From the IMG/VR virus record IMGVR_UViG_3300029922_000001, positions 310,001 through 374,000 of that record: a DNA stretch of 64,000 nt, one strand, 5' to 3'. The notes beneath the pieces were generated by a model. That model made no database searches and was not told the DNA's origin. It saw only the letters and a list, made by a program, of their open reading frames with translations. Each line of letters starts with the position of its first letter. Positions within the stretch are counted from its first letter, which is position 1. This document shows positions 1 to 64,000 of this stretch, in pieces. Position numbers and translations under genes: made by a program.

Positions 1-326
1 ACATATGCGCCCCCAGCAGTTTCTAAATTAATAGATACAAAATAATAGACTCTGTTATCAAATGACATTTTAAATACACCTTCATGAAAGAAATCGTACA
101 TTCCAAAAATTGTAAATTCAGGGTGTAATACTTCAATTTTCTCTGAAAGTAAAGATGTTAACAAATCAACTTTACCATAACCTATAGAAAGGCAAAGGTT
201 GTGTTCTGGTGGGATTATATTGCCATGTGCAATTAACTCTCTAAGAGCCAATCCATGTTTCGTGTTTAATCCAATCAATCCGATGTCGTTTGTTTCAATT
301 TTGATGTCATTTGGAAAGTCATCAAC

Positions 327-740
327 ATGGTTATAGCTTCGGTAGAACATAATTTTATTATACATTTCGTGAACTCAATGTGGTATGCTGTTTTTATGAT
401 CTTAACTGATATCGAAATTTATAGTTGTTGTATTTTTGGACAAAATTATACATTTATTGAACACTCCAAAAAGAATATTAAATTATGGAAACAACTTCTC
501 GTTGCTTTATCTGAAAGAAATATTCGTTTTGAAATTAATTCATCTGAAGGTAATGATAAATACAATGATGACTGTTATTGTTTTCTTAATGATTATAAAA
601 CTACAATTTATGTGTTAGATAATTACAGTATTTGCTATCCTTTGATGGATGGAGAATCATGTGATTGGGAAATCGGATCATTTAAGAAATTAATGAATTT
701 TATTGATAATTTTAAAGATCATCCAGCTAGAAAGATTTGA
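327..740 (+). CDS. hypothetical phage protein
   Basis: 137-aa ORF; true start uncertain. Confidence 0.5.
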   Translation: MVIASVEHNFIIHFVNSMWYAVFMILTDIEIYSCCIFGQNYTFIEHSKKNIKLWKQLLVALSERNIRFEINSSEGNDKYNDDCYCFLNDYKTTIYVLDNYSICYPLMDGESCDWEIGSFKKLMNFIDNFKDHPARKI

Positions 741-762
741 TCTAAGGTATACTGTTTTCATT

Positions 763-1899
763 ATGAAACGAATCGGAGAATTTCCACAAAAAGAAGAAGT
801 GCTTAAGCTATTGAGGACGACTGAAAAATCGCTTGTTTGTAAACTTGGTGTCGATCCTACAGCAACTGAGGTTACTTTGGGGTGGGCTGTCGTTTTACGC
901 GAACTAAAGCGTTTACAAGTGTGTGGTCACAGTATCACATTAATTATTGGCGATTTTACGGCTGGCATTGGTGATCCTACAGGTAAGAGCAAAACTCGTG
1001 TACCATTGACACACCAACAAATTAATGATAATGTCAATGCGTTATTACCACAGATTTTTACTATTTTAGATCCTACAAAGACTTCTGTTAAGTTTAATTC
1101 TGATTGGTTGGCTTGTAAGTCATTTGCTGAAATGATGCGTATTATGGCAAATATTACTGTTCAACAAGCTTTGAATCGTAATGACTTCCAGAATCGTTTA
1201 GAAGACAATGCACCCGTAGGATTACATGAAATTATGTACCCTGTTTGTCAGGCTTTGGATTCGGTACATATTTGGGCAGATATTGAAATTGGTGGAGAAG
1301 ATCAATTATTTAATGTTATGATGGGTAGAGATTTAATGAAGCAAATGGGTATGAAACCTCAGTTGCCGTTACTTTTCCCATTGCTTTTAGGTGTTGACGG
1401 TACGCATAAAATGAGCCAAAGTCTTGGTAATTTTATTAGTATTCGTGATACTCCTGAAGATATGTTTGGTAAAACGATGTCGATTCCAGATAGTGCTATG
1501 CCTAACTGGTTCCATTTGCTTACTGATATTTCTTTTGAGTCTGCACAGAAGGAAAATCCTAGAGATACTAAATTAATTTTGGCTGAAGAGATTGTACGTC
1601 AATTCCACGGATTTGAAGCAGCAACTTTGGCAAAAATTAATTTCATCAATAGGTTTACTCATAAGATTGTAATGCCTACTGAAATTCTGGGTTTTTCTAG
1701 AGAGGATGCAAATGAATCTTGGATGACAATTCTTGAAGAAGCTTTACCAGGAGAAAGCAAGAATAACCTTAAAAGATTGGTTCAACATAAGGGAGTGAGG
1801 TTGAACGGTACACCAATTGAGAGTGTGAAGGATTTCCCAGAGGAAGGGATTTTGACAATTGGGAAACTAAGAGCGTGGAAAGTAGAGAGTTACGATTAA
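763..1899 (+). CDS. tyrS: tyrosyl-tRNA synthetase (class I) with atypical HIGH motif
   Basis: LGVDPTA..TLGW (HIGH position), IGDFTAGIGDPTGKS.TR, YPVCQALDS, EIGGEDQLFN, GVDGTHKMSQSLGN (KMSKS-like), short S4-like tail; ATG at 763 follows AGGTATACT. Confidence 0.95.
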   Translation: MKRIGEFPQKEEVLKLLRTTEKSLVCKLGVDPTATEVTLGWAVVLRELKRLQVCGHSITLIIGDFTAGIGDPTGKSKTRVPLTHQQINDNVNALLPQIFTILDPTKTSVKFNSDWLACKSFAEMMRIMANITVQQALNRNDFQNRLEDNAPVGLHEIMYPVCQALDSVHIWADIEIGGEDQLFNVMMGRDLMKQMGMKPQLPLLFPLLLGVDGTHKMSQSLGNFISIRDTPEDMFGKTMSIPDSAMPNWFHLLTDISFESAQKENPRDTKLILAEEIVRQFHGFEAATLAKINFINRFTHKIVMPTEILGFSREDANESWMTILEEALPGESKNNLKRLVQHKGVRLNGTPIESVKDFPEEGILTIGKLRAWKVESYD

Positions 1900-1903
1900 C
1901 TCT

Positions 1904-2209
1904 CTACTTAGCTTCGAATTGAAAGAATGCGTCGTAACTTTCACAATAACCAGGCTTATCATAGGTTACTTTCCAGCCGACTTTATTAAATGCAGGTTCA
2001 ATGTCTAGCCATTTTGAATCAAAGATTTCTGATCTTGCATAGCCAAGTGCTTCTAGGGCACTAACAATAGCATCTTGCTTGATTGTAAAGTAAGTAGAAT
2101 TTTTTTGCTTAATTAGATCATTAACCACGTTGACTACAAAATCAGGTGGTGTATATTCTGCTTTAAGCTTTTTAATATCGGCTGGCGAAATTGGTTTTAC
2201 TTTGTCCAT
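1904..2209 (-). CDS. hypothetical phage protein
   Basis: ORF; likely start MDKVKP at 2209. Confidence 0.7.
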   Translation of the reverse strand: MDKVKPISPADIKKLKAEYTPPDFVVNVVNDLIKQKNSTYFTIKQDAIVSALEALGYARSEIFDSKWLDIEPAFNKVGWKVTYDKPGYCESYDAFFQFEAK

Positions 2210-2236
2210 ATGATTTATTGTAGTATATAATAAACT

Positions 2237-2677
2237 ATGATTGATATTCTGAAAATCTGGAAAGCACAAAATGATGGGATTAAAGAATATGACAATAAGG
2301 CATTATTTAATTTTGAAACACTAGAATATGAACTTAAAAAGCTTTCTGCTAAATATGCAGGGCATCAATATGATGATGAAGTCTTAATAGAACATAAAGG
2401 GTTAATTTATTTAGTAAACACTAAGTATTCATTTGATGAAGATTATCAGCTAATATTAGATAAATATCCTATCGAACCAGTTAGCCACACGGATCAATCT
2501 GTTGATTGGTTAAGTACTTTGCACAATCAAAAAAAAGGCTGGGTTAAAGATTCAGATGGTGGATATTCCAGAGAAATTAAAGTTAATCAAGAATTTAACT
2601 ATACAATGCCCAGTAGAATAAAAGTAGAAGGATATCGTCCTGAATTTATTAAAGGAATACCAATAATAACAATATAA
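2237..2677 (+). CDS. hypothetical phage protein
   Basis: 146-aa ORF. Confidence 0.7.
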   Translation: MIDILKIWKAQNDGIKEYDNKALFNFETLEYELKKLSAKYAGHQYDDEVLIEHKGLIYLVNTKYSFDEDYQLILDKYPIEPVSHTDQSVDWLSTLHNQKKGWVKDSDGGYSREIKVNQEFNYTMPSRIKVEGYRPEFIKGIPIITI

Positions 2678-2737
2678 TCTTGATAGGGTGTCGTAGGGTC
2701 CACTGCGGCACCCGCTTTTTTGTATAATATAATTAAG

Positions 2738-3388
2738 ATGACTAAGAAAAGTGATAAATTTTACAAGAGAGGTAGCAAAAAGAAACATTATATCTGTACC
2801 GGATCTAATAATACATATATTGGGCGTCACGCTGGACAATCTTTAATCACAGGTTGTAATAGTGTCTATGATCGTATAGCGGCTTATGAAAGAGATGTCA
2901 CAGGTAAAAGCTATCTTATTGGTGTAAACAAGGGTAGAATGCCAATCGTAGTTGAAGAGAATTTTATTGTTGAACCAGAAGAGTTTTGTATTCCAGAAAT
3001 TGAATTAATTGATGATGGTTATCGTATTAAACTCAATGACAAGATTAGAGAATCTTTCGTAAATGGTCATTTTAATGAAAGAGATATAGAAGTTAACAGT
3101 TGGGTGGTTACTAAGCGTAAGGGTGAAGATGTTTACGTTGTTCCAGGTGTTGATATTGGACCAACCAAATTTCCTCATGAAATTTTAGTTAAAAGGGCTA
3201 TTCTTCCCAATGGCGAAGTTATTGCACAAAATGAAGATCCAAATATGCCTAATTATAAAAAACCAATTTATAACTGTAGTCATGAAGAATTATCTGAAGC
3301 GATGGTAAAACCAATTAGAGACGCTTTAGCACTTTCTGGAGTAGTTAAAGATCCTAAAATTGATTTTGGAGAGTTAAATGTTCAGTAA
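2738..3388 (+). CDS. hypothetical phage protein
   Basis: ORF; ATG after TATAAT-like boxes. Confidence 0.7.
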   Translation: MTKKSDKFYKRGSKKKHYICTGSNNTYIGRHAGQSLITGCNSVYDRIAAYERDVTGKSYLIGVNKGRMPIVVEENFIVEPEEFCIPEIELIDDGYRIKLNDKIRESFVNGHFNERDIEVNSWVVTKRKGEDVYVVPGVDIGPTKFPHEILVKRAILPNGEVIAQNEDPNMPNYKKPIYNCSHEELSEAMVKPIRDALALSGVVKDPKIDFGELNVQ

Positions 3389-3590
3389 AATTAAAGCAAA
3401 AATTAAAGCAAAAATTAAAGATATAAGAATCAATAGATTATTAAATATGAACGTTTCATTATGGAACTACAACACTAAGCCTGATGGCACTTATGACTGG
3501 AATAATTCTTTTTGCAAACTTAAAGAATTAAGAAAAGAAGAAATAGATTGGTGGTTGGAATACGAAGGATATAAAAAATCATTACAATAA
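3378..3590 (+). CDS. hypothetical phage protein
   Basis: 70-aa ORF overlapping the upstream stop. Confidence 0.6.
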   Translation: MFSKIKAKIKAKIKDIRINRLLNMNVSLWNYNTKPDGTYDWNNSFCKLKELRKEEIDWWLEYEGYKKSLQ

Positions 3591-3593
3591 AGT

Positions 3594-4466
3594 ATGAGTA
3601 ATCCCAAAATTTACCTTGCCGGTCCCATCTCAGGTTGTTCTTATGAAGGCGCAACAGATTGGAGAGAACATGCTAAGAAAGAATTATCGAATTTCAATAT
3701 TGATGGTTTTTCACCAATGCGCAGCAAAGAATATTTACTTGGTAAAACAAGTATTGTATCTGCTCAAGGTGGAAGTGTTTTATCTACACAGAAAGGTATC
3801 GTCACCAGGGATAGAAACGATGTCATGACCTGTGATGCCTTGATTGTTAATTTATTGGGCGCACAGAAACCCACACTAGGCACAATGATTGAATTAGGCT
3901 GGGCAGATGCATGGCGTAAACCAATTATTCTAGTTATGGAAAATGAAAATCTTCATGATCACGCAATGGTTAGAGAATTAGCTGGTTTCATTTTACCAAC
4001 ATTAGATGAAGCAATTGACATTGCTATTAAGCTTCTTAAACCTAATGCTTCTCTTGCTGAAGCTAAGAGAAAAATGGAACCAAAAATTGGGCACACCCAA
4101 CCTAATCCTTTTTTTTATAGACCTATGTTAACTGGTGGTAAATTGACAGATAACATTATTGAGGAAATTGAATACGTTAAAAAACTTGAAAAGGATCTAG
4201 ACGCATTAACTAGATTACAAGAGATTTATTTAGAAAGCTTTCCAACTGAAAAAGGTGTAGAAGAATATCAACAAAAAATTAAGACAATTGAAAATAAGCT
4301 TGCTATTGCACAAAGCGAAGAACCTGCTAAATTCGAAGACACTAAATTAATTGATGTAGCTGTTGACAATCTAATGAAGGCAGAATCAACTAAAAAAAGA
4401 AGATATGATGTTGTTGCTAATGCCGCTGAGAAAGCAGGTATGACAGTTAAAGGGGATAAGAAATGA
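3594..4466 (+). CDS. nucleoside 2-deoxyribosyltransferase-like N-terminal domain plus coiled-coil extension
   Basis: KIYLAGPI...WR...PMR...RDRNDVMTCDALIVNL...GTMIELGWA.A.RKPIILV family pattern in the first ~150 aa. Confidence 0.8.
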   Translation: MSNPKIYLAGPISGCSYEGATDWREHAKKELSNFNIDGFSPMRSKEYLLGKTSIVSAQGGSVLSTQKGIVTRDRNDVMTCDALIVNLLGAQKPTLGTMIELGWADAWRKPIILVMENENLHDHAMVRELAGFILPTLDEAIDIAIKLLKPNASLAEAKRKMEPKIGHTQPNPFFYRPMLTGGKLTDNIIEEIEYVKKLEKDLDALTRLQEIYLESFPTEKGVEEYQQKIKTIENKLAIAQSEEPAKFEDTKLIDVAVDNLMKAESTKKRRYDVVANAAEKAGMTVKGDKK

Positions 4467-4996
4467 ATAATAAAGAAACACTACAGCATATAAAAGAATA
4501 TGAATCTAGAACTGGTCGTAAATGGTTAATGATTGAAAATTTAGATAATGAAGATGTATTAGAAAAATACGAAAGAATGGTACAAGCTCAAAAAATATAT
4601 AAAAGCCAAAAACTATCAGATAACGTTTTACCTGAGTTACCAGTGGCTCCCAACATATTAAATGTTTACAGATTTAATTGGGATTGTGGACGACAAGGAA
4701 GAGTTGAAGGTGTATTTATTTCAACTTCACAAACAATAGAACAATTTATTGGTAGGGATGTTTATTTTGGGGAAATCTTAGGTAAGCATAGTGAAGTATA
4801 CGGAACATTAAATGATAAGGATCTTAACACTATTCCTATAAGCGATGAAGATGCTTATTTAATCATGAAAGTTCTTACGAATTTAAATGGTGATGAAATT
4901 CATAGTATGTTGAAAAATATATGGTCAGGTGAACAGCGTAGCTGTACCTTGACCGGTTATAATCCACTCACTAATATTTCTGGAGAAGATTACTAA
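4463..4996 (+). CDS. hypothetical phage protein
   Basis: 177-aa ORF with ATGA overlap. Confidence 0.7.
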   Translation: MNNKETLQHIKEYESRTGRKWLMIENLDNEDVLEKYERMVQAQKIYKSQKLSDNVLPELPVAPNILNVYRFNWDCGRQGRVEGVFISTSQTIEQFIGRDVYFGEILGKHSEVYGTLNDKDLNTIPISDEDAYLIMKVLTNLNGDEIHSMLKNIWSGEQRSCTLTGYNPLTNISGEDY

Positions 4997-4997
4997 T

Positions 4998-5345
4998 ATG
5001 ATTTATTTGTTTTTGTATGTATGGTTCTGCTACGTGCTGTATTTATTACAAGATGCTAGTGATTGGACTGATGTTTTAGCTTTTGTATTTTTGCCCATTG
5101 TTGCACCAATTTATTTATTTTTCGCTTGGGTTGGTGATTTCTTGAGCGATAAAATTAGTTTTAGGCGTAAAATGAATTGGAATAAAGAACCACACTTAAC
5201 TGTTAAATTTAAAATAGGTTCATTGATGTTTGCAACAGTTGATCCACAAGATTCTGATAAATGGTCTGTTGATCCACTCTATACGTTCTCAGGTATTGTT
5301 ATTCGACACAATAAGCTAATTGGCGTCGTAAAGAAGGTAAACTAA
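4998..5345 (+). CDS. hypothetical membrane protein
   Basis: two hydrophobic N-terminal segments. Confidence 0.65.
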   Translation: MIYLFLYVWFCYVLYLLQDASDWTDVLAFVFLPIVAPIYLFFAWVGDFLSDKISFRRKMNWNKEPHLTVKFKIGSLMFATVDPQDSDKWSVDPLYTFSGIVIRHNKLIGVVKKVN

Positions 5346-5348
5346 TTT

Positions 5349-5693
5349 ATGATTGATATTCCAATGATTATGGGTGGGAGTTGGTATTCAACTTCAGAAA
5401 GAAAAGTGAGAAGTTTATTTAAGGTTAGTGTTATCAACAATGAGCCTGGAGTTAATACAAATAATATATGCAAAAGATTAATATTTCACTTAGAGCATAA
5501 TGAGGGTTTTACTGTTAATTCTGGTGTTGAAGACGGCTATACAATTACCTTATTAAATGAAAATACTTTTAGTGGAGATAAATACAGTTCTAGTTTTACT
5601 GATTTTGAAACATTAGAAAGAAGAATCCAAACTAAGTTCTATTATCATCTTCTAGATTTGGCTATGAAATATGTGGAATCTAAGGTAAACTAA
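5349..5693 (+). CDS. hypothetical phage protein
   Basis: 114-aa ORF in operon spacing. Confidence 0.65.
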   Translation: MIDIPMIMGGSWYSTSERKVRSLFKVSVINNEPGVNTNNICKRLIFHLEHNEGFTVNSGVEDGYTITLLNENTFSGDKYSSSFTDFETLERRIQTKFYYHLLDLAMKYVESKVN

Positions 5694-5697
5694 TTAC

Positions 5698-6024
5698 ATG
5701 GTTACACCAGAAGAAGAAAAAGAAATGCGCAAGAAGTTAGAAGCGCATGAAAATAGTATTGAAACGCCTTATAAACTGACATTAGAGTTTCAGTCCGAAG
5801 AGGTATTGAAGCACTTTATGATGGCAATGTGTGAAGGTGTTGAACAGGATTATTGGAATTGGGTTGACGAAAATGATAAATGGAAAGATCCAGTATTAAA
5901 GGGGTGCAGTCAACATCCTAGTATTAAATATGATTTCAAAAATTATAAAATTAAGTTTATTCACCATAATAATCAAGTAACTAAGGATCTTGGGTTTTAT
6001 TTGCCACCAGGTGAAGAATTGTAA
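5698..6024 (+). CDS. hypothetical phage protein
   Basis: 108-aa ORF in operon spacing. Confidence 0.65.
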   Translation: MVTPEEEKEMRKKLEAHENSIETPYKLTLEFQSEEVLKHFMMAMCEGVEQDYWNWVDENDKWKDPVLKGCSQHPSIKYDFKNYKIKFIHHNNQVTKDLGFYLPPGEEL

Positions 6025-6656
6025 TCTGTATCTAATAAATTGTGGTCATATTCCCAATGATGATTAGGACATAATGCCATAAGATTAGTTATGGCGTTAA
6101 TGTCAGTTATTAAGGCGTCATTATCAAAGCTTGCTACACTTTTAATATGACATACTTGACAATGTTTATCATAACCGCAGATTTGGCATGATTTAAATTT
6201 ACTATTATTTTTAGTTATTTTTCTAGCATGAGATTGAATCGAACATCTTGCTGCATCATAGTTTTTACTTGATGCAAAAAGATCACCTTTTGTTACCGAT
6301 TGATACATTGGATATTTTATTTGAGGTTCTGTTTTTTCTGTTTTTTCTTGATTTTTATTTTTAAAAATCGTGAAACATCTATGAGAACAAAATGCACGTT
6401 CATATTTTTTATATTTTTTGTTGTAATCTATTTGAATTTGATTTCTTTCAAAAGACTTTTTACATTCTTCGCAAATTAAAGTGGTCATTATATTTTTTTT
6501 TCTGAGTTGGCTATTGAGACATTGTTGAGAACAAACTGGACGATATTCACCTTTGCATTTATTTTTTCTATTATTATGTTGACACAATAATCTTTCAAAT
6601 TCTTTACTACAAACACTACATGTCAATGTAATTTTAGCTGCTTTACTTTGTTTCAT
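5997..6656 (-). CDS. free-standing HNH endonuclease with TRASH-like zinc fingers
   Basis: CSVC..F...CSQQC, CEECKKSF...FCSHRC; C-terminal CQICG...VCHIK...NLMALCPNHHWEYD. Confidence 0.85.
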   Translation of the reverse strand: MKQSKAAKITLTCSVCSKEFERLLCQHNNRKNKCKGEYRPVCSQQCLNSQLRKKNIMTTLICEECKKSFERNQIQIDYNKKYKKYERAFCSHRCFTIFKNKNQEKTEKTEPQIKYPMYQSVTKGDLFASSKNYDAARCSIQSHARKITKNNSKFKSCQICGYDKHCQVCHIKSVASFDNDALITDINAITNLMALCPNHHWEYDHNLLDTDYNSSPGGK

Positions 6657-6744
6657 ATTTTTGTATTATATATCTAATATAAAAGTTCCTCTAAGATTTA
6701 TATCAATAATAAAAAATGATGAAAAAATGTGGTAAATCTTAACG

Positions 6745-6758
6745 ATGATGGGTATAAT
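6745..6758 (+). promoter_or_regulatory. -10 box (TGGGTATAAT) driving ncRNA locus A
   Basis: TATAAT at 6753-6758, 5-6 nt before the tRNA-like unit. Confidence 0.7.
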
Positions 6759-6763
6759 ATATT

Positions 6764-6840
6764 TGCGGTTTAGAGTTCTAGTGAACTCACAAGTTTCATA
6801 AGCTTGTCCAGAATAGTGCGATTCTATTAACACGCACCCA
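6764..6840 (+). tRNA. deviant tRNA-like RNA, anticodon CAT, encoded CCA
   Basis: cloverleaf TGCGGTT-TA-GAGT(TCTAGTGA)ACTC-A-CAAGT(TTCATAA)GCTTG-TCCAG-AATAG(TGCGATT)CTATT-AACACGCA-C-CCA; bulged acceptor stem, no D-loop GG, T-loop TGC. Confidence 0.6.
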
Positions 6841-6849
6841 CGAGACTTG

Positions 6850-6914
6850 CTCTGAGAAAACCTGGTTAAAATTCGGTTTTCAGTTAGAAAATCTTTAAAG
6901 AATAGGACTCAGAG
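6850..6914 (+). ncRNA. tRNA-sized multi-arm RNA unit, possibly a degenerate tRNA
   Basis: 7-bp closing stem CTCTGAG/CTCAGAG with internal hairpin AAAACC/GGTTTT; CGAGA at 6919. Confidence 0.4.
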
Positions 6915-6918
6915 ATTG

Positions 6919-7181
6919 CGAGAATTTTATTTAGCAGTAATCAGGCTTAGTGTTGTTGAATCCTGAACAACATGAAAAGAATAAAAGATCGAATAAAGAT
7001 ACTCGTAAGAGTTGAGGGTTTCTAGCTTCCCCCAAAAAGTCTAGAGGACGAGAATTTATTCAGCAGTAGTTAAGCTAGTTTTGAGCGAATGGATCAAAAT
7101 GAAAAGAATAAACGATCATTAAGATACTTGCAAGAGTTGAGGGTTTTCTGGCTTTTCCCGCATAAAAGTTAAGGGACGAGA
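6919..7181 (+). ncRNA. two tandem ~130-nt structured RNA repeats
   Basis: shared blocks AGCAGTA.T.A.GCT, ATGAAAAGAATAAA.GATC, GATACT.G.AAGAGTTGAGGGTTT, GGACGAGA; stems differ in sequence but keep pairing. Confidence 0.7.
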
Positions 7182-7216
7182 GTTTTGTGTTTGTGTTTGT
7201 ATTTATATTGAATTGA

Positions 7217-7250
7217 AAGCCTTTGGAATTTTCCAAAGGCTTCTTTTTAT
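7217..7250 (+). terminator. intrinsic terminator of ncRNA locus A
   Basis: AAGCCTTTGGAA-TT-TTCCAAAGGCTT hairpin followed by a T-tract. Confidence 0.8.
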
Positions 7251-7258
7251 AATAGAGC

Positions 7259-7501
7259 ATGACTCAAATCGAAATTGATAACATCAAATCAGCAAAAGAA
7301 TTAAGGCATGAAGAAATTGCTCAAATTAAGACTCAAATTAATATTCTTAAAAAACAAAAAACAGAATTAGATTTACAAGATAACGCTATACAAAAAGCTA
7401 ATTCCGCAATATGTGACCATACATTACCAAATGGTAAAACAGCTTGGCAAGGTGGTTTTATGTTTAGTATATGTTCTATCTGCGATGACTGTGACTTATA
7501 A
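7259..7501 (+). CDS. hypothetical coiled-coil/zinc-ribbon protein
   Basis: CDH...CSICD; leaderless after TATAAT. Confidence 0.65.
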   Translation: MTQIEIDNIKSAKELRHEEIAQIKTQINILKKQKTELDLQDNAIQKANSAICDHTLPNGKTAWQGGFMFSICSICDDCDL

Positions 7502-8464
7502 TACTTTATTTAATTCATCACAAGTCCATTCAATTGCTGCTAGTGTGTTTAGTTTGTGTTCCCATCTAGTTGGGATTGCTTCATAACCATATATCAATCC
7601 TAAAATATTACCAGCTATAGCACCTGTACTATCTGAATCACCATCATGGTTTACAGCATTGACAACACCTGAAACAAAATCCTTTGATGTTAGCGCACAG
7701 TAAATAGCAATTGCTAACGCTTGCTCACCTATCCAACCTTGACCTAATATATTAAGCATAGGCATATTGAAATCTTTCTTTGCAAAGTTTAAAGCATGTT
7801 TAGAATAGAAGTATGTGTCGGTTTCACCAGTTACACTTTTAAGGTACTCTAGCGTCTGTTCTACAGCTTTAAATGGTTCAGTCTGGTTATCTAATAAGGA
7901 TATCAAATAAGCGAACGCTCCAGCAGAATAAATACCATCAGGGTGGTTATGTGATAGGTTAGCGGCTTCTACAGCAAAATCAAAAGCATCTTCTGGTTCA
8001 AAATATAAACCAATTGGAGCAGAACGCATAACCGCACCACAACCCTTTCTATCATTTGGGATAGGGAATTCAGCATTGTGTTCAATGAGATATTGAAATG
8101 AGGTTAAACACGTATGTCCAGCAGATTTATCTCCCCACATGCTTTGAAATTGTAATAGACCTTTTGTGTGTAATTTAGAATTATATTGTTTCTTTTGAGT
8201 TAAATACCATTTCTTATATTCTTCGCGAACGTTGTTAAGTCTTTGTTCTTCTGAGTCGCATGGCAAACTTAATGCATAAGCAGTAAATAGTGTTAACTGT
8301 GTATCATCAGTAATACAACCATCATCTCCATAAGCTGGGTGAATGTCTGTAATTCCGTTTTCTCCATATTGATTTAATATTTCAGATCGTGATTTAAACT
8401 CAACTGGTGCGCCTAATGCATCTCCAACCGCACCACCCATAATACAAGCTTTGACGTTATTCAT
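7496..8464 (-). CDS. ADP-ribosylglycohydrolase (DraG/ARH family)
   Basis: GGAVGDALGAPVEF, ITDDTQLT, KGCGAVMRSAPIGL, SHNHPDG, VNHDGDSDSTGAIAGNILG. Confidence 0.95.
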   Translation of the reverse strand: MNNVKACIMGGAVGDALGAPVEFKSRSEILNQYGENGITDIHPAYGDDGCITDDTQLTLFTAYALSLPCDSEEQRLNNVREEYKKWYLTQKKQYNSKLHTKGLLQFQSMWGDKSAGHTCLTSFQYLIEHNAEFPIPNDRKGCGAVMRSAPIGLYFEPEDAFDFAVEAANLSHNHPDGIYSAGAFAYLISLLDNQTEPFKAVEQTLEYLKSVTGETDTYFYSKHALNFAKKDFNMPMLNILGQGWIGEQALAIAIYCALTSKDFVSGVVNAVNHDGDSDSTGAIAGNILGLIYGYEAIPTRWEHKLNTLAAIEWTCDELNKVL

Positions 8465-8497
8465 GATATTATTATACGTATAATGGTATAATCAGAT

Positions 8498-9097
8498 ATG
8501 GACACATGGCTTACTGCCGATTGGCACTGCGGAGAAGACAGATTTAAACTTATGGGACGACCTTTTACGTCCCCACAACAAATGATTGATACATTAGTCG
8601 AAAACCATAACAAATTAGTAGCTCCTGATGCACATGTTTATATGTTAGGTGATGTTTGTGCTAGTCAACATCCTGAATATCTGGATCAAGTATCTCGTTT
8701 CAACGGTACCAAGGTTCTTTTGCGTGGGAACCATGATCGCGGAATTTCAGACAAAGAATTCTCACCTTATTTTCAAGAAATCATTCCAGAAGGCGAAGGA
8801 ATCTATATCGAATTTGGTGGTATTGATTGTTATCTAACACATTACCCAACTTGTGGTAAAAAAGACTGTTTTAATTTAGTTGGTCATGTCCATAACGCAT
8901 GGCGAATTCAGCTTAATATGCTTAATGTTGGGGTTGATGCTAATCATTTTATTCCAGTAAATACAAAAGTTATTCCAAGACACATTGAATCACTTGGTAA
9001 TTTCTATGATTTAGATGCTTTTGTGTGTTATGACGACATCAATACAAGTCATTGGGCTACCAGAGGGAAGAAAGAAAAATATTTTAACCGCCAATAG
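8498..9097 (+). CDS. calcineurin-like metallophosphoesterase
   Basis: TADWH, LGDV, LRGNHD, LTHYP, GHVH motifs. Confidence 0.9.
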   Translation: MDTWLTADWHCGEDRFKLMGRPFTSPQQMIDTLVENHNKLVAPDAHVYMLGDVCASQHPEYLDQVSRFNGTKVLLRGNHDRGISDKEFSPYFQEIIPEGEGIYIEFGGIDCYLTHYPTCGKKDCFNLVGHVHNAWRIQLNMLNVGVDANHFIPVNTKVIPRHIESLGNFYDLDAFVCYDDINTSHWATRGKKEKYFNRQ

Positions 9098-9482
9098 TAA
9101 CTTCACCAGAGAAAATAGGTACAGAATCTAAATGAGCCTGAATGCTTGGTGTAAGTGGTCTATTGAATGTACCAATTCCAACATAACTTGGGAACAATCC
9201 TAAATCTGTTGAATCTTGTGCTAATCTTACTTGTTGAGCAAATGTGTTAAATTGTGTTTGTGCGGCAAGTAAAAAGTTCGTATTGAACTTAGCTAATTTA
9301 GTAGAACTATTATCAACGCTAGTGTTGACGTTATAAGATAAATTAACAGTAGAAAAACTATTAGTAAGAGTTTGGGTTAAACTTGTACCAGTATGAGACA
9401 TTGTAAAGTTTACTACAGTTACAACTCCAGTGACGGTTACTGAGTTAATTGTGTAATTAATTGTAATGCTTATATCAGCCAT
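9084..9482 (-). CDS. probable virion protein (Thr/Ser/Val-rich)
   Basis: start MADISIT at 9482 downstream of a class III promoter; beta-rich composition. Confidence 0.6.
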   Translation of the reverse strand: MADISITINYTINSVTVTGVVTVVNFTMSHTGTSLTQTLTNSFSTVNLSYNVNTSVDNSSTKLAKFNTNFLLAAQTQFNTFAQQVRLAQDSTDLGLFPSYVGIGTFNRPLTPSIQAHLDSVPIFSGEVTIGG

Positions 9483-9541
9483 GACTATCATTTCTATATA
9501 ATTGTTTGCATATCCTTTTTCAATGTGGTATACTATCAAAC

Positions 9542-9775
9542 ATGGAACCGACTGAAAGACAAATTAATATACTCAAGCAAGCACCACTTTTTAGAGTGAG
9601 GTATGATGAAAAGGTAGAGCCTTGGGCTGTTACTGTAAAAAATACAATGGTTTGCTGGTGGAAGGAAGTTGAAGAATTGCAGCAACTAGGATTATTGAAT
9701 CCTAGGAATGTTTATGAAGCTGATTTGACGCAAGAGGGGCGAATGTACACATATGATAAAAGTAAAACTAACTGA
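9542..9775 (+). CDS. hypothetical protein
   Basis: leaderless ATG after TGGTATACT; similar to the next ORF (T..Q..IL...P...L...GL). Confidence 0.65.
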   Translation: MEPTERQINILKQAPLFRVRYDEKVEPWAVTVKNTMVCWWKEVEELQQLGLLNPRNVYEADLTQEGRMYTYDKSKTN

Positions 9776-10022
9776 CAAACAAATTGACATTCTAAAAAAT
9801 ACTCCATTAGAGTACTGTGATTCTTCTTGGACAAATTTCGGAATGCATAATAACAAATATGCATTCAATCGTAAAACTGGTCATAGAGTTTACGACTGGC
9901 ACGATGTTGAAGATTTAGAAGAAATGGGATTGTTAAAATTCCATAACCTACTAAGCACTTTAATTGTCGTATTAACTCCTAAAGGAAAAGATGCAATAGC
10001 TGAATCTGTAAGTATAATATAG
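9753..10022 (+). CDS. hypothetical winged-helix-like protein
   Basis: LTDKQIDIL...VEDLEEMGLL...LTPKGK. Confidence 0.6.
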   Translation: MIKVKLTDKQIDILKNTPLEYCDSSWTNFGMHNNKYAFNRKTGHRVYDWHDVEDLEEMGLLKFHNLLSTLIVVLTPKGKDAIAESVSII

Positions 10023-10024
10023 AC

Positions 10025-10345
10025 ATGGTTGGCGGTAAAGTAAAAGAAGTCATTGATTGTGGTAATCTCGTTTGGGTAAACTGCGAAGAGAATTGTTATA
10101 GGATTAGCGGATGTAAAGATCCAACTTGTACTCATGAAGAGTGTGCAGTTTATGTAGAGCGTAATGAAAATTCATTAAAGATTAAAGCAGGGGATAAGTT
10201 ATGGTGGCAAGGTCAAAGCACTTATTGGACACCACAACCTTTCACTAAAAATGAAGAAGATTTAAAATGTGGAATAGATTATGAAATCGACATTCGCAAA
10301 ATGAGTGGTTCAGGAGTTAGTAGACCTGAATTAGTTAGTTGTTAA
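10025..10345 (+). CDS. hypothetical phage protein
   Basis: 106-aa ORF. Confidence 0.65.
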   Translation: MVGGKVKEVIDCGNLVWVNCEENCYRISGCKDPTCTHEECAVYVERNENSLKIKAGDKLWWQGQSTYWTPQPFTKNEEDLKCGIDYEIDIRKMSGSGVSRPELVSC

Positions 10346-10493
10346 GAGTTCCCGATAGTGAGGATCAGCTTAATACGTACCGTTTAAACCGTGGCAAAGT
10401 AAGTGATAGGGAGCAACCTCAATCCTCCGGTATCCCTACCTAGTGGGATGACAACCAGGAAAATAGACTGGTACCGAGGGATATAAGGAGTTT
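10346..10493 (+). ncRNA. GC-rich structured intergenic RNA or leader
   Basis: GTTCCC/GGGAGC, GAGGAT/ATCCTC (crossing), ATCCC/GGGAT, CCAG/CTGG pairings before SD AAGGAG. Confidence 0.4.
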
Positions 10494-10733
10494 ATGGAAT
10501 TAGAATTTAAAGGAACATTTGATGAAGAAAATGATACATTTTTTACAGGTGCAATGAGATACATAGGTTGGGAAGATCCAAATTATCCACTACGTAGTGA
10601 CGGATACATATTAGGTATTCCACTTGAAGAAGTATTTGATTTAAGAAAAGCTGTAATCAATGGTATTACTTTTATTTATCAAGAATCGGAAGAAACGGCT
10701 CAAAAAGCTAGAGAATATTTTGAAGAGGCTTGA
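10494..10733 (+). CDS. hypothetical phage protein
   Basis: SD AAGGAG; 79 aa. Confidence 0.7.
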   Translation: MELEFKGTFDEENDTFFTGAMRYIGWEDPNYPLRSDGYILGIPLEEVFDLRKAVINGITFIYQESEETAQKAREYFEEA

Positions 10734-10760
10734 CAAAATCCAATGAATAAGTGCTATAAT
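10730..10760 (+). promoter_or_regulatory. sigma70-like promoter
   Basis: TTGACA-19-TATAAT (TGC extended -10). Confidence 0.65.
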
Positions 10761-10766
10761 AAATCA

Positions 10767-10983
10767 TAAGCAGGGAACATCTTGAATCGTTCAAGATCTT
10801 TGCTTGCTTAAAGAGAAGTTTCGTACTTTCAGCTTTAAAAAGTGCATAAGGTTAATATAAATAGTATAATGTAAGTTGTTTTTTGTTTTCGCGTTAAAAG
10901 CAAATGGTCCGACATTTCGGAAAGTTTCTTACTTTGAACGTAAAATAAGTGGTGGAGGACCTGCGGAAACGTAGCGTCCCTAG
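10767..10983 (+). ncRNA. structured ncRNA locus B
   Basis: ORF-free region between promoter and terminator; hairpins ATCTTGAA/TTCAAGAT and GGACCTGCG-GAAA-CGTAGCGTCC; second TATAAT near 10865. Confidence 0.55.
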
Positions 10984-11015
10984 AAAAAAGCCTCATAGAA
11001 ATATGAGGCTTTTTT
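10984..11015. terminator. bidirectional intrinsic terminator
   Basis: AAAAAAGCCTCATA-GAAA-TATGAGGCTTTTTT. Confidence 0.9.
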
Positions 11016-11017
11016 CG

Positions 11018-11494
11018 TTATAACTTAAAATTAAGATTAGCAAATTCACCAAATAGTTCTTTAGCTTTATTATCATAAGCTCTCGCAGCATCTTCTTCAT
11101 TGATAAAATATCCTACAAAAATTCTTTTATTATTAAATCCAATTTGTGATTTCCATTTTTTTCTTGATTTTTCCCAATTAACTCCCATGTATTTACTAGT
11201 GCTGTTTTTATTTGAAGATTGATTCATGTGGTTTTGTTGGTGCGTACATAATCTCAAATTATATTTTTCATTATCACAGCCATTATGGTTTATATGATCT
11301 ATGTGAATTTTTGGATTATTATTATTGATAATTAAACGATGCATACCAGTGGTTTTGTGCTTACCATTTTCTTGTTTAATAGAAGTTTCGGCATATCCAT
11401 TATTATTGTAATACCATTTATAGTTTTTGACAAGATCCCAATCTTCATCATCTATAAAAGCAAATTTACCTTTAGTAAGCGATATTTCAATCAT
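11018..11494 (-). CDS. HNH endonuclease with AP2 DNA-binding domain
   Basis: MHRLI...IDHINHNGCDNEKYNLRLCT..QN; SKYMGVNW....KW.SQI......GYF..EEDAARAYD..A..LFGEFA.LNF. Confidence 0.92.
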   Translation of the reverse strand: MIEISLTKGKFAFIDDEDWDLVKNYKWYYNNNGYAETSIKQENGKHKTTGMHRLIINNNNPKIHIDHINHNGCDNEKYNLRLCTHQQNHMNQSSNKNSTSKYMGVNWEKSRKKWKSQIGFNNKRIFVGYFINEEDAARAYDNKAKELFGEFANLNFKL

Positions 11495-11512
11495 AATTTA
11501 TTATAATAATTT

Positions 11513-12289
11513 TTATAATTTATTTTGCATACGATTACATTCATTAACAATTATATTAACAAATTTTTCATTAGTAAAATAATACATATGAGATGTTGGA
11601 AAATATTTACTGATTAGTCCTCCAACGTTTAATTCTATATCAATAATTCTATCATCCTTAGCATAGGCTTGATTAATTTTTTTTATTGGATACCCAATAA
11701 CATCATAATCACTGTAAATATTTAACCATTTAGAAACATTGATGGGTTCACCGCCACCAGTGTTTGCCAAACTCCAAACCAAGATTGGTGAACCAATGGT
11801 GAATAGTGTTTTTAAGCTCTGTAGTGCCTTCTGTGACTTCAAAGAAGCTGTGTAGTATTTATTGCCATCAGAGTCTTTATTCTGTACATCCCAGATAAAA
11901 TTGTTAGTAATAATAGTTCCTAAACTATGTCCTATCCAAAGTAAAACACCATCATCGCCAAGCCAGTCACTAGCTTCACTTAACACAGAATCAACTCTTT
12001 GATGAATGGCACTATAAACATCATTAGTAGTGTCAGATAATTGATAAGCAACAGCATCGCCAACAAATTCAATCATAAACATACGCAGTGTTTTCCAACC
12101 TAAATTAACAATTTTACTATCTAATTGATCTTCAGTAGTGCGGACTAAATCTTTCCAAGAACAAGGGAAGACTTTAAGTTCTACATTGGTAAGATCCTTA
12201 GTTTGAGATTCTAGCAAGGTTACAAACTCGTTAGCGAAGTCAGGACCGTTATTACCGATACCATGTATAGCAAAAATAGCGATTTTCAT
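11513..12289 (-). CDS. alpha/beta hydrolase (lipase-like), late gene
   Basis: IHGIG, GHSLG nucleophile elbow, TIGSP, D.IGYP, SHMYY; class III promoter. Confidence 0.8.
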   Translation of the reverse strand: MKIAIFAIHGIGNNGPDFANEFVTLLESQTKDLTNVELKVFPCSWKDLVRTTEDQLDSKIVNLGWKTLRMFMIEFVGDAVAYQLSDTTNDVYSAIHQRVDSVLSEASDWLGDDGVLLWIGHSLGTIITNNFIWDVQNKDSDGNKYYTASLKSQKALQSLKTLFTIGSPILVWSLANTGGGEPINVSKWLNIYSDYDVIGYPIKKINQAYAKDDRIIDIELNVGGLISKYFPTSHMYYFTNEKFVNIIVNECNRMQNKL

Positions 12290-12342
12290 AATTTTATGTT
12301 CGATTTAACAGGTTATTTATCCTTAATTTTTAAAAAATAATT

Positions 12343-13026
12343 ATGAAAACTATAATTGCAGAAGTTATGTTATTGGCAAAAGAGTTTGATGAAAATAATA
12401 TGACATATCAAGCTGATGCAGTTGATCAAATTACACACGCAATTCTTGCTCAAATAGATTGGAGTAAACATAGAAAACCTGGACAATTAGAAAAAGAAAA
12501 TAATGCTTTAATAGATAAAAATTTAGATTTAAACGTTCGTCGTAATGAAAATACATTAGCTAATTCAACTGTGTTGAATTATTTTATTAACGGTCACGCA
12601 CCTACTCAAGAACAAATTGAAAAACTAATCAAAGATAGAACTGTTACACAAATGCAGAAAATAAGTGATGTTATTAATTTGTATGGAACACAGGATCAAA
12701 AAACAAGAAGATCACAAACAGTTAAATCTGTTATGTTTGAAGAAGAAGAAAAAAAGAAACTAAAGGGTGTGGACAACAATAAACTAAAATTAAAAATCCA
12801 AAAATTAACCAGTGAAGTAAAGAATATTATCGCAGACATTCGCGCTCTTACTCAGAAAATTAATTTACCAGTTTATAGAGATAAGAAAAATCAACTCCTT
12901 AGCGCCATCGAAGAGAAAAAGTTATTAGTTGAACAGATCAACGATAACATACAGATATTAAAGAATTTATTAATACCTGATACTAATCAAAGTAAATTCT
13001 TTGAGCCTTTAGTTCTAACGGGCTAA
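12343..13026 (+). CDS. probable virion protein with shared N-terminal leader motif
   Basis: LAKEFDENNMTYQADAVD...LAQ leader; coiled coil. Confidence 0.7.
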   Translation: MKTIIAEVMLLAKEFDENNMTYQADAVDQITHAILAQIDWSKHRKPGQLEKENNALIDKNLDLNVRRNENTLANSTVLNYFINGHAPTQEQIEKLIKDRTVTQMQKISDVINLYGTQDQKTRRSQTVKSVMFEEEEKKKLKGVDNNKLKLKIQKLTSEVKNIIADIRALTQKINLPVYRDKKNQLLSAIEEKKLLVEQINDNIQILKNLLIPDTNQSKFFEPLVLTG

Positions 13027-13232
13027 TAATCGACAGTGCAGTTATCCTTTTTTGTATATAGAGCAAATGGCACACCATTAACCATACCCACAAAAATACT
13101 ACTATTACAAGTTTGTTCTTTTGAACAATTACAATCCAACGAAGGGAAGCTAAACAAAGATTTTAAGATTTTTTTCATATATTCTCCAATACGGTACAAC
13201 TCTGTGGAGAAGCTACTTTGCTTACTTATATA

Positions 13233-13526
13233 TTATACCAAGTATGTCTCTGGATTGGAATATTCTTTGAGGAAAATTGCAGATTCTTCTGGTAATGTTT
13301 CTAATGCTGCAACTGCAACAGCGGCAATTTGGACGATTTCATGTTCTATGGAATTTCTACCAGTTGGATTTTTAACATAAGCTAAACAAGCTTCGTTTAG
13401 TTCTTGTTGTAAAATAATAAGGAATTCACCTAATCTTTTGTCGGTAGTCCAACCTTTTTTGATTATCTTAGCTTCTTGAAAAACCCTTTCTTGGTTAACA
13501 ACTTCTAGTACAGTTTCACGCTTCAT
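13233..13526 (-). CDS. MazG-like all-alpha nucleotide pyrophosphatase, putative
   Basis: ER..QE.K....ILQQELNEA...EHEIVQIAAVAVAALE. Confidence 0.55.
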   Translation of the reverse strand: MKRETVLEVVNQERVFQEAKIIKKGWTTDKRLGEFLIILQQELNEACLAYVKNPTGRNSIEHEIVQIAAVAVAALETLPEESAIFLKEYSNPETYLV

Positions 13527-13538
13527 ACTTTATTGTAC

Positions 13539-15371
13539 TTAGAATGTAAACCCTTCGGTTTTAGCCTTGGCGATTGTTGGATTATCAATTGGGCTAGTTC
13601 CTGTTCCGGTGTTACCGGTGGTTCCATTTGGCTCAATGCTGCCAGTTTGGGCAAGACTTCTAGAAGCTTGATATTTCTTTGTTGCTGCTATTGTTTCTGG
13701 TCCAATAATACCATCAATAGCGACTGGGAAGCCTTTATTAGTTAAGAATGTTTGCCATTGTTGAATGGTTGGTTTTTTAACGAATGGTTGTGCTTGACTT
13801 GTTGATCTATAGCTTTGTATTTGTTGATTGTAGTTCATTGCAAATTGTGCAAATTGAGGATTTCCATCAACGCTACCAACCAACCAAGGATATTTAGTTC
13901 TTAATTGAGGTAATGCATCTCTAAGTTTAATACCTTGTTTACCCATTGCAACCGCTTCTTGAACGGCTTGTGCCACGACTGGTGTCATTGGAGTGTTCAA
14001 AGACATATTGTTAGTATCTCTTATGTCTTTATGTTGTTGACTTTGTGGAACGACTGTTTTACCAAGAATGTCTAAACCACCACCAGTATCACCAGCAAAT
14101 TGTGCTAATTCAGCACCTTGATCTGCTCCAATACCAATAACACCTAAAGCACCAGCAATAGGTTGTAAACCAGGAATAATAGCTGAAATACTACCAAGAA
14201 AGTTTGCAAAAAATCCAATAAATTTAGCTCTTGTATATGCATCATTAGCTAAATCAATTTCTCCACCTTGAATTTTTTGACACCAACTATACGCTTCTGG
14301 AACCTGCATAATTAAACCAATAAAAGGTAAATATTTAGTGAATTTACTTAAAGCATTTAAGGCTGGCATAGATGCGCTAATCTTAGCTAATGCATTTGAA
14401 ATTACACTAGCAACTTCTGAATTTTTAGTTGCCGCCGCAGCAGCTTTATCTAATTCACCAGCAACATTACTAAGATTTTCAGCTTTGGCACTTAAACTAG
14501 CAATTTCTTGTGCGGCTTGAGGGTTATTCATTAATTCTGCATTATTTTTTAAAGCTTGTAGACGTTGAATAGCGGCTTGTTGTGCTTCTGGATTATCAGT
14601 TTTATTTAAGTCTTCTGCGATACTTGTTGCCCAATTTTGCTGTTTTAAATCTCCAGCAGCATTTGTAGTATTTGTGGCATTAGCAGCGGGAGTTGCAGCC
14701 GCATTAGCGGCAGGGGCAAGTTGTGTTAATGCTGCATCTGCTTGAGATGCAGCTTGTGTTGCAAGTTGTGTTTCTTGCGTGATAGCTTGTGCTAATTGTG
14801 GATTAGCTTTATATACTAATAGAAATTCAGGATCTTGAGTGGCTTTGGAAACAATTTGTGCTCCAATTTTACTAGCTAGAGCATTCATAACCAGGCTTTC
14901 ATTGCTTCCCATACCTCCAGCCGCAAAAAAAGCTATAGCTTCTCTAGAAATATTAACGCCCCGTTGTAACCATTTTTCTAAACCTACAGCATTCTTGTTT
15001 TTCATTAAATTGTAAAAAGATGGATATTTTTTTAATAATAAAGCTTCTACGTATTTTAATAATTCTCTAGTTGCCACACTTCTGGCTAGTCCACCTGGAT
15101 TATTCCAATCACCAAAAGCAATTTTAGAACCCAGATCAGTTAGGCTTTCACCTTGTGCTGGTGTACCTTTTGGCATATTTGGATTTAATAAAATATTAGA
15201 ATTCCCACCTGAAGGATCTATATTTTGTGTAGGTGAAATCATTGATGGCGATTGATTGAATGCGTTATTTGGATCAAGGAATCTTTGGGCAGTACGAATC
15301 ATATTGCGATCTATTTCATCAGCAAGGTGGTGAAATCCATTTTTATCTAAACTTCTAGCAATACTATCCAT
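13539..15371 (-). CDS. large probable virion protein with C-terminal peptidoglycan-binding domain
   Basis: leader IARSLDKNGFHHLADEID...TAQ; Ala/Gln-rich body; IQQWQTFL..KGF....DGIIGPETIAATKKYQ...L..TG. Confidence 0.75.
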   Translation of the reverse strand: MDSIARSLDKNGFHHLADEIDRNMIRTAQRFLDPNNAFNQSPSMISPTQNIDPSGGNSNILLNPNMPKGTPAQGESLTDLGSKIAFGDWNNPGGLARSVATRELLKYVEALLLKKYPSFYNLMKNKNAVGLEKWLQRGVNISREAIAFFAAGGMGSNESLVMNALASKIGAQIVSKATQDPEFLLVYKANPQLAQAITQETQLATQAASQADAALTQLAPAANAAATPAANATNTTNAAGDLKQQNWATSIAEDLNKTDNPEAQQAAIQRLQALKNNAELMNNPQAAQEIASLSAKAENLSNVAGELDKAAAAATKNSEVASVISNALAKISASMPALNALSKFTKYLPFIGLIMQVPEAYSWCQKIQGGEIDLANDAYTRAKFIGFFANFLGSISAIIPGLQPIAGALGVIGIGADQGAELAQFAGDTGGGLDILGKTVVPQSQQHKDIRDTNNMSLNTPMTPVVAQAVQEAVAMGKQGIKLRDALPQLRTKYPWLVGSVDGNPQFAQFAMNYNQQIQSYRSTSQAQPFVKKPTIQQWQTFLTNKGFPVAIDGIIGPETIAATKKYQASRSLAQTGSIEPNGTTGNTGTGTSPIDNPTIAKAKTEGFTF

Positions 15372-15512
15372 GTTTAATTAATTATGAATATGTTAAGTGT
15401 ATTCCTTGAAATAGTTCAAAAATGTGGATGTATAGATAGAAAACCGCAAGAAATATTAAGTATATTTCTTGCGGTTTTACTAACGTTAATTATTTCATCC
15501 AAGCCGTTATAT

Positions 15513-16754
15513 TTAAGGCAACGACTTGATGTAATCGTCTAAGTAACCTTGAACTAAATCACACAATGGTTTCTCACCATAACCAGTTTCTGCAAAGTAC
15601 TTGGGATCATTATATACAGTCAACTTTTTAGGTTGACGACGACCTTGAGATGTTGTATAAGCCAATAATATATCATCCATACTATTAACGATATCTTTCA
15701 CATTAGACTTAAAGAAATCTTTAGTTTGATCTAATGAACCTAATTTCCAATTACCTTGATTATCTACCAAAGCATAACCTAATGCGAACAAGAATGGATT
15801 CCAAAGATGCTTCGGAAATTCATATGGAACAATTTCATTAATGAAGTATAGCTTGCGATTACGTTTTACACCACCGCCACGCAAAAACTCTCCGGTTTTC
15901 GCATTACACAAAACGAGATTAGTAACGTCTTGTCTTTTATATGGATGACCAATGTTTCTGATTGGATAATTAAAAGTATTATTACCACAATAAATTTCAT
16001 ATTGCACATAATCCATAAACTGGAATTGTTCATAAAGATTAATTGCTGAAACATCTAGTAAAGTTCGTGACATTTTATCATTAAACCCAACAAGCGCAGG
16101 AAGAATTTGAGTCATATTTCGATATGATTGCGATGTTGTAACTAGGTTGTTAATCAAACCACTATTTTTAAAAATCTCAGTAATACTAACTTCACCTTTA
16201 TTTGTGATCCAACTAAATTTATCACCAAATGCCCCAAGGTGTTGTTTAATTTTATTAAATTTACCATTATATAAATCAAACGTTGTAGTTGTTACAGCCC
16301 TAGTCTTATTTAAAGTGATTGGCATCAAATTAGAGATATTAGCTGGTAATCCAACAACGAGATTAATCATAATTCCAGCTTCATTGGGAATTTCTGGATC
16401 TTGAGCCATGTTAATAAATTGTTCAAGCAAATGTCCACCATTCATTTGACCATCGTTAGGACCAAAAAATAGATCAACCGTTTTATTGGCATGATTAATT
16501 TTAAATGATGTACATGTCCCTGTTACGCCTTGTGATAAATATTGAAAATATTCAGGATATTTAATTGCGTTTTGCTTAATTTCCTTTTCTATTTCTTTAT
16601 TCTCATTAACATTAGGACCGCGCACATTATGAGAGGGAATAGTTTTCCCAGAATCATATAGTTTTTTAATGTGGGGCTTTTTAACAATCAATGAAAGCCG
16701 TTTGCCGCCTTCAAGTTCAGTGACAGAAGAATAATCGAGAGTGATTTTGTTCAT
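15513..16754 (-). CDS. AIPR-like (ParB-superfamily) protein
   Basis: NVRGPN....I...A...PEYFQYLSQGVT..C....GQMNGGH...I...LNKT pattern. Confidence 0.6.
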   Translation of the reverse strand: MNKITLDYSSVTELEGGKRLSLIVKKPHIKKLYDSGKTIPSHNVRGPNVNENKEIEKEIKQNAIKYPEYFQYLSQGVTGTCTSFKINHANKTVDLFFGPNDGQMNGGHLLEQFINMAQDPEIPNEAGIMINLVVGLPANISNLMPITLNKTRAVTTTTFDLYNGKFNKIKQHLGAFGDKFSWITNKGEVSITEIFKNSGLINNLVTTSQSYRNMTQILPALVGFNDKMSRTLLDVSAINLYEQFQFMDYVQYEIYCGNNTFNYPIRNIGHPYKRQDVTNLVLCNAKTGEFLRGGGVKRNRKLYFINEIVPYEFPKHLWNPFLFALGYALVDNQGNWKLGSLDQTKDFFKSNVKDIVNSMDDILLAYTTSQGRRQPKKLTVYNDPKYFAETGYGEKPLCDLVQGYLDDYIKSLP

Positions 16755-16809
16755 TAGGGATATAATACCAGCTTAAAATCACCATGTCAAGCTATTCAAC
16801 GCTTATTAT

Positions 16810-16983
16810 TCACTTTTGATCTACGTGCTTTATTTTATATAATGGTCTTGTGATATTTGGATTATATTCTGGATTTAAATATGTTTTAAACTCAGCTAAG
16901 GGAATTTTACAAAATTCACAATCATACTTATGATTGAGTTTATTACCGCACTTTTTACAACATCTAATGTATTTTTGGTTCAT
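16810..16983 (-). CDS. small zinc-ribbon protein (57 aa, not in the ORF track)
   Basis: MNQKYIRCCKKCGNKL...CEFCKIP. Confidence 0.55.
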   Translation of the reverse strand: MNQKYIRCCKKCGNKLNHKYDCEFCKIPLAEFKTYLNPEYNPNITRPLYKIKHVDQK

Positions 16984-17006
16984 GTTTTATTATAAGAATA
17001 AATTGA

Positions 17007-17573
17007 TTATCCACCACCAATTTGCCCAATTCCATTCATTATTCCCTCTACACTGTTTTGCCAAGCATCTCCAGTGTTTTGCAAGAATCCATCATCTCTT
17101 GCACCTTGACCTTGAGTTTCTGTAATACCCGGTTTTCTTTGTTGTTGATTTGGTTGATTAGGCATAGCATTAGAGAGAGCTTGTATAAATTGTGGAGATT
17201 GCATATTATCTTTAGCATGTTGTAGTGCTTTGGCTTTATCTCCACCAGACCATTTAATATATTGTTGTATTAAATTACCATCTTCTTTTGCTTTTTGTCT
17301 TGATTGCTGATTAAATTGTTGTGTTCCCCATTGTTGATTAGGATATTGTTTATTGTACTGCTGTGTTTGATTAGGTTGTTGTGATGGTGCTGGAGTATTA
17401 GGTTGAACGGTTGATGGTGTAGTTGTGGTGCTTTGTAAACCAGGATTACCGATTGGAGCAGCAGTCATTAAAGCTAATCTTTGAATATGTTTATCAAAAT
17501 TATCCGCAATTTTATACCTGCCTTCTTTATCTGCTTTATTGGCATCTCTAACTAATTGTTCAAGTGTATTCAT
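17007..17573 (-). CDS. probable virion protein with shared leader motif, Gln/Asn-rich
   Basis: DANKADKEGRYKIADNFD; class III promoter. Confidence 0.7.
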   Translation of the reverse strand: MNTLEQLVRDANKADKEGRYKIADNFDKHIQRLALMTAAPIGNPGLQSTTTTPSTVQPNTPAPSQQPNQTQQYNKQYPNQQWGTQQFNQQSRQKAKEDGNLIQQYIKWSGGDKAKALQHAKDNMQSPQFIQALSNAMPNQPNQQQRKPGITETQGQGARDDGFLQNTGDAWQNSVEGIMNGIGQIGGG

Positions 17574-17712
17574 AATGTAACTTATTCTTAATTCAACATT
17601 TTATTTCCTTGTTGGTTTAAAAAGTTTTTAACTTTTTAAACGCATCTATTCTATATGTAATAATTATTTACCATTGAGGTTGTGAAAATTGTGAAGATTG
17701 TCCTTGGCTTTG

Positions 17713-18132
17713 TTATGAACTCATAAATCCGAAATCATCGCCAGTATCTTGTCCCATGCCTTCTTTCTGTGCTAATTCAGCAACTTTGTCGTAAGGCAAC
17801 TGTTTAAGATCCTTCATACTGTAGCCAACACCAATAAGATATTGAACAGGATCTTGATCGTCTTCTTCTTGATTCATTTCGCCCATAACTTGGCTATATG
17901 CTTCAGGATCAAAACTAGGATTACCCTCATGAACTTCGTGGAAGTCTGATTGAGGTTCATCTTCATTGAAGCCACTATTTAGAAAACTATTATCTTGTGC
18001 AAGTTTAATGAAAATATTTGTAACTCTATTAGATTGTCTTTGTAAGACATCTCTTAATTGGTCGTTTTTAGTAGCAAGAGTCTGTTCATCTAGTGCATAA
18101 GCTACGTCTGCTAATTCTTTTAAAATGTTCAT
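17713..18132 (-). CDS. probable virion protein with shared leader motif, acidic
   Basis: LADVAYALDEQ...KLAQ; class III promoter. Confidence 0.7.
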   Translation of the reverse strand: MNILKELADVAYALDEQTLATKNDQLRDVLQRQSNRVTNIFIKLAQDNSFLNSGFNEDEPQSDFHEVHEGNPSFDPEAYSQVMGEMNQEEDDQDPVQYLIGVGYSMKDLKQLPYDKVAELAQKEGMGQDTGDDFGFMSS

Positions 18133-18187
18133 GTGTGTTTAAATACCTCTGTTATTTATATTCTTTAGAGGTATTTAATATCCTTTA

Positions 18188-18763
18188 TCATGAGTAAATA
18201 ACTTCGTTTTTGATAGCTATTATTGATTTTTCTAACTCTTCTATTGTGTCGTTATTGTAGAAAACGCGATCAGCTTTTTCAATTTTTTCTTGTAATGGCA
18301 TTTGCATTGAAATCCATTTTAATGCAGTTTCTTCATCGTATTTATTGCGTTCCATTAGTCGTTTTATCTGTATTTCAGGATCACAAGCAACTAGCCAACT
18401 TTCATAATATCTTAGATATTGACCAGTTTCAAAAAGTAAAGGATTTTCCACAAATAAGGCTGTACTGTTTGAAATACGCAAATTAACTAGAGGATGAACA
18501 TAGTGTTCTATTTCTTTTTTAAATTCTTTGTTGCCTATTAGAGATTTAATTTGATCTTTAGAAAATGGAAAGTCTATATCAGGATTGTATTTTTTCATCA
18601 TCATTACAATTGGATTGGTAATAAATTCGTTTTCATATAACTTAGTAACAATTTCATCTGCGGAAATGACATTTTCCTTTCCAAAATGCTTTGCTAGGAG
18701 GGCTAAGAATGTGGATTTGCCACAGCAAATATTACCAGAAATAGCTATTTTGTGTGAAATCAA
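18188..18763 (-). CDS. coaE: dephospho-CoA kinase
   Basis: IAISGNICCGKST, SADEI, HPLV, ENPLLFE, QIKRLMERN, QMPLQEKIEKAD.VF.N. Confidence 0.9.
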   Translation of the reverse strand: MISHKIAISGNICCGKSTFLALLAKHFGKENVISADEIVTKLYENEFITNPIVMMMKKYNPDIDFPFSKDQIKSLIGNKEFKKEIEHYVHPLVNLRISNSTALFVENPLLFETGQYLRYYESWLVACDPEIQIKRLMERNKYDEETALKWISMQMPLQEKIEKADRVFYNNDTIEELEKSIIAIKNEVIYS

Positions 18764-20058
18764 AGTTGTTGCTCCAAATAACGGTTTACATAAGATGGTA
18801 CAAATTCTTTGCCTTTACCTAACATAGCTAGTTCTCTCACGAGCGAACTACTAACATAAGAATCTTCGATATTACAAGGAATGAAAATGGTTTCTAGATT
18901 TGGATTAATAGCTTTGTTTGCCATAGCTAACTGTAGTTCACCTTCAAAATCACCAATTGGGCGTAATCCACGAATTAACGTATTACAGTTAATTTGTTCA
19001 GCATATTTTGCGACATAACCACTAGTTGTATCTACTGTAATTCTTGGATACTTTAAGCATTCTAGAGCCACTAAAATCTTTCTAATATTCTGTGTAATCT
19101 GAGCAGTCTTTTTAGGATTATCAGCAATTAAGATAAGAACGTTATCAAAAATCTTAGTTGCCTTGTTCGCAATGTGTAGATGTCCGTTGGTGATTGGCAT
19201 GAAGCTACCCGCATAAATACATTGTGAATATACTGGTGAATATACTTGTGGACATTCTAGGTAAGGATCATTAAGGAAGGTTAAAGCGGCTTGTTCCCAA
19301 CGTATACAGTGTTTTGGAAGTTGAGCTACACGAGGGATATATAATTCAATTTCACTAAGAATCAAATCAGAATCACCTAGTAGATTGTCAATTTCCCAAT
19401 CAAGATTTTTCTGAAATTGCTCATTTAAGAAACTCAATTGTTGGAAGTAATATGACTTCATCTTGTTCAAAAATGCTAAACGACCTTTGCGGTATTCGCC
19501 ATTGGAACAATAGCTATATTCAGAACGAATAGATTTTGCATAATTAACATAATTGTCATTGTCTGCACCTAAAATTGCTAGATCGCATTCCATGAATAGT
19601 CTAGCGTAGGCAGGGGCATAAGATGGTAAAAGATCGTGTGTTTTGGTGTACATAATCAAAGGAATAGCACGATCTAAAATAAGACTAGTATCAGTAGCGT
19701 TAATATTTAAAGCGGATAAAAATTCCATTAACGCTTCACAACTAGCTTCTTCATTGTCGGTATTCCCAGCAACACATATTTGATCATGAAATAGAATGGC
19801 TAATAGCGGAATATAGTAACTTACAATTGGATTACCCATATTGGTCTTGTGGTTTGCTTCGTACATTTTGTACATATCAAAAACATGGTCATTATTGTGA
19901 TATGGCAGTGGTGCCTTCTTTTCAAGAACATCTCCAATGAGATTTCTGATTGTTAACTGATCCAATTTTGGATTTAGACAGTGTAAGAAGTCAATGACTT
20001 CTTTAGCGTGTGACGCGACTGTATAGCTATTATTTCTTGGTGTTTTAGTATAGACCAT
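18760..20058 (-). CDS. coaD: HD-domain phosphohydrolase fused to phosphopantetheine adenylyltransferase
   Basis: N-term YHN..HV, FHD, DLAILG..Y..YA..IRSEY; C-term IYAGSFMPITNGHL, LIRGLR...DFEGELQLA..NK, YVSSSLVRE. Confidence 0.88.
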   Translation of the reverse strand: MVYTKTPRNNSYTVASHAKEVIDFLHCLNPKLDQLTIRNLIGDVLEKKAPLPYHNNDHVFDMYKMYEANHKTNMGNPIVSYYIPLLAILFHDQICVAGNTDNEEASCEALMEFLSALNINATDTSLILDRAIPLIMYTKTHDLLPSYAPAYARLFMECDLAILGADNDNYVNYAKSIRSEYSYCSNGEYRKGRLAFLNKMKSYYFQQLSFLNEQFQKNLDWEIDNLLGDSDLILSEIELYIPRVAQLPKHCIRWEQAALTFLNDPYLECPQVYSPVYSQCIYAGSFMPITNGHLHIANKATKIFDNVLILIADNPKKTAQITQNIRKILVALECLKYPRITVDTTSGYVAKYAEQINCNTLIRGLRPIGDFEGELQLAMANKAINPNLETIFIPCNIEDSYVSSSLVRELAMLGKGKEFVPSYVNRYLEQQL

Positions 20059-20071
20059 GTATCTAGTATAC

Positions 20072-20713
20072 TCAATCCTTTGGGCATTGTGGTTTGTAAT
20101 GAATCACTTTAACGATATTTTCTTTTCGTAAAACTGGGAAAACAGCTTGTAATAACAACTCACGATTATTACCATTTAAATATTCAGAGGATTGAATAGC
20201 CTCAAGATCAAAGATTTGATACCAGGATTTTCTTTTCAATTCTTCACCTTGTGCTTTGATTTCTTCAGTAATTACAGTACGTTGAAAGTCTTTTCTATCA
20301 GAAATGTTGATATTGTAATAGGTTTCATAGAACAAATCATCATCTTCACGAGTTAAAGAACAGTGGCTACCGTTTAATACAGAGTGCCATGCTCCATGAT
20401 CTGAAATCAATACTTCACACTCAGGAATATCTAACTCTATTAAGACAGTATCTTCACCATGAAAACGATAGCGCCAACTTCTTAAATCTGGTCTTTTAGC
20501 AAATGCCCACCATAAATCGCCTTCCACTTCAATGCCGCGTAGTTCAGTGAAAACTTCTTTCATCCATTTATATGGTTTTTGAAATCCTTCAGAAATATGA
20601 CCATTTGGAAATTCAAATTCCCAATTATCACCTTTACTAGCGTCTGCTAATAAAAATGTTTTTTCATTGACAAGATCAACAATGTGTTTAGGCTGAAAAC
20701 TCCAAACTTTCAT
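20072..20713 (-). CDS. DUF3841-like protein
   Basis: MKVWSFQP...Y.WM...WWAF..RPDLR...LIELDIPE.EVL.SD..AWH.VLN...QAVF..L. Confidence 0.75.
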   Translation of the reverse strand: MKVWSFQPKHIVDLVNEKTFLLADASKGDNWEFEFPNGHISEGFQKPYKWMKEVFTELRGIEVEGDLWWAFAKRPDLRSWRYRFHGEDTVLIELDIPECEVLISDHGAWHSVLNGSHCSLTREDDDLFYETYYNINISDRKDFQRTVITEEIKAQGEELKRKSWYQIFDLEAIQSSEYLNGNNRELLLQAVFPVLRKENIVKVIHYKPQCPKD

Positions 20714-20771
20714 GCTGATATTGTACCACGTTCATAGGATTTAATGTTTTAACTGTAGAATATAAAGCTAT

Positions 20772-23700
20772 ATGTGGTATCGTTTAGCAAATCCAAATTT
20801 CAAAAAAACAGTACAGCAATTCATTAAGCCAAAAGTTAATAACACTTGGATGAATTCTGCTCCTGTTCAACCTGCTCAACCACCAGTACAACCACCAGTA
20901 CAACCACTAGTACAAACACCAGAACAAACACCAGTACAAACACCAGTACCTGTTAATAAAAATTCGCAATTATATGACAGTGTTATGAATCCTCCAGCAG
21001 CTAATTCTGTTGCTACACCAAGTAGAACACCTATCAGTGATAAGCTTCAATTACTTAAAAGTGATGGATATAAATTACAACATGATGATTACAAAGTTAT
21101 TAATGACAGTGATGGCGGTAATAATTACAGTGATGGCGATTCTTATTCTAATGCTGATAGTGATGGACAACCTTCAAAATATTTAACGAATAAGATGTAT
21201 GAGCAAGATCCACTTGACCCAGAATTATTAGAATTATTCAAGGCTTTTGGCGCTTATGATCAAGAGTATGAAGATAAAACGAAGTACGACGTAAATTATT
21301 CAAATTTCTCAAAGAAAATTGAAGACTACAAAACATCTCAAGATCCAAAACTATTAGAATCGCTCATGCAATATGATAAGGACACTACTTTACATAAATT
21401 GACTAACACCGTTGAGTTGTGTTATGAGTTTCCTGACTTAGTAAAACAAAGAATAATAAGTTCTAGTCTTAGTGGTTTAGATACCTTACCTAAAGGTATT
21501 CTTACCCCAGAATTCATGATCAATTTTATTCAAGAAGGTAACCCTATAATAACTAAAGATGGTCTTAGTTTAGTCGGAAAAACCATGTCAATGATTTATC
21601 ATCACAAAGTTGAATCAACTCCAGAGTTGTTAAATACTTGTTTACAGAATGATTTTAATAAAACTTTGGGGTGGATGACTTCGGACCAAAAAGAACAAGT
21701 TAATTTGATGCAATATGTAGATGGTATGGATTTGAGCAGTATGCAATATTTGCAACCTGAACAAATTGATCAGATTTCACCAGACCAATGGGAAAAAATG
21801 ATTAGTAAAAATCCTAGCGATCTTCAATATGTAGGTTCTCAAATTAAAGATAAAATACCTAAAGAAATCATAAATAAATACTTAACTCCAGATATTATTA
21901 GAAATTTATCTTACAATATCTATCCATATTTGAATTTAGAAAGTCTTGATAAATTAAGAGATACTTATCCAAGTTTTTACACTGATCTTATGCGTTATTA
22001 CTATGATTATCTTGATGATTCAATATTGAAGGTTGCCATATCACAATTTAAAAAATGGTTGTATAGCCCAGCGGGATTGAAATATGCACCTATAGATTCA
22101 ATGAATTCATATATGTTTAACAAGCTAAGTAAAAAACAACAAAAAATGATCTTGGAACATGCGCCATACCAAAATATGTCTCATTACATTAAAACACTAT
22201 TAACTCCTGAACAAATTTTTGCAAAAGAAAAAGAATCAGGTTTTAAAGACGTGTTACATGAAGACTTGTACCCTAAGTTTAGTCCAGAACAATTAAAAGA
22301 ACTGATTCTTGCTAGTCCAATATATCTTGCTCAACTACCTTGGGCTCAAGCACAAAGTTTAGGTATGGGATTTTACAAACAGTTATTAGCTAAAGATATT
22401 AAAAATTATTCCAGAATACCACTTTCAATTAAAATTAAAATGGGTAAAAGTGTATTTAAAAATATTAAGGTCGCGCAAATACCTTATATTGCTAGTCAAT
22501 TACCTGCTGAAGTTATTGAAAAATTAAGCGATAAAGAACGTGACTACATTTTAGATAGAGCGGTTAAATATGGCACAGATTTACCAGCCCAACTTTGGGA
22601 ATATGCTAAAACACCTGCTCAAGAAGCAAAACTTTTTGCTTCTGAACCATCCGTTCAAAGTGTCCCACATGACAAACAAGAGAGCTATAGTGAGCATTTA
22701 GAACAAAAATATGGAGCCAACTTACCTGAATTTTTCAAGAAACTTGATATTGAAGCAAATTTCTCTTCGTTCTATCGCGCTAATCCTGAAACTAAATCAA
22801 ATTTTAATGCCGCATTCAGACAAGAATTTGGACATGGACCTTATATTGATATTCATAGTGTGTTAGATTCTTGGGATAGTGGATATAAACGTACTAGTAG
22901 CACAAAACAATTACTATACGCTGCCAATAAAATAGTTGGTAAAACCAGTGCTGTTGATCAAGAAAATTTTGATAATACGGACGGTTATGACGGTTATGAT
23001 GTTGTCAATGATTTAGAAGGCACAGAAACCTTAAAAGAATTAGAGTGGGGATTAAAGAAAGTATATCAAAATACACAAGACATGTTTAGACAAATGGGCA
23101 TCACTCATATTCCTATTGCTAGATTCAAAGGTGTGTCTATTGAAAATTTAGATAAACGTTTTCCACCAGAAATTGCCAATCAGATTCGCGCTAAATTACA
23201 ACTTAAAAAACCTTTTATGTTAACCTTCCAAAACGCCCCAATGAATGAAAGAGTTATGGCAAGTGCTACGTATAATCCTAATGCGATTTGGAGTTCTTTT
23301 GGTGGATCTAAAGGAAGTAAATCATTAAGTGTTAAGGTCTTCGCTAATGTGCCTGTAGAAAACATTATGGCTGCAAAAAATTCTTGTATGTTAGATGATC
23401 ATAGTAGTGAAGATGAAGTTATTATTTTTAACACTTATGATTTACCTTGTACTTTGGTCATTACTTATGGTTATATAGATGTAAATTCTTCTAGCTACAG
23501 CGAAGTACACTCTAATATTTTAAAAAGCATTGGAGATAAAAAATTCTTTAATAAAGCAGAAGTTCCATACACTGAGTTTACTAAGAATAATATCTTCGAT
23601 ACTCAGCCTAAACCAGAACACAAACCAAAACCTACTGAAACACCAAGAGCCAAAGCGGATAATGAATTACCTGATTTAAGTGGTGTAGAAGGTGGAATTG

Positions 23701-23858
23701 AACTACCTGATTTAAGTGGTGTAGAAGGTGGAATTGAACTACCTGATTTAAGCGAATTGTCTAATTTCGATGATGATTCAGAGGACAGTGATTCAGAAAA
23801 TGAATTACCTGATTTAAGTGATGAAGAACTCTTAAAAGAGTTTGGTGGTGATGAATAA
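20772..23858 (+). CDS. large probable virion protein, WY leader, ART-like C-terminal domain and acidic repeat tail
   Basis: MWYRLA; IPIARFKG/ASATY/SEDEV; paralog of the next ORF; class III promoter. Confidence 0.75.
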   Translation: MWYRLANPNFKKTVQQFIKPKVNNTWMNSAPVQPAQPPVQPPVQPLVQTPEQTPVQTPVPVNKNSQLYDSVMNPPAANSVATPSRTPISDKLQLLKSDGYKLQHDDYKVINDSDGGNNYSDGDSYSNADSDGQPSKYLTNKMYEQDPLDPELLELFKAFGAYDQEYEDKTKYDVNYSNFSKKIEDYKTSQDPKLLESLMQYDKDTTLHKLTNTVELCYEFPDLVKQRIISSSLSGLDTLPKGILTPEFMINFIQEGNPIITKDGLSLVGKTMSMIYHHKVESTPELLNTCLQNDFNKTLGWMTSDQKEQVNLMQYVDGMDLSSMQYLQPEQIDQISPDQWEKMISKNPSDLQYVGSQIKDKIPKEIINKYLTPDIIRNLSYNIYPYLNLESLDKLRDTYPSFYTDLMRYYYDYLDDSILKVAISQFKKWLYSPAGLKYAPIDSMNSYMFNKLSKKQQKMILEHAPYQNMSHYIKTLLTPEQIFAKEKESGFKDVLHEDLYPKFSPEQLKELILASPIYLAQLPWAQAQSLGMGFYKQLLAKDIKNYSRIPLSIKIKMGKSVFKNIKVAQIPYIASQLPAEVIEKLSDKERDYILDRAVKYGTDLPAQLWEYAKTPAQEAKLFASEPSVQSVPHDKQESYSEHLEQKYGANLPEFFKKLDIEANFSSFYRANPETKSNFNAAFRQEFGHGPYIDIHSVLDSWDSGYKRTSSTKQLLYAANKIVGKTSAVDQENFDNTDGYDGYDVVNDLEGTETLKELEWGLKKVYQNTQDMFRQMGITHIPIARFKGVSIENLDKRFPPEIANQIRAKLQLKKPFMLTFQNAPMNERVMASATYNPNAIWSSFGGSKGSKSLSVKVFANVPVENIMAAKNSCMLDDHSSEDEVIIFNTYDLPCTLVITYGYIDVNSSSYSEVHSNILKSIGDKKFFNKAEVPYTEFTKNNIFDTQPKPEHKPKPTETPRAKADNELPDLSGVEGGIELPDLSGVEGGIELPDLSELSNFDDDSEDSDSENELPDLSDEELLKEFGGDE
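23664..23820 (+). repeat. 36-bp coding tandem repeat (ELPDLSGVEGGI) with partial copies
   Basis: GAA(T/C)TACCTGATTTAAG at 23664, 23700, 23736 and 23802. Confidence 0.9.
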
Positions 23859-25837
23859 TGATTTGGTATAAACAAGCATCAAATATCGAACCTCAAGAAC
23901 CTGTTGAGGAAATAATAAAACCATTACCTGTTGAGGAAATAATAAAACCATTCGTGCAACCTACACCAATACAACCAATACAAGAAACACCACAGCCACA
24001 AGATGAAATTAGTGCAACTGTGGATACTGTATTAAAAAACCCTTTAGAGTTTGCTTGGTTACCAATTCAGACTAAACAGGCAATAGCAAATCCTTTAGCG
24101 TTAGCTTTAGTTAATAATGGACAGAGCGTATCTTTTGATATTCAGAGACAGTTAACGGATAAAGGTGTTAGTGATATATATAATATTGATCCAATGTTTG
24201 TTTTTATCAATATTCATGTATTTCGATTAACTAAAGAAGAAAAGCGAAAATATATTTTACCTTTATTTCCACAGGTTTATACTGGTAGTAATATAGTAAA
24301 TATGCCATATAACACATGGGGTTTATTAACAACCGAAGAACAAATTGATTACCTTGAAAGCCATATGAATAATTACAAATTCTTCCCTTCATTTTTAAAA
24401 TTAGAAGCTGGACCAACCTTTGCATGGCAACATTTATTACAGACAAACTTTGCAGACAAGGTACCTGGTGAAATAATTGATGAATTTACGCCTGAACAAT
24501 TAAATATTATTGCTGAAAAAGATCCTGGTATGTTGAAATCAATGTCATTAACTGCTCTTAATAAAATAGACGATGCACATATCGAAGCATATTTTGCTAA
24601 TCATTTTTCTAATAAATATCAAGACGCTAGTGGAAATTTAAAAATAAGATATGGTAATAAGATTTTAGATCAAATAATGGACCCTAAATTGTATGGTGTT
24701 TCATATGCGATTGGTGCGATACCTGCTGCGGTTATGGCACAGGCAACCCAAGAACAAAAAGATAGAATGGCTACTCTATTGGAGCAAAAACCAGAATTAT
24801 TAAAAATAAATCATGAACTATGGGGTGTAATCTCAGAAGAGAAATTACCAGAATTTTTCAATAAAGATCCAGATGCTGATTATATGCCCGAAGAAATTCA
24901 AACTAAATTTTTAGCATTTTTTAAGCATAAGTATAACTTAAATTTACCTCAATACTATGATGATGAAAAGCTACAGAGTGCAATAAAAACATACTATGGT
25001 GATCATAGTGATATAGCTTTAGATGATAAATATCCGAATGATCCAACTAGTAGGTATATTAAGAACACCCTTGGACAATGGGATAGTGGCTATAAAAATG
25101 AAAATGTATTATTAATACATATTGCTTCTGCAATATGTAAACCTAATCCATTAGATGATGAATTATCTATGGAATATACCAGTGGCTGGAATGATGATAA
25201 AATAATTAACGGAGAAGCTACTGATAAAGTTAAGGAAAAGGTGTTGTGGGGTATATCACAAGTTCATAAGAATACACAGCAATTTTTTAAAGTTATGAAT
25301 ATGAAAACAATACCACTAGTGCGATATCGCACTGTTAGTGTTCATAACGTTGCCACTAGATTTTCTCCCGAAAATACAAAATTGATTATGGAACACTATC
25401 AAAAAGGTAAGCCTTTTATGCTTACCTTACAGAATCAGCCAATTCAAGCTAGAAGCTTAGCTAGTTTTTCTTATTCACCAATTGCTGTCTGGAATGGTTT
25501 TGGACTCAGTAAGGGCGAATACACAATAAGCATTAAAGAATTTGTTGAAATGCCAGTAGAGAATGTTTTGGCACTACACGGTTCTGTTATGTGTAAAGAT
25601 TTGCCAGAAGAACATGAGGCTGTTGTTATTGATGGTTATGGACTTCCATGTACCATGATAGTCATGTATGGTTATGACCATTCTAAAAATAATCCAGATA
25701 CAGACGATAGTGCAGACCCTAGATACTATCATGACTTAAAAGCATTTATTGAACAAGATTGTCAAGACAAGCGTGATATTGATTTTTATGGAATGAGACA
25801 AAAATTAATAGATGCACCCAATGTTATTGGGTCTTAA
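23858..25837 (+). CDS. probable virion protein, WY leader, ART-like C-terminal domain
   Basis: MIWYKQA; IPLVRYRT/ASFSY/EEHEA; aligns by eye with the 20772 C-terminal domain. Confidence 0.75.
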   Translation: MIWYKQASNIEPQEPVEEIIKPLPVEEIIKPFVQPTPIQPIQETPQPQDEISATVDTVLKNPLEFAWLPIQTKQAIANPLALALVNNGQSVSFDIQRQLTDKGVSDIYNIDPMFVFINIHVFRLTKEEKRKYILPLFPQVYTGSNIVNMPYNTWGLLTTEEQIDYLESHMNNYKFFPSFLKLEAGPTFAWQHLLQTNFADKVPGEIIDEFTPEQLNIIAEKDPGMLKSMSLTALNKIDDAHIEAYFANHFSNKYQDASGNLKIRYGNKILDQIMDPKLYGVSYAIGAIPAAVMAQATQEQKDRMATLLEQKPELLKINHELWGVISEEKLPEFFNKDPDADYMPEEIQTKFLAFFKHKYNLNLPQYYDDEKLQSAIKTYYGDHSDIALDDKYPNDPTSRYIKNTLGQWDSGYKNENVLLIHIASAICKPNPLDDELSMEYTSGWNDDKIINGEATDKVKEKVLWGISQVHKNTQQFFKVMNMKTIPLVRYRTVSVHNVATRFSPENTKLIMEHYQKGKPFMLTLQNQPIQARSLASFSYSPIAVWNGFGLSKGEYTISIKEFVEMPVENVLALHGSVMCKDLPEEHEAVVIDGYGLPCTMIVMYGYDHSKNNPDTDDSADPRYYHDLKAFIEQDCQDKRDIDFYGMRQKLIDAPNVIGS

Positions 25838-26096
25838 TATATTTTGCAATGTCAGTTTGATAATTGGGTAGAACTTCTTTGAAATGCATATCTTTTATGT
25901 TTCTCACTAATTCTGCCGAAACACAAATATCCATAGTTTGTTGTAATGAATTTTTAGCATTAATTTGTGCTTGATCAACACAGTAATATCCTCTATTTTT
26001 TACTTCTTCCAAAGAAATTGTTTGATCTTTAAAAACAAGACGAGTAAAATCTGTTTTAAGTTCATAGAATTCTTCAGGCGTAATGACATTAGACAT
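25824..26096 (-). CDS. hypothetical phage protein
   Basis: 90-aa ORF. Confidence 0.55.
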   Translation of the reverse strand: MSNVITPEEFYELKTDFTRLVFKDQTISLEEVKNRGYYCVDQAQINAKNSLQQTMDICVSAELVRNIKDMHFKEVLPNYQTDIAKYIKTQ

Positions 26097-26119
26097 ATTT
26101 ATATTATAACGTTAATAAT

Positions 26120-26230
26120 CTAATTTAGTCCAATGTTCATCTTTTGATGGGCTATATTCACTTTCAATAGATTGCTTGATTTCTTATCTTTGACCACACT
26201 AACGAAACTATCATTCATAATTATCCACAT
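26120..26230 (-). pseudogene. truncated small phage gene (MWIIMNDSFVSVVK...)
   Basis: intact AGGGTATACT leaderless promoter but only 36 codons; resembles the N-terminus of a longer phage protein family. Confidence 0.3.
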
Positions 26231-26290
26231 ATGATGCGAGTATACCCTATTCTAACAGGGATATTTTTCTTGGACTCATAACATATTTAT

Positions 26291-27346
26291 ATGGCATGGT
26301 ATCGCAAAGCAAATACTGGGATTCAACAATTTCAAAATCCGAAGGAATTGTTAATGAACTATAGGCGAAAGGGTTCTGAAATGTTACCCGAATTGATAGA
26401 GTTCGTATCTAAACACTACGGAACTTCACCAGAAGAAGCTAAAAATATAATTTCTGAAAAAACTTTACCTATAGAAGTTATTCAGCAATTTATGAAATAT
26501 ATGCACCATGTTGAACATCCTCTATTGAAGCCTTCATACAATAGTCAACAATATTCAGATATTGCTGGTGCTTATTTAAATACTAGACGTTCCAAAAATG
26601 AAATGCAAGCATATATCTTGTTAGGTTTACCAGGTTCTGGTAAATCTACATATGCTGATGCTGCTGGATTGATTGATCCTAATAAAATTGGAGGATTAGA
26701 AATAGATGTTGATTTATTTAAACCATATAGCCATAAATATTCTCAAGGATATGGATCTTCTTTAGCTCATCCTGATAGTATGGCTTTAGGTGATGTTGCA
26801 CTTACCCAAGCGGCTAATAAAGGTAGTAATTTAGTTTTACCACTAGTTGGAGCTAACGCTAATTATATTGAAGGTGTTATTCATCATTTAAAGAAATTAG
26901 GCTACAACGTTCATATTAAATATTTACATTTAGATCACAATAATGCTGTAAACAGAGCAAAAGAAAGATATGAAACAACAAAGCGTTATGTACCATTAGA
27001 GTATATTAGTGGTATTGCAAATCAGCCTTTTGAAACTTATAATAAGATGAAAAATTTAAACAATGCGGATTCTTTTGAAGATTTGAATGCGCTTGATGTT
27101 GCAAAACAAAGACCACACAGACGACAGAATGAAATATATGAATCAGATACACCATTGTTTGTGACGGCACAAGTGGAAAACAATAGAGATAAAAAAGATA
27201 ACAATGAAGTAATTTTAGAATATCCCTTTAATGAATTTGAGGAATGGGAAGAAACAGTATTAAACTCTTTAAAAAATGCACATCAATTGCTGGAATTTAA
27301 AAAGAGATATCCATACATGCTTCCCTCTAAAGATATGAAGAACTAA
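26291..27346 (+). CDS. zeta-toxin-like P-loop kinase with WY leader
   Basis: MAWYRKA; LLGLPGSGKST, IDVDLFK, LKKLGYNV, RAKERYETTKRYVP. Confidence 0.8.
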   Translation: MAWYRKANTGIQQFQNPKELLMNYRRKGSEMLPELIEFVSKHYGTSPEEAKNIISEKTLPIEVIQQFMKYMHHVEHPLLKPSYNSQQYSDIAGAYLNTRRSKNEMQAYILLGLPGSGKSTYADAAGLIDPNKIGGLEIDVDLFKPYSHKYSQGYGSSLAHPDSMALGDVALTQAANKGSNLVLPLVGANANYIEGVIHHLKKLGYNVHIKYLHLDHNNAVNRAKERYETTKRYVPLEYISGIANQPFETYNKMKNLNNADSFEDLNALDVAKQRPHRRQNEIYESDTPLFVTAQVENNRDKKDNNEVILEYPFNEFEEWEETVLNSLKNAHQLLEFKKRYPYMLPSKDMKN

Positions 27347-27347
27347 A

Positions 27348-27884
27348 ATGAAAAAAATATCAACAAAAACATTCTTAACTAAAAGAAATTTTACCATCAT
27401 TTTGATGGTGCTTTTGTTTGCGTGGTATCAGCCTTATAGAATCTTACAAGTTCAGGGGCACAGCATGGAGCCTACACTATTAAATAATGACTTGGTTGTG
27501 ATTAAGCCATTTAATGGTGTTATTCATAGAGGGGATATTATTGTTACAAAAGATCCTTCCCCGGATTTAGATACAAATGGCAATCTTATTGTGGTCAATA
27601 ATATCATTAAAAGAATAAAATTTCTCCCTGATGATGTCTTCTATATGTCACAAATCAATGGTGTAATGAATACAAGCTACAGTTATGATGAATTAAAACA
27701 AAAATTGTCCAAGAGTGATCTTATATTGATTGATGGTCATTATGTTGGCAAGATTTATAAAACTAGGGTTGACCATAATAAATGTTTTTTACAAGGTGAC
27801 AATACTAATGATTCGATAGATTCAAGAGATTTTGGTCCAATAGATATTAAAAATATATTGTATGTTGTTGCATTGAAGCTATAA
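27348..27884 (+). CDS. lepB: signal peptidase I-like S26 peptidase
   Basis: TM anchor; VQGHSMEPTL (catalytic Ser), IKRI (Lys), GDNTNDSIDSRDFGPI. Confidence 0.9.
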   Translation: MKKISTKTFLTKRNFTIILMVLLFAWYQPYRILQVQGHSMEPTLLNNDLVVIKPFNGVIHRGDIIVTKDPSPDLDTNGNLIVVNNIIKRIKFLPDDVFYMSQINGVMNTSYSYDELKQKLSKSDLILIDGHYVGKIYKTRVDHNKCFLQGDNTNDSIDSRDFGPIDIKNILYVVALKL

Positions 27885-28196
27885 ATGTATAATTTCAAAA
27901 GATTTTGAAATTATATTGTAACAAAGTAAACACGGTAAGGCTAAGCATTTACATAATCTTGAAGCCAAGCTAAAGTCAATTCGAGTTACATCTATAGAAC
28001 AACTATCGAAATTGATTGGTGATTTATAGTCTAAGTAATCATTAAAATCATTAAATAGCCGCATACTATTGGTTAAAAAGAATTCATAATCTATCATTGA
28101 GCGAAAACATACTAATCCAGACACATTAGAAGTGTGAGACAGAATAATGCCATCATTATTCCATAAGATATACACGCTGTCTAGGGTAATGTCCAT
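27879..28196 (-). CDS. hypothetical protein
   Basis: 105-aa ORF. Confidence 0.5.
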   Translation of the reverse strand: MDITLDSVYILWNNDGIILSHTSNVSGLVCFRSMIDYEFFLTNSMRLFNDFNDYLDYKSPINFDSCSIDVTRIDFSLASRLCKCLALPCLLCYNIISKSFEIIHL

Positions 28197-28204
28197 ATCA
28201 TTAT

Positions 28205-28816
28205 TTGTACAGTATCAAGTATAATATGTGGAGAAACATAAGAAAAATGTTTTATGAGTACGCTCAGATGAAGAGAATGATGATGAATAAGTGTAAATTT
28301 AATATTGCTTGGCGTGGCTATTGTAATGCTGAAACTGAAGGCGAATTTTGTTCAATCCACGAAGGCTTGAAGTGTCGCTGTGGTCAACAAGCGAATCGTG
28401 AGTGCCCTGAAACTTTAGGTGCTTTTATCTGTGGTGGTCTATTATGTGAAAATTGTTTAAGTGTTAATGGTCTAGGTTTTATGAATCATCAACATTTTCC
28501 AGCTAATGATGTTCCAGTTTCTAAAGAAATTTGGATTTTCCGTAAAGTTGGAGAAACTAAATTTGAAAATTATAAGGTTTGTGATAGTGAAGAACTCGCC
28601 AAAAGAGTTTTATCACAGGTTATAGAATGGTTAGACAAAAAAACATTTACCGTACAACATCAAAGTTCAGATCGCGCTACATTGACTTATGCGATTGGCA
28701 ATTTACATACACAAAGTATTTCTTTTGAAGTTGTGTCAGCGATCTTATTGACAGATAAATATTGGGATCAAATTGAATGTCATCATGATAAATGTGCTTA
28801 TGTTAATTTGGGCTAA
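28205..28816 (+). CDS. Cys-rich hypothetical protein
   Basis: multiple Cys pairs; true start probably downstream. Confidence 0.6.
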   Translation: MYSIKYNMWRNIRKMFYEYAQMKRMMMNKCKFNIAWRGYCNAETEGEFCSIHEGLKCRCGQQANRECPETLGAFICGGLLCENCLSVNGLGFMNHQHFPANDVPVSKEIWIFRKVGETKFENYKVCDSEELAKRVLSQVIEWLDKKTFTVQHQSSDRATLTYAIGNLHTQSISFEVVSAILLTDKYWDQIECHHDKCAYVNLG

Positions 28817-28836
28817 TTTTGTGGTATACTCAGATC

Positions 28837-29058
28837 ATGTTGATAAATTGTAAAGATATTCAAATCGTTTCATGGAGCAAACAAGAGATTATTGACTTGC
28901 TCATTGGGGAAACTCAACGCAAACTTGGCAGGAATTGTTATGGTAGTGATCAGTATAGTGTTGATTTCCTAATTCCTGGTATCAATATTAACGCCGCATT
29001 TAAAGGTGCTGTTGTTAAAGCGGAAGTCACAAAGGACTTACCACAGGAGCAAAAATGA
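28837..29058 (+). CDS. hypothetical protein
   Basis: leaderless ATG after TGTGGTATACT. Confidence 0.6.
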   Translation: MLINCKDIQIVSWSKQEIIDLLIGETQRKLGRNCYGSDQYSVDFLIPGININAAFKGAVVKAEVTKDLPQEQK

Positions 29059-29612
29059 AAATAGATCGAACAAATTATGCTTTGGCAAATAAAAACAAAA
29101 CGCTTGTGGTTGGTGATCTTTGGGTTACTCCACATTTGACTTGGCTACTTCAAAGTATAGACGAAGGTCGTTTTAAAGATATGGGTCATGGATGGAATTG
29201 GATTTCTATTACTGGTAACGATGAACCTTGTGATGGAATTTCATTAACCTTGAATTCTTATGAGGTTGGTAGTTTTATGACAAATGGCGAATTGTATACT
29301 CAAGCTAAACTAGCAACAATTGAGATTACAGGAAGTCGATATCAAGGCTTGTATGAACGCTGGAATGACAATACAAGTCGTCCAACTTGGTACGTGGCAT
29401 GTTCTAGTGAAGCAGTGGCAAAAGCCGCTGTAGAAGCAATTACAAGCCAAAAAGATGCCAATTTAAGAAACGTAGAACTCGTTGAACAAATTTCTGAAGT
29501 AAAGAATTATCTAACAAACATTAGAGAATTTTGTAGAAAGAATAAGGATCAAAACGATAAGATTGATTTTATTGGTTCTTGGCTTGAAGAAGCTTTAGGT
29601 AAGGTGAAATAA
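29055..29612 (+). CDS. hypothetical protein
   Basis: 185-aa ORF, ATGA overlap. Confidence 0.7.
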   Translation: MKIDRTNYALANKNKTLVVGDLWVTPHLTWLLQSIDEGRFKDMGHGWNWISITGNDEPCDGISLTLNSYEVGSFMTNGELYTQAKLATIEITGSRYQGLYERWNDNTSRPTWYVACSSEAVAKAAVEAITSQKDANLRNVELVEQISEVKNYLTNIREFCRKNKDQNDKIDFIGSWLEEALGKVK

Positions 29613-29971
29613 TGAAGATATACACACTCACAACTAAAGAACCGAATGTTATCGGTGAACATTTGCGTAATGAATTTTTCGTCCAGTATCATGGTGACAC
29701 TTATGTAGGAAGAGGTTGTTATTCAATCTTTAAACTTCATGATGGTGTTTGCGAATTGGGTATGCAACCTGTCAATGATGCAGATTTTGATATTTGGAAA
29801 GTTTATTGTAAGCGTATTGGCAATGAAACAATCACAATGCGTTATTTTTGGGATGGTGATGGTGTATTAGAATTTATTTTTGCAGATGGTGCTGTACTAC
29901 GTAACGATGATTGCAAAAAGGATTATAATTGGACTTGGTACAATGAGCATGAGGAAATATCAAATGAGTAA
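29612..29971 (+). CDS. hypothetical protein
   Basis: TAATG coupling. Confidence 0.7.
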   Translation: MKIYTLTTKEPNVIGEHLRNEFFVQYHGDTYVGRGCYSIFKLHDGVCELGMQPVNDADFDIWKVYCKRIGNETITMRYFWDGDGVLEFIFADGAVLRNDDCKKDYNWTWYNEHEEISNE

Positions 29972-30392
29972 ACCTGTAGTAAAAATTAATAGAGCAAAAT
30001 GGCGGTTTGGTGGAGTAGGTGTAGACGAAAATTTAAGGGATATTTTTGGAGACACATGTCTTTGTAATAAAAAAGGATATAAATGTTGTTTGGGATTTGC
30101 GTCCTTACAGCTTATTCCTTCATTAAAAAATGATGATATTTTAAATTATTGTTTTCCTTGTTCGATAAAACTACCATTACCTGTTAGCAAATATAAACAT
30201 GCTAATTTGTTGATTGTTGATGAAAATATTGATCCAGATTGGGTAGCAACGGCTATTGCTTACAATGATGATAGTTCGTATAGCTTAGAAGAAAGAGAAA
30301 AAAGGCTAACTGATTTATTTGATCAAAATGGTATCACTCTTCAATTTGAAGGGGATTATACTAAAAAGCAACTTAAAGCACTTCAGGCTTGA
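29964..30392 (+). CDS. hypothetical protein
   Basis: start MSKPVV; KCCLG motif. Confidence 0.7.
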   Translation: MSKPVVKINRAKWRFGGVGVDENLRDIFGDTCLCNKKGYKCCLGFASLQLIPSLKNDDILNYCFPCSIKLPLPVSKYKHANLLIVDENIDPDWVATAIAYNDDSSYSLEEREKRLTDLFDQNGITLQFEGDYTKKQLKALQA

Positions 30393-30417
30393 CTTTTGAT
30401 TGAATGATTGGTATAAT
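30389..30417 (+). promoter_or_regulatory. sigma70-like promoter
   Basis: TTGACT-17-TATAAT. Confidence 0.75.
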
Positions 30418-30448
30418 ACAAGCATAACTACTTCTGAGTTGTTTATTC

Positions 30449-30634
30449 ATACTGCTGATAAGTAATAGTCGTGTTCTAGGCATGATTTATGAAAGTTGGG
30501 TGTCCCTGTAAAGCAATTATGTGAAGCTAGATATGGAAGGCGTTGCTATACTGCTGATAAGTAATAAAATGTGTTCTAGGCACGATTTATGAAAATTGGG
30601 TGTCCCTAGTGCGTTTTTCATATTCTAGGCGAGA
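30449..30634 (+). ncRNA. two tandem ~60-nt structured repeats with ~99-nt period, in the 5' region of 30646
   Basis: ATACTGCTGATAAGTAATA..GTGTTCTAGGCA.GATTTATGAAA.TTGGGTGTCCCT at 30449 and 30548; CGAGA at 30630. Confidence 0.6.
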
Positions 30635-30645
30635 ATCAAGATAAA

Positions 30646-31167
30646 ATGAAAGACGTTAAAGACTACACAATAGGAGAAATTATTGCACTTGGCATTGGTG
30701 ACAATATCACTAATCAGGCAATAGATAAAATTACTGCAATTGTACATTTGGCTTGGGCTAATGGTCATGCAATTGGATTTGAAGAAAAAGAAGAACTTCA
30801 ATCCATTAGAGAAAGAGAGTCATTAGCAAATTGTCTTCAAGAAAGTTTTAGAATATTTTCACCATCACACAAGCCTGATTGGATCAATAATCTCCCAAGT
30901 GAACAAGATTTTATTGATTTTGTTAATCCGAAAGAAGAAGCTGCTTCTGTTGCCTGTTTAGTGGATAATCATGGATTTCCTTATTCAGAACGTCGGTTTA
31001 CTGTGAAAATGATAGTTGCCACAAATCCAAAAGGTGTTTATCAGTATGTTATCCAAGATAATGCTCTCAATAAAACTATTACGCTTAAAGGTAAAAACAA
31101 AGAAGAAGTATATGCTTTTGCTAGATCTAAGAACTTAGAAGGTCATTATTTCCCATATAACATATAA
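30646..31167 (+). CDS. hypothetical protein
   Basis: 173-aa ORF. Confidence 0.7.
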   Translation: MKDVKDYTIGEIIALGIGDNITNQAIDKITAIVHLAWANGHAIGFEEKEELQSIRERESLANCLQESFRIFSPSHKPDWINNLPSEQDFIDFVNPKEEAASVACLVDNHGFPYSERRFTVKMIVATNPKGVYQYVIQDNALNKTITLKGKNKEEVYAFARSKNLEGHYFPYNI

Positions 31168-31247
31168 ATCGAAAAGAATTCTAAACAACAAAATTTCCGC
31201 ATTGTTTATAAAGACAGTGTGCCATCTATTAATAAAGTGAATTGACT

Positions 31248-31574
31248 ATGAATAAATATATATTAATCCCTCTTGCCGTTTTAAGTTTTGGTGTTCTAGG
31301 CTGTGATAGTTCAGATGCATATAAAGCTGATGCAAATCAAATAAATCAGGATCAAGTAAAAGTTGAACAAGATTCATTTGCAGTTAAGCAAATGAAAAAA
31401 ACTATGTCAGAACTCTATCCTGATTACACTGTTATTGGTGTAACTTGTAGTGAGGGTTGGGGCACAATTTGTAGTGCCAGAATATCAAAAAAAGATAACC
31501 GTCAACAAATTTTACAAATAAAAGCAGATTGTGATAGTGGTGGTTGCAATGTAAAATCAACTCAAGTCCAATAA
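31248..31574 (+). CDS. putative lipoprotein
   Basis: signal peptide ending VLGC. Confidence 0.6.
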   Translation: MNKYILIPLAVLSFGVLGCDSSDAYKADANQINQDQVKVEQDSFAVKQMKKTMSELYPDYTVIGVTCSEGWGTICSARISKKDNRQQILQIKADCDSGGCNVKSTQVQ

Positions 31575-31634
31575 AAATCCCCAATAGCTGAAAATGTGGT
31601 ATACTGATCTACACAGTTAAGGAAAGATATTAAA

Positions 31635-32855
31635 ATGGCACAACCCTCACTTTATACAGACGTTACAGGAATTAGAACACCTGTCAAGATTAATACACCA
31701 GCGCAAAAGCGCATTACAGATATTAAGGTTGAAAAGGTAACCGTACCTCTTGATATCTTCATGAACAGAGTTCGTGAAAATTCTCTTTATAAGAGCGATT
31801 ATATGGAGCCAACTGAAGGATGGCTACGACTTTCAGCTAAGAACGACAAGTTGGTTGCTCCAAATGGCGTTTATCTTAATGATTTTGCAGTTAAGTCACT
31901 GGTTGGCTATACTGTTATCCCTACCACGGTAGTTGATTATTTGATGAATATTCACCCTGACCTTGGTCGTCTTGCTTATGAAGCTAATTGGGGACTTGAT
32001 ACTCGTAAGGCTACCGTTGATGCTTCAGATTCTAAGCGATATGCTAAGAAGTATTTGATGCGAAATCGACTTGATGACAAGGGCGATACGGTTTGTCGTG
32101 TTGTCGTTACCGATCAATATGCGATTTTAAACAACATCGAAACTCTTGAAATTCTACAGAAGGCACTTCCTGCTGGTAGCTTTAAGGATGCTAGGACATC
32201 TTACAGCTATGATAATGGTGATGATATGATTTGCGATATCATTCTCCCTGACTATGTTAAGGTAAATCAAAACGCTGAGTATGGTGTTATTGTTGGACTC
32301 AAGAACAGCGAAATTACTAAGTACACATTTGTTCTTGCTCCTGGTATTTTCGAAGCCAACACTGGTAATACGTTTATGTGGGAAAAGACAAGTTCTAAGT
32401 TTAAGATTAACGTTAAGCATCGTGGTGAAATTGATCGTGCTGTTCTACAAAATAGTGCAGTAACGGTTGTTCAAACGGTTCTTACTGAAGGTGAAAACTT
32501 GATTACTCAACTTAATTATCTCAAGGATATTAAGGTTAAGACAATTCCAGAATTGATTTTCCTTCTTGCTAAGGAACGATCTATCAGTAAGAACGTTGCA
32601 CGTCAATGGTATAAGAACTACCATAACTTCTATGGTGATGCTAAGACGGGTTATAACCTTGTTTCTGCTCTAGCTCATACAGCTAAGAAGTTTGAGGGTG
32701 AAGATAAGCGTAAGATTGAAGCTACAGCTTCAATGATTATGACTCCTGGGCTAGATGCTCCAGAAGCGAAGGTTAAGAGTCTTTGGTCAGCTTATATGTC
32801 TCGTGCAAATGAAATCAGCAAGGATGATCTAGACGACTTCTTGGACGATCTATAA
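31635..32855 (+). CDS. DUF932-like protein
   Basis: VVTDQYAILNN.E, KNSE..K.TF...P.IF...TGN, KHRG, LV.AL.H.A pattern. Confidence 0.55.
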   Translation: MAQPSLYTDVTGIRTPVKINTPAQKRITDIKVEKVTVPLDIFMNRVRENSLYKSDYMEPTEGWLRLSAKNDKLVAPNGVYLNDFAVKSLVGYTVIPTTVVDYLMNIHPDLGRLAYEANWGLDTRKATVDASDSKRYAKKYLMRNRLDDKGDTVCRVVVTDQYAILNNIETLEILQKALPAGSFKDARTSYSYDNGDDMICDIILPDYVKVNQNAEYGVIVGLKNSEITKYTFVLAPGIFEANTGNTFMWEKTSSKFKINVKHRGEIDRAVLQNSAVTVVQTVLTEGENLITQLNYLKDIKVKTIPELIFLLAKERSISKNVARQWYKNYHNFYGDAKTGYNLVSALAHTAKKFEGEDKRKIEATASMIMTPGLDAPEAKVKSLWSAYMSRANEISKDDLDDFLDDL

Positions 32856-32869
32856 GGTATACTACCGGT

Positions 32870-33097
32870 ATGGAAAATTTCAATACCGGTGGGTCTGTTT
32901 CTCTAGCCGCTTTACATCAACGTCAAGCGGCTACTAAGGTTTTATTAGAATCGTTGTATGGGGAAGTCTTAGCTAAAAAGGTTCACACAGATCGTAAATA
33001 TTTAAATTTACTGTTACATGTTCTTGATTCTGATGGTAAAGATCTAGAAGCAGTGGAGAATTTACGTACAATGCTTGAAAAGGATCTGGTATACTAG
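32870..33097 (+). CDS. hypothetical protein
   Basis: leaderless after AGGTATACT. Confidence 0.65.
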   Translation: MENFNTGGSVSLAALHQRQAATKVLLESLYGEVLAKKVHTDRKYLNLLLHVLDSDGKDLEAVENLRTMLEKDLVY

Positions 33098-33101
33098 AGT
33101 T

Positions 33102-33566
33102 ATGGAACTAACCAAAATTGAAACGGCACAAATTCTTGGCACTAAGCCAACTAGTAGACAAGACGCATATAACATCGGTAGGAGACTGGGAGATATTCTT
33201 CTTGAGCTAATTCCCGATCTGGATTTTAATCAGATTTTTGATAGTACTTTTATGGCTGTCATTCCTGATATGCTTGGCGAATACACTGACGAAGGCAACA
33301 TGACTCGAAAGGAATTGATTACGATTATGACACCTTTTCTTCAAGTAAGTGCGGAAATTGTTAGTGAAGATGTTTGTTTTCTCATGGTCTTGGCTATTTT
33401 GGATGTTTGCAATCTAAAGAATCCTTCTGCTGAACTTCAAGCGTGTCTTGATGAACTTCTAAGTGAAGTAAATACTTATATGGATATGGATTGCACCGAA
33501 TTTCAAGTAGCTTATTGGATTGCAAAAAGGATTATAAATGTAGCAAATACTTCAACTGAAGTATAA
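33102..33566 (+). CDS. hypothetical protein
   Basis: leaderless after GGTATACT. Confidence 0.65.
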   Translation: MELTKIETAQILGTKPTSRQDAYNIGRRLGDILLELIPDLDFNQIFDSTFMAVIPDMLGEYTDEGNMTRKELITIMTPFLQVSAEIVSEDVCFLMVLAILDVCNLKNPSAELQACLDELLSEVNTYMDMDCTEFQVAYWIAKRIINVANTSTEV

Positions 33567-33572
33567 TAAATC

Positions 33573-34286
33573 ATGTCTAAAATATCATACAAATTGTCAC
33601 CTTCTGATTTCGCTTTTTTGTATCATGAATGCAAAAGATGCTTTTATCGGAAGGTGAAGCTTAATATAGCTCCACCTAGAACTCCACTAGCAAACATCTT
33701 TACAGCTATTGATGGTGCTATGAAGGAAACTTTTAGTAAGGATGATTTGTCTGTATATTTTCCAGATTTACCTGCTCTACGTAGTTTAGATGGTTGGGGA
33801 GATAAGTATTTAACTTCTCAACCATTTCAAGTTCCAGAATATGATTTTAGTTTATATATTCTAGGTAAACTTGACAATTTATCAGAATTTGTTGATGGTT
33901 CAGGTTATGGTATTTTTGATTATAAAACAACAAAACCAAAACCAGAACACGTTCAAAAATACGCTAGACAACAACACGCTTATAAGTTCTGTTTGGAACA
34001 TCCTGGTACTGATAGATTTGGAAAACCTTCACCATTGATTACACCTGTCAATAAATTGGGATTGATTTGTTTTGAACCTAACAATTTCATGATTAAGAAA
34101 GCTGAACAAAAGGTTTGTTTACTTGGTGGATATGAATATTTAGATATTCCAGTTGATGAAGATGGATTTTTAGATTTCTTAGGTGAGATTGCGGATTTGA
34201 TCGCGCAAGAAAAATTACCAGAAAGCGGAGAAAACTGTAGTTATTGTCAATATTTAGAGAAAATAGTAGGTAAAATAAACCCATGA
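33573..34286 (+). CDS. PD-(D/E)XK (RecB/Cas4-like) nuclease
   Basis: LSPS, CKRCF, GKLDNL, IFDYKT, YARQQHAY, CSYCQY. Confidence 0.85.
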   Translation: MSKISYKLSPSDFAFLYHECKRCFYRKVKLNIAPPRTPLANIFTAIDGAMKETFSKDDLSVYFPDLPALRSLDGWGDKYLTSQPFQVPEYDFSLYILGKLDNLSEFVDGSGYGIFDYKTTKPKPEHVQKYARQQHAYKFCLEHPGTDRFGKPSPLITPVNKLGLICFEPNNFMIKKAEQKVCLLGGYEYLDIPVDEDGFLDFLGEIADLIAQEKLPESGENCSYCQYLEKIVGKINP

Positions 34287-34612
34287 AACCCAGTGAACTT
34301 GTTTCCAATGATTCGCCATACATGAAAATGGCACCTGATTGTATGTTAGGTGATCGTAATGATATTGTTCCAGGTAGTAGAGTTTTAGTTTGGTCTAAAG
34401 AGCTAAAAACTTTTCGTGTTGGCACTTTGATTAAGTCTGCTAATTGGCGTCATACTGTTTTGGTTGATGGTAATACTCGGTCTACACAATACACAGTCGT
34501 CTTTCTATGCAGTCTTAAAAATTGTAATTCTGCTTTAGCTATTATGAATGAAATTCGTACCTTCCATCAATATAACATGGATAAAATTACCGAAGCCATG
34601 AACGCATTGTGA
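34283..34612 (+). CDS. hypothetical SH3-like protein
   Basis: 109-aa ORF. Confidence 0.6.
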   Translation: MKPSELVSNDSPYMKMAPDCMLGDRNDIVPGSRVLVWSKELKTFRVGTLIKSANWRHTVLVDGNTRSTQYTVVFLCSLKNCNSALAIMNEIRTFHQYNMDKITEAMNAL

Positions 34613-34625
34613 CGTATAATAGAGC

Positions 34626-35768
34626 ATGAATAAAATCTCAAAGTTTGGTATGGCATTAGATGTTTTTGAAAAAACCGTAGCAACAAACTTATCATTAGCA
34701 GTTGACTGTGTTGGGAAAAAACTATGTGCTTCATTAACTGCATCTTCAACCGATCCTGGTTTTCATCATATTTTAATGTGGTTAGAAAGTTTAGGATTTT
34801 CTACAACTACAAATCATGTTAACTACACTTCAAATAATAGAGAAACCTCTCCTGCTGATGGAATTTATTTTTTAAGATGGAACACTAAAATTTTAATGTT
34901 AACCATTTCAAGTTTAGATCCAACTGTATTTGGAGCAATCAATAAAAAGATAAGTATTAAGATTTTAGGTGGAAACAGAGAAGACGTTAATGAAATCTTA
35001 GAAGAAATTAAACAACTTAAAGAAAATGTTAATAAAGATTTTATATCAATTTATACTTATGATGGTTGGTGGCGATTATCGGGTAAAAAGGCTCCAAGAC
35101 CTATAAAAACTTTGTTTTATGCGGATAATATATTAGAAGACTTAACTCAAGATTGTCTTAGTTTTTTTGAGAAACAAGAAGAATATAGAAATAAGGGAAT
35201 TCCTTGGCGTAGAGGTTATATTCTATATGGTGAACCAGGTAATGGAAAAACTAGTTTAGTGTTTGGTATTGCATCGCAATTAAAATTGCCTATTTATGTT
35301 GTAAATCTCACTCATGCAGATTCATTAGGGAAAATGCTTATTGATATTGATGAAAAATGTTTAATTCTAATTGAAGAAATTGATACATTTACTGTGTCCA
35401 GGGCTGATGAAAACACACCTATTCCTACTACTGAAAACCCAACATTAACCACACATAAAGTGTTTGGTGATTTTTTAAATAGCTTAGACGGTTTAACTTC
35501 TAAAGAAGGTATTGTTTTGTTTGCAACTACTAATCATAAAGATAAATTAGATGCAGCTTTGATTCGTCCTGGTAGATTTGATAAACATGTAGAAATTAAA
35601 AATTGCACTTCTGAATTAGCTAAAGAAATGTTTTTATTACATTTTCCGAAGAAATCTCCAACTGAGTTTGCAACATTATTTAAAAATAATGATTTATCTG
35701 TGAGCTATGCTCAAGAATTATTGCTAGAAATGAGTGTTACTGGGAATATCCCCAATGAGTTAAAATAA
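34626..35768 (+). CDS. BCS1-like AAA+ ATPase
   Basis: Y...GIPWRRGYILYGEPGNGKTS, IEEID, FLNSLDG, TTNH..KLD.ALIRPGRFD. Confidence 0.9.
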   Translation: MNKISKFGMALDVFEKTVATNLSLAVDCVGKKLCASLTASSTDPGFHHILMWLESLGFSTTTNHVNYTSNNRETSPADGIYFLRWNTKILMLTISSLDPTVFGAINKKISIKILGGNREDVNEILEEIKQLKENVNKDFISIYTYDGWWRLSGKKAPRPIKTLFYADNILEDLTQDCLSFFEKQEEYRNKGIPWRRGYILYGEPGNGKTSLVFGIASQLKLPIYVVNLTHADSLGKMLIDIDEKCLILIEEIDTFTVSRADENTPIPTTENPTLTTHKVFGDFLNSLDGLTSKEGIVLFATTNHKDKLDAALIRPGRFDKHVEIKNCTSELAKEMFLLHFPKKSPTEFATLFKNNDLSVSYAQELLLEMSVTGNIPNELK

Positions 35769-35785
35769 GGTATACTAAAATTACA

Positions 35786-36055
35786 ATGGCAACAATGACA
35801 GCAGGACAAATGATTGGTTGGGATCATGGTTATTTTAAAATTAAAAACGGCAGAACGACTTATCAGGCTGTTATGTTCAATTGTGCAGGAAGACAAGAAA
35901 AAGTTCTTCTTGCACGTCTAGATAACAATCTCAAGCAAACCAATAGGTATGTTGATTGGGATACCATTCTTGAATTTAATGATGAACAGTTTGAAGAATT
36001 TAAGATTTGGTCAGCTAATGAGGATCTTCAAGACATGTCAAAGGCGGGAAACTAA
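35786..36055 (+). CDS. hypothetical protein
   Basis: class II promoter upstream. Confidence 0.7.
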   Translation: MATMTAGQMIGWDHGYFKIKNGRTTYQAVMFNCAGRQEKVLLARLDNNLKQTNRYVDWDTILEFNDEQFEEFKIWSANEDLQDMSKAGN

Positions 36056-36525
36056 TGGGTAAAAAAATATTACAAAAGCCAAGTAAAATCGTTAAAGAAT
36101 CGCAAGATTATAATGCTTGCCGTGACTACATCGAAAATAAATATAAGTGTGATATTCGTGATTTTGGTGGATTTTATAAGCATCCTAAAAAGAATGATGC
36201 TTTACTTAAAAAGCTATGTGTCAAACATGGTCATCCTTATGAACTCATACGTAATGGTTTTAGCCCTAGTCATCCAGATAGCGATAAATTAATGATTAGT
36301 GTTAGAAATGTTTTTGATGAATACGAAAAACTCCAACCTCCATATCAAGATTTTTGGCATTGGATTGTTGAAAATAATAGCATCAATAATGGTGGATATT
36401 TTCAACTGAGTAATTATGATTTTGAAACATGTGAAGAAGATTTCCAAAAGACAATCTTAGAGTATTTCTTATCAGAATTTGGTGAAGGTGAAAATCGTCG
36501 CGTTGAGTTCTATGTGGAGTGGTAA
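36055..36525 (+). CDS. hypothetical protein
   Basis: TAATG coupling. Confidence 0.7.
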   Translation: MGKKILQKPSKIVKESQDYNACRDYIENKYKCDIRDFGGFYKHPKKNDALLKKLCVKHGHPYELIRNGFSPSHPDSDKLMISVRNVFDEYEKLQPPYQDFWHWIVENNSINNGGYFQLSNYDFETCEEDFQKTILEYFLSEFGEGENRRVEFYVEW

Positions 36526-36527
36526 TT

Positions 36528-36887
36528 ATGGAAATAAATTTTAAAACAGACAATCTAGAAACAATAAAAAAATGGTTAGAGGAAAATTACACTATTCCTG
36601 AAGATTATAGCATAACCTTTGAAGTTAGATATAATCCTAAATTCAAAGACGGGGATCGTGTTGAGTTTATTGAAGACTATTCCGATAATGAAGTCTATGA
36701 AACAGATAAGGGAGATAAAGCAACCGTAATCAGTTTGAATAATTATGCTGGTATTGAACTCCGTATTGATGACTTAGAATATGAAGATAATAATATTATT
36801 TATATAGTTGATCACCGTGGCAGAACAAACGGGCATGGAACATATGCACCAAATTGGGTGCTTAGAAAGATTGAAGATAATGTATAA
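36528..36887 (+). CDS. hypothetical protein
   Basis: ORF in operon spacing. Confidence 0.7.
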   Translation: MEINFKTDNLETIKKWLEENYTIPEDYSITFEVRYNPKFKDGDRVEFIEDYSDNEVYETDKGDKATVISLNNYAGIELRIDDLEYEDNNIIYIVDHRGRTNGHGTYAPNWVLRKIEDNV

Positions 36888-36942
36888 TAAACATGCTAAG
36901 ATCGTGGCTTAACAGCGTGAAGACTTGCAAGGAAAAATAAAT

Positions 36943-37392
36943 ATGTCAATAACACGCTGTAAATTTTATGTATCGTCGGTCACTGTCGAAGCCCATCATG
37001 GCTTTGAAAACGAAGAAGAAGGACGAACTTGGTCCAAAGTCAACTTAAATGCATCTTACAGTCCAGATCCTGAGACTGAAAATAATTCATTTTGGAAGTA
37101 TACACCAAGTGGTTCTATGTCTCTGAGTGTTAAGTATGGTCAACCTTGTGAATTTAAACCTGGTCAATTTTGGTATATTGATACCGAAGCTGATTCAAGT
37201 GGTAAATACATACTAACTAAGCTTAATAAAGAGTCAGAAGATTACTTATCTGTAGAACTCAAAGCACAATCAGGTACGGAATATGATTGGGTTACTTTTG
37301 GTTTTACTGTAAGCAATCCTAATGTATTTCCAATGTTTACAAACTTGGGTGCAAAATATAAAGTCACCCTATATCCAGCGAAGAAAAAATGA
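36943..37392 (+). CDS. hypothetical phage protein
   Basis: SD AAGGA; RCKF.V...EN..FWKYTPSG. Confidence 0.75.
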   Translation: MSITRCKFYVSSVTVEAHHGFENEEEGRTWSKVNLNASYSPDPETENNSFWKYTPSGSMSLSVKYGQPCEFKPGQFWYIDTEADSSGKYILTKLNKESEDYLSVELKAQSGTEYDWVTFGFTVSNPNVFPMFTNLGAKYKVTLYPAKKK

Positions 37393-37673
37393 AAAAACTA
37401 AAAGTTGATTTTTGTTATATCTATACCTTCTTTCTTGATGATCAGCCATTGACTCAAGAAAGAAGGTTGATTGAAATTGAGTTCCCAGATAAGCACAAAG
37501 AGGTTTGTGCATTATATTGGCAAGATCACTCTACTATAGATAGAGATATGAATGCTACGCATTATGATGTTTCCCATGTTCCTGCTATTAAAACAGACTT
37601 ACATGGTCTTGAAGTTACTCTTAGACTGCAAGATTTGGATTATCAAAATATGTTGTTTGATTTTGTGGAATAA
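37389..37673 (+). CDS. hypothetical protein
   Basis: ATGA overlap. Confidence 0.65.
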   Translation: MKKLKVDFCYIYTFFLDDQPLTQERRLIEIEFPDKHKEVCALYWQDHSTIDRDMNATHYDVSHVPAIKTDLHGLEVTLRLQDLDYQNMLFDFVE

Positions 37674-37688
37674 GCGTATAATATCCAC

Positions 37689-38264
37689 ATGGATGGTTTT
37701 TATGAACATAGATTTCTTAATCTAGTTGTAGGTGACGAAAGAGATTATTCTCTGAAACCCACAACTCAACACATTGAACAATGGTTGGATTATATTTATA
37801 ACGTTTATTCACAACAAAACGAAGAAACTATGTTGATCGAAAAGATTTTTGGTCAGAGAACATTTAGTGAATCTAGTTATTTTTGGGTTAAAACTATTGC
37901 TGATGATTTGAATTATCAAATACCATCATTAGAACAAATAGGTAGAGATATCAATATTGAGCCTAATTGGGATTGTAAAACTGCTAGAGAATGGCAGGAA
38001 GAAAATAATGATATCAAGGTGATTATTCCCTGTGGTTTTCCTAAAAATAGTTGGGATACAGAACGCATTCCTTGGGGTGAATATTGTCATCGAAGGAAAG
38101 AATCAGAGTGTGATAGCACTGGATTTATTAAGCATTTAAAAAACAAAGATAAACTTAGCTATACAATTGCATGTGAAGCAAAATGTGGTCAAAAATTAAG
38201 ATCATGTCTGGTTCTTGTAATGGGAAAACTGCCACTGTACTTGATCTTTGTGCTACTTACTTAA
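37689..38264 (+). CDS. hypothetical protein
   Basis: leaderless after TATAAT; overlaps the next ORF. Confidence 0.6.
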   Translation: MDGFYEHRFLNLVVGDERDYSLKPTTQHIEQWLDYIYNVYSQQNEETMLIEKIFGQRTFSESSYFWVKTIADDLNYQIPSLEQIGRDINIEPNWDCKTAREWQEENNDIKVIIPCGFPKNSWDTERIPWGEYCHRRKESECDSTGFIKHLKNKDKLSYTIACEAKCGQKLRSCLVLVMGKLPLYLIFVLLT

Positions 38265-38503
38265 TGGAAAAATCTAAGAAATACAATAAAGTTCATCAAG
38301 ATGAATCTGATCAGTGTTTTAAAGATGCTGGTGAATATATCAGAATTGCTACTTGGGTTGGTAACATTTTAGATAATGAATGTTTAAGATATAAAGAGGT
38401 AACCAAAGAACATGTATATCAACTATGGGATAGTTTTCATGGTCGCAATATGTTTTCGGAAATTCCACCAGAATATAGAAAAGATTTCTATAATAAGAAG
38501 TAA
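38183..38503 (+). CDS. hypothetical protein
   Basis: 106-aa ORF. Confidence 0.55.
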   Translation: MWSKIKIMSGSCNGKTATVLDLCATYLMEKSKKYNKVHQDESDQCFKDAGEYIRIATWVGNILDNECLRYKEVTKEHVYQLWDSFHGRNMFSEIPPEYRKDFYNKK

Positions 38504-38504
38504 T

Positions 38505-39044
38505 ATGGATAAACAAACATTAATTGATCAATCAAGTGTGTTAGATGCACAGTTGAGAGCCAACAGACAGGCTTTAAAAAAGTTAGAAAAACAAGAAAAG
38601 GGTTGGACTTGGGGTGAACAAATTAGAACTTTGTTATTGGAAGCTGGATATACAGAGACTATCAATTACGAAGGGCATTCAATTTATAAATTTGAAACAT
38701 TAGGTGTTAATATTGAGATTGGTGACAGGTTTACCCTTGGACCTTATATTAACGTTTGTATATGTCCCACTCAAAGACCTTATAGCCCTATTTATCATGT
38801 GAACTTTGATAAATATAAAGATTTCTTACGGTTTTATAATTCAATGAAAATTGAAAAGAAAAGACTCTCTATCACTTTTGAAAGAGATGAATATTTTGTT
38901 ATTTCTGAAGGTACAAAACCTGAATTCAATAACATTAAAAAATGTCTTAAAGAAAGGATTTTATCTGATCTTCAAGAAGATTATGAATATTGGGAGAGAT
39001 TGCCAATCACCGCATATTCCATTACAGAACCGGAAAATATATGA
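38505..39044 (+). CDS. hypothetical protein
   Basis: start MDKQTL. Confidence 0.7.
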   Translation: MDKQTLIDQSSVLDAQLRANRQALKKLEKQEKGWTWGEQIRTLLLEAGYTETINYEGHSIYKFETLGVNIEIGDRFTLGPYINVCICPTQRPYSPIYHVNFDKYKDFLRFYNSMKIEKKRLSITFERDEYFVISEGTKPEFNNIKKCLKERILSDLQEDYEYWERLPITAYSITEPENI

Positions 39045-39274
39045 CACAAGAATTAGTGCAAAAATTAAAAAACGGAGACAAGTTTAGCTGGAATAACACC
39101 AGCATTTCCACAAAAATTTACAATAAAGTGGTTGGACGAATATTCTATGACGAAGTAGATTATGTTATCTACCAAAGCATTCTAGTGAATCATGGCATCA
39201 TTGGTGTTTTTGGTGAAGATATAAATAGCGAAATATGGGATGCGGCAACCGAATATAAGATATCAAATGATTAA
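39041..39274 (+). CDS. hypothetical protein
   Basis: ATGA overlap. Confidence 0.6.
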   Translation: MTQELVQKLKNGDKFSWNNTSISTKIYNKVVGRIFYDEVDYVIYQSILVNHGIIGVFGEDINSEIWDAATEYKISND

Positions 39275-39515
39275 AATTTCCTTTTTAGTAAACGAAAACG
39301 ATTGGCTACCTAATGATGACACTGAACGATGTCAAGCTACTATTGATGATATATTGCATCATGCAATAGGTAATCAACACTCATTGATTGAACAAGCAAT
39401 GGTTGATGGTGCTACAACAGGCAATGATATCTATAAAGATTTAGAAGCGATGTACAGAGTTAAACTTGATATTCTAAAACAAATGCAACGCAATATCAAT
39501 GTTAAAGTGATTTGA
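39267..39515 (+). CDS. hypothetical protein
   Basis: ORF in operon spacing. Confidence 0.6.
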   Translation: MIKISFLVNENDWLPNDDTERCQATIDDILHHAIGNQHSLIEQAMVDGATTGNDIYKDLEAMYRVKLDILKQMQRNINVKVI

Positions 39516-39580
39516 AATTTATTGGGTGGAAATTATGGATTCAGGAAGGAAACTCAATAGCTATGCTTTAAAATAAAAGT

Positions 39581-40384
39581 ATGGCTATTGAATCATCATC
39601 CGACGCATTATCGTTTACAAACGATTTAGGAGCAGTTTATGCAGTTTACACTAATGCACTAACTCCTACTGTGTTAACTAACGCATTAGATGCTATGGTT
39701 ACAGCACGTAGTGAACTACAGAGTTTACTACCAAATCCAGGTGATTCTCCTACAGTCCAACAAGCTGCGGCATTTGATAATTTCCTTACTTTGCTTACTG
39801 CTGTTAGAACAATAGAAAAGAATTTAACCCCTCCTGCTTCACCTAGTAATGCTTATATTGACCCAACTTATCAAGCAACAGCAAACGCTCCAGTAGCAAC
39901 TGCTTTATTTGGTATTTTAACTAATGCCTGTGTAGCTCTTAATAACTATTTTAAGAATACATACGGAAGTACATTAGCTACTTATGCATTCTCAGGTACA
40001 CCTTCTCCAGCTTGGGGATCTTCTTTTACCGCATTATGGCGTAATGCAATGAATGCGGAATTGCCACAAAAAATTGGAACCTTTACAGGTACTTCACCTT
40101 TTTCACCTTCAGGTATTACTTGGGTCTTACCAGATACAGTTGAATTAAGAGTAACTGGTGTTGCTGGAAGTCCTTCAATTTTAAATTTTAGTGGTACTTT
40201 CTATAAGTCTACTGGTGGTCTTAGCGAAGTCGTCACGGCTCAATTACCAACAACTAGAACAACATCTACTATTTTACCTTTAGTGTCTGCAAGTTCACCT
40301 AATACTTGGGTTTCAGTTTCGGGAACACCTACAATGACAGGTATGCAAGCTGGTGATGTTGTAGAACTTTGGCAACACAGTTAA
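39581..40384 (+). CDS. probable virion structural protein (Thr/Ala/Ser-rich)
   Basis: AAGGA 30 nt upstream (class III); composition unlike the flanking small genes. Confidence 0.7.
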   Translation: MAIESSSDALSFTNDLGAVYAVYTNALTPTVLTNALDAMVTARSELQSLLPNPGDSPTVQQAAAFDNFLTLLTAVRTIEKNLTPPASPSNAYIDPTYQATANAPVATALFGILTNACVALNNYFKNTYGSTLATYAFSGTPSPAWGSSFTALWRNAMNAELPQKIGTFTGTSPFSPSGITWVLPDTVELRVTGVAGSPSILNFSGTFYKSTGGLSEVVTAQLPTTRTTSTILPLVSASSPNTWVSVSGTPTMTGMQAGDVVELWQHS

Positions 40385-40404
40385 TCTTTGTGCTATAATA
40401 AAGC

Positions 40405-40782
40405 ATGATTATTCCTATCATTTTATTAGTTATTGGCATTTTATTGATTATCGTTAGTTGGGTTTCTAAGGACAAAGTATTGTCAAACAAGCTATACGGT
40501 CAAGGTATCAATTTAGTCGTATTAGATTTACTTTTTGGATTTTTAATTTATGGTACTTCTTGTACAAGCAGAACACAACAAGTAGAAATTCCACGTTCAC
40601 AATATGAATATTTCCAAACCAAAACAGGGATTTTACTTTTCAATCCTCATGAACAAGCTTTTACGGAGGATTATCGTTGTAAGCTAAATCCCGAAAGAGC
40701 CATTTTGGTTAAAAACATTTCTTATAATCAATATGGTTATCAAATGACAGAAAAAGAGAAGTATACAGTAGAATTCAAATAG
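40405..40782 (+). CDS. hypothetical membrane protein (paralog of the next ORF)
   Basis: two TM segments; T.DY...LNP..A.....N.YG shared with 40797. Confidence 0.7.
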   Translation: MIIPIILLVIGILLIIVSWVSKDKVLSNKLYGQGINLVVLDLLFGFLIYGTSCTSRTQQVEIPRSQYEYFQTKTGILLFNPHEQAFTEDYRCKLNPERAILVKNISYNQYGYQMTEKEKYTVEFK

Positions 40783-40796
40783 GGTATACTAAAAAA

Positions 40797-41225
40797 ATGA
40801 TCACAGTAGTTTTGCTTTTCTTCTTTTTTGGTGTTTTGTTTATTCTGGGTGCCGAACAATCTCAACATCATAACACGACTTATAATCCTAAATCTAATAA
40901 ATTTTATTTTTGGGATTATGTTGCTATGCTTGGACTTATTGGTGGTTTCATGAATGTAGTAACGGGTGGATTTTGTGGTTATGGGTTTGAACCTGATGGT
41001 GATAAAACTGTTTACACTTATGTTTCTCCACGTAATTATGAAATTAAACGACTTAAAGATGGTGTAACCTTTGTTTTTAATAAGGAAAATAAGCAAACAA
41101 CAAAAGATTACTTGACTTGTTTAAATCCTGATAAGGCTGTTGTTTGGTATGTTGTAGAAACCAATCATTATGGCACAAAATATACGTCTTACGAAATCAA
41201 TCCATATATTCCACCAACACGATAA
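40797..41225 (+). CDS. hypothetical membrane protein
   Basis: two TM segments; leaderless promoter. Confidence 0.7.
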   Translation: MITVVLLFFFFGVLFILGAEQSQHHNTTYNPKSNKFYFWDYVAMLGLIGGFMNVVTGGFCGYGFEPDGDKTVYTYVSPRNYEIKRLKDGVTFVFNKENKQTTKDYLTCLNPDKAVVWYVVETNHYGTKYTSYEINPYIPPTR

Positions 41226-41240
41226 TTTGAGGTATACTCT

Positions 41241-41456
41241 GTGTATATAATGAAAAAAATTATTAAAGGATGTTATCAGGGGCGACACTGTTGGAAAAAT
41301 ATTATGAGTGTTGACAATGGTTATGGATCAGACAAAATAGTACAATGGTGTACTGAGTGTGGTAGTGTAATCATTGTTACTGAATGTGATGGAAGATTGA
41401 TGAATAAAGGCGATTTACAGTGTCCAGAAATCACAAGAACAGTACATGCAAGCTAA
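41241..41456 (+). CDS. zinc-ribbon protein (paralog of 42005)
   Basis: C....HCW...WCTECGSVI...KGDL..PE.T. Confidence 0.65.
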   Translation: MYIMKKIIKGCYQGRHCWKNIMSVDNGYGSDKIVQWCTECGSVIIVTECDGRLMNKGDLQCPEITRTVHAS

Positions 41457-42033
41457 TTTGTGGTATACTCAATCTATGATTATAGAAATGAGAATCAGCC
41501 AAGAAGAAAAGGAACGTCTATCTCCCAACGATCCACTTCAAGATGCCATGTTCATCTTAAAAGACATGAAACAGCGATTGTATTTATCTTTGTGTGCAGA
41601 AATTGCAAGAAACCTGGAATATAAAGTAAAAACGGCAGAAGCCGCAGAATTTTTAGATCATCCAGATGATATCAAGATTCTGCAAAAAGATGTTGAATTT
41701 TTCGATAGTCGTGTTAAACATTTTGAAGTCTTACGTGATATAGTTAGTGATAGCATGTGGGCTATTAAAGGTGGTTTTGATGGACGAATTGAGAAAGCAC
41801 TAGACATGTCATTCCGGTGTAGCCAATATGATGGTAGTCATCATAAAGATTGGTGCAATGATCAAATGGTGAGGGCACTTACTGGTTGTCCAATGGTTGA
41901 AAAGAAAGCTATTGATTGTCGTGGTAAAGAATACACCTATGAAACACAAGGTGAGTCAGATGATTATCTAGCATGGATTGAAAAATACACAGAGGGAGGA
42001 CAGTATGAATGGAATACAGGCACCCCTGCATAA
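41446..42033 (+). CDS. hypothetical protein
   Basis: DGSHHKDWC.DQMVRAL...W..G.PA pattern. Confidence 0.7.
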   Translation: MQANLWYTQSMIIEMRISQEEKERLSPNDPLQDAMFILKDMKQRLYLSLCAEIARNLEYKVKTAEAAEFLDHPDDIKILQKDVEFFDSRVKHFEVLRDIVSDSMWAIKGGFDGRIEKALDMSFRCSQYDGSHHKDWCNDQMVRALTGCPMVEKKAIDCRGKEYTYETQGESDDYLAWIEKYTEGGQYEWNTGTPA

Positions 42034-42277
42034 CATCTTACATGAGTTACAACGTCCTTTGACTGGATGTTGTTTTGATATGCATGAATTTGTAGAAATT
42101 CATCAAGAAGATCATGGCAATGGAGAATCTACAGTGATTAAATGGTGCAAACAATGTGGTAGTGTAATATCATCATTAGAATTAAATCATGTGTTGTTTG
42201 CAAAAGGTGATTTATATATTCCTGAAGTTACACAACTTACCGCAAATGCCAATTCGGAGGATTTTATAGATGAATGA
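42005..42277 (+). CDS. zinc-ribbon protein
   Basis: WCKQCGSVI...KGDL.IPEVT. Confidence 0.6.
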   Translation: MNGIQAPLHNILHELQRPLTGCCFDMHEFVEIHQEDHGNGESTVIKWCKQCGSVISSLELNHVLFAKGDLYIPEVTQLTANANSEDFIDE

Positions 42278-42497
42278 ACAAATTTGTATTCCTAGAAAGC
42301 GAAGGTGGAGTAAAAACTACGACACCCATCATAATTACGTTGCAATATATGACACACAACATAAAAGTTACATACCAGATGGTATGAAATTTCAAAATTT
42401 TTCTACTGAAAACATTATGGCTATGAAAACAAAAGAAGATAAAAGCACATATGTTCATTCTATATGTACTCATTGTGGTAATATAATTAAAAGATAA
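42270..42497 (+). CDS. zinc-ribbon hypothetical protein
   Basis: C...H...CTHCG. Confidence 0.6.
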   Translation: MNEQICIPRKRRWSKNYDTHHNYVAIYDTQHKSYIPDGMKFQNFSTENIMAMKTKEDKSTYVHSICTHCGNIIKR

Positions 42498-43210
42498 TGA
42501 TCATTTTTGCGATACTTGCTGCTATAGCAACAATATTGGGTGGACTATTTAGTTTGAGGTTTTCAGACTATAGGCATATTATTCGTGCATTTAGTGCAGG
42601 AGCGGTAATTGGTGTCTGTTTGTTTGATCTACTTAAAGAAGCACTAGTGTCCACCCAAGGGCATTACGATTTCAGTACTGTTTTATTAGTGATGGCATTT
42701 GGTTTTGGAATTTACTTTACTATAAGTAACTGGATTAGTTTGACTTCACACAGTAATGATGAATGTAAAAACAAAAAACACAAAACCATTCTCGGAGCAG
42801 GTAGTTTATCACTTCATAGTGTTCTTGATGGCGTTGCTTTAGGTTTGACATTTCATGTTTCACCAATATTGGGTCTTGCAATGGCATGTGGTATTATCTC
42901 ACATGATTTTTCTGATGGTATCAATACAACCAATATGGTGATTAAAAATGGTGGTTCCTTTAAGGAAGCTTTACACTGGTTGTTTATAGATGCATTAGCT
43001 CCAATTGTTGGTGTTATTCTTACTTTGTTCATTGTGTTATCTGCACATGTTATGGGATTGGTTTTAGCTTGTTTTGCAGGATTCTTTCTCTATATTGGTG
43101 CATCTGATTTAATCCCTGAGTGTCACCATGAACATCCTAAGTACTTAACAAGTATTATGTTTTTTGTTGGTTTACTCTTTATGTGGGTTGTAATTCACTT
43201 CGCAGGTTAG
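42497..43210 (+). CDS. ZIP-family (ZupT-like) metal transporter
   Basis: multiple TM segments; AFSAG, LHSVLDGVALG, HDFSDG, AGFFLYIGASDLIPE.H. Confidence 0.9.
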   Translation: MIIFAILAAIATILGGLFSLRFSDYRHIIRAFSAGAVIGVCLFDLLKEALVSTQGHYDFSTVLLVMAFGFGIYFTISNWISLTSHSNDECKNKKHKTILGAGSLSLHSVLDGVALGLTFHVSPILGLAMACGIISHDFSDGINTTNMVIKNGGSFKEALHWLFIDALAPIVGVILTLFIVLSAHVMGLVLACFAGFFLYIGASDLIPECHHEHPKYLTSIMFFVGLLFMWVVIHFAG

Positions 43211-43225
43211 GGTATACTTGCGTAT

Positions 43226-43441
43226 ATGAACACAGACATATGCTTTACCAAAAACGGATTAAGGTATTCTATAACAGAAAACGCCTACGATCTTAATGCT
43301 TCGCACGTTAAACTCCCAAGCGGAGAATATTATCGCATTGAATCTTGGCTGGAATCTATGCCACCACAAGTTATTCTTAGTAATAAACCAGAAACTATAG
43401 ATTTGGATGATGTAATAGCTTATGCAAAAACAATTAATTAA
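43226..43441 (+). CDS. hypothetical protein
   Basis: leaderless promoter. Confidence 0.65.
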   Translation: MNTDICFTKNGLRYSITENAYDLNASHVKLPSGEYYRIESWLESMPPQVILSNKPETIDLDDVIAYAKTIN

Positions 43442-43601
43442 GGAAGTCGATCACTCTTTTGATGATGATTTCTATCAAAAATACGTAACACCACAAACTA
43501 GAACAATTCGAACTCATACTACGTAATGGTAATACAATGTATCAGATAATACTATTCGAAAATGGATAAAAGCTTATCAAAGTGAGGTATAATTAAAGCA
43601 T

Positions 43602-43672
43602 GTCTTAGAAGCATTTTGGTGATGCAAGGGACTCTAAATCCCTATAACGGAGTTCGAATCTCCGCTAAGACG
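43602..43672 (+). tRNA. amber suppressor tRNA (anticodon CTA)
   Basis: GTCTTAG-AA-GCAT(TTTGGTG)ATGC-A-AGGGA(CTCTAAA)TCCCT-ATAA-CGGAG(TTCGAAT)CTCCG-CTAAGAC-G; no encoded CCA. Confidence 0.9.
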
Positions 43673-43682
43673 CGAGAAAAAT

Positions 43683-43850
43683 ATGAAAAAACTCACAAAA
43701 AAAGAAAATGCTATTTTTGATGCAGCATGGGATGAAGGCTATGAAGCCTATCATAAAGCTGTGTTACGTGAAAATAATCCTCATATTGTTTTAGTGGCAA
43801 ATGATGGTTGGGATGAAGGTTGGGAAATTGCATGGGAAGATGATCAATAA
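43683..43850 (+). CDS. Rmf-like miniprotein (55 aa)
   Basis: WDEGYEAY...NNPH...GWDEGW..AW. Confidence 0.55.
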   Translation: MKKLTKKENAIFDAAWDEGYEAYHKAVLRENNPHIVLVANDGWDEGWEIAWEDDQ

Positions 43851-43867
43851 GGTGTATAATAACGATA

Positions 43868-44095
43868 ATGAAGAAAATGAAGAAAATTCAAGCTAAATAT
43901 GTTACCGTGTGGGATAGTGGACTAAGGATTTCTGCAAACTGTGAAATTGATATTTCAGTAAGACCAGTGCGCTTAATGAGCGTAGAATCAGTTTATAATC
44001 CAGATATTCAAGCTGGTAATATTATTGAAGAATATATTACACACCACGAATATGATCCAGAATATGTTCCAGTATATAGGGAATGGGAAGTTTAA
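43868..44095 (+). CDS. hypothetical protein
   Basis: Y.TVWDSG motif. Confidence 0.65.
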   Translation: MKKMKKIQAKYVTVWDSGLRISANCEIDISVRPVRLMSVESVYNPDIQAGNIIEEYITHHEYDPEYVPVYREWEV

Positions 44096-44133
44096 ACTTC
44101 CCCAACGAGAAAATTTGAGGTATACTTGTTCAC

Positions 44134-44367
44134 ATGAAGAATTATTATAGCTCTGAAAAAATCAACGAAAGAATTAATGAAAGAACTAAGATTTATGATT
44201 TGCTTGCAGAAGTAATTGGAAAACCTAGTTTTCTTAATGAATTGCAAAAAAGATATCCCAATGTTGATTGGAACCAAGTACAATATGATGATGGTCAAAC
44301 TAGTTTAATGCACGTTCAGAATGATATTGAACATTTAAATATTGACGCGACAATTTACTACCCATAA
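44134..44367 (+). CDS. hypothetical protein
   Basis: class II promoter. Confidence 0.7.
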   Translation: MKNYYSSEKINERINERTKIYDLLAEVIGKPSFLNELQKRYPNVDWNQVQYDDGQTSLMHVQNDIEHLNIDATIYYP

Positions 44368-44368
44368 T

Positions 44369-44989
44369 ATGCTATATACATTTGATAAAGAATACACATT
44401 CTCCATTACAGACGCTGAAATCAAGCGTTGTGAAGAATTCGCAGATGCTTCTACAAACGACTATTGGAAGCGCAACCAAACTGATTCAGATCGAATCAAA
44501 CAACAGATTGTTTTCGGAAAACTAGGAGAGCTAGTTGCCGCTAAGTTCCTTGTACGACATTTGAAACAACCTGTTATGGAACCAGACTTCCGCATTTACA
44601 CTAGAGATACCAAAAGTTGGGATGCGGACTTCCCCTATAAGTCATTAGGACTTGGAAATAAGAATTTCCATGTTAAGGCTTATGCTCCAAGTGATAAACC
44701 AGAATCATGGGCATTTCAATTTAAGAACAAGAGTGGCAACGGTGGAACCGATAAGCTATTTGAGAACTTCCCAGAACATAAGAAGGATTGTGTTATCTGT
44801 GTTTTGGTTGATGTAGATAATAAAAAGGGCTACATCAGAGTATTGGCTAATTGGGGAGACTTGCATTATCTTCTACGTGATCCAATATCTTATCAATTGA
44901 GAGGATTGAAGAAGTTCCTTTATTATGAGGACCTTATCAATCTCAAGAACGAAGAAAAAGATAGTGAAAAATCTGATTCAGAAGCTTGA
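44369..44989 (+). CDS. conserved phage protein, possible PD-(D/E)XK fold
   Basis: GKLGELVA, PDF.IY, WDADF, HVKA. Confidence 0.6.
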   Translation: MLYTFDKEYTFSITDAEIKRCEEFADASTNDYWKRNQTDSDRIKQQIVFGKLGELVAAKFLVRHLKQPVMEPDFRIYTRDTKSWDADFPYKSLGLGNKNFHVKAYAPSDKPESWAFQFKNKSGNGGTDKLFENFPEHKKDCVICVLVDVDNKKGYIRVLANWGDLHYLLRDPISYQLRGLKKFLYYEDLINLKNEEKDSEKSDSEA

Positions 44990-45014
44990 CAAAGACTAGG
45001 AAGATGGGTATAAT
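44986..45014 (+). promoter_or_regulatory. consensus sigma70 promoter
   Basis: TTGACA-17-TATAAT. Confidence 0.85.
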
Positions 45015-45019
45015 GAATA

Positions 45020-45590
45020 CGTTGCAGGGTTGAGAGACTGTAGCTGGAGCCTCCTAAAAAGGTTTGGTTGGATTCCTTGTAAAAATCCAACATGAAACCG
45101 AGAGGAATGACCCATAACTTAGCAGACCTCTTTCTAGCGGGGGTTCTCGAAAAAGCTAGAAACCGAGGGGCTGTTCGATTTCAGCGATTGTAACCTTTCT
45201 TAGTAGGATTCTCGAAAACTAAGAACCGAGAAGGTGTATTAATGGCTTCTTTCCTGGTAGAAGTTCTCGAAAAACTAGGAACCGAGAGTTGATTTTAAGT
45301 TCAATCATTGCCTTGCTTGTTGGGTTCTCGAAAAAACAAGCTCCTTCCGAGATAGATCGTCTAACGATCACGCAGAAAAATAGTGGGGTGTTCTCGGACT
45401 CCAGGTACCAACTATGAAGTATGAAGTAAAGTAAACGAAAAATAATTGTCCCATGAGATTGGGTTGACCAACTCCGCAAGTTTAAGCGACTGATTAACTA
45501 TGCGTAAAAGTAAAAAGTGCAAATATTATAAATGGCGTAAGTAGTTTATTTTGCGAATTTTCCTCAGAAATGAGGGAAAACGAGAAAATA
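45020..45590 (+). ncRNA. ncRNA locus C with repeated TTCTCGAAA-loop hairpins or pseudoknots
   Basis: four units near 45128-45170, 45193-45235, 45245-45290 and 45312-45352, plus a fifth GTTCTCG loop near 45390; no credible ORF. Confidence 0.7.
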
Positions 45591-45607
45591 TGATGGTATA
45601 ATAAGTT

Positions 45608-46636
45608 ATACAAAAGAACATTGAAAATTGAATATGAGCCGCGCTCAATAAATATCGGAAAAGAACGGTAAAATTGAAGTTTAGTAAATTTAAATCCGTC
45701 ACCTAATCAGGTAAAAACATGAAAGTAAATAGATAATACGGAAATCATTAACTGCTTAGTCAGTTACTATCATTAAGGGGAAAGAAAGAATAAGATAGTC
45801 CACCGACGCGATACATATTAAAGTAGGGTACGAAATAGAAATATGAACGTATCTTGGAATTAATTTTCCAACGAGATTTGTTGAAAAACAAAATAGGGAT
45901 GGGATAGACCGAATAAACGCTTTTGGAGTCTGCAACAGTAGTTGTGACGATGAATTAAGAAGTTAGAAATAATAGTTCACTGGGCACCCATGCGAATTAA
46001 GGATGTCAAGATCGGGAAGGTGGCAAACTTCCCTTGCGAGATGTTAGAAATACTATAAAAGTACACCAACTTAGTTGTGGAAAATTAATTAATTCTAGCA
46101 CTCCGAGATTTATTAGGTGGCAAAACCGCAATATTTATAAGTTGCGTACCTAGCTGTAGGGTGATAGCCTATCCGTTTTTATAGGGTAAACATACAGTCT
46201 AATGAATCTCTAAATTGAAAACTGAATATGGAATAACACTCGCTCTAGAGCTATCGGCTTTTAAACAACCTGGTGCCAAAATAAAGTAACGGCTATAACT
46301 ATATAGTTAGTTTTCGAATTATAGTGAAAGGAATTAATATTCCTAACGAGATTTATATGATCGCAGATTCCGCTTGCAAACATAGTTGGTTTCGGGAGCG
46401 ACGTTAATGGGTATATCCCACGAGATTTTTACAGACTGTTTGATTGGATTATCTAACAAAACATAAAGAACATCAACACTAAACCGCAAAAGAAAGAGTC
46501 ATGTACTACCATGAACGCTTTTGCATTTTTACCATTCTGTTATTTGTTTGTAAGAATCTTCTGGAGCAATTGTAGTAGTTGCTTGGTTATTGTATCCCTT
46601 TCATTTCAATTTGCCCTACCCACAAGGTGGGGCAAA
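45608..46636 (+). ncRNA. large (~1 kb) ncRNA locus D
   Basis: own TGGTATAAT (-10 near 45597), boxA-like elements at 45616 and 46214, many hairpins, five hairpin-CGAGA ends, terminal hairpin 46610-46636. Confidence 0.65.
46610..46636 (+). terminator. terminator-like hairpin
   Basis: TTTGCCCTACC-CACAA-GGTGGGGCAAA. Confidence 0.6.
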
Positions 46637-46651
46637 ACTGTTTATAATAGC

Positions 46652-46936
46652 ATGATGACAGCTATAGAAATTTTACAAGCAGCCTTGGATAATGATTTAC
46701 GCATTATCACTTTTATCAATGATGGTCAAAATCCACAAATTAAAGGTAAGTATCTAGCACAATTCTTTGTCTTCCCAGTAAAATCAACTGATATTGTTCT
46801 AACTGGTGAAGGTGATACTATCGAACAAGCTATTTTAGATATTCAGCCATATTTCGAAGAGTATGGATATAATATGCCACCCAAAATATCAGAAAAAGAT
46901 GAAGAAATTGATCTAGAAACGAAAACTGAGGTATAA
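46652..46936 (+). CDS. hypothetical protein
   Basis: leaderless after TATAAT; the track start at 46511 runs into the ncRNA. Confidence 0.65.
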   Translation: MMTAIEILQAALDNDLRIITFINDGQNPQIKGKYLAQFFVFPVKSTDIVLTGEGDTIEQAILDIQPYFEEYGYNMPPKISEKDEEIDLETKTEV

Positions 46937-46945
46937 TAAGATCAA

Positions 46946-47389
46946 ATGGGAAATCTAAATCTAAAAACATCAGACACACCTGAAAAGCAAATGGAAGCTT
47001 CTGGTTGTTTGACTCTAATCTTTTGTCTATGCCTTACACCGTTCGTTTGGTATTACATGACAATGTACAACGCTTATGTTTTTGCTGACATCTGGAATTG
47101 GTTCATGCCTGTTCTCTTTGGCGTAAAAGCAATTACTATGTGGCACGCTGCCGCTATCGGTTCACTCTCTGGATTTATCACTTCCGGTCTTTATGTGTTG
47201 CACGTTAGTACTCAACAGGAATTTAATAAGATTAAGAAGGCTTTGAATATTCCTGATGAACAATTGCTTACAGGATGGGATGTTCTTGGGCATTTCGTTA
47301 AACTTTGGGGTATTGGTATTATGGTTATCACTGTTATGTGGTTCTTTGCCTATGTCGTCAATGTGTTCTTCTTCACGAAGGGCGGTTAA
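46946..47389 (+). CDS. hypothetical membrane protein
   Basis: 3-4 TM segments; WNWFMP.LFG. Confidence 0.7.
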   Translation: MGNLNLKTSDTPEKQMEASGCLTLIFCLCLTPFVWYYMTMYNAYVFADIWNWFMPVLFGVKAITMWHAAAIGSLSGFITSGLYVLHVSTQQEFNKIKKALNIPDEQLLTGWDVLGHFVKLWGIGIMVITVMWFFAYVVNVFFFTKGG

Positions 47390-47428
47390 ATATTTCCCCA
47401 ATAGGGGAAATCGAGGTATACTGACAAT

Positions 47429-47800
47429 ATGATTTACTTTATCTTATATGTATTGTTTGTATTAGTTTCTTTTGTGCTGGTGTTAAAATTCTACCCTTAT
47501 GAATTCGCTGAATGCAAAATTGATGATTCGTCTCAAGAATACGATCTAGAAATTAATCCTATTACGAATCGACTAGAAGTTGTAAAAACTAAAGACATTG
47601 ACGAAAGCTATGTGTTTGAATTTTTATTGTTATATCCATTCTATATGCTTAAATTGCTATTTAAGTTTTTAGCATATTGGACATACCGTACATTTAATAA
47701 GGGTATTACCAAAGAACAGAAATTAGAAGCAGAACTTCAGGATTTAAACCAGGCAATTAAGGAAGCAAAAGCAGAATTAGATAGTCTAAAAGAGGTATAA
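47429..47800 (+). CDS. hypothetical membrane protein
   Basis: class II promoter; TM segments. Confidence 0.7.
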   Translation: MIYFILYVLFVLVSFVLVLKFYPYEFAECKIDDSSQEYDLEINPITNRLEVVKTKDIDESYVFEFLLLYPFYMLKLLFKFLAYWTYRTFNKGITKEQKLEAELQDLNQAIKEAKAELDSLKEV

Positions 47801-47848
47801 TTCAAGCATGTTAGGCGAAATTATCCGCAAATGAGGTATACTTAGCAA

Positions 47849-48448
47849 ATGCTTATAGATCCAGATCATATTACAAACTACAATCGCACAGAAAAAGAAC
47901 TTCAGTGTTTTCTATTATTTGCTATTATGGTTGCTGGTAAAAAAGCTAAAATGATGGCACCTAAATTAGATCATTTTCTTTTCATAAATGATCAGCTAAT
48001 GCCATTTGAATTCATTCAGAAGTTGATGAATAATGATGTACTTTATGGTGCTTTATTGCATTCTAAAATCGGTAAGTATAAGTTATTATTACAGTCTTTG
48101 CCTCAATTAGTGAATAGTGGCTTAGATTTGCATACGTGTACGATAGAGGATTTGGAAAAGATTAAAGGTATTGGTCCTAAATCGTCTAGATTTTTTATAT
48201 TACACTCACGCCCTAATCAAAGGATTGCGGCACTTGATACGCATATTTTGAAATTTATTAAAGAGAATTTAGACCCCAAAGCACCTAAGCAAACCCCAAG
48301 CGGAAAACGATATTTGCAGTTAGAAAAACTTTTTGTTGAATATTGTGAACAAAATAATCTCTGCATAGCAGATTTTGACCTTCAGCTTTGGGTAAAATAT
48401 TCATCAGAGAACGATAAAAAAAGGAAAGGAAAGAAAAAAAATGTTTGA
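47849..48448 (+). CDS. helix-hairpin-helix DNA glycosylase-like protein (Ogg-like)
   Basis: LEKIKGIGPKSSRFF, AALDTHILKF, Y..LE..F, DFDLQLW. Confidence 0.75.
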   Translation: MLIDPDHITNYNRTEKELQCFLLFAIMVAGKKAKMMAPKLDHFLFINDQLMPFEFIQKLMNNDVLYGALLHSKIGKYKLLLQSLPQLVNSGLDLHTCTIEDLEKIKGIGPKSSRFFILHSRPNQRIAALDTHILKFIKENLDPKAPKQTPSGKRYLQLEKLFVEYCEQNNLCIADFDLQLWVKYSSENDKKRKGKKKNV

Positions 48449-48656
48449 ATCAACTGAAACTACGTATACTTTAGATAAGACTAAATTGGAAAATTTTCTC
48501 ACTGAGAAGCTTACAGAAGCTGGGAATTTTAGTCCCAGATTGCAAACTATTAGTTTTAATTGGAAGTATGGAAGTCGTCTTACTGGTTATAGTATAAATG
48601 AACACAACGATCCATATTTTGATGGTGTTTCCATTACCGTAAAGGATATGGAGTAA
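48441..48656 (+). CDS. hypothetical protein
   Basis: 71-aa ORF. Confidence 0.6.
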   Translation: MFESTETTYTLDKTKLENFLTEKLTEAGNFSPRLQTISFNWKYGSRLTGYSINEHNDPYFDGVSITVKDME

Positions 48657-48660
48657 TAAT

Positions 48661-49014
48661 ATGGCATTAAATGGATATAAAATCGAAAATGAATCTTACT
48701 GTTGGTATTCTCCTACAATGGAAAAAGAATATGGTACAGTAACTTACTGTGATAAAAATGGAGATTATTTAATCTGTACATTAGCTACACCAACCGAAAA
48801 TCTTGAGTGCAAATATTCTGATGATTTAATATTTATTGGTAAAGGCGTTTGGGTTCATAGTAGTATTAGATGGATAAAAGGATGGATAAACAGATTCAAT
48901 GGAAAACTAATGAATGATTTTGTAAATGACGACATTACAATTGAAGAGATTATGCAACGTGCTAATGATTGTGAAAAATATACAGGAGTAGGATTATGGT
49001 CTATGAACATGTAA
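48661..49014 (+). CDS. hypothetical protein
   Basis: 117-aa ORF. Confidence 0.6.
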   Translation: MALNGYKIENESYCWYSPTMEKEYGTVTYCDKNGDYLICTLATPTENLECKYSDDLIFIGKGVWVHSSIRWIKGWINRFNGKLMNDFVNDDITIEEIMQRANDCEKYTGVGLWSMNM

Positions 49015-49199
49015 GCGAATATAAACCAAGTTGGGAATATCCTGATACAATGTATTGTCAGCGTTGTAAACATGATGTACAAACAGATAAACGATTTTCT
49101 GGTGTTACTTGTAGTAAATGTGGAATAGTTATTGTTGATACAAATCCTTGGATTAAAATTCCAGTTACAATAGAAGAAGTAATAAGGGAAAGCGAATGA
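48996..49199 (+). CDS. zinc-ribbon protein
   Basis: CQRC...CSKCG. Confidence 0.6.
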   Translation: MVYEHVSEYKPSWEYPDTMYCQRCKHDVQTDKRFSGVTCSKCGIVIVDTNPWIKIPVTIEEVIRESE

Positions 49200-49387
49200 T
49201 AACAGTGACTTGCGATAAATGCGGTGGAAAAACAAAATTGACTACAAATGACGGTTATGGTTTTTTCTGTGATAATTGTGATCAAGTGATCAACATTAAC
49301 GTTGCTTTGAGTGGTATAATAGAGAAGTTGGCGCAACTAGAAAATGAACTAGAAGCTAATAAGAAATATGCATTTTTGAAAAATTAA
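49196..49387 (+). CDS. zinc-ribbon protein
   Basis: CDKCG...CDNC. Confidence 0.6.
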   Translation: MITVTCDKCGGKTKLTTNDGYGFFCDNCDQVININVALSGIIEKLAQLENELEANKKYAFLKN

Positions 49388-49404
49388 AGTGTATTTAAAT
49401 AAAT

Positions 49405-49485
49405 CGGGTGGTGGCGTAATGGTAGCCGCAAATCTCTTAAAAAGATTCGTTGAAAAACGTGTGGGTTCGAGTCCCACCCGCCCGC
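49405..49485 (+). tRNA. tRNA-Leu (TAA)
   Basis: CGGGTGG/CCGCCCG acceptor, AATCT(CTTAAAA)AGATT anticodon arm, variable arm CGTT-GAAA-AACG, GTGGG(TTCGAGT)CCCAC; no CCA. Confidence 0.9.
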
Positions 49486-49643
49486 GAGAATTATATATTA
49501 AACACAAAGGAATATATCTAATCATGTGTTAACTATATATTATGAGATGTGAAGGCTATCGTGGTTCTTTTGATAAATTTTTAGAAGCTTATGGCGATCT
49601 TGATAAATTTCCCCAATGCCTCAATTAGAGGTATACTCGAATC

Positions 49644-50003
49644 ATGAACAACAAATTAATGATTATCGACAAAGAAGCTATTCTACGTGCTTGGCTGACT
49701 GGAGATAATCTGGAGAAAATGGATAGCAATTACAATGCTAAAGTATTTACTTGTGAATACAATGGTGTAACTCTTTCTACACGTTGTAGGAGAGTAATGG
49801 AGCGTCCTAGTTCTTTTGCACCTTATCAAGAGGTTGATGGATTGCTTTATGAATTCACGAAAGACGATAAAACAGTCCTTGATTGGAATGGTGAACTTGA
49901 TCCAAATGCTCAACGTAATTCCCCTAATGGCTATTCAAGTACATTTGAATATTTTATCAAGAACTATGGGCATCCTGAAAATTTCCCCAACAGGGTAAAT
50001 TGA
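49644..50003 (+). CDS. hypothetical protein
   Basis: class II promoter. Confidence 0.7.
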   Translation: MNNKLMIIDKEAILRAWLTGDNLEKMDSNYNAKVFTCEYNGVTLSTRCRRVMERPSSFAPYQEVDGLLYEFTKDDKTVLDWNGELDPNAQRNSPNGYSSTFEYFIKNYGHPENFPNRVN

Positions 50004-50017
50004 GGTATACTTAAATT

Positions 50018-50311
50018 ATGAAATATGTTTATGAATATCATAAAGAAAATCAAACTTTTACACTTACTGATGGCATATGGAACACTGTAACAATACGTCA
50101 AACTCATTCATCTAAATATCAAGTATCTGGTCAAGTAGGAAATCATCGTGAAGGTGGTTGGACTGATAATTTTTCTTTACAAGATGTTGTTGATGGTAAA
50201 ATGGATCATTATTTAAAATACATTGAAGATTCAAAATCTTTCATAGAAACACTGAAACAATTATCTCAAAATTTAATTAATGATAAGAATTTCCCCAACA
50301 GGGTAAATTGA
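50018..50311 (+). CDS. hypothetical protein
   Basis: class II promoter. Confidence 0.7.
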   Translation: MKYVYEYHKENQTFTLTDGIWNTVTIRQTHSSKYQVSGQVGNHREGGWTDNFSLQDVVDGKMDHYLKYIEDSKSFIETLKQLSQNLINDKNFPNRVN

Positions 50312-50325
50312 GGTATACTACGATC

Positions 50326-50526
50326 ATGGGACATTATAAACACGACGATTTGCTATTGAAGACCATTGCTGCTGGTTTCGCTGAAGAACCAGGAATAGGT
50401 CAACCAATTCCAAGTGCTTGGCTTCCGTTTCTATCTATGGAAGAATTGATTCAGGTGCATAAATACACCCTTGGATATATTAAGGCTAGAATCACCAATA
50501 CTTTAACCAGTAAATTAAAGGTATAA
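50326..50526 (+). CDS. hypothetical protein
   Basis: class II promoter; ATG 6 nt after TATACT. Confidence 0.65.
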   Translation: MGHYKHDDLLLKTIAAGFAEEPGIGQPIPSAWLPFLSMEELIQVHKYTLGYIKARITNTLTSKLKV

Positions 50527-50533
50527 TCCTAGT

Positions 50534-50863
50534 ATGAATGAATTTAATGAGTTTAATCTAATCAAAGATGCACCATCAGTACCAATCAAACCCAAGGTTA
50601 CAGGTTATGCAATGGTTACAAGATGGACTAATCCTCCTACTATTATGGGTTGTACCACATATACTGATCCTGCTGATTCGGATTTTGTGCATATTGTAGA
50701 AACTAGGGGTGATGAATATCGTGAACTTTATCAAAGTGATTTTGATAGAAAAGAAGAAGAAGAACCTAATGATTGTTTTTCGTTAGAACATAAACAAGAA
50801 ATTATGTCAAGACCAGTAGTTATTATGGAAGTTATAAAGACTGTAGAAATCACAGTGAAATAA
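50534..50863 (+). CDS. hypothetical protein
   Basis: leaderless. Confidence 0.65.
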   Translation: MNEFNEFNLIKDAPSVPIKPKVTGYAMVTRWTNPPTIMGCTTYTDPADSDFVHIVETRGDEYRELYQSDFDRKEEEEPNDCFSLEHKQEIMSRPVVIMEVIKTVEITVK

Positions 50864-50877
50864 GGTATACTTTAAAT

Positions 50878-51096
50878 ATGGCAGCAGATAAAGTTTTAAA
50901 TTTAATGGACCAATATTATGATTACATTGGTGGAAATACTAATTATCCAAAATCTAGAGTTATAATTTTCAAATTACTTGATGATGTAACAGATCGACGT
51001 GGCTGGAGACAAGAATGGGACGGTTTTGATGATGATATCCAAATTGAAATTCTTGAAACATGGTTAGATATTGTAGAAGGGGTTTTGCATGATTGA
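50878..51096 (+). CDS. hypothetical protein
   Basis: leaderless. Confidence 0.7.
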   Translation: MAADKVLNLMDQYYDYIGGNTNYPKSRVIIFKLLDDVTDRRGWRQEWDGFDDDIQIEILETWLDIVEGVLHD

Positions 51097-51158
51097 ATTT
51101 AAGGATTTTGAAAAAGAGTGGGATAGTAAATTCCCGACTCTAGAAGGTACTTATTGAC

Positions 51159-51341
51159 ATGATGACACTAGAAATTTATAATGAGGGCTATTTGGCTTTT
51201 AAAGATAATTCTGATAATCCTTATGATATTGATTCAGAAGAAAATAAAACTTGACAAATTGGATGGAACGACTGTAGTTTAATGCAAAAATTTAAGGAAG
51301 ATTTAGCTATCATGGAACTCATATTTCAGGATAAACCTTAA
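51159..51341 (+). pseudogene. Rmf-like miniprotein interrupted by an in-frame TGA
   Basis: YNEGYLAF...NPYD..SEENKT*QIGWND; TGA at 51252 falls on the conserved Trp position. Confidence 0.55.
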
Positions 51342-51374
51342 CCATTTACGATCAGAAAAAGCTATAATAGAAGT

Positions 51375-51680
51375 ATGAAAGAAAAACTACTCGTTAATTT
51401 CAGCGGACTCTTTGAATCTCAAGAGCAACTATTAGAAGTCATTGATTTATGGAAATCTAATCTAGTTAAAGATTTTGCAGTTAGTTCTGCCAACTGGAAT
51501 GTCTATAGTAAGAATCCAGAATTCAATTCTTTTGTTCATTATCTTCATGGTAATAGTGGCAAGCTTCATGATTTATTGCATGTTAAGCTAACCCTTCCAC
51601 CAGTTGTACCTGATAGTTATGGAAAACTCAGCGAAGGTTCAGATGATCGTATTTCGTCTGAAGGATACAAAGAAGATTAA
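51375..51680 (+). CDS. hypothetical protein
   Basis: leaderless. Confidence 0.65.
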   Translation: MKEKLLVNFSGLFESQEQLLEVIDLWKSNLVKDFAVSSANWNVYSKNPEFNSFVHYLHGNSGKLHDLLHVKLTLPPVVPDSYGKLSEGSDDRISSEGYKED

Positions 51681-51682
51681 TT

Positions 51683-51979
51683 ATGCTAATACAAAAAGAA
51701 ATTGAACAAAGAAATTTTCTGAAAGGTGCTTATACTGAACCAGATAATCGCCCTGAGTGGGCATTGTATTGGATTAGGGATCTTATTGAAAATATGGAAA
51801 ATGCCAAAAAAAAAGATAATATTTCTTTCTATAATGAGAGAATTAATTATGTTAAGGAAAGTTGGTTTAAAGACTTTTGGCAACACTATCAAGAATGTTT
51901 AGTTTATGAAACGATGGTTAAAGAACAAGATCAAATTGAAAATCTTTCATTGAAAGACTTGAATTTGATAATTGATTAA
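51683..51979 (+). CDS. hypothetical protein
   Basis: 98-aa ORF. Confidence 0.65.
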   Translation: MLIQKEIEQRNFLKGAYTEPDNRPEWALYWIRDLIENMENAKKKDNISFYNERINYVKESWFKDFWQHYQECLVYETMVKEQDQIENLSLKDLNLIID

Positions 51980-51993
51980 GGTATACTTAGATC

Positions 51994-52338
51994 ATGTTTG
52001 AACTATTAGACATCACCCGAATAGAAAATCATCTTCGTATTGATCCTCGTACTGGCACTGTGTATTTCGGTGTTGGATTGCGTAAGGAAATGGAAACCAA
52101 AAAGTATCCACACTTTGATTTTGCTTACGATGCGGAAAACAATCGTTTGGCATTCATACGACACGTCACTAAGAACAACCAGCGTTTGACTATCAATTCA
52201 ATCGGTTGTATTACCTCTCCACGTCTTCAAAGAGTTTTGAAGAAGCTAATGACTGAAGCTAAGACATTCAATCATACGCAAATTGAAGTCACTACACTTC
52301 GTGAAAACACTGCCTTTATTATCAATCTAGGAGCATAA
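51994..52338 (+). CDS. hypothetical beta-rich protein
   Basis: leaderless; weakly similar to the next ORF. Confidence 0.7.
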   Translation: MFELLDITRIENHLRIDPRTGTVYFGVGLRKEMETKKYPHFDFAYDAENNRLAFIRHVTKNNQRLTINSIGCITSPRLQRVLKKLMTEAKTFNHTQIEVTTLRENTAFIINLGA

Positions 52339-52679
52339 TGTCTTTCAAGAGTGTGTATTTAGAAACCGCAATTCCAGAAATCCCTAATAGATTGTCTATT
52401 AGGGAAAATGGAAATATGTTCTTTAATGGACCTTTAATTAGTGATAGTAAAATCATGAGCTATCAATATATTAAGGTTGGCTTGACAAACGGCAAGGTTC
52501 GGTTGATTTATTCTAATCAAGAAGAACTTGGATCGTTTCGCATGGAATGGAATGAGCGTCAATCCATTATGCATTGTAAATTTCTAATGGATTATCTCAG
52601 GAGATTTTATAAAGCTAAAGTCATGCAGTTTAGTATTGAGAAAGAAGGAACATCGTTGATCCTAACTAAGATTGATTAA
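52338..52679 (+). CDS. hypothetical beta-rich protein
   Basis: TAATG coupling. Confidence 0.7.
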   Translation: MSFKSVYLETAIPEIPNRLSIRENGNMFFNGPLISDSKIMSYQYIKVGLTNGKVRLIYSNQEELGSFRMEWNERQSIMHCKFLMDYLRRFYKAKVMQFSIEKEGTSLILTKID

Positions 52680-52702
52680 TCCCTCTGGGATTACGAGTGC
52701 AA

Positions 52703-52960
52703 ATGCAATTAATAAATAGATTTTTATATAAAATAGGAAGAAAGAAGTATAACCGTCAAGGTTATACAGTTGTTCGTTTTAGATATGATTGGAAACCTGA
52801 TGAAGATGTCATTGTACATCTTGCTGAATATAAAGTTTTTGGTCTTTATTCCTTTTCGCACATTATCTATGTGAGTAATTGGACTAAGCGTTTTTCGCCA
52901 TATGTTTTACAATTTCGTTATTATCCTTCAGCAAAAATACAATGGGTGGATAATATTTAG
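52703..52960 (+). CDS. hypothetical protein
   Basis: ORF. Confidence 0.55.
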   Translation: MQLINRFLYKIGRKKYNRQGYTVVRFRYDWKPDEDVIVHLAEYKVFGLYSFSHIIYVSNWTKRFSPYVLQFRYYPSAKIQWVDNI

Positions 52961-52974
52961 GGTATACTAACGAT

Positions 52975-53463
52975 ATGAATACGACGTTATATTGTTTATA
53001 CGCTTACAAACCTAGCAGTGCAGATTACTGTCGTGGTTGTCACATGGCTAGTTATACTAGTGAGTTTATTTCAGAAGAAAATATTACTGAAGAAGCACTA
53101 TTGGAACAGCTTGTTAAGATTTACAAGTACAATCACGATCTAGAAAGTGGTGAAGATGGTTATGAGAATATTAGAATTCTCGTTGGTGAATGTGATGGTG
53201 AATATGATTTTGATGAACCTTCAACGCACCCTAAGTATCGTCTTATGAATGCTGATATTTTTTCAACTTCATATTATTATTTAGAACCAGAACTAAAGGA
53301 ACTATATAACAAGATGGACGCCATCCTTGTTGCAGAGCAAGAAGCTAAAGCTGAAAAAGCACGATTAGCACAAATTGAATTCGAAAGACAAGTTGCTAAA
53401 AATCGTGAAGCTAAAGAACTTGCAGAATTCGAAAGATTAAGTAAAAAGTTTGCAGGTAAATAA
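52975..53463 (+). CDS. hypothetical protein
   Basis: leaderless; C-terminal E..E..E..RL..KF coil. Confidence 0.7.
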   Translation: MNTTLYCLYAYKPSSADYCRGCHMASYTSEFISEENITEEALLEQLVKIYKYNHDLESGEDGYENIRILVGECDGEYDFDEPSTHPKYRLMNADIFSTSYYYLEPELKELYNKMDAILVAEQEAKAEKARLAQIEFERQVAKNREAKELAEFERLSKKFAGK

Positions 53464-54071
53464 TGACAAAACCAAAACTCACCAAAGTTAAAAATTACCC
53501 TGATGGTGTATACATTATTAAGGGTGAAGAACTTTCTCCACACCAATCTGAGGGTATTTCTTTGCAGACATGTGGCTGTGGCTGTTATCTCCATAAAGTC
53601 GTTGGTGATTTTTATAAAATATCAACCACTAATAATGCACAGAAATATATGATTTTTAATCGTGATTTTTGGTATGTTCATACCACTTTTTCAGATAATA
53701 CATTCTTACCAATTCCAATGGAAGTATTAAAAACTATTGATTATAGTGAAGATGACACTTGTCCTTTTGAAATTCATCATAAGTGGGTTAAAGACACTTA
53801 TGGTGTTGATTTAAATAAACATGAATTTGTAATTGGCGTAAACTGGTTCGAAGAACATCGTATATTGCATAAACAATTACAAGAAGCTGCAATTAAAGAT
53901 ATACTACCAATGTCTACATATAACACTTGGATCATAGAAGCAATTAAATCAATTTGCGGTCTTGATGTTGAAGTATTAGATGAAAAAATCGAAGAAGCTT
54001 TTGTGCATATTAATGTATTAAGTGGCGAATTAGCTGGACCAGCGATTTTGACTTGGGATAATTGCGATTAA
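53463..54071 (+). CDS. hypothetical protein
   Basis: TAATG coupling. Confidence 0.7.
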   Translation: MTKPKLTKVKNYPDGVYIIKGEELSPHQSEGISLQTCGCGCYLHKVVGDFYKISTTNNAQKYMIFNRDFWYVHTTFSDNTFLPIPMEVLKTIDYSEDDTCPFEIHHKWVKDTYGVDLNKHEFVIGVNWFEEHRILHKQLQEAAIKDILPMSTYNTWIIEAIKSICGLDVEVLDEKIEEAFVHINVLSGELAGPAILTWDNCD

Positions 54072-54105
54072 TCCCCAATGATGGAAATTAAGGTATACTA
54101 TAAAC

Positions 54106-55116
54106 ATGACAAAGACATTAGAACAAGAAATCAAACAATTAATTAAAATTTTTAATTTTAATTGTACTATTAACAAATTCGAAGATAAAGTTAATTGGGC
54201 TTATATTTCCAATAATCAAAAATTATCTGAAGAATTCATTGAAAAATATCAAGATAAAGTTAATTGGGCTTATATTTCTATTTATCAAAAACTATCTGAA
54301 GAATTCATTGAAAAATATCAAGATAAAGTTAATTTGGCTTATATTTCTATTTATCAAAAACTATCTGAAGAATTCATTAAGAAATATCAAGATAAAGTTA
54401 ATTGGACTTATATTTCCGAATATCAAAAATTATCTGAAGAATTCATTGAGAAATATCAAGATAAAGTTACTTGGGCTTATATTTTTATTTATCAAAAATT
54501 ATCTGAAGAATTCATTGAGAAATATCAAGATAAAGTTGATTGGGCTAGTATTTCCAATAATCAAAAATTATCTGAAGAATTCATTGAAAAATATCAAGAT
54601 AAAGTTACTTGGGCTTATATTTCCAATAATCAAAAATTATCTGAAGAATTCATTGAGAAATATCAAGATAAAGTTGATTGGGCTTATATTTCCAGTAATC
54701 AAAAATTATCTGAAGAATTCATTGAAAAATACAATTTAACTAAACCAATTAATAATTGGAATTATATTTCTAAAGAAGAAAAATTAGCAATAATCAAGAA
54801 ATGTGGATTATATGAAATTATTGATGATTATATTCTTGCTTATAAATCTACAAGAGAAGATGGATATTCTATTTATAATTATCAATATCAATATAAAGTC
54901 AGTGAAGAATATGAAGCACATTGTAATTGTAATATTGATAATGAAAATAGTTTTGGATTATCAGCTTGGACATATGATAAAGCTTTAAAATATCATAATA
55001 AAGGAGAATTATATAAAGTGAAAATCCATATAGATGATATTGGAGCATTAGTGCATAATGGTTTTAAATTAAGATGTAAAAAAATGAAAGTGTTAGAAAA
55101 AATGGAAATAAATTAA
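54106..55116 (+). CDS. tryptophan-repeat protein (8 x 23-aa QKLSEEFIEKYQDKVxW) with C-terminal domain
   Basis: direct reading of the repeats; class II promoter. Confidence 0.85.
   Translation: MTKTLEQEIKQLIKIFNFNCTINKFEDKVNWAYISNNQKLSEEFIEKYQDKVNWAYISIYQKLSEEFIEKYQDKVNLAYISIYQKLSEEFIKKYQDKVNWTYISEYQKLSEEFIEKYQDKVTWAYIFIYQKLSEEFIEKYQDKVDWASISNNQKLSEEFIEKYQDKVTWAYISNNQKLSEEFIEKYQDKVDWAYISSNQKLSEEFIEKYNLTKPINNWNYISKEEKLAIIKKCGLYEIIDDYILAYKSTREDGYSIYNYQYQYKVSEEYEAHCNCNIDNENSFGLSAWTYDKALKYHNKGELYKVKIHIDDIGALVHNGFKLRCKKMKVLEKMEIN
54181..54732 (+). repeat. 8 tandem 69-bp coding repeats
   Basis: CAAAAA(T/C)TATCTGAAGAATTCATT recurs every 69 nt. Confidence 0.95.
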
Positions 55117-55117
55117 T

Positions 55118-55390
55118 ATGGATAAAACACTACAAAATAAAATTAATGGATGGGCATTAAGCTGGCTTAAAAAGAATCATTCGTATCATTGGGAATATTC
55201 TAAAACGGCAAATTATGATGTTTCTGTTGAGCATCAAGACGAACATCATTATTCAGAATATACCGTAGATCCTGGTTATACCCGAATTATGTTAAAAAAT
55301 GATGATGGTCAAGTTTGGATGATTCAAGATATTTACGATAGTAATTATTCATTGAACAATCTTCTGATGGAGATTTTTGCTTATATCTAG
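55118..55390 (+). CDS. hypothetical protein (duplicate of 55971)
   Basis: MDKTLQNKIN.WAL.WLKKNHSYHWEYSKTANYD nearly identical in both. Confidence 0.75.
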   Translation: MDKTLQNKINGWALSWLKKNHSYHWEYSKTANYDVSVEHQDEHHYSEYTVDPGYTRIMLKNDDGQVWMIQDIYDSNYSLNNLLMEIFAYI

Positions 55391-55428
55391 AAAACCCCCA
55401 ACAAAGAATCCATAGGTATACTCTAATT

Positions 55429-55962
55429 ATGCGACCATCATACTATGTAAAATTCACTGGGAAGTTTAAAGATTTAAAGCCACTCGGTTATTGTTTTTGG
55501 AAGGCTTTTGCTAGTAATTATCGTGTTTATTCACTCTATACTAAAGATGTTGTAGGTTGCGAAATGATTTCAGTATGGCAACATCGTGGTAGTTATGTTG
55601 ATGTAGATGACTTTCAAGAATATTCATATTTACTTGTTAAAGCAATTCAAAACAAGGAACATTTAAAATGGAAGAGACTGTATTATAGTTTTTTTGAACG
55701 TACTGATGAAAATTATCATTTTTATGTAAATACGGAAGATTGTACATTTATGCATCATGGTGAAGAAAACCATAAGGATAGTCCTGAAATTGTTGCCATT
55801 AAAATGCATACTTCAGGTAAAAGTGATGAAGAAATTCAGCAATACAGAAATAAATATCGAAACATCACTTTAACCCCTCGCGCTATTGCGGCGGTTGAAC
55901 AACTATTGGACTTGGGCATGATTGAGATTTCAGATGAAATCTCAAAATTGTATCGTAATTAA
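55429..55962 (+). CDS. hypothetical protein
   Basis: class II promoter. Confidence 0.7.
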   Translation: MRPSYYVKFTGKFKDLKPLGYCFWKAFASNYRVYSLYTKDVVGCEMISVWQHRGSYVDVDDFQEYSYLLVKAIQNKEHLKWKRLYYSFFERTDENYHFYVNTEDCTFMHHGEENHKDSPEIVAIKMHTSGKSDEEIQQYRNKYRNITLTPRAIAAVEQLLDLGMIEISDEISKLYRN

Positions 55963-55970
55963 GAATTAAA

Positions 55971-56246
55971 ATGGATAAAACACTACAAAATAAAATTAAT
56001 AGATGGGCACTTAATTGGCTCAAAAAGAATCATTCATATCATTGGGAATATTCTAAAACAGCTAATTATGATATTGTTATTGAACATCAAGACGAACATT
56101 ATTATTCAGAATACACCGTAGATCCTGGTTATTCCAGAATAACATTAAAGAATGATGTTGGAAACAATTGGATCATTACTGATATATCTGATGGTAGCGA
56201 ATATTCATTACATGATCTTTTGATGGAAATTTTTTCTTATATCTAA
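55971..56246 (+). CDS. hypothetical protein (duplicate of 55118)
   Basis: see 55118. Confidence 0.75.
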   Translation: MDKTLQNKINRWALNWLKKNHSYHWEYSKTANYDIVIEHQDEHYYSEYTVDPGYSRITLKNDVGNNWIITDISDGSEYSLHDLLMEIFSYI

Positions 56247-56284
56247 AAAATCCCCAATAGGGGATTCATAGGTATACTGTCGTC

Positions 56285-56707
56285 ATGGCAACGAAAACGA
56301 TTCTAAGAGCCGGTTATAGTGCAGCAATGCAGAGTGACCATCTATTTAAGATGGGAGCGGTGTTATTTAAGGGTGGAAGCGTTTTCCGAACTGCTTGTAA
56401 TAATACTAAAATTCACGCTGACATTCTTAAGTATAATGAATATGGAACTCGTCATGCTGAAATGAATGTGTTACTTAATATTCCTGATGATGTTCTAAAT
56501 GGAATGTCTTTAATGGTGGTAAGAGTTAATAGTAAAGGGTTATTTACAGCAGCTAAGCCATGTAAAACTTGTTTTACCGCATTGCTTGATCGTGGTATTA
56601 ATAAGGTATACTATACTGATTATAATGGACAGTTGGTAAAACTGAGAATGCAGTTTGTAGAAGACTATCGAAAGGATTTACCACCAGATTGGAGAGCAAG
56701 AAAATGA
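56285..56707 (+). CDS. Zn-dependent cytidine/dCMP deaminase-like protein
   Basis: FKMGAVLF, HAEMNVL, AKPCKTC, GI.KVYY. Confidence 0.85.
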   Translation: MATKTILRAGYSAAMQSDHLFKMGAVLFKGGSVFRTACNNTKIHADILKYNEYGTRHAEMNVLLNIPDDVLNGMSLMVVRVNSKGLFTAAKPCKTCFTALLDRGINKVYYTDYNGQLVKLRMQFVEDYRKDLPPDWRARK

Positions 56708-56907
56708 TTTATAAATTAAAACAGAAGTTGATGACACTTTTAGGCTTTTCATCGGTTATAAAATTAACTAATACACGCTATTTCGCTACTGATAATTTTT
56801 ATTATGCCAAGTTATTATGTTGGCTGTTTAATGGTAAAATCTATCGAAAAACACGTAGCCGACATTCTAGGGCGTTTTGGGAAATTAGAGTAAAAAACAA
56901 AAGGTAA
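56704..56907 (+). CDS. hypothetical protein
   Basis: ATGA overlap. Confidence 0.5.
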   Translation: MIYKLKQKLMTLLGFSSVIKLTNTRYFATDNFYYAKLLCWLFNGKIYRKTRSRHSRAFWEIRVKNKR

Positions 56908-56925
56908 TGAGGTATACTAATAAAC

Positions 56926-58086
56926 ATGGAAGAATTTACAGAAGAAATTAATGAAACATCTAGAAAATTAGCTAGTATTCAAAGGATTTTAGCCTTGGAA
57001 CCAATTCCAGGTGCGGATCGTATTGAAACAGCTACAATTTTGGGATGGAAGGTCGTAGTAGAAAAAGGAAAGTATAGAGTTGGGCAATTAGTTGTATACG
57101 CTGAAATCGACAGTTTATTCCCTGCTAGACCTGAATATGAATTTCTTTCTAAGACTGGTTATCGTATCAAAACCATTCGATTAAAACAGCAGGTAAGCCA
57201 AGGCATTGTATTTCCATTGTCAGTTTTAAAGTGGAATGATAACATCAAAATTATTGGTGACGAAGTGTTGGATGATAATTATGATTACATTAATGATATG
57301 TGGAATGAAGAATCGCCTTTGCTATTACTTCAAGATATGAATAATGATTCAAATCCTGCTATTTTTCTTGCTGAAGGAACTGATGTTACTGAATGGATTG
57401 GTGTAACCAAATATGAACCAGTTGTACCTGCACAATTACGGGGAGTAGCTAGAGGTGGTTTTCCAAGTTGGTTGCATAAGACGGATGAATGTCGGATTCA
57501 GGCTATTCCTGATTTATTAGAAAGACACATTGGTACAACGATTAGAGGACACGAAAAGCTCGACGGCAGTAGTTGTACTATGTATATTCGCAATGGTGAT
57601 TTTGGAGTATGTTCTAGAAATTTGAATTTAAAGCACACTGAAGGTAATAGTTTCTGGGAAATAGCTATGAAGTTCCAAGTTGAAGCCATGATGAAACATT
57701 GTTTCCCAGATTATAATTTTGCAATCCAAGGCGAACTAATCGGTCCTGGCATTCAAGGTAACAAATATAATCTTAGAGAAACAACGATTAGATTGTTTAA
57801 TGTGTTTGATATTGATAAAGATGAATACTTGCATGATCTTGAATCAAAGTATGTTGCTCAACAATTAGGTTTAGAGTGGTGTCCTTGGGTGATGGATTAT
57901 GTTATTACTGAAAACACCACAGTTGAAGAACTATTGTTGTTAGCGCAAGGTCCATCGGCTTTAAATCCTAACCAGGAAAGAGAGGGGTTGGTTTGGCGAC
58001 CATTAGTTGAGTCTAAAGATGATAAAATCGGAAGATTTTCCTTTAAGACTATTTCTAATAAGTTCTTGCTAAAAAACGGAGAGTAA
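56926..58086 (+). CDS. ATP-dependent RNA ligase, DRB0094 family
   Basis: N-terminal OB LASIQRI..LEPIPGADRIE; KTDECRIQ, HEKLDGSS, VCSRN, QGELIGPGIQGN.Y, REGLV, SFKTISNKFLLK. Confidence 0.92.
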   Translation: MEEFTEEINETSRKLASIQRILALEPIPGADRIETATILGWKVVVEKGKYRVGQLVVYAEIDSLFPARPEYEFLSKTGYRIKTIRLKQQVSQGIVFPLSVLKWNDNIKIIGDEVLDDNYDYINDMWNEESPLLLLQDMNNDSNPAIFLAEGTDVTEWIGVTKYEPVVPAQLRGVARGGFPSWLHKTDECRIQAIPDLLERHIGTTIRGHEKLDGSSCTMYIRNGDFGVCSRNLNLKHTEGNSFWEIAMKFQVEAMMKHCFPDYNFAIQGELIGPGIQGNKYNLRETTIRLFNVFDIDKDEYLHDLESKYVAQQLGLEWCPWVMDYVITENTTVEELLLLAQGPSALNPNQEREGLVWRPLVESKDDKIGRFSFKTISNKFLLKNGE

Positions 58087-58124
58087 TATTTCCCCATTGG
58101 GGAAATTCGAGGTATACTCAGATC

Positions 58125-58499
58125 ATGAGATTTAATGCTAATGCTTGTATTGCTCCTGATGGCAAAATATATCGTACATGTTGTATGGGGCATTGGGGTA
58201 TTTTATCAGAACTTACTGGTTATCATTTAGCAGTTGAAGATTGGTATACAGAAAAAAATGAAGTAATGCCTGATCCATTTAAATGGAAAGATGATATGAT
58301 TTCGCTTCGAAATTGGTTGATTGTATCTGGTCCAGAACATTACACTAAATGTCTTTATAGAGTTTCACATAGTGTTAGACCTACTAAGGCTTCTTTAGAT
58401 TCTTTATTTACTATAATTATTGAGTCTAAAGAATTTGGTGATGAATTAACTCATAATCAATTATATGAAATTTATAAATCTTTAAACAAAGAACTATAA
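58125..58499 (+). CDS. hypothetical protein
   Basis: class II promoter. Confidence 0.7.
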   Translation: MRFNANACIAPDGKIYRTCCMGHWGILSELTGYHLAVEDWYTEKNEVMPDPFKWKDDMISLRNWLIVSGPEHYTKCLYRVSHSVRPTKASLDSLFTIIIESKEFGDELTHNQLYEIYKSLNKEL

Positions 58500-58519
58500 C
58501 AATGTGGTATACTATTATT

Positions 58520-58729
58520 ATGGACAATCAATCTACAACATCTACAAAACCTGAATATTTTAAATCGTTAAAATTCCTTCAACTAATCATTACAATTCTT
58601 GGATGGCTTTGGATTGGGGGTTTATTGGGTCTATTTGTGTTTCATTCTGGATGGGTAATTATCGGTTTGGCAATCGCTTGGCTTGTATTGAGAAATTATG
58701 AGGAACATCAATTTAAGGTCAAGAGATAA
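58520..58729 (+). CDS. hypothetical membrane protein
   Basis: leaderless; two TM segments. Confidence 0.65.
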   Translation: MDNQSTTSTKPEYFKSLKFLQLIITILGWLWIGGLLGLFVFHSGWVIIGLAIAWLVLRNYEEHQFKVKR

Positions 58730-58942
58730 ATGAAAAACGAAGTTGTGCGCAAAGAAGGATATGATGCTTATATGTTGTGTTTAGAGAGATATAAGGATGC
58801 CCCCAATATTAAAAACATTAATATGTGGGCGTTAGATAATCCATATTCTAATGAATCTAATGAATCTAATGAATACGATGAATGGATGATGGGTGCATTA
58901 GATGCGGCTGTAGAACATCCAAAACCCCCAACAGATAATTAA
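58730..58942 (+). CDS. Rmf-like miniprotein
   Basis: KEGYDAY...NPYS.....EYDEWMMGALDA. Confidence 0.55.
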   Translation: MKNEVVRKEGYDAYMLCLERYKDAPNIKNINMWALDNPYSNESNESNEYDEWMMGALDAAVEHPKPPTDN

Positions 58943-58958
58943 GAGGTATACTCAAATC

Positions 58959-59405
58959 ATGAATAGAGACGATATTAAAGCTGGTGTATTTTTGAGCATG
59001 TCAGGTACTTGGCAAGAACAGCATAATGTTAAGACATTGTTGGATTGGACAGATTTTGGTTATGCAACAGTTGTTAAAGTTTCTGGTATTATGGTTTATC
59101 TTAAAACCGTTAATAATAAAGATGTACTAATGCATGTCGAAGAAGTTGAAAAATATTGGGAACTTCATCCTGTTACTGATTTTAGAGGTACAGTGCTTAA
59201 TATTGGCGATAAGTGTGCTGTAGCTGATTCCGGTAAAGATATTTTTGTTGGCACCATTCAGAAGTTTGGTAAGTGGATTCATAAGGGTTGTGGTTGGTGT
59301 GAGGTTCAAGTCACCTTTGGCGACATCGAATGTACAACTTATGAGTGGAAAAAGAACGCAAACACTAGAACTCATTCAGATCATAAGGGTAGAATTAAGC
59401 TATGA
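58959..59405 (+). CDS. hypothetical protein
   Basis: class II promoter. Confidence 0.7.
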   Translation: MNRDDIKAGVFLSMSGTWQEQHNVKTLLDWTDFGYATVVKVSGIMVYLKTVNNKDVLMHVEEVEKYWELHPVTDFRGTVLNIGDKCAVADSGKDIFVGTIQKFGKWIHKGCGWCEVQVTFGDIECTTYEWKKNANTRTHSDHKGRIKL

Positions 59406-59575
59406 CAGATATTTTCTTGGAAGGTTATCACGCATTTGAAGATGGTAAACCGGTTACTGCTAATCCTTATGAAGTTGAATCTGATGAACATGATAAGTGG
59501 CGTGAAGCTTGGTATGATGCTAATAGAGATTTAGATAATTGGCAAAAAATGCAAGAAATATGGTATGGTGATTAA
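59402..59575 (+). CDS. Rmf-like miniprotein (57 aa, not in the ORF track)
   Basis: LEGYHAFEDGK....NPYEVESDEHDKWREAWYDA. Confidence 0.6.
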   Translation: MTDIFLEGYHAFEDGKPVTANPYEVESDEHDKWREAWYDANRDLDNWQKMQEIWYGD

Positions 59576-59586
59576 TATTTCCTTTA

Positions 59587-60366
59587 TTGGGAAATTCGAG
59601 GTTAATAAAAATAAAGATAATTTCCCAATATAAGGACTACTATGACTCAGGAATGCAATACGGATTTGATCCTGATTTGCTTTTTGTGCGCGAAACTAAG
59701 GAAATCGAAGTTCCCAAAACACGTAATGATTATAAATACATCCAAAGTATTCTAAGTCTATGTCATGATTATTACAACACGGTTTACTTCTTGTTCTTCT
59801 GTGGTAAAGTATATCCATTAGTGCGTATTTGGGGCTGTACTGCTCTGTATGGCACTGTTACGGACTATATTGAAGAACAACACGCCATTCTAATTAAAGA
59901 GCCTCACAACCGATTAGCACTAGAGTTCGTGAATGGTTCTGAAAAGACTTGGAGAAATGTTTCTTTCAACTTTAGTGAAAAGGGACTGATTGCTCTCGAA
60001 AAGCATTTACAAACAGTGGTAGTACCTAGTGAAATCTTTATTGAAATGGATGCACCTTATTTTGTTGTGAGTGAGTCAGGTAAGAGTGGCTTAAACATTA
60101 TTAAGAATCCACCCCTCAATAAGTATTCATTCTTTAAGTTGTTAGATCCATTCAATTGTTATCAAGAAATCCGAATGTATATGGGTAATGTCTTAACCAC
60201 AATTAATATGATGCCATATACAACTGGTGGCGACAAGGTAGTAGCGCAACAACATGGATTTGATGATATGTCTTTCCGAACTGCCGCACCAGGACAAAAG
60301 AAGTTGAATAGAAAAATTAATAGATTACGTAAGAAGGGAGAATTAATCCCCAATGACGTAATCTAA
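59587..60366 (+). CDS. conserved phage hypothetical protein
   Basis: KIIS.YKDYYDS...DPF.CYQEI.MY...HGFD..SFR. Confidence 0.7.
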   Translation: MGNSRLIKIKIISQYKDYYDSGMQYGFDPDLLFVRETKEIEVPKTRNDYKYIQSILSLCHDYYNTVYFLFFCGKVYPLVRIWGCTALYGTVTDYIEEQHAILIKEPHNRLALEFVNGSEKTWRNVSFNFSEKGLIALEKHLQTVVVPSEIFIEMDAPYFVVSESGKSGLNIIKNPPLNKYSFFKLLDPFNCYQEIRMYMGNVLTTINMMPYTTGGDKVVAQQHGFDDMSFRTAAPGQKKLNRKINRLRKKGELIPNDVI

Positions 60367-60380
60367 GGTATACTCCGATC

Positions 60381-60743
60381 ATGAATATCAAAAACTCAAT
60401 GAAATTGGTTGAAACAGAACTTGAAAAAGTAATTGATTTGGCACATAAACACCTTCAGGATATGGCTGATGAAATTGTTGCTAAATATGAATATATTAAT
60501 GAATTTTGTATATGCAATGGCTCAATTTGGTTCTGTACCACATTAGATACGGGTAGATCATATTTTGGTCCAACTGACACTATTTTTAGTGATTATGCTG
60601 GTGATTATGAATATTTTAAAGATGAATGGTTTAGACACCATGATGATGACGAACTCATTCCAAAATGGGTTGAAAATTTCATCGAAGATTTTGGAGAAGT
60701 AAACAAGTTTTATGATTTTCTTGACGAACGGAGATTGGCTTAA
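60381..60743 (+). CDS. hypothetical protein
   Basis: class II promoter. Confidence 0.7.
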   Translation: MNIKNSMKLVETELEKVIDLAHKHLQDMADEIVAKYEYINEFCICNGSIWFCTTLDTGRSYFGPTDTIFSDYAGDYEYFKDEWFRHHDDDELIPKWVENFIEDFGEVNKFYDFLDERRLA

Positions 60744-61008
60744 TTTTTAAAACACATTTAAATTTGCGAGTCCGTACCTGAAATGGTGGCAATAACCGAT
60801 TTAACTTTTAAACTGGTAATTTAAAATAGGTTATGAAAACGGATGGGCAAGCTGCTAAATAGGAGAATACCACCTATTGCGCCAAGCGGCAAATCCCCAA
60901 AAGGGATTTCGAGGGAATGTTGTTATTTATTTTATTGTTCATACTCATATAGAAGAATTAACTGCAATAGAAATCCCCCAATAGAGAAAAAGAAGGTATA
61001 CTGAACGC

Positions 61009-61560
61009 ATGAAGATTTATAGTAAGGATTTGGGTTGGGCTGGTGGTCGTGTATTTATTGCAAACGATAGAGAAGACGCAATTCGTATCATGAAAACCCT
61101 TAATCCGCGTTGGTGGAGTGAAGAAGAAAATAAGACTTTTGTTCGACATGAAAGTGTAAGGCGATTTTATGCCTCAGTGCAAACACTTAAAACTGTTGAA
61201 CCGATTCCTAATACTAGTTTATATGTTTGCCACTTCGTAAATGATGATAGGCAAGTTGTTACAAATTCTAGTGAATTTACAGTCGGTCAAAAGGTGGCTT
61301 TCTTTCCTACAGAAGTTACATATAATGGTGTCGTCATTAAACTACGACGACTTCAAAAGTTTTGGTCACATGGTATTATTGAACCATTTGATACAGAATT
61401 AGAAGATAAAACTGATATTTCAGAAATATTTGGGGCGATTCCAGCACGTTGGGATACTATTACAATAGAAACACCATATACCGATGATGATTACCTGAAT
61501 GAATGGACTGAACACGAAGTCAAATCTGGATTGTCATTGTATTTCTCAGGGGATTGGTAA
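61009..61560 (+). CDS. protein with an OB-fold (tRNA-binding/ligase N-terminal-like) insert
   Basis: ASVQT...VEPIPN...VV....F.VGQKVAFFP...IKLRRLQKFWSHGI resembles the N-terminus of 56926. Confidence 0.55.
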   Translation: MKIYSKDLGWAGGRVFIANDREDAIRIMKTLNPRWWSEEENKTFVRHESVRRFYASVQTLKTVEPIPNTSLYVCHFVNDDRQVVTNSSEFTVGQKVAFFPTEVTYNGVVIKLRRLQKFWSHGIIEPFDTELEDKTDISEIFGAIPARWDTITIETPYTDDDYLNEWTEHEVKSGLSLYFSGDW

Positions 61561-61596
61561 AATCCCCAACAGTGGAATAAGAGGTATACTACGATC

Positions 61597-61881
61597 ATGT
61601 CAAAATCATCACCTATGAAAAGAATTAAGCGTCGGGCACTGAGAGCAGTTAAGGAAACTTTTGAGACGCCTTGGAATCTGCCAAAGTATTGTTGGTTCTC
61701 AGCTACACACAAAGCTAAGATGGTCGCATCTAGGGCAAAGTATAGAGAGGTTTTCTATCAATTGCTAGATGGTACAGTTGTGGAGATTACTGAGGTCTTT
61801 ACTGATCCTAATCGTAAGCCAACTTATGATGATGCAGTGTGTATTGGTCAAGGTCATTATCATGATCTTCAGGCGGTTTAA
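61597..61881 (+). CDS. hypothetical protein
   Basis: class II promoter. Confidence 0.7.
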   Translation: MSKSSPMKRIKRRALRAVKETFETPWNLPKYCWFSATHKAKMVASRAKYREVFYQLLDGTVVEITEVFTDPNRKPTYDDAVCIGQGHYHDLQAV

Positions 61882-61882
61882 T

Positions 61883-62473
61883 ATGAATATTTCACAAACA
61901 ATTAAGAGAACCTGTTGGTTTGCTGCTTTAATGCATGGTGGTCCTGTCTATCTAATGGATTGGTCTGATTATCGTGATTGGGTGCATTCACGTAATCCAT
62001 ACGGTAAGACTAAGGAAAAGAGCATTTTTGATTATGAAATGACTACCTTTAGAAAAGCTGATAGAGATTCATATTGGAGCTATTACGGTAGCGGTCCTGA
62101 ATTTAGCGTTGATTTGGCAAAGAAGCTATTAGCTGATATTGACGCTGGCATTGATTGGGATGCTATGAAGGAAATTGAAGATGATGAAGAAAGCGTGTTC
62201 AATGGAACTTTTGCAACAGATCATCCAAGTGTTCCTATTGTTAAGGGTGTTCTAATTCTAAAGAATGGATCTAAGTATCCTTGGGTTGCTAATCTTAATA
62301 TTAATTTGAGCGGACTAGCTAAGGTATTGGCATTCATGAAGAAATGGGAAAACAAGACAGACGAAGAAATTACAGAAGCACTCAAAATGAAACTAGAAGA
62401 CGCTTTAACCTCTAGGGATTACGAATTCCGTCACAAGATGCAATCGAATCCTTTTGCTAAAAATACATATTAA
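61883..62473 (+). CDS. hypothetical protein
   Basis: start MNISQT. Confidence 0.7.
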   Translation: MNISQTIKRTCWFAALMHGGPVYLMDWSDYRDWVHSRNPYGKTKEKSIFDYEMTTFRKADRDSYWSYYGSGPEFSVDLAKKLLADIDAGIDWDAMKEIEDDEESVFNGTFATDHPSVPIVKGVLILKNGSKYPWVANLNINLSGLAKVLAFMKKWENKTDEEITEALKMKLEDALTSRDYEFRHKMQSNPFAKNTY

Positions 62474-62475
62474 AC

Positions 62476-62913
62476 ATGAAACAAGTACCTGATTATATTC
62501 AAATTAAAAGAATCTATATTCGTTCTGCTTCTGCTGGTGTATTCAATAGACTAGCAGAATTGACTGAAGATGGTGGTTCTATGATTGATTGGCTGAATGG
62601 CGCAAGAAATGGTTGTAAGAACTATATTAGTTACATGGCAATAGATACAAGGGTCAATAAAATCGTTGGCTGGGTTTGTGTAACTTCTATTTCTGATTGG
62701 CATCTTTATAATGGGGAAAATAAAATTGGAACTTTCATTGATCGTGATTACCGAAGACGAGGAATTGGTTCTGCATTGGTTAGACAAGTTCAGACTAAAG
62801 AAAAGAGTTTTATTTATTGGAAAGGTGAATACGATGCAAGAAATTTTTATAAGGAAAACGTGCCTAATTCAATATATTACAACAACCTATGGAATCAGGT
62901 AAATCCCCAATAA
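62476..62913 (+). CDS. GNAT-family acetyltransferase
   Basis: IVGWVC...IGTFIDRDYRRRGIGSALV...ARNFY. Confidence 0.85.
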   Translation: MKQVPDYIQIKRIYIRSASAGVFNRLAELTEDGGSMIDWLNGARNGCKNYISYMAIDTRVNKIVGWVCVTSISDWHLYNGENKIGTFIDRDYRRRGIGSALVRQVQTKEKSFIYWKGEYDARNFYKENVPNSIYYNNLWNQVNPQ

Positions 62914-63096
62914 GGGATTTCGAGGTATATTCTATTTATGAATGGAACCTGATGGTAATCACTATTTTAAGAATTGGTACAAGCTAACTGATAAAGGTGC
63001 TGCTATTGTATCACATTGGCTTGATCTAAAATATGATGCTAACCATATTAATTGCGGTCATCTACCTTCAAAATTAGTTCCTTTCGGATGGTTGGC

Positions 63097-63306
63097 ATGA
63101 AGTCTAAACCAATTAAAAAAGAAAAGTACATTCCAGTAATAAAGCAATGCGCTGACTGTGGTGTTGATGTAGAATTTACAGAGTATCAATTGATGTCTAG
63201 TGCAATCATGGATGATGAAACAATGTGCAATAAGTGCAGAGATGAATGGCGTATTAAAACTGGTTGGACTCCAGGCTCAACACGATATCGAAGAAAAGGT
63301 CAATAA
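63097..63306 (+). CDS. zinc-ribbon protein
   Basis: CADCG...CNKC. Confidence 0.6.
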   Translation: MKSKPIKKEKYIPVIKQCADCGVDVEFTEYQLMSSAIMDDETMCNKCRDEWRIKTGWTPGSTRYRRKGQ

Positions 63307-63488
63307 TGAACAAGAAAATCACACTTAGACAATTGACGGAAAAATATCCAGAATATCTGGATGTTCCTATTTTTATTTATAAACGGGAAGGGACACCTTA
63401 TGGTTATATAAAAGTAAATGATTTATCTATTAGATTTAATGATGATATTAACGATAAATATATTAAAGGAATTGTTATTTCCGTATAA
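63306..63488 (+). CDS. hypothetical protein
   Basis: TAATG coupling. Confidence 0.55.
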   Translation: MNKKITLRQLTEKYPEYLDVPIFIYKREGTPYGYIKVNDLSIRFNDDINDKYIKGIVISV

Positions 63489-63524
63489 ATCCCCAATAGG
63501 GGGAATTAAGGTATACTTACGACC

Positions 63525-63854
63525 ATGAATTGGCAAGAAAAATTTCAAAAACTGTCTAGTATAAAAATCATCAATGATAAGTTGTGGTTCTCAATTATGT
63601 GGAGCGATTTCACCAAATGTTGGTATGTATCCAATAACCCTACTATTGATCTATTTGTTGAAATGGATGGTGGCATTGTTACTTTTGCTTGCCACGAAAA
63701 AGCTATTGAAGATGCTGTAAATAAATATTGGGACATTTTCACAACTCATGAAGTCACTGTAGAGTGGCGTAATCCATCAAGTAAGAAAACACACCATATG
63801 GGTGAAATCAACTATATTAATAATGAATTTGTCGTTACAAGAAGAGGTAAATAA
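63525..63854 (+). CDS. hypothetical protein
   Basis: class II promoter. Confidence 0.7.
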   Translation: MNWQEKFQKLSSIKIINDKLWFSIMWSDFTKCWYVSNNPTIDLFVEMDGGIVTFACHEKAIEDAVNKYWDIFTTHEVTVEWRNPSSKKTHHMGEINYINNEFVVTRRGK

Positions 63855-64000
63855 TGCAAGTTGCTCCTGATTATATCGTTATCAAAAGAATGTATGCTGA
63901 AACAATGGCTAATAACATCTATGATAAACTACTTACTCTTACAAATTACTATGGCACTATGGCTGAATGGCTCATACAGGCACGTAAAGGTGGGAAAGAC
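63854..64000 (+). CDS. partial paralog of the 62476 GNAT (runs off the window)
   Basis: MQVAPDYIVIKRMY...M.EWL..AR.G vs MKQVPDYIQIKRIY...MIDWL.GARNG. Confidence 0.65.
   Translation, partial: MQVAPDYIVIKRMYAETMANNIYDKLLTLTNYYGTMAEWLIQARKGGKD

What the first reader, a model, noticed from the sequence alone, without database searches (positions are those of the whole stretch)
45061..45415. Array of four to six hairpins with an invariant TTCTCGAAA loop, each able to form an H-type pseudoknot
Seen: stems vary but stay paired (TTTCTAGC/GCTAGAAA, TCTTAG/CTAAGA, TTCCTGG/CTAGGAA, GCTTGT/ACAAGC). Loops keep TTCTCGAAA, and each stem is followed by CCGAG(GG/AA/AG/AT), which pairs 5-6 bp with its own loop. 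In units 1-3 the same CGAG can alternatively pair with the 5' flank (CCTC, CCTT), suggesting a two-state fold. A T-loop-like GCTG-TTCGATTT-CAGC lies between units 1 and 2. The array is driven by a perfect TTGACA-17-TATAAT promoter. Inference: a multivalent protein sponge (for example an anti-defence decoy) or a nuclease-resistant RNA. Tandem pseudoknot repeats are also the architecture of type III toxin-antitoxin antitoxins.
Basis: partly seen in the sequence, partly recalled or inferred. Interest (0 to 1): 0.75.

Follow-up and report, generated by a model that had tools for sequence, protein, structure and literature searches.

The report
tRNA-end-mimicking hairpin array in phage RNA operon
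A 441-kb peat phage has a tandem array of small RNA hairpins, each ending in the same short motif that follows nearly all of its tRNA genes, so the hairpins probably act as mini tRNA-end mimics in a punctuated stable-RNA operon and not as a toxin-antitoxin-like sponge.

Summary
Four canonical hairpins (plus degenerate units 0 and 5) have covarying 7-8 bp stems and an invariant TTCTCGAAA loop. They lie behind a perfect sigma-70 promoter in a 1.5-kb non-coding gap of a 441-kb phage.

The main correction is that the CCGAG "tail" is not special to the array. (C)CGAGA directly follows 23 of 24 tRNAs in this genome, five uncalled tRNA-like ends, and terminal hairpins of other non-coding modules. It is a punctuation motif specific to this phage lineage, and each unit ends in stem-A-C-CGAGA like the phage's tRNAs.

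A different helix, between the 5' flank and the purine run at the start of the loop, is in register. Together with the main stem it gives a canonical H-type knot about 10-13 bp long, the size of a tRNA acceptor/T minihelix.

Strains gain and lose whole units. Metatranscriptome contigs cover only the longer downstream modules. No ToxN gene was found and no Rfam family matches.

Best reading: the units are tRNA-end mimics cut out or bound by the phage's tRNA 3'-end machinery. Their function is unproven.

The parts
44986..45014 (+). Perfect sigma-70-type promoter TTGACA-17-TATAAT, overlapping the 3' end of ORF 44342-44989. The predicted transcription start is about 45021.
   Evidence: 12/12 match. 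One of only six perfect copies in 441 kb, all on the + strand; three lie just upstream of tRNA clusters. Conserved in L170, L171, L172 and L433.
45061..45103 (+). Unit 0: a hairpin without the loop motif, followed by CCGAGA (45098-45103).
45127..45169 (+). Unit 1: 5' flank CCTC, stem 45131-45138/45155-45162, loop 45139-45154 containing TTCTCGAAA (45144-45152), tail C-CGAGG (45163-45168).
   Evidence: This unit is absent from strain L433.
45170..45185 (+). Small spacer hairpin GCTG/CAGC with a T-loop-like TTCGATTT loop.
   Evidence: Spacers after units 1, 3 and 4 in the window, and after unit 0 and units 2a, 2b, 3 and 4 in L433, each hold a small hairpin.
45192..45234 (+). Unit 2: stem 45197-45204/45218-45225, TTCTCGAAA 45209-45217, tail CCGAGAAGG 45226-45234.
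   Evidence: Duplicated as units 2a and 2b in L433.
45244..45289 (+). Unit 3: stem 45251-45258/45274-45281 (contains a G.U pair), TTCTCGAAA 45264-45272, tail CCGAGAG 45282-45288.
45311..45353 (+). Unit 4: stem 45315-45321/45335-45341, TTCTCGAAA 45325-45333, 5-nt linker, tail CCGAGAT 45347-45353.
45381..45416 (+). Unit 5 (degenerate): stem TGGGGT/ACTCCA with loop GTTCTCGG, nested inside an ATAGT/ACTAT hairpin. It has no tail of its own.
45348..45585 (+). Long 3' module of the first transcript, from the CGAGA of unit 4 to the next ACGAGA (45580-45585). It contains the only part of this transcript seen in RNA libraries (45361-45521).
   Evidence: contigs from four independent metatranscriptomes, two of them with identical ends at 45361 and 45520. 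CGAGA positions.
45594..45876 (+). Second promoter (TGgTATAAT, 45594-45602) and a conserved structured RNA ending in ACGAGA (45871-45876).
   Evidence: RNA contigs at 45622-45811. Alignment with L170 3548-3790 shows covarying helices. Only a weak cow-rumen-1 match (E 2.2).
45877..46510 (+). Further non-coding modules, each closed by hairpin + (A/C)CGAGA. CGAGA starts at 46037, 46104, 46347 and 46421.
   Evidence: There is no open frame under any stop-codon reassignment. Whole modules are inserted or deleted in L433.
44342..44989 (+). Upstream gene for a PD-(D/E)xK-like nuclease-fold protein. It is syntenic with the RNA locus in all relatives found.
   Evidence: Invariant E63, D82, D96 and K112 in 60 homologues. 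No Pfam family matches. AlphaFold pLDDT 92.7, with weak fold matches to the restriction endonucleases NhoI, PvuII and NaeI.

Best explanation
The array is the 5' part of a polycistronic stable-RNA operon. It is transcribed by the host RNA polymerase from a consensus promoter of the kind that also stands before this phage's tRNA clusters.

Each unit imitates the end of one of the phage's own tRNAs. A 7-8 bp stem is followed by A-C-CGAGA, the same junction (discriminator, optional C or CCA, then CGAGA) that follows 23 of 24 tRNAs in the genome.

The pyrimidine 5' flank pairs in register with the purine run at the start of the loop. Together with the main stem this gives a canonical H-type pseudoknot. 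Its two stacked helices add up to about 10-13 bp, the length of a tRNA acceptor/T-arm minihelix. In this fold the invariant UUCUCGAAAA is the long loop 3 lying along the first helix.

Inferred mechanism:
- The still unidentified activity that forms tRNA 3' ends just upstream of CGAGA also binds or cuts these units.
- Cutting would release modules of 56-65 nt and a longer 3' RNA of about 230 nt, or the units would occupy that activity as decoy substrates.
- The loop's UUCUCG is an exact antisense copy of CGAGAA. Each site can therefore switch between a presented state (stem plus free CGAGA) and a masked state (UUCUCG:CGAGRR helix). By nearest-neighbour energies the two states are about equal in four of six units.

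Shown: the anatomy, the genome-wide motif, stem covariation, unit turnover between strains, and RNA from the downstream modules.

Inferred: cleavage at CGAGA, which fold actually forms, and the decoy or regulatory role.
For: - Motif at tRNA ends: CGAGA starts within a few nt of the 3' end of 23 of 24 tRNAs, against a chance of 0.0018 per tRNA. It also follows 5 uncalled T-arm/acceptor ends.
- Motif distribution: 75 of 180 genomic copies lie in the 12% of the genome outside long frames. Of those, 64% are preceded by a stem scoring at least 6 (base pairs, G.U counted as half), against 28% at random positions.
- Same junction: units 1-3 carry stem-A-C-CGAG, the same junction as tRNA-Tyr, Lys, Sup and Gln.
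- Promoter class: six perfect promoters, all on the + strand, three of them before tRNA clusters.
- Main stem: 0 of 5000 shuffles reach the observed complementarity, and there are compensatory changes.
- Flank-to-loop helix: in-register pair total 30, against a mean of 19.8 when partners are swapped (1.5% of swaps reach 30), 8-19 when the register is slid, and 0 of 20000 flank shuffles.
- Bistability: state energies are within about 2 kcal/mol in U2, U3, U4 and L171-B.
- Conservation: the loop and tail motifs are kept in L171, whose flanking protein is only 62% identical.
- Turnover: whole units are gained and lost at CCGAG boundaries in strain L433, whose flanks are otherwise identical.
- RNA: contigs from four metatranscriptomes start 9-19 nt after the last array CGAGA and cover only modules of 230 nt or more. 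This is as expected if the roughly 60-nt pieces are lost in standard libraries.
- Specificity: no other IMG/VR phage contig or GTDB genome fetched uses this trailer systematically.
Against: - No RNA end has been mapped at CGAGA. The contig starts (45361-45371) are 9-19 nt downstream of the motif, and contigs show presence only, not absence.
- Two downstream modules of 160 and 238 nt are also uncovered in the RNA runs, so fragment size alone does not explain the coverage.
- The enzyme is unknown. The phage has no detectable RNase Z-like or CCA-adding gene.
- The units lack tRNA-type 5' ends.
- The flank-to-loop helix is short (3-8 bp) and rests partly on pyrimidine/purine composition. Loop 1 of that knot would be 0 nt unless the terminal U-A pairs open.
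- Folding energies are not better than shuffles.
- Relative L170 has the operon but no units, so the array is dispensable there.
- Only 8 distinct units from 3 phage strains were available.
Confidence: 0.5

Rival explanations
1. Each unit is a self-contained H-type pseudoknot (main stem plus the loop pairing with its own CCGAG tail). The tandem knots form a multivalent sponge or decoy for a protein, for example an anti-defence decoy, or a nuclease-resistant RNA.
For: - UUCUCG and CGAGRR are complementary over 5-6 nt in every unit, with duplex energies of -5.9 to -6.9 kcal/mol.
- An 11-nt loop is invariant across units and conserved in L171, as expected for a binding site.
- Copy number varies between strains, as in sponge RNAs.
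Against: - Only 0-2 nt connect the stem to the tail, yet that linker would have to cross a 7-8 bp helix.
- There is no covariation, because both partners are invariant.
- The tail is a genome-wide tRNA trailer motif.
- No RNA contig covers the units, although neighbouring segments are seen in four runs.
- No candidate binding protein is known.
Confidence: 0.15
2. The loops act in trans. Four to five exposed UUCUCG loops base-pair with the CGAGA(A) trailers of the phage's tRNA and other stable-RNA precursors. They would guide, delay or protect 3'-end processing, acting as an antisense regulator or guide for the phage's own RNA maturation.
For: - The conserved loop contains the exact reverse complement of the trailer hexamer. 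The chance that a 10-nt motif holds a given 6-mer is about 0.001.
- Both motifs are strictly conserved in the same genome and in L171.
- The trailer motif is lineage-specific, which implies a dedicated recognition partner.
Against: - A 6-bp duplex is weak on its own.
- Complementarity does not extend beyond the hexamer.
- L170 keeps CGAGA motifs in this operon without any such loops on the 6.8-kb contig available.
- Pairing in cis with the adjacent tail explains the complementarity equally well.
Confidence: 0.12
3. The units are evolutionary by-products. They are duplicated processing-site spacers, or decayed tRNA-derived modules, of a recombination-prone RNA cassette locus, and the loop has no function of its own.
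For: - Whole units and whole modules come and go between otherwise near-identical strains.
- L170 lacks units.
- Units 0 and 5 and L171-A are degenerate.
Against: - The loop core is invariant in 7 of 8 distinct units, while the stems diverge with compensatory changes.
- The loop core is kept in a phage whose flanking protein is only 62% identical. This pattern indicates purifying selection on the loop and on the pairing.
Confidence: 0.12
4. The array is a type III toxin-antitoxin antitoxin, or a pseudo-antitoxin that neutralises a host ToxN/AbiQ-type abortive-infection toxin.
For: It is a tandem structured RNA repeat behind a strong promoter in a phage. Phage pseudo-ToxI escape from ToxIN is established knowledge.
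Against: - The units are 55-65 nt long and only 67-75% alike. They are not near-identical 36-45 nt repeats.
- No ToxN-family hit was found in the genome, although the control genomes also did not ring.
- Neighbouring ORFs carry no such domain.
- The downstream sequence is more non-coding RNA.
- The conserved tail is explained by the tRNA trailer motif.
Confidence: 0.02
5. The repeats act at the DNA level, as iterons, an origin of replication, or operator sites for a dimeric protein (TTCTCG-N12-14-CGAGAA inverted repeats).
For: The interleaved inverted repeats have a regular 55-65 bp spacing.
Against: - Variable stems that stay complementary through compensatory changes and a + strand-only G.U pair point to selection on a folded transcript.
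- The position directly behind a consensus promoter inside a stable-RNA operon also points to RNA.
- CGAGA tracks tRNA 3' ends on whichever strand the tRNA lies.
Confidence: 0.03

Closest known systems
tRNA acceptor/T-arm minihelix and viral tRNA-like structures with a pseudoknotted acceptor arm (for example the TYMV TLS; from established knowledge, not tested here)
   Same: A stacked helix of about 12 bp, built here from a pseudoknot, is followed by a discriminator-like A and C(C). The junction is identical to that of the phage's own tRNAs.
   Different: - There is no T-loop, no anticodon domain and no evidence of CCA addition or aminoacylation.
- It is a bacteriophage element, not a plant-virus 3' end.
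- The units are arranged in tandem, 4-5 per transcript.
- They are followed by a lineage-specific CGAGA trailer.
Stable RNAs co-transcribed with the phage T4 tRNA cluster (species 1 and 2, rnaC/rnaD; from established knowledge)
   Same: Non-tRNA small RNAs sit in a tRNA-type operon, are matured by tRNA-type processing, and have long had no known function.
   Different: - Here the tRNAs lie elsewhere in the genome.
- The modules are repeated hairpins with an invariant loop.
- A strict sequence motif marks every 3' junction.
tRNA-like processing signals that release neighbouring RNAs (mitochondrial tRNA punctuation, MALAT1 mascRNA, MHV68 TMERs; from established knowledge)
   Same: A tRNA-like element is used as a cutting signal within a polycistronic transcript.
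   Different: Those systems rely on cloverleaf recognition by RNase P and RNase Z. This one adds a conserved 5-nt trailer, and its minimal hairpin or knot is far smaller than a tRNA.
Type III antitoxin RNAs (ToxI, CptI, TenpI)
   Same: Tandem structured RNA units behind a strong promoter, with pseudoknots proposed.
   Different: The units are longer and divergent. No cognate toxin gene is present and there is no terminator-toxin arrangement.
Protein-sponge sRNAs with repeated hairpin loops (CsrB/RsmZ)
   Same: Several hairpins present the same loop motif, and copy number is variable.
   Different: The loops do not carry the GGA motif (only 1 of 4 contains GGA). The motif is instead complementary to the genome's own RNA punctuation signal.
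CRISPR pre-crRNA hairpin repeats cut by Cas6-type enzymes; TIGR arrays
   Same: A hairpin followed by a cut site is repeated along one transcript, and units are gained and lost between strains.
   Different: Here the conserved parts are the loop and tail while the stems vary, the reverse of CRISPR repeats. No Nop-domain gene was found and no identical repeats.

Membership tests
Type III toxin-antitoxin antitoxin (ToxI/CptI/TenpI) | Near-identical tandem direct repeats of about 36-45 nt | tested here: not met
   Unit spacing is 65, 55 and 61 nt, and identity to the reference unit is 67-75%. The stems differ between units.
Type III toxin-antitoxin antitoxin (ToxI/CptI/TenpI) | A ToxN/CptN/TenpN-type endoribonuclease gene immediately downstream, separated from the repeats by a terminator | tested here: not met
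   The downstream 1.1 kb is non-coding. Eight flanking ORFs show no such Pfam domain. PF13958 was not found in the 441-kb genome, but the control genomes also did not ring, so that search alone is weak.
Type III toxin-antitoxin antitoxin (ToxI/CptI/TenpI) | Repeats are cut by, and neutralise, the cognate toxin | not testable with these tools
   Needs co-expression and cleavage assays.
   The linker between the stem's 3' strand and CGAG is 0-2 nt in units 1-3 and L171-B, while the stem is 7-8 bp. This is a geometric argument, not a computed model.
   The loop UUCUCG is invariant. Tail positions 5-6 are purines in 9 of 10 cases, which is compatible with pairing to UU but not compensatory.
Alternative H-type pseudoknot (5' flank:loop purine run + main stem) | Two crossing helices, both supported by sequence variation, with feasible loop lengths | tested here: inconclusive
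   The main stem is strongly supported. The flank helix is in register in 6 of 7 distinct units that were scored; only 1.5% of partner swaps and 0 of 20000 flank shuffles reach the observed total. Loop 3 is 8-12 nt and loop 2 is 0 nt. Loop 1 is 0 nt unless the terminal U-A pairs open. No probing data exist.
tRNA-type stable-RNA operon module (unit ending like the phage's tRNAs) | Same 3' junction as the genome's tRNAs (helix, discriminator, optional C, CGAGA) | tested here: met
   23 of 24 tRNAs carry this junction. Units 1-3 carry A-C-CGAG(A/G), and unit 4 carries it after a 5-nt linker.
tRNA-type stable-RNA operon module (unit ending like the phage's tRNAs) | Promoter of the class that drives tRNA clusters | tested here: met
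   There are six perfect TTGACA-N16-18-TATAAT sites in the genome, all on the + strand. Those at genome positions 7122, 171848 and 389264 precede tRNA clusters, and 354986 is this one.
tRNA-type stable-RNA operon module (unit ending like the phage's tRNAs) | Endonucleolytic release at the junction | not testable with these tools
   Only assembled RNA contigs were available. They begin after the last array motif but do not map ends.
Any curated RNA family (Rfam 15) | Covariance-model match at or near the gathering score | tested here: not met
   In the window only two tRNAs reach the gathering score. In 44800-46600 nothing scores better than E 2.2.
CsrA/RsmA-type sponge RNA | GGA motifs in most hairpin loops | tested here: not met
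   Only the unit 2 loop (AGGAUUCUCG...) contains GGA.
CRISPR or TIGR array | Identical repeats with variable spacers, and an associated Cas or Nop-domain (Tas) gene | tested here: not met
   The repeats are not identical and the variable parts are self-complementary stems. PF01798 is absent from the genome, with the controls positive.

The most novel reading that the evidence does not exclude
This phage lineage runs its own RNA punctuation system. A strict CGAGA signal after every tRNA and many other stable or messenger RNA ends is read by a dedicated, still unknown factor. The hairpin array is the RNA component of that system, presenting several antisense copies (UUCUCG) of the signal that guide, gate or titrate 3'-end formation. 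That would make it an RNA-guided or RNA-buffered tRNA maturation system encoded by a virus.
Probability: 0.15. Interest if true: 0.85.

Novelty: new variant of a known kind. Interest (0 to 1): 0.62.

Why it matters
If the reading holds, a huge phage marks the 3' end of essentially all its tRNAs, and of many other RNAs, with one five-base signal. That signal is not used systematically in any other phage contig or bacterial genome fetched in the scans made here. It implies a specific, unidentified RNA-end-forming activity.

The hairpin units would be natural minimal substrates or decoys for that activity, which makes it directly assayable with a 45-nt RNA. Their loops, being the exact antisense of the signal, suggest built-in regulation of processing.

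A compact "hairpin plus five bases" processing signal with a cognate factor could also be useful as an RNA-processing tool, in the way Csy4 sites are. Even in the most ordinary case, the locus shows that huge phages carry dynamic, cassette-like operons of small structured RNAs beyond tRNAs.

Tried and rejected
- Rfam, at gathering thresholds and at E up to 10, found nothing relevant.
- blastn of the gap and tblastn of a 1028-aa neighbour against GenBank phages found no match.
- Pattern scans for one or two units were run three times on IMG/VR and once on the metagenome collection. They returned only chance matches in coding sequence, screened by script.
- A pattern taken from the conserved downstream RNA found nothing in IMG/VR.
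- The flanking proteins have no IMG/VR relatives, and the 141-aa downstream protein has none anywhere.
- Alternative genetic codes were checked and rejected. The gap has many copies of all three stops in all six frames, and reassigning TAG or TGA adds no frames of 500 codons or more genome-wide.
- The genome has no match to ToxN, Nop, CCA-adding enzyme or RNase Z-like (Lactamase_B_2) families.
- A T-arm + CGAGA pattern across IMG/VR and 185,579 species genomes gave single, chance-level hits. No lineage uses the motif systematically.
- The first structure prediction of the flank protein, from 4 sequences, was too poor to use (pLDDT 50.7). The second, from 60 sequences, was confident but gave only weak restriction-endonuclease-like fold matches.
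- Two literature searches returned nothing relevant.
- Considered and rejected by inspection: CsrA sponge, CRISPR/Racr repeats, self-cleaving ribozyme cores (hammerhead, pistol), anticodon-loop decoys (the loops are 13-16 nt, not 7), and a NusB/S10 boxA mimic (a similarity recalled from memory only, not tested).
Full report
**Context.** The window is bases 310001-374000 of a single-contig 441,498-bp IMG/VR virus record (33.9% G+C). The DNA is found in peat and permafrost metagenomes. The genome carries 24 tRNA genes, two of them with a CUA anticodon, and a tmRNA. Stop-codon statistics give no sign of a changed genetic code. The finding lies in a 1.5-kb stretch (44990-46510) with many copies of all three stop codons in every frame. 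Upstream is a 215-aa PD-(D/E)xK-like protein gene and downstream a 141-aa ORF.

**Checking the observation.**
- The promoter at 44986-45014 is a perfect TTGACA-17-TATAAT.
- TTCTCGAAA occurs four times (45144, 45209, 45264, 45325). There are no other + strand copies in the window or in the genome.
- Each motif lies in a 13-16 nt loop closed by a 7-8 bp stem. The stems differ between units yet stay complementary, and no shuffle in 5000 reaches the observed complementarity.
- Units 2 and 3 differ by one fully compensatory change (T-A to C-G) and one change to a G.U pair that pairs only in the + strand transcript.
- CCGAG follows each stem, and a fifth copy follows a motif-less hairpin (unit 0).
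- A sixth, degenerate hairpin (unit 5) has the loop GTTCTCGG and no tail.
- Thermodynamic folding is unremarkable (z about 0), so the case rests on conservation and covariation, not on stability.

**Main new result: the tail is a genome-wide motif.** In this phage CGAGA begins within a few bases of the 3' end of 23 of the 24 tRNAs. It comes directly after the discriminator base, after discriminator + C, or after an encoded CCA. The 24th tRNA has CCGAG. The chance expectation is 0.0018 per tRNA.
- Five further T-arm/acceptor-like ends that ARAGORN did not call carry the motif too.
- Of 180 genomic copies, 75 lie in the 12% of the genome outside long open frames. Of those, 64% are preceded within 0-3 nt by a stem scoring at least 6, against 28% at random positions.
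- The motif also closes the other modules of this gap (CGAGA starts at 45581, 45872, 46037, 46104, 46347, 46421). It occurs in a second non-coding locus in the window (6841-7177) and after terminal hairpins at mRNA ends, for example at 44084-44110.
- Units 1-3 end in stem-A-C-CGAG, the same junction as tRNA-Tyr, Lys, Sup and Gln.
- The six perfect consensus promoters in the genome are all on the + strand, and three stand just upstream of tRNA clusters.
- The array is therefore part of a punctuated stable-RNA operon. Its "tail" is best read as the phage's general 3'-end signal.
- A scan for T-arm + CGAGA in IMG/VR and in one genome for each of 185,579 species returned only single, chance-level hits. 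The signal appears to be specific to this lineage.

**Relatives.**
- Close homologues of the flanking nuclease-like protein led to two short Logan contigs.
  - L171 (62% protein identity) has the same promoter and two units. One is canonical, with the stem followed directly by CGAGAG. The other is degenerate.
  - L170 (63% identity) has the promoter but no units. It keeps a homologue of the downstream RNA (window 45603-45871), whose helices covary.
- A homologue of the downstream glycosylase gene led to L433, a strain whose flanks are essentially identical to the window.
  - There unit 1 is missing and unit 2 is present twice.
  - Spacers differ by whole small hairpins, and later modules of the gap are inserted or deleted.
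  - The breakpoints lie at the CCGAG boundaries.
- The array therefore turns over unit by unit, while the loop core stays invariant in 7 of 8 distinct units.

**Transcription.** Four independent metatranscriptomes hold contigs at 99+% identity for 45361-45521 and 45622-45811 only.
- Two runs give the same 160-nt piece. One insert is flanked by adapters on both sides.
- Nothing covers the four units, the first 340 nt of the predicted transcript, or the modules beyond 45811.
- Contigs show presence, not absence, and have no strand.
- The pattern fits a precursor cut at CGAGA into 56-65 nt pieces, which standard libraries lose, plus a 3' module of about 230 nt.
- It argues against the array being the stable, abundant product.
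- It does not prove cleavage. The contig starts lie 9-19 nt after the motif.

**Which fold?** Three helices are possible in each unit.
1. The main stem is well supported.
2. The loop UUCUCG pairing with a CGAGRR tail is complementary over 6 nt (-5.9 to -6.9 kcal/mol), but both partners are invariant.
   - If the partner is the unit's own tail, only 0-2 nt are left to cross a 7-8 bp stem. By standard pseudoknot geometry that is unfavourable.
   - The upstream tail would be a feasible partner. There are five tails and five loops, staggered so that a tail comes first and a loop last.
3. The pyrimidine 5' flank (CCUC, CCU, CUUCU, CCCUU) pairs in register with the purine run that opens the loop (GGGG, AGG, AGAAG, AGGAG, GAGGG).
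   - The in-register pair total is 30. Swapped partners average 19.8, and 1.5% of swaps reach 30. Slid registers give 8-19, and 0 of 20000 flank shuffles reach 30.
   - Helix 3 together with the main stem is a canonical H-type knot: loop 2 is 0 nt, and loop 3 is the conserved UUCUCGAAAA at 8-12 nt.
   - Loop 1 is 0 nt, or 1-2 nt if the terminal U-A pairs open.
   - The two stacked helices total 10-13 bp, close to the 12 bp of a tRNA acceptor/T-arm minihelix, and are followed by A-C-CGAGA.

Alternatively, helices 3 and 2 can form two nested hairpins that mask the motif. This state lies within about 2 kcal/mol of the main-stem state in four of six units. The data cannot choose between these folds.

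**Interpretation.** The explanation I favour (confidence 0.5) is that the units are tRNA-end mimics. They would be recognised, and probably cut just upstream of CGAGA, by the same unidentified activity that matures the phage's tRNAs. The loop's antisense copy of the motif would allow each site to be masked or presented.
- The units could be released as small RNAs, serve as decoy substrates that buffer the processing activity, or time the release of the downstream RNA. Which of these applies is inference.
- The phage encodes no recognisable RNase Z-like or CCA-adding enzyme. The factor is therefore either a host enzyme or a novel phage protein.
- The window does encode a class I aminoacyl-tRNA synthetase, an RNA ligase and a zeta-toxin-like kinase domain. 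The phage thus invests heavily in tRNA biology.

**Rivals.**
- A trans-acting antisense role of the loops on tRNA trailers is the most novel reading still open.
- The array could be a neutral by-product, but the invariant loop and compensated stems speak against that.
- Type III antitoxin membership fails on repeat length and identity and on the lack of a toxin gene.
- A DNA-level role is contradicted by the strand-specific wobble pair and by the motif following tRNA orientation.

**Verdict.** The feature is real and RNA-level, and it sits in an unusual setting. I file it as a new variant of a known kind: tRNA-type processing modules in a phage stable-RNA operon. A lineage-specific punctuation motif and its antisense loop are the parts that are new. 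Interest 0.62.

Noticed in passing
whole genome (G000); in the window at 43673, 44106, 49485 and at the sites listed under parts: (C)CGAGA follows 23 of 24 tRNAs directly after the discriminator, discriminator + C, or CCA. An AU-rich spacer usually comes next, ending in AU just before the next tRNA. The motif also separates tRNA-Sup (43602-43673) from the ORF that starts at 43684.
   Followed up: yes
window 6746-7240: A second non-coding operon. A GGGTATAAT promoter-like site is followed by modules that each end in CGAGA (6841, 6919, 7049, 7177). Two of them are paralogous units of about 125 nt. A classical intrinsic terminator closes the operon at about 7215-7245.
   Followed up: partly
window 45603-45871; L170 3548-3790; L433 7065-7340: A conserved structured RNA of about 260 nt lies behind an extended -10 promoter. 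Its helices covary between phages, and it is present in four metatranscriptomes. Its only Rfam resemblance is a sub-threshold cow-rumen-1 match (E 2.2).
   Followed up: partly
genome positions 8064, 274914, 275008, 275404, 389561 (outside the window): T-arm plus acceptor-like ends followed by CGAGA that ARAGORN did not call. They are probably additional unusual or interrupted tRNA-like genes.
   Followed up: no
window 43602-43673 and genome 172128-172200: Two tRNAs with a CUA anticodon (amber suppressor type), although long-frame statistics give no sign that TAG is reassigned.
   Followed up: partly
window 703-1899, 26291-27346, 56926-58086: A class I (Tyr/Trp-type) aminoacyl-tRNA synthetase, a zeta-toxin-like kinase domain protein and an RNA ligase with a PHA02142 OB-fold domain. 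Together they may form a tRNA charging and repair kit.
   Followed up: no
window 44084-44125; genome 387000-387030: A G+C-rich hairpin without a U-run, then CGAGA, then AAAT and a GAGGTATACT-type promoter-like site. It looks like a combined RNA-end and restart signal between genes.
   Followed up: no
window 44342-44989: The upstream protein belongs to an unnamed family of about 200-aa PD-(D/E)xK-like proteins (742 representatives at E up to 0.001, no Pfam model). It has invariant E, D, D and K residues and only weak fold matches to type II restriction endonucleases.
   Followed up: partly
window 45399-45416 and 46381-46398: An 18-nt, 83% complementary long-range inverted repeat links unit 5 with a later module of the gap. 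The later site resembles the 5' arm of unit 5.
   Followed up: no
L054 6700-7600 (IMG/VR contig of 104,657 bp): An unrelated phage contig with a tandem array of repeats of about 120 nt that contain CTCTCGAAA(A)AGTCT hairpins and a GTTAAATTCGAGCAC motif. It is a different repeated RNA-like array, found by chance.
   Followed up: no
L207, L272, L185, L228, L247, L274 (soil metagenome contigs): A recurring conserved hairpin, CTTCGG-...AAATTCTCGATACTCGTA-TCGAAG, followed by AACGAGAAG in several soil contigs. Its nature is unknown.
   Followed up: no
run X14, contig laid at window 44843-44965: A relative that is 91% identical over the 3' part of the nuclease-like gene, which then diverges into a CCCACGAC...GTCGTGGG hairpin in place of the promoter and array.
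   Followed up: no

What the first reader, a model, noticed from the sequence alone, without database searches (positions are those of the whole stretch)
45597..46636. ~1 kb ORF-free locus with two rRNA-operon-type boxA-like elements
Seen: GAACATTGAAAATTGAATATG (45616) right after the promoter and ATTGAAAACTGAATATG (46214), numerous hairpins, five hairpin-CGAGA ends and a final terminator. A possible long-range helix joins GTAAAAAGTGCAAA (~45510) to TTTTGCATTTTTAC (~46520). Known: TTGAAAACTGAAT-like boxA sequences recruit Nus antitermination in rRNA operons, and phages encode giant ornate RNAs (GOLLD, ROOL) near tRNAs. Inference: an antiterminated, highly expressed large ncRNA or sRNA polycistron.
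Basis: partly seen in the sequence, partly recalled or inferred. Interest (0 to 1): 0.7.

Follow-up and report, generated by a model that had tools for sequence, protein, structure and literature searches.

The report
Phage small-RNA operon with tRNA-style punctuation
The ORF-free stretch is a modular operon of small structured RNAs in a 441-kb peat phage, punctuated by the same "helix + CGAGA" signal that follows nearly all of the phage's tRNAs; two of its RNAs are abundant in natural metatranscriptomes, one may be circular, and the supposed boxA elements are not antitermination sites.

Summary
CGAGA(T/A) directly follows the 3' end of 23 of 24 tRNAs in this 441-kb phage genome. It also follows plain hairpins in this locus and some ORFs. 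I therefore read it as a clade-specific RNA 3'-end punctuation mark.

In eight independent peat or permafrost metatranscriptomes, contigs cover only two pieces of the locus:
- alpha, 45361-45520, 160 nt.
- beta, about 45627-45819, 190 nt.

Beta is a nine-helix RNA, and every helix keeps pairing through compensatory changes in two diverged relatives. The 3' half of "boxA-like" copy 1 is the 5' strand of beta's closing helix. The motif lacks the boxA core, is absent from one relative's beta leader, and copy 2 sits in a cassette missing from a sister strain. One RNA contig joins 45816 back to 45627, exactly at the base of that helix, so beta may be circular. The phage encodes Tpt1 and five RNA-ligase-family genes.

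Upstream lie four hairpins with covarying stems and an invariant GUUCUCGAAAA loop. Rfam matches nothing. The sRNA-polycistron reading is supported. Nus/boxA antitermination and a single giant RNA are not.

The parts
44986..45014 (+). Promoter P1, TTGACA-17-TATAAT (12 of 12 consensus positions)
   Evidence: Conserved in L150 and L300.
45127..45354 (+). Region A: four tandem hairpin units (45127-45170, 45193-45233, 45247-45289, 45309-45354). Each has a 7-9 bp stem that varies, an invariant loop GUUCUCGAAAA and a tail (C)CGAGR(R), which reads CGAGG in unit 1.
   Evidence: Stem covariation: 89.8% of cells paired, 0 of 500 shuffles reach that, 4 of 7 pairs have compensatory changes. Model R2 finds units only here, in L150 and in L300, and nowhere else in the 441-kb genome.
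45361..45520 (+). RNA alpha, a discrete ~160-nt RNA
   Evidence: Metatranscriptome contigs in 4 runs. Two runs (X13, X18) share the ends 45361 and 45520. All five differences from L150 are compatible with predicted pairing. No Rfam match.
45558..45586 (+). 9-bp GAAA-tetraloop hairpin followed by A-CGAGAA
45594..45602 (+). Promoter P2, extended -10 TGGTATAAT
   Evidence: Read from the sequence. The equivalent GGATATAAT or GGGTATAAT stands before beta in L105 and L300.
45616..45636 (+). 'boxA-like' copy 1: the beta leader plus the 5' strand of helix P1a (45631-45636)
45627..45819 (+). RNA beta: a 190-nt unit (45627..45630 to 45816..45819) with helices P1a, P1b, P2, P3, P3.1, P4, P5, P6 and P7
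   Evidence: RNA contigs in 8 runs never extend beyond 45622-45816. A back-joint 45816->45627 appears in X25. Homologues: L105 (blastn E 7e-13), L150, and L300 (R1 E 1.8e-5). Covariation.
45854..45877 (+). Hairpin UUGGAA/UUCCAA followed by CGAGAU
   Evidence: In L150 a different hairpin (AUAGG/CCUAU) followed by A-CGAGAA stands at the same place.
45878..46042 (+). Cassette B2, ending in hairpin 46014-46033 and CGAGAU at 46037
   Evidence: Its 5' part (45855-46006) is replaced by 320 unrelated nt in L150.
46043..46109 (+). Cassette B3: 7-bp closing helix GUUAGAA/UUCUAGC, then ACUC-CGAGAU
46110..46209 (+). Cassette B4. A similar element stands upstream of beta in L300.
46210..46351 (+). Strain-variable cassette B5 with 'boxA-like' copy 2 (46214-46230), hairpin 46329-46344 and CGAGA at 46347
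   Evidence: Absent from L150 and L151, where 5 nt stand in its place.
46352..46426 (+). Cassette B6, ending in hairpin 46408-46420 and CGAGAU at 46421
   Evidence: L150 carries a 302-nt insertion here, flanked by CGAGA on both sides.
46427..46636 (+). 3' tail, with a terminator-like hairpin at 46610-46636 (11 bp, weak U-run)
   Evidence: 98-100% identical in L150.

Best explanation
The gap 44990-46651 is a modular operon of small non-coding RNAs in a huge (441-kb) peat phage. Two host-type promoters, P1 and P2, drive transcripts that are divided into cassettes. Each cassette ends with a helix followed within 0-4 nt by CGAGA(U/A). The same mark directly follows the discriminator of nearly every tRNA of this phage.

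I infer that it is a clade-specific RNA 3'-end processing signal, read by a so far unidentified endoribonuclease or by the host's tRNA 3'-processing machinery, so that non-tRNA RNAs are released the way tRNAs are.

At least two products accumulate in nature:
- alpha, 160 nt.
- beta, 190 nt. It is a nine-helix RNA whose closing helix uses part of the 'boxA-like' sequence. Its two ends lie side by side at the base of that helix and may be ligated into a circle.

The upstream hairpin array, with its invariant loop GUUCUCGAAAA, is most likely a multivalent binding platform (a sponge) for a protein, or for the CGAGAA motif to which UUCUCG is complementary.

Shown: anatomy, conservation, covariation, expression and RNA boundaries. 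Inferred: the cleavage role of CGAGA, the enzyme, circularity and cellular function.
For: 1. CGAGA starts within -2 to +1 nt of the ARAGORN 3' end in 23 of 24 tRNAs. It is present after solitary and last-in-array tRNAs but absent upstream of first-in-array tRNAs, so it is a trailer and not a leader.
2. The same mark follows plain hairpins in this locus, in a second sRNA array in the window, and 11-58 nt after some ORF ends.
3. In L150 the hairpin after beta has a different sequence but keeps CGAGA. Two of the three strain indels in the locus involve CGAGA: the L150-specific insertion is flanked by it on both sides, and the window-specific cassette ends with it.
4. In 8 independent metatranscriptome runs, contigs cover only alpha and beta and not the flanking ORFs, with reproducible ends.
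5. Beta is conserved in four lineages, and every helix shows compensatory changes. For example, P1a is AAUAUG/CAUAUU in the window and UAAGAAG/CUUCUUA in L105, and P3.1 is AAU/AUU, GGU/ACC and AGU/GCU.
6. Region A stems covary around an invariant loop.
7. The back-joint 45816->45627 lies at the base of P1a. The genome encodes Tpt1 and five RNA-ligase-family genes.
Against: - The RNA evidence is assembled contigs without strand information, about one read length each. Depths of 4-11 may partly be duplicates.
- The observed ends of alpha and beta do not coincide with CGAGA sites. The 5' end of alpha lies 8 nt after one, and the 3' end of beta lies about 55 nt before the next. Further trimming or other determinants are therefore needed.
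- No cleavage has been shown, and no phage RNase Z-like enzyme, CCA-adding enzyme or RtcB was found.
- In L105 one tRNA has an encoded CCA and no CGAGA.
- CGAGA is less frequent on the sense strand of ORFs than on the antisense strand, but so are the other CGAG-containing words tested (CGAGT, CGAGG), so this is not evidence of avoidance.
- The circle rests on one contig with a 3-nt microhomology, which reverse-transcriptase template switching can also produce.
- The function of every RNA in the locus is unknown.
Confidence: 0.6

Rival explanations
1. One reading: the two TTGAAAAYTGAAT elements are rrn-type boxA sites that load NusB/S10 and make transcription of a long ncRNA termination-resistant.
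For: Copy 1 lies in the transcribed leader about 14 nt after the -10 element, and a structured RNA follows it. Both copies share UUGAAA with the B. subtilis boxA consensus. The locus holds many hairpins that RNA polymerase must pass.
Against: - The (C/U)CUUU core is missing.
- The 3' half pairs in helix P1a and covaries as a helix strand, not as a linear motif.
- The motif is not conserved in the L300 beta leader.
- Copy 2 is dispensable in the sister strain.
- The third genomic copy is promoter-upstream.
- The 14-mer is not beyond chance in shuffles.
Confidence: 0.06
2. CGAGA is mainly a DNA-level site. The RNA cassettes, tRNAs included, are gained and lost by site-specific or microhomology recombination at CGAGA, as in an integron-like gene-cassette array, and the motif has no role in RNA.
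For: The L150-specific 302-nt insertion is flanked by CGAGA on both sides. The window-specific 142-nt cassette ends in CGAGA. Region A units differ in number between strains. The conserved neighbouring ORF has a fold resembling phage endonucleases (a lead only).
Against: - The motif is strictly on the transcribed strand and abuts the tRNA discriminator.
- The left border of the window-specific cassette has no CGAGA.
- Five bases of microhomology at the ends of repeated units are expected under any model.
- No integrase-type gene was identified next to the locus.
- This model is not exclusive with the processing model.
Confidence: 0.15
3. Hairpin + CGAGA is a transcription termination signal, for example for a phage-modified RNA polymerase, and not a processing site.
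For: It follows some ORF ends and precedes promoters, for example CGAGAA-N10-TATAAT at 45581-45602. The hairpins lack U-tracts, so an alternative terminator type is conceivable.
Against: In tRNA arrays the spacers are only about 12 nt (CGAGAUAAAUAU) and hold no promoter able to restart transcription before the next tRNA. Termination after every tRNA would therefore silence the array. The observed 3' ends of alpha and beta are not at these sites.
Confidence: 0.1
4. The locus is decayed remnants of a former tRNA or repeat array with no present function. The RNA contigs would reflect only stable degradation fragments.
For: Turnover of cassettes between strains is fast. Predicted folding energies are ordinary. 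No family match was found.
Against: - Compensatory changes appear in all nine beta helices across lineages whose flanking protein is about 63% identical.
- The region A loop is invariant while its stems covary across lineages.
- The dedicated consensus promoters are conserved.
- The same two RNAs are found in 8 environmental RNA data sets.
Confidence: 0.05

Closest known systems
Stable non-tRNA RNAs co-transcribed and co-processed with phage tRNAs (T4 tRNA-cluster RNAs C and D; P1/P7 C4 and P4 CI RNAs matured by RNase P). From my own knowledge, not checked here.
   Same: Phage-encoded small RNAs that share the flanking signals and maturation logic of tRNAs. They are discrete stable products cut from polycistronic precursors.
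   Different: Here the shared signal is a 3' trailer word (CGAGA) that I have not seen described. It also follows plain hairpins and some ORFs. The array is cassette-like and strain-variable. The RNAs, alpha, beta and the loop-conserved hairpins, have no known homologues.
tRNA punctuation and tRNA-like 3'-end processing (mitochondrial polycistrons; MALAT1 mascRNA; MHV68 tRNA-miRNA units cut by tRNase Z). From my own knowledge.
   Same: A helix that resembles a tRNA acceptor end marks where a longer transcript is cut.
   Different: Most hairpins here have only 4-9 bp (one has 12) and no T-arm, which is shorter than canonical RNase Z substrates. A fixed pentamer follows the helix. Neither the enzyme nor the cleavage has been shown.
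rrn-operon boxA / Nus antitermination (PMC13753749)
   Same: An A/U-rich element containing UUGAAA in the leader of a non-coding operon, downstream of a strong promoter.
   Different: The core CUUU is missing. The element is part of a base-paired helix, is not conserved in relatives and is dispensable in a sister strain.
Bacterial ncRNAs with both linear and circular forms (DucS of Bacillus altitudinis, PMC10504365) and circles made by permuted group II introns (from my own knowledge)
   Same: Beta shows a permuted (back-joined) sequence in an RNA library. Its ends are held together by a terminal helix.
   Different: The evidence is one contig in one run. No intron domains were detected. The RNA is phage-encoded, and the phage carries its own ligases and Tpt1.
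Tandem-repeat RNA sponges and antitoxins (CsrB-type sponges, ToxI-type type III antitoxins). From my own knowledge.
   Same: Region A is a tandem array of similar hairpins with one conserved single-stranded loop motif.
   Different: The loops hold no GGA motifs. The units measure 55-65 nt and have variable stems. No toxin ORF follows the array; RNA alpha does.

Membership tests
rrn-type boxA (NusB/S10 site) | Match to the core consensus (E. coli UGCUCUUUAACA; B. subtilis AUGAUCUUUGAAA) | tested here: not met
   The elements read GAACAUUGAAAAUUG and CUAAAUUGAAAACUG. Only UUGAAA is shared and the CUUU core is absent.
rrn-type boxA (NusB/S10 site) | Single-stranded linear element conserved in sequence among relatives | tested here: not met
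   The 3' half is the 5' strand of P1a and covaries. L105 reads CUUGAAAGCUUGAUAAG. The motif is absent from the L300 leader. Copy 2 is absent from L150.
rrn-type boxA (NusB/S10 site) | Binds NusB/S10 and confers read-through | not testable with these tools
   The host is unknown and no binding assay is possible.
GOLLD / ROOL / OLE / HEARO / group I and II introns / self-cleaving ribozymes (Rfam 15) | Covariance-model match | tested here: not met
   At gathering threshold the window gives only two tRNAs. At E up to 10 on 44900-46750 there are only two chance-level hits, to MIR5286 and cow-rumen-1.
tRNA-co-processed phage small RNAs | Shares flanking processing signals with the phage's tRNAs | tested here: met
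   The CGAGA trailer follows 23 of 24 tRNAs and the hairpins of the locus.
tRNA-co-processed phage small RNAs | Discrete stable products accumulate | tested here: met
   Alpha (160 nt) and beta (190 nt) contigs with reproducible ends in 4 and 7 RNA runs respectively, 8 runs in all.
tRNA-co-processed phage small RNAs | Cleavage by RNase P or RNase Z at the shared signal | not testable with these tools
   Only contigs were available. The observed ends of alpha and beta do not coincide with CGAGA.
Covalently circular RNA | Back-joined (permuted) sequence in RNA | tested here: inconclusive
   One 152-nt contig (depth 7.9) in X25 joins 45816 to 45627, with 3 nt of microhomology. The other 7 runs show none.
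Covalently circular RNA | Resistance to RNase R, a junction seen independently of RT artefacts, and absence of a tandem DNA copy | tested here: inconclusive
   Beta is single-copy in four assemblies (window, L168, L150/L151, L105).
Type III toxin-antitoxin antitoxin array (ToxI-like), considered for region A | Tandem near-identical repeats directly followed by a toxin ORF | tested here: not met
   Stems differ between units, and RNA alpha follows rather than an ORF.

The most novel reading that the evidence does not exclude
Beta is a DNA-encoded, non-intronic circular RNA of 190 nt. The precursor would be cut on both sides of closing helix P1a. The juxtaposed ends would then be sealed by one of the phage's own RNA ligases, with Tpt1 removing a junction 2'-phosphate, to give an exonuclease-proof structured circle capped by a palindromic hairpin (CAUAUU-G-AAUAUG). 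An equivalent 3-nt repeat (CUU) at the corresponding positions in L105 would allow the same closure. Together with the clade-wide helix + CGAGA punctuation, this would define a phage-specific RNA maturation system that acts on tRNAs and small RNAs alike.
Probability: 0.3. Interest if true: 0.85.

Novelty: new variant of a known kind. Interest (0 to 1): 0.68.

Why it matters
Huge phages carry large tRNA sets, but little is known about how these are matured or what other RNAs accompany them. Three points stand out here.

1. One short trailer word marks the ends of nearly all tRNAs, several unknown structured RNAs and some mRNAs. This implies a dedicated, testable RNA-processing rule in one phage clade.
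2. Two RNAs without known relatives are abundant enough to be assembled from eight peat and permafrost metatranscriptomes while their neighbouring genes are not. The phage invests in them during natural infections.
3. One of them may be circular, in a phage that encodes Tpt1 and five RNA-ligase-family genes. That would give these widespread 'RNA repair' genes a constructive substrate.

The case also shows that a look-alike of a known regulatory word (boxA) can simply be one strand of a helix.

Tried and rejected
- Pattern scans of viral contigs for the region A unit, the 17-mer, the tRNA + CGAGA trailer and a beta block returned only chance hits. There was no blastn similarity, and the tRNA trailers in those loci are not CGAGA.
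- blastn against GenBank phages found no match.
- A metagenome scan with a beta pattern found only the same genome again, as L168.
- A scan of GTDB genomes for T-loop + CGAGAWAWA gave single hits in many taxa, many of them Bacteroidota. No lineage shows systematic use, so no host signal emerged.
- Protein-anchored searches worked only through the big protein index. The viral-contig route found nothing useful.
- TAG read-through was considered because of the CTA-anticodon tRNA. It opens no credible ORF, and I did not adopt another code.
- An H-type pseudoknot between the region A loop UUCUCG and its own CGAGA tail was rejected. The connecting loop would be 1 nt across a 7-9 bp stem, and an L300 unit does not keep the complementarity.
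- The AAUAU|G in the 'boxA-like' elements was considered as an RNase P site like those in tRNA leaders. It was rejected for beta because RNA contigs and the joint place the 5' end at 45622-45630.
- Paralogues of alpha and beta were sought. blastn and models R1 and R2 found none over the whole genome.
- Avoidance of CGAGA in the sense strand of ORFs is not specific, because CGAGT and CGAGG, the other CGAG words tested, behave alike.
- Pfam and PHROGs on neighbouring ORFs gave nothing related to RNA.

Full report
**Setting.** The window is bases 310001-374000 of a single 441,498-bp contig with 33.9% G+C, held as a virus record. The sequence is found in peat metagenomes, and the RNA runs that hold parts of it come from peat and permafrost. 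ARAGORN finds 24 tRNAs and a tmRNA in the genome. The window is densely coding in code 11.

**Observation.**
- The 21-mer lies at 45616-45636, just after an extended -10 promoter (TGGTATAAT, 45594-45602).
- The related 17-mer lies at 46214-46230.
- Five CGAGAT sites each follow a hairpin or closing helix.
- A terminator-like hairpin lies at 46610-46636.

Six of the window's ten CGAGAT sit on the + strand within 1.1 kb, far beyond chance. The 14-mer is not by itself beyond chance. No credible ORF exists, and reading TAG through does not open one either. Indels of 1, 2 and 14 nt against a sister strain break every frame. Upstream, the gap begins with a perfect TTGACA-17-TATAAT promoter.

**The key to CGAGA.** Genome-wide, CGAGA(T/A) starts within -2 to +1 nt of the ARAGORN 3' end of 23 of 24 tRNAs. 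Spacers inside tRNA arrays read CGAGAU-AAAUAU followed by G+1. Solitary and last-in-array tRNAs have the motif downstream. First-in-array tRNAs have none upstream. It is therefore a 3' trailer.

The same word follows plain hairpins in this locus, the three repeats of a second ORF-free array at window 6750-7250, a 330-nt unknown RNA inside a tRNA array, and hairpins 11-58 nt after some ORFs. It also follows the CTA-anticodon tRNA in relatives L105 and L150. It is not used systematically in other phages or in any bacterial lineage sampled. The phage has no RNase Z-like gene, CCA-adding enzyme or RtcB.

**Relatives.** DNA pattern scans failed. The protein index gave three related lineages, all with the same upstream ORF.

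| Locus | Relation to the window | Non-coding gap |
|---|---|---|
| L150 = L151 | 92-98% nt identity | 2.0 kb |
| L105 | upstream ORF 63% aa identity | 1.09 kb |
| L300 | upstream ORF 62% aa identity | contig ends inside the locus |

Against L150 the locus is a mosaic:
- Region A units differ in number and identity.
- Window 45855-46006 is replaced by 320 unrelated nt. These start with a different hairpin that keeps A-CGAGAA.
- Window 46210-46351, which holds the second 'boxA-like' element, is missing.
- L150 has a 302-nt insertion flanked by CGAGA on both sides.

The unit of evolution is therefore an RNA cassette that ends in helix + CGAGA.

**Expression.** Eight metatranscriptome runs from several studies hold parts of the locus. 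Their contigs cover only two pieces and none of the flanking ORFs, region A or 45820-46650.
- Alpha, 45361-45520, appears in four runs. Two runs share both ends.
- Beta appears in seven runs, always within 45622-45816.

The silent flanks argue against DNA carry-over. One caveat applies: these are assembler contigs about one read long, without strand information.

**Beta.** Window 45608-45837 aligns to L105 3548-3781 at 63% identity, E 7e-13. RNAalifold finds 31 pairs, 11 of them with compensatory changes. A nine-helix model threads through the window, L150 and L105, with compensatory changes in every helix:

| Helix | Window | L150 | L105 |
|---|---|---|---|
| P1a | AAUAUG/CAUAUU | same as window | UAAGAAG/CUUCUUA |
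| P1b | CGCG/CGCG | same as window | CGCC/GGCG |
| P2 | UCGG/CCGA | same as window | ACGG/CCGU |
| P3.1 | AAU/AUU | GGU/ACC | AGU/GCU |
| P5 | AUGA/UCAU | same as window | GGAU/AUCC |

L300 keeps GAGCCGCG, an 11-nt bulge and UCGG. Beta is single-copy and matches no Rfam family.

**Consequence for boxA.** The AAUAUG at the end of 'boxA-like' copy 1 is the 5' strand of P1a. The motif lacks the CUUU core of the published consensuses. It differs in L105 and is absent from the L300 leader. Copy 2 is dispensable, and the third genomic copy lies upstream of a promoter. boxA membership therefore fails.

**Possible circle.** In run X25 a 152-nt contig (depth 7.9) reads 45739-45816 and continues directly at 45627. 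The joint has 3 nt of ambiguity (AUU). It lies at the outer end of P1a and would cap that helix with a triloop. L105 has an equivalent 3-nt repeat (CUU) at the same positions. The genome encodes Tpt1 (E 3.6e-45), four PF09414 proteins and one PF09511 RNA-ligase-family protein. Bacterial ncRNAs with both linear and circular forms are known (PMC10504365). End-to-end template switching by reverse transcriptase would give the same joint. A tandem DNA copy is unlikely, because beta is single-copy in four assemblies. Either way, the joint fixes the ends of a 190-nt RNA.

**Region A and alpha.** Four units have stems that covary around an invariant loop GUUCUCGAAAA and a CGAGR tail. These units occur only in this locus, in L150 and in L300. 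UUCUCG is complementary to CGAGAA, but a same-unit pseudoknot is sterically implausible. Pairing in trans, or binding of a protein, is possible but untested. Alpha starts with a degenerate unit of the same kind. Its five differences from L150 all fit predicted pairs.

**Verdict.** The locus is a transcribed, modular small-RNA operon that uses the phage's own tRNA-type punctuation. It is neither a boxA-antiterminated transcript nor one giant RNA. The cleavage role of CGAGA, the enzyme, the circularity of beta and the functions of all these RNAs remain inferences.

Noticed in passing
window 6750-7250: A second ORF-free array. After a TATAAT promoter come three ~128-nt direct repeats, each ending in a hairpin followed by CGAGA(A/G) (at 6919, 7049, 7177), and then a canonical terminator at about 7218-7250.
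   Followed up: partly
window 43602-43673; genome 172128-172200: Two tRNAs with anticodon CTA (amber-suppressor type; ARAGORN labels them 'Pyl'), although the window's ORFs read open in code 11. Stage-specific TAG recoding was not examined.
   Followed up: no
L153:869-1202 (genome 172369-172702): A ~330-nt non-tRNA RNA inside a tRNA array, closed by a 12-bp helix (UUUGAAUUUUGG/CCAAAAUUCAAA) followed by A-CGAGAU. Folding z-score is -2.0 and there is no Rfam match.
   Followed up: partly
L154 / L294 (genome 253600-255100, minus strand); window 57550-58050: IF3-like, Tpt1/KptA (PF01885) and DUF4326-like ORFs lie upstream of a tRNA array, preceded by the third copy of CATTGAAAATTGAATA. The genome has four PF09414 genes and one PF09511 RNA-ligase-family gene, one of them in the window.
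   Followed up: partly
window 44342-44989: The ORF directly upstream is syntenic with the RNA locus in all four lineages. It has no Pfam or PHROG match, but its ESM Atlas neighbours include T4 endonuclease IV-like and PvuII-like clusters (TM 0.57 and 0.45). This is a lead that it is a nuclease.
   Followed up: partly
window 54182-54731: Eight tandem copies of a 69-nt unit inside an ORF, in the lowest-GC kilobase of the window (0.234).
   Followed up: no
window 46643-46657: A TATAAT lies only 3-6 nt before the ATG(s) of the downstream ORF (46652/46655), so this mRNA may be leaderless.
   Followed up: no
L156:575-929 (genome 293574-293927): A phage-encoded tmRNA (Rfam 62.9 bits) with predicted tag GKSYAYVG. 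Unlike the tRNAs, it is not followed by CGAGA.
   Followed up: no
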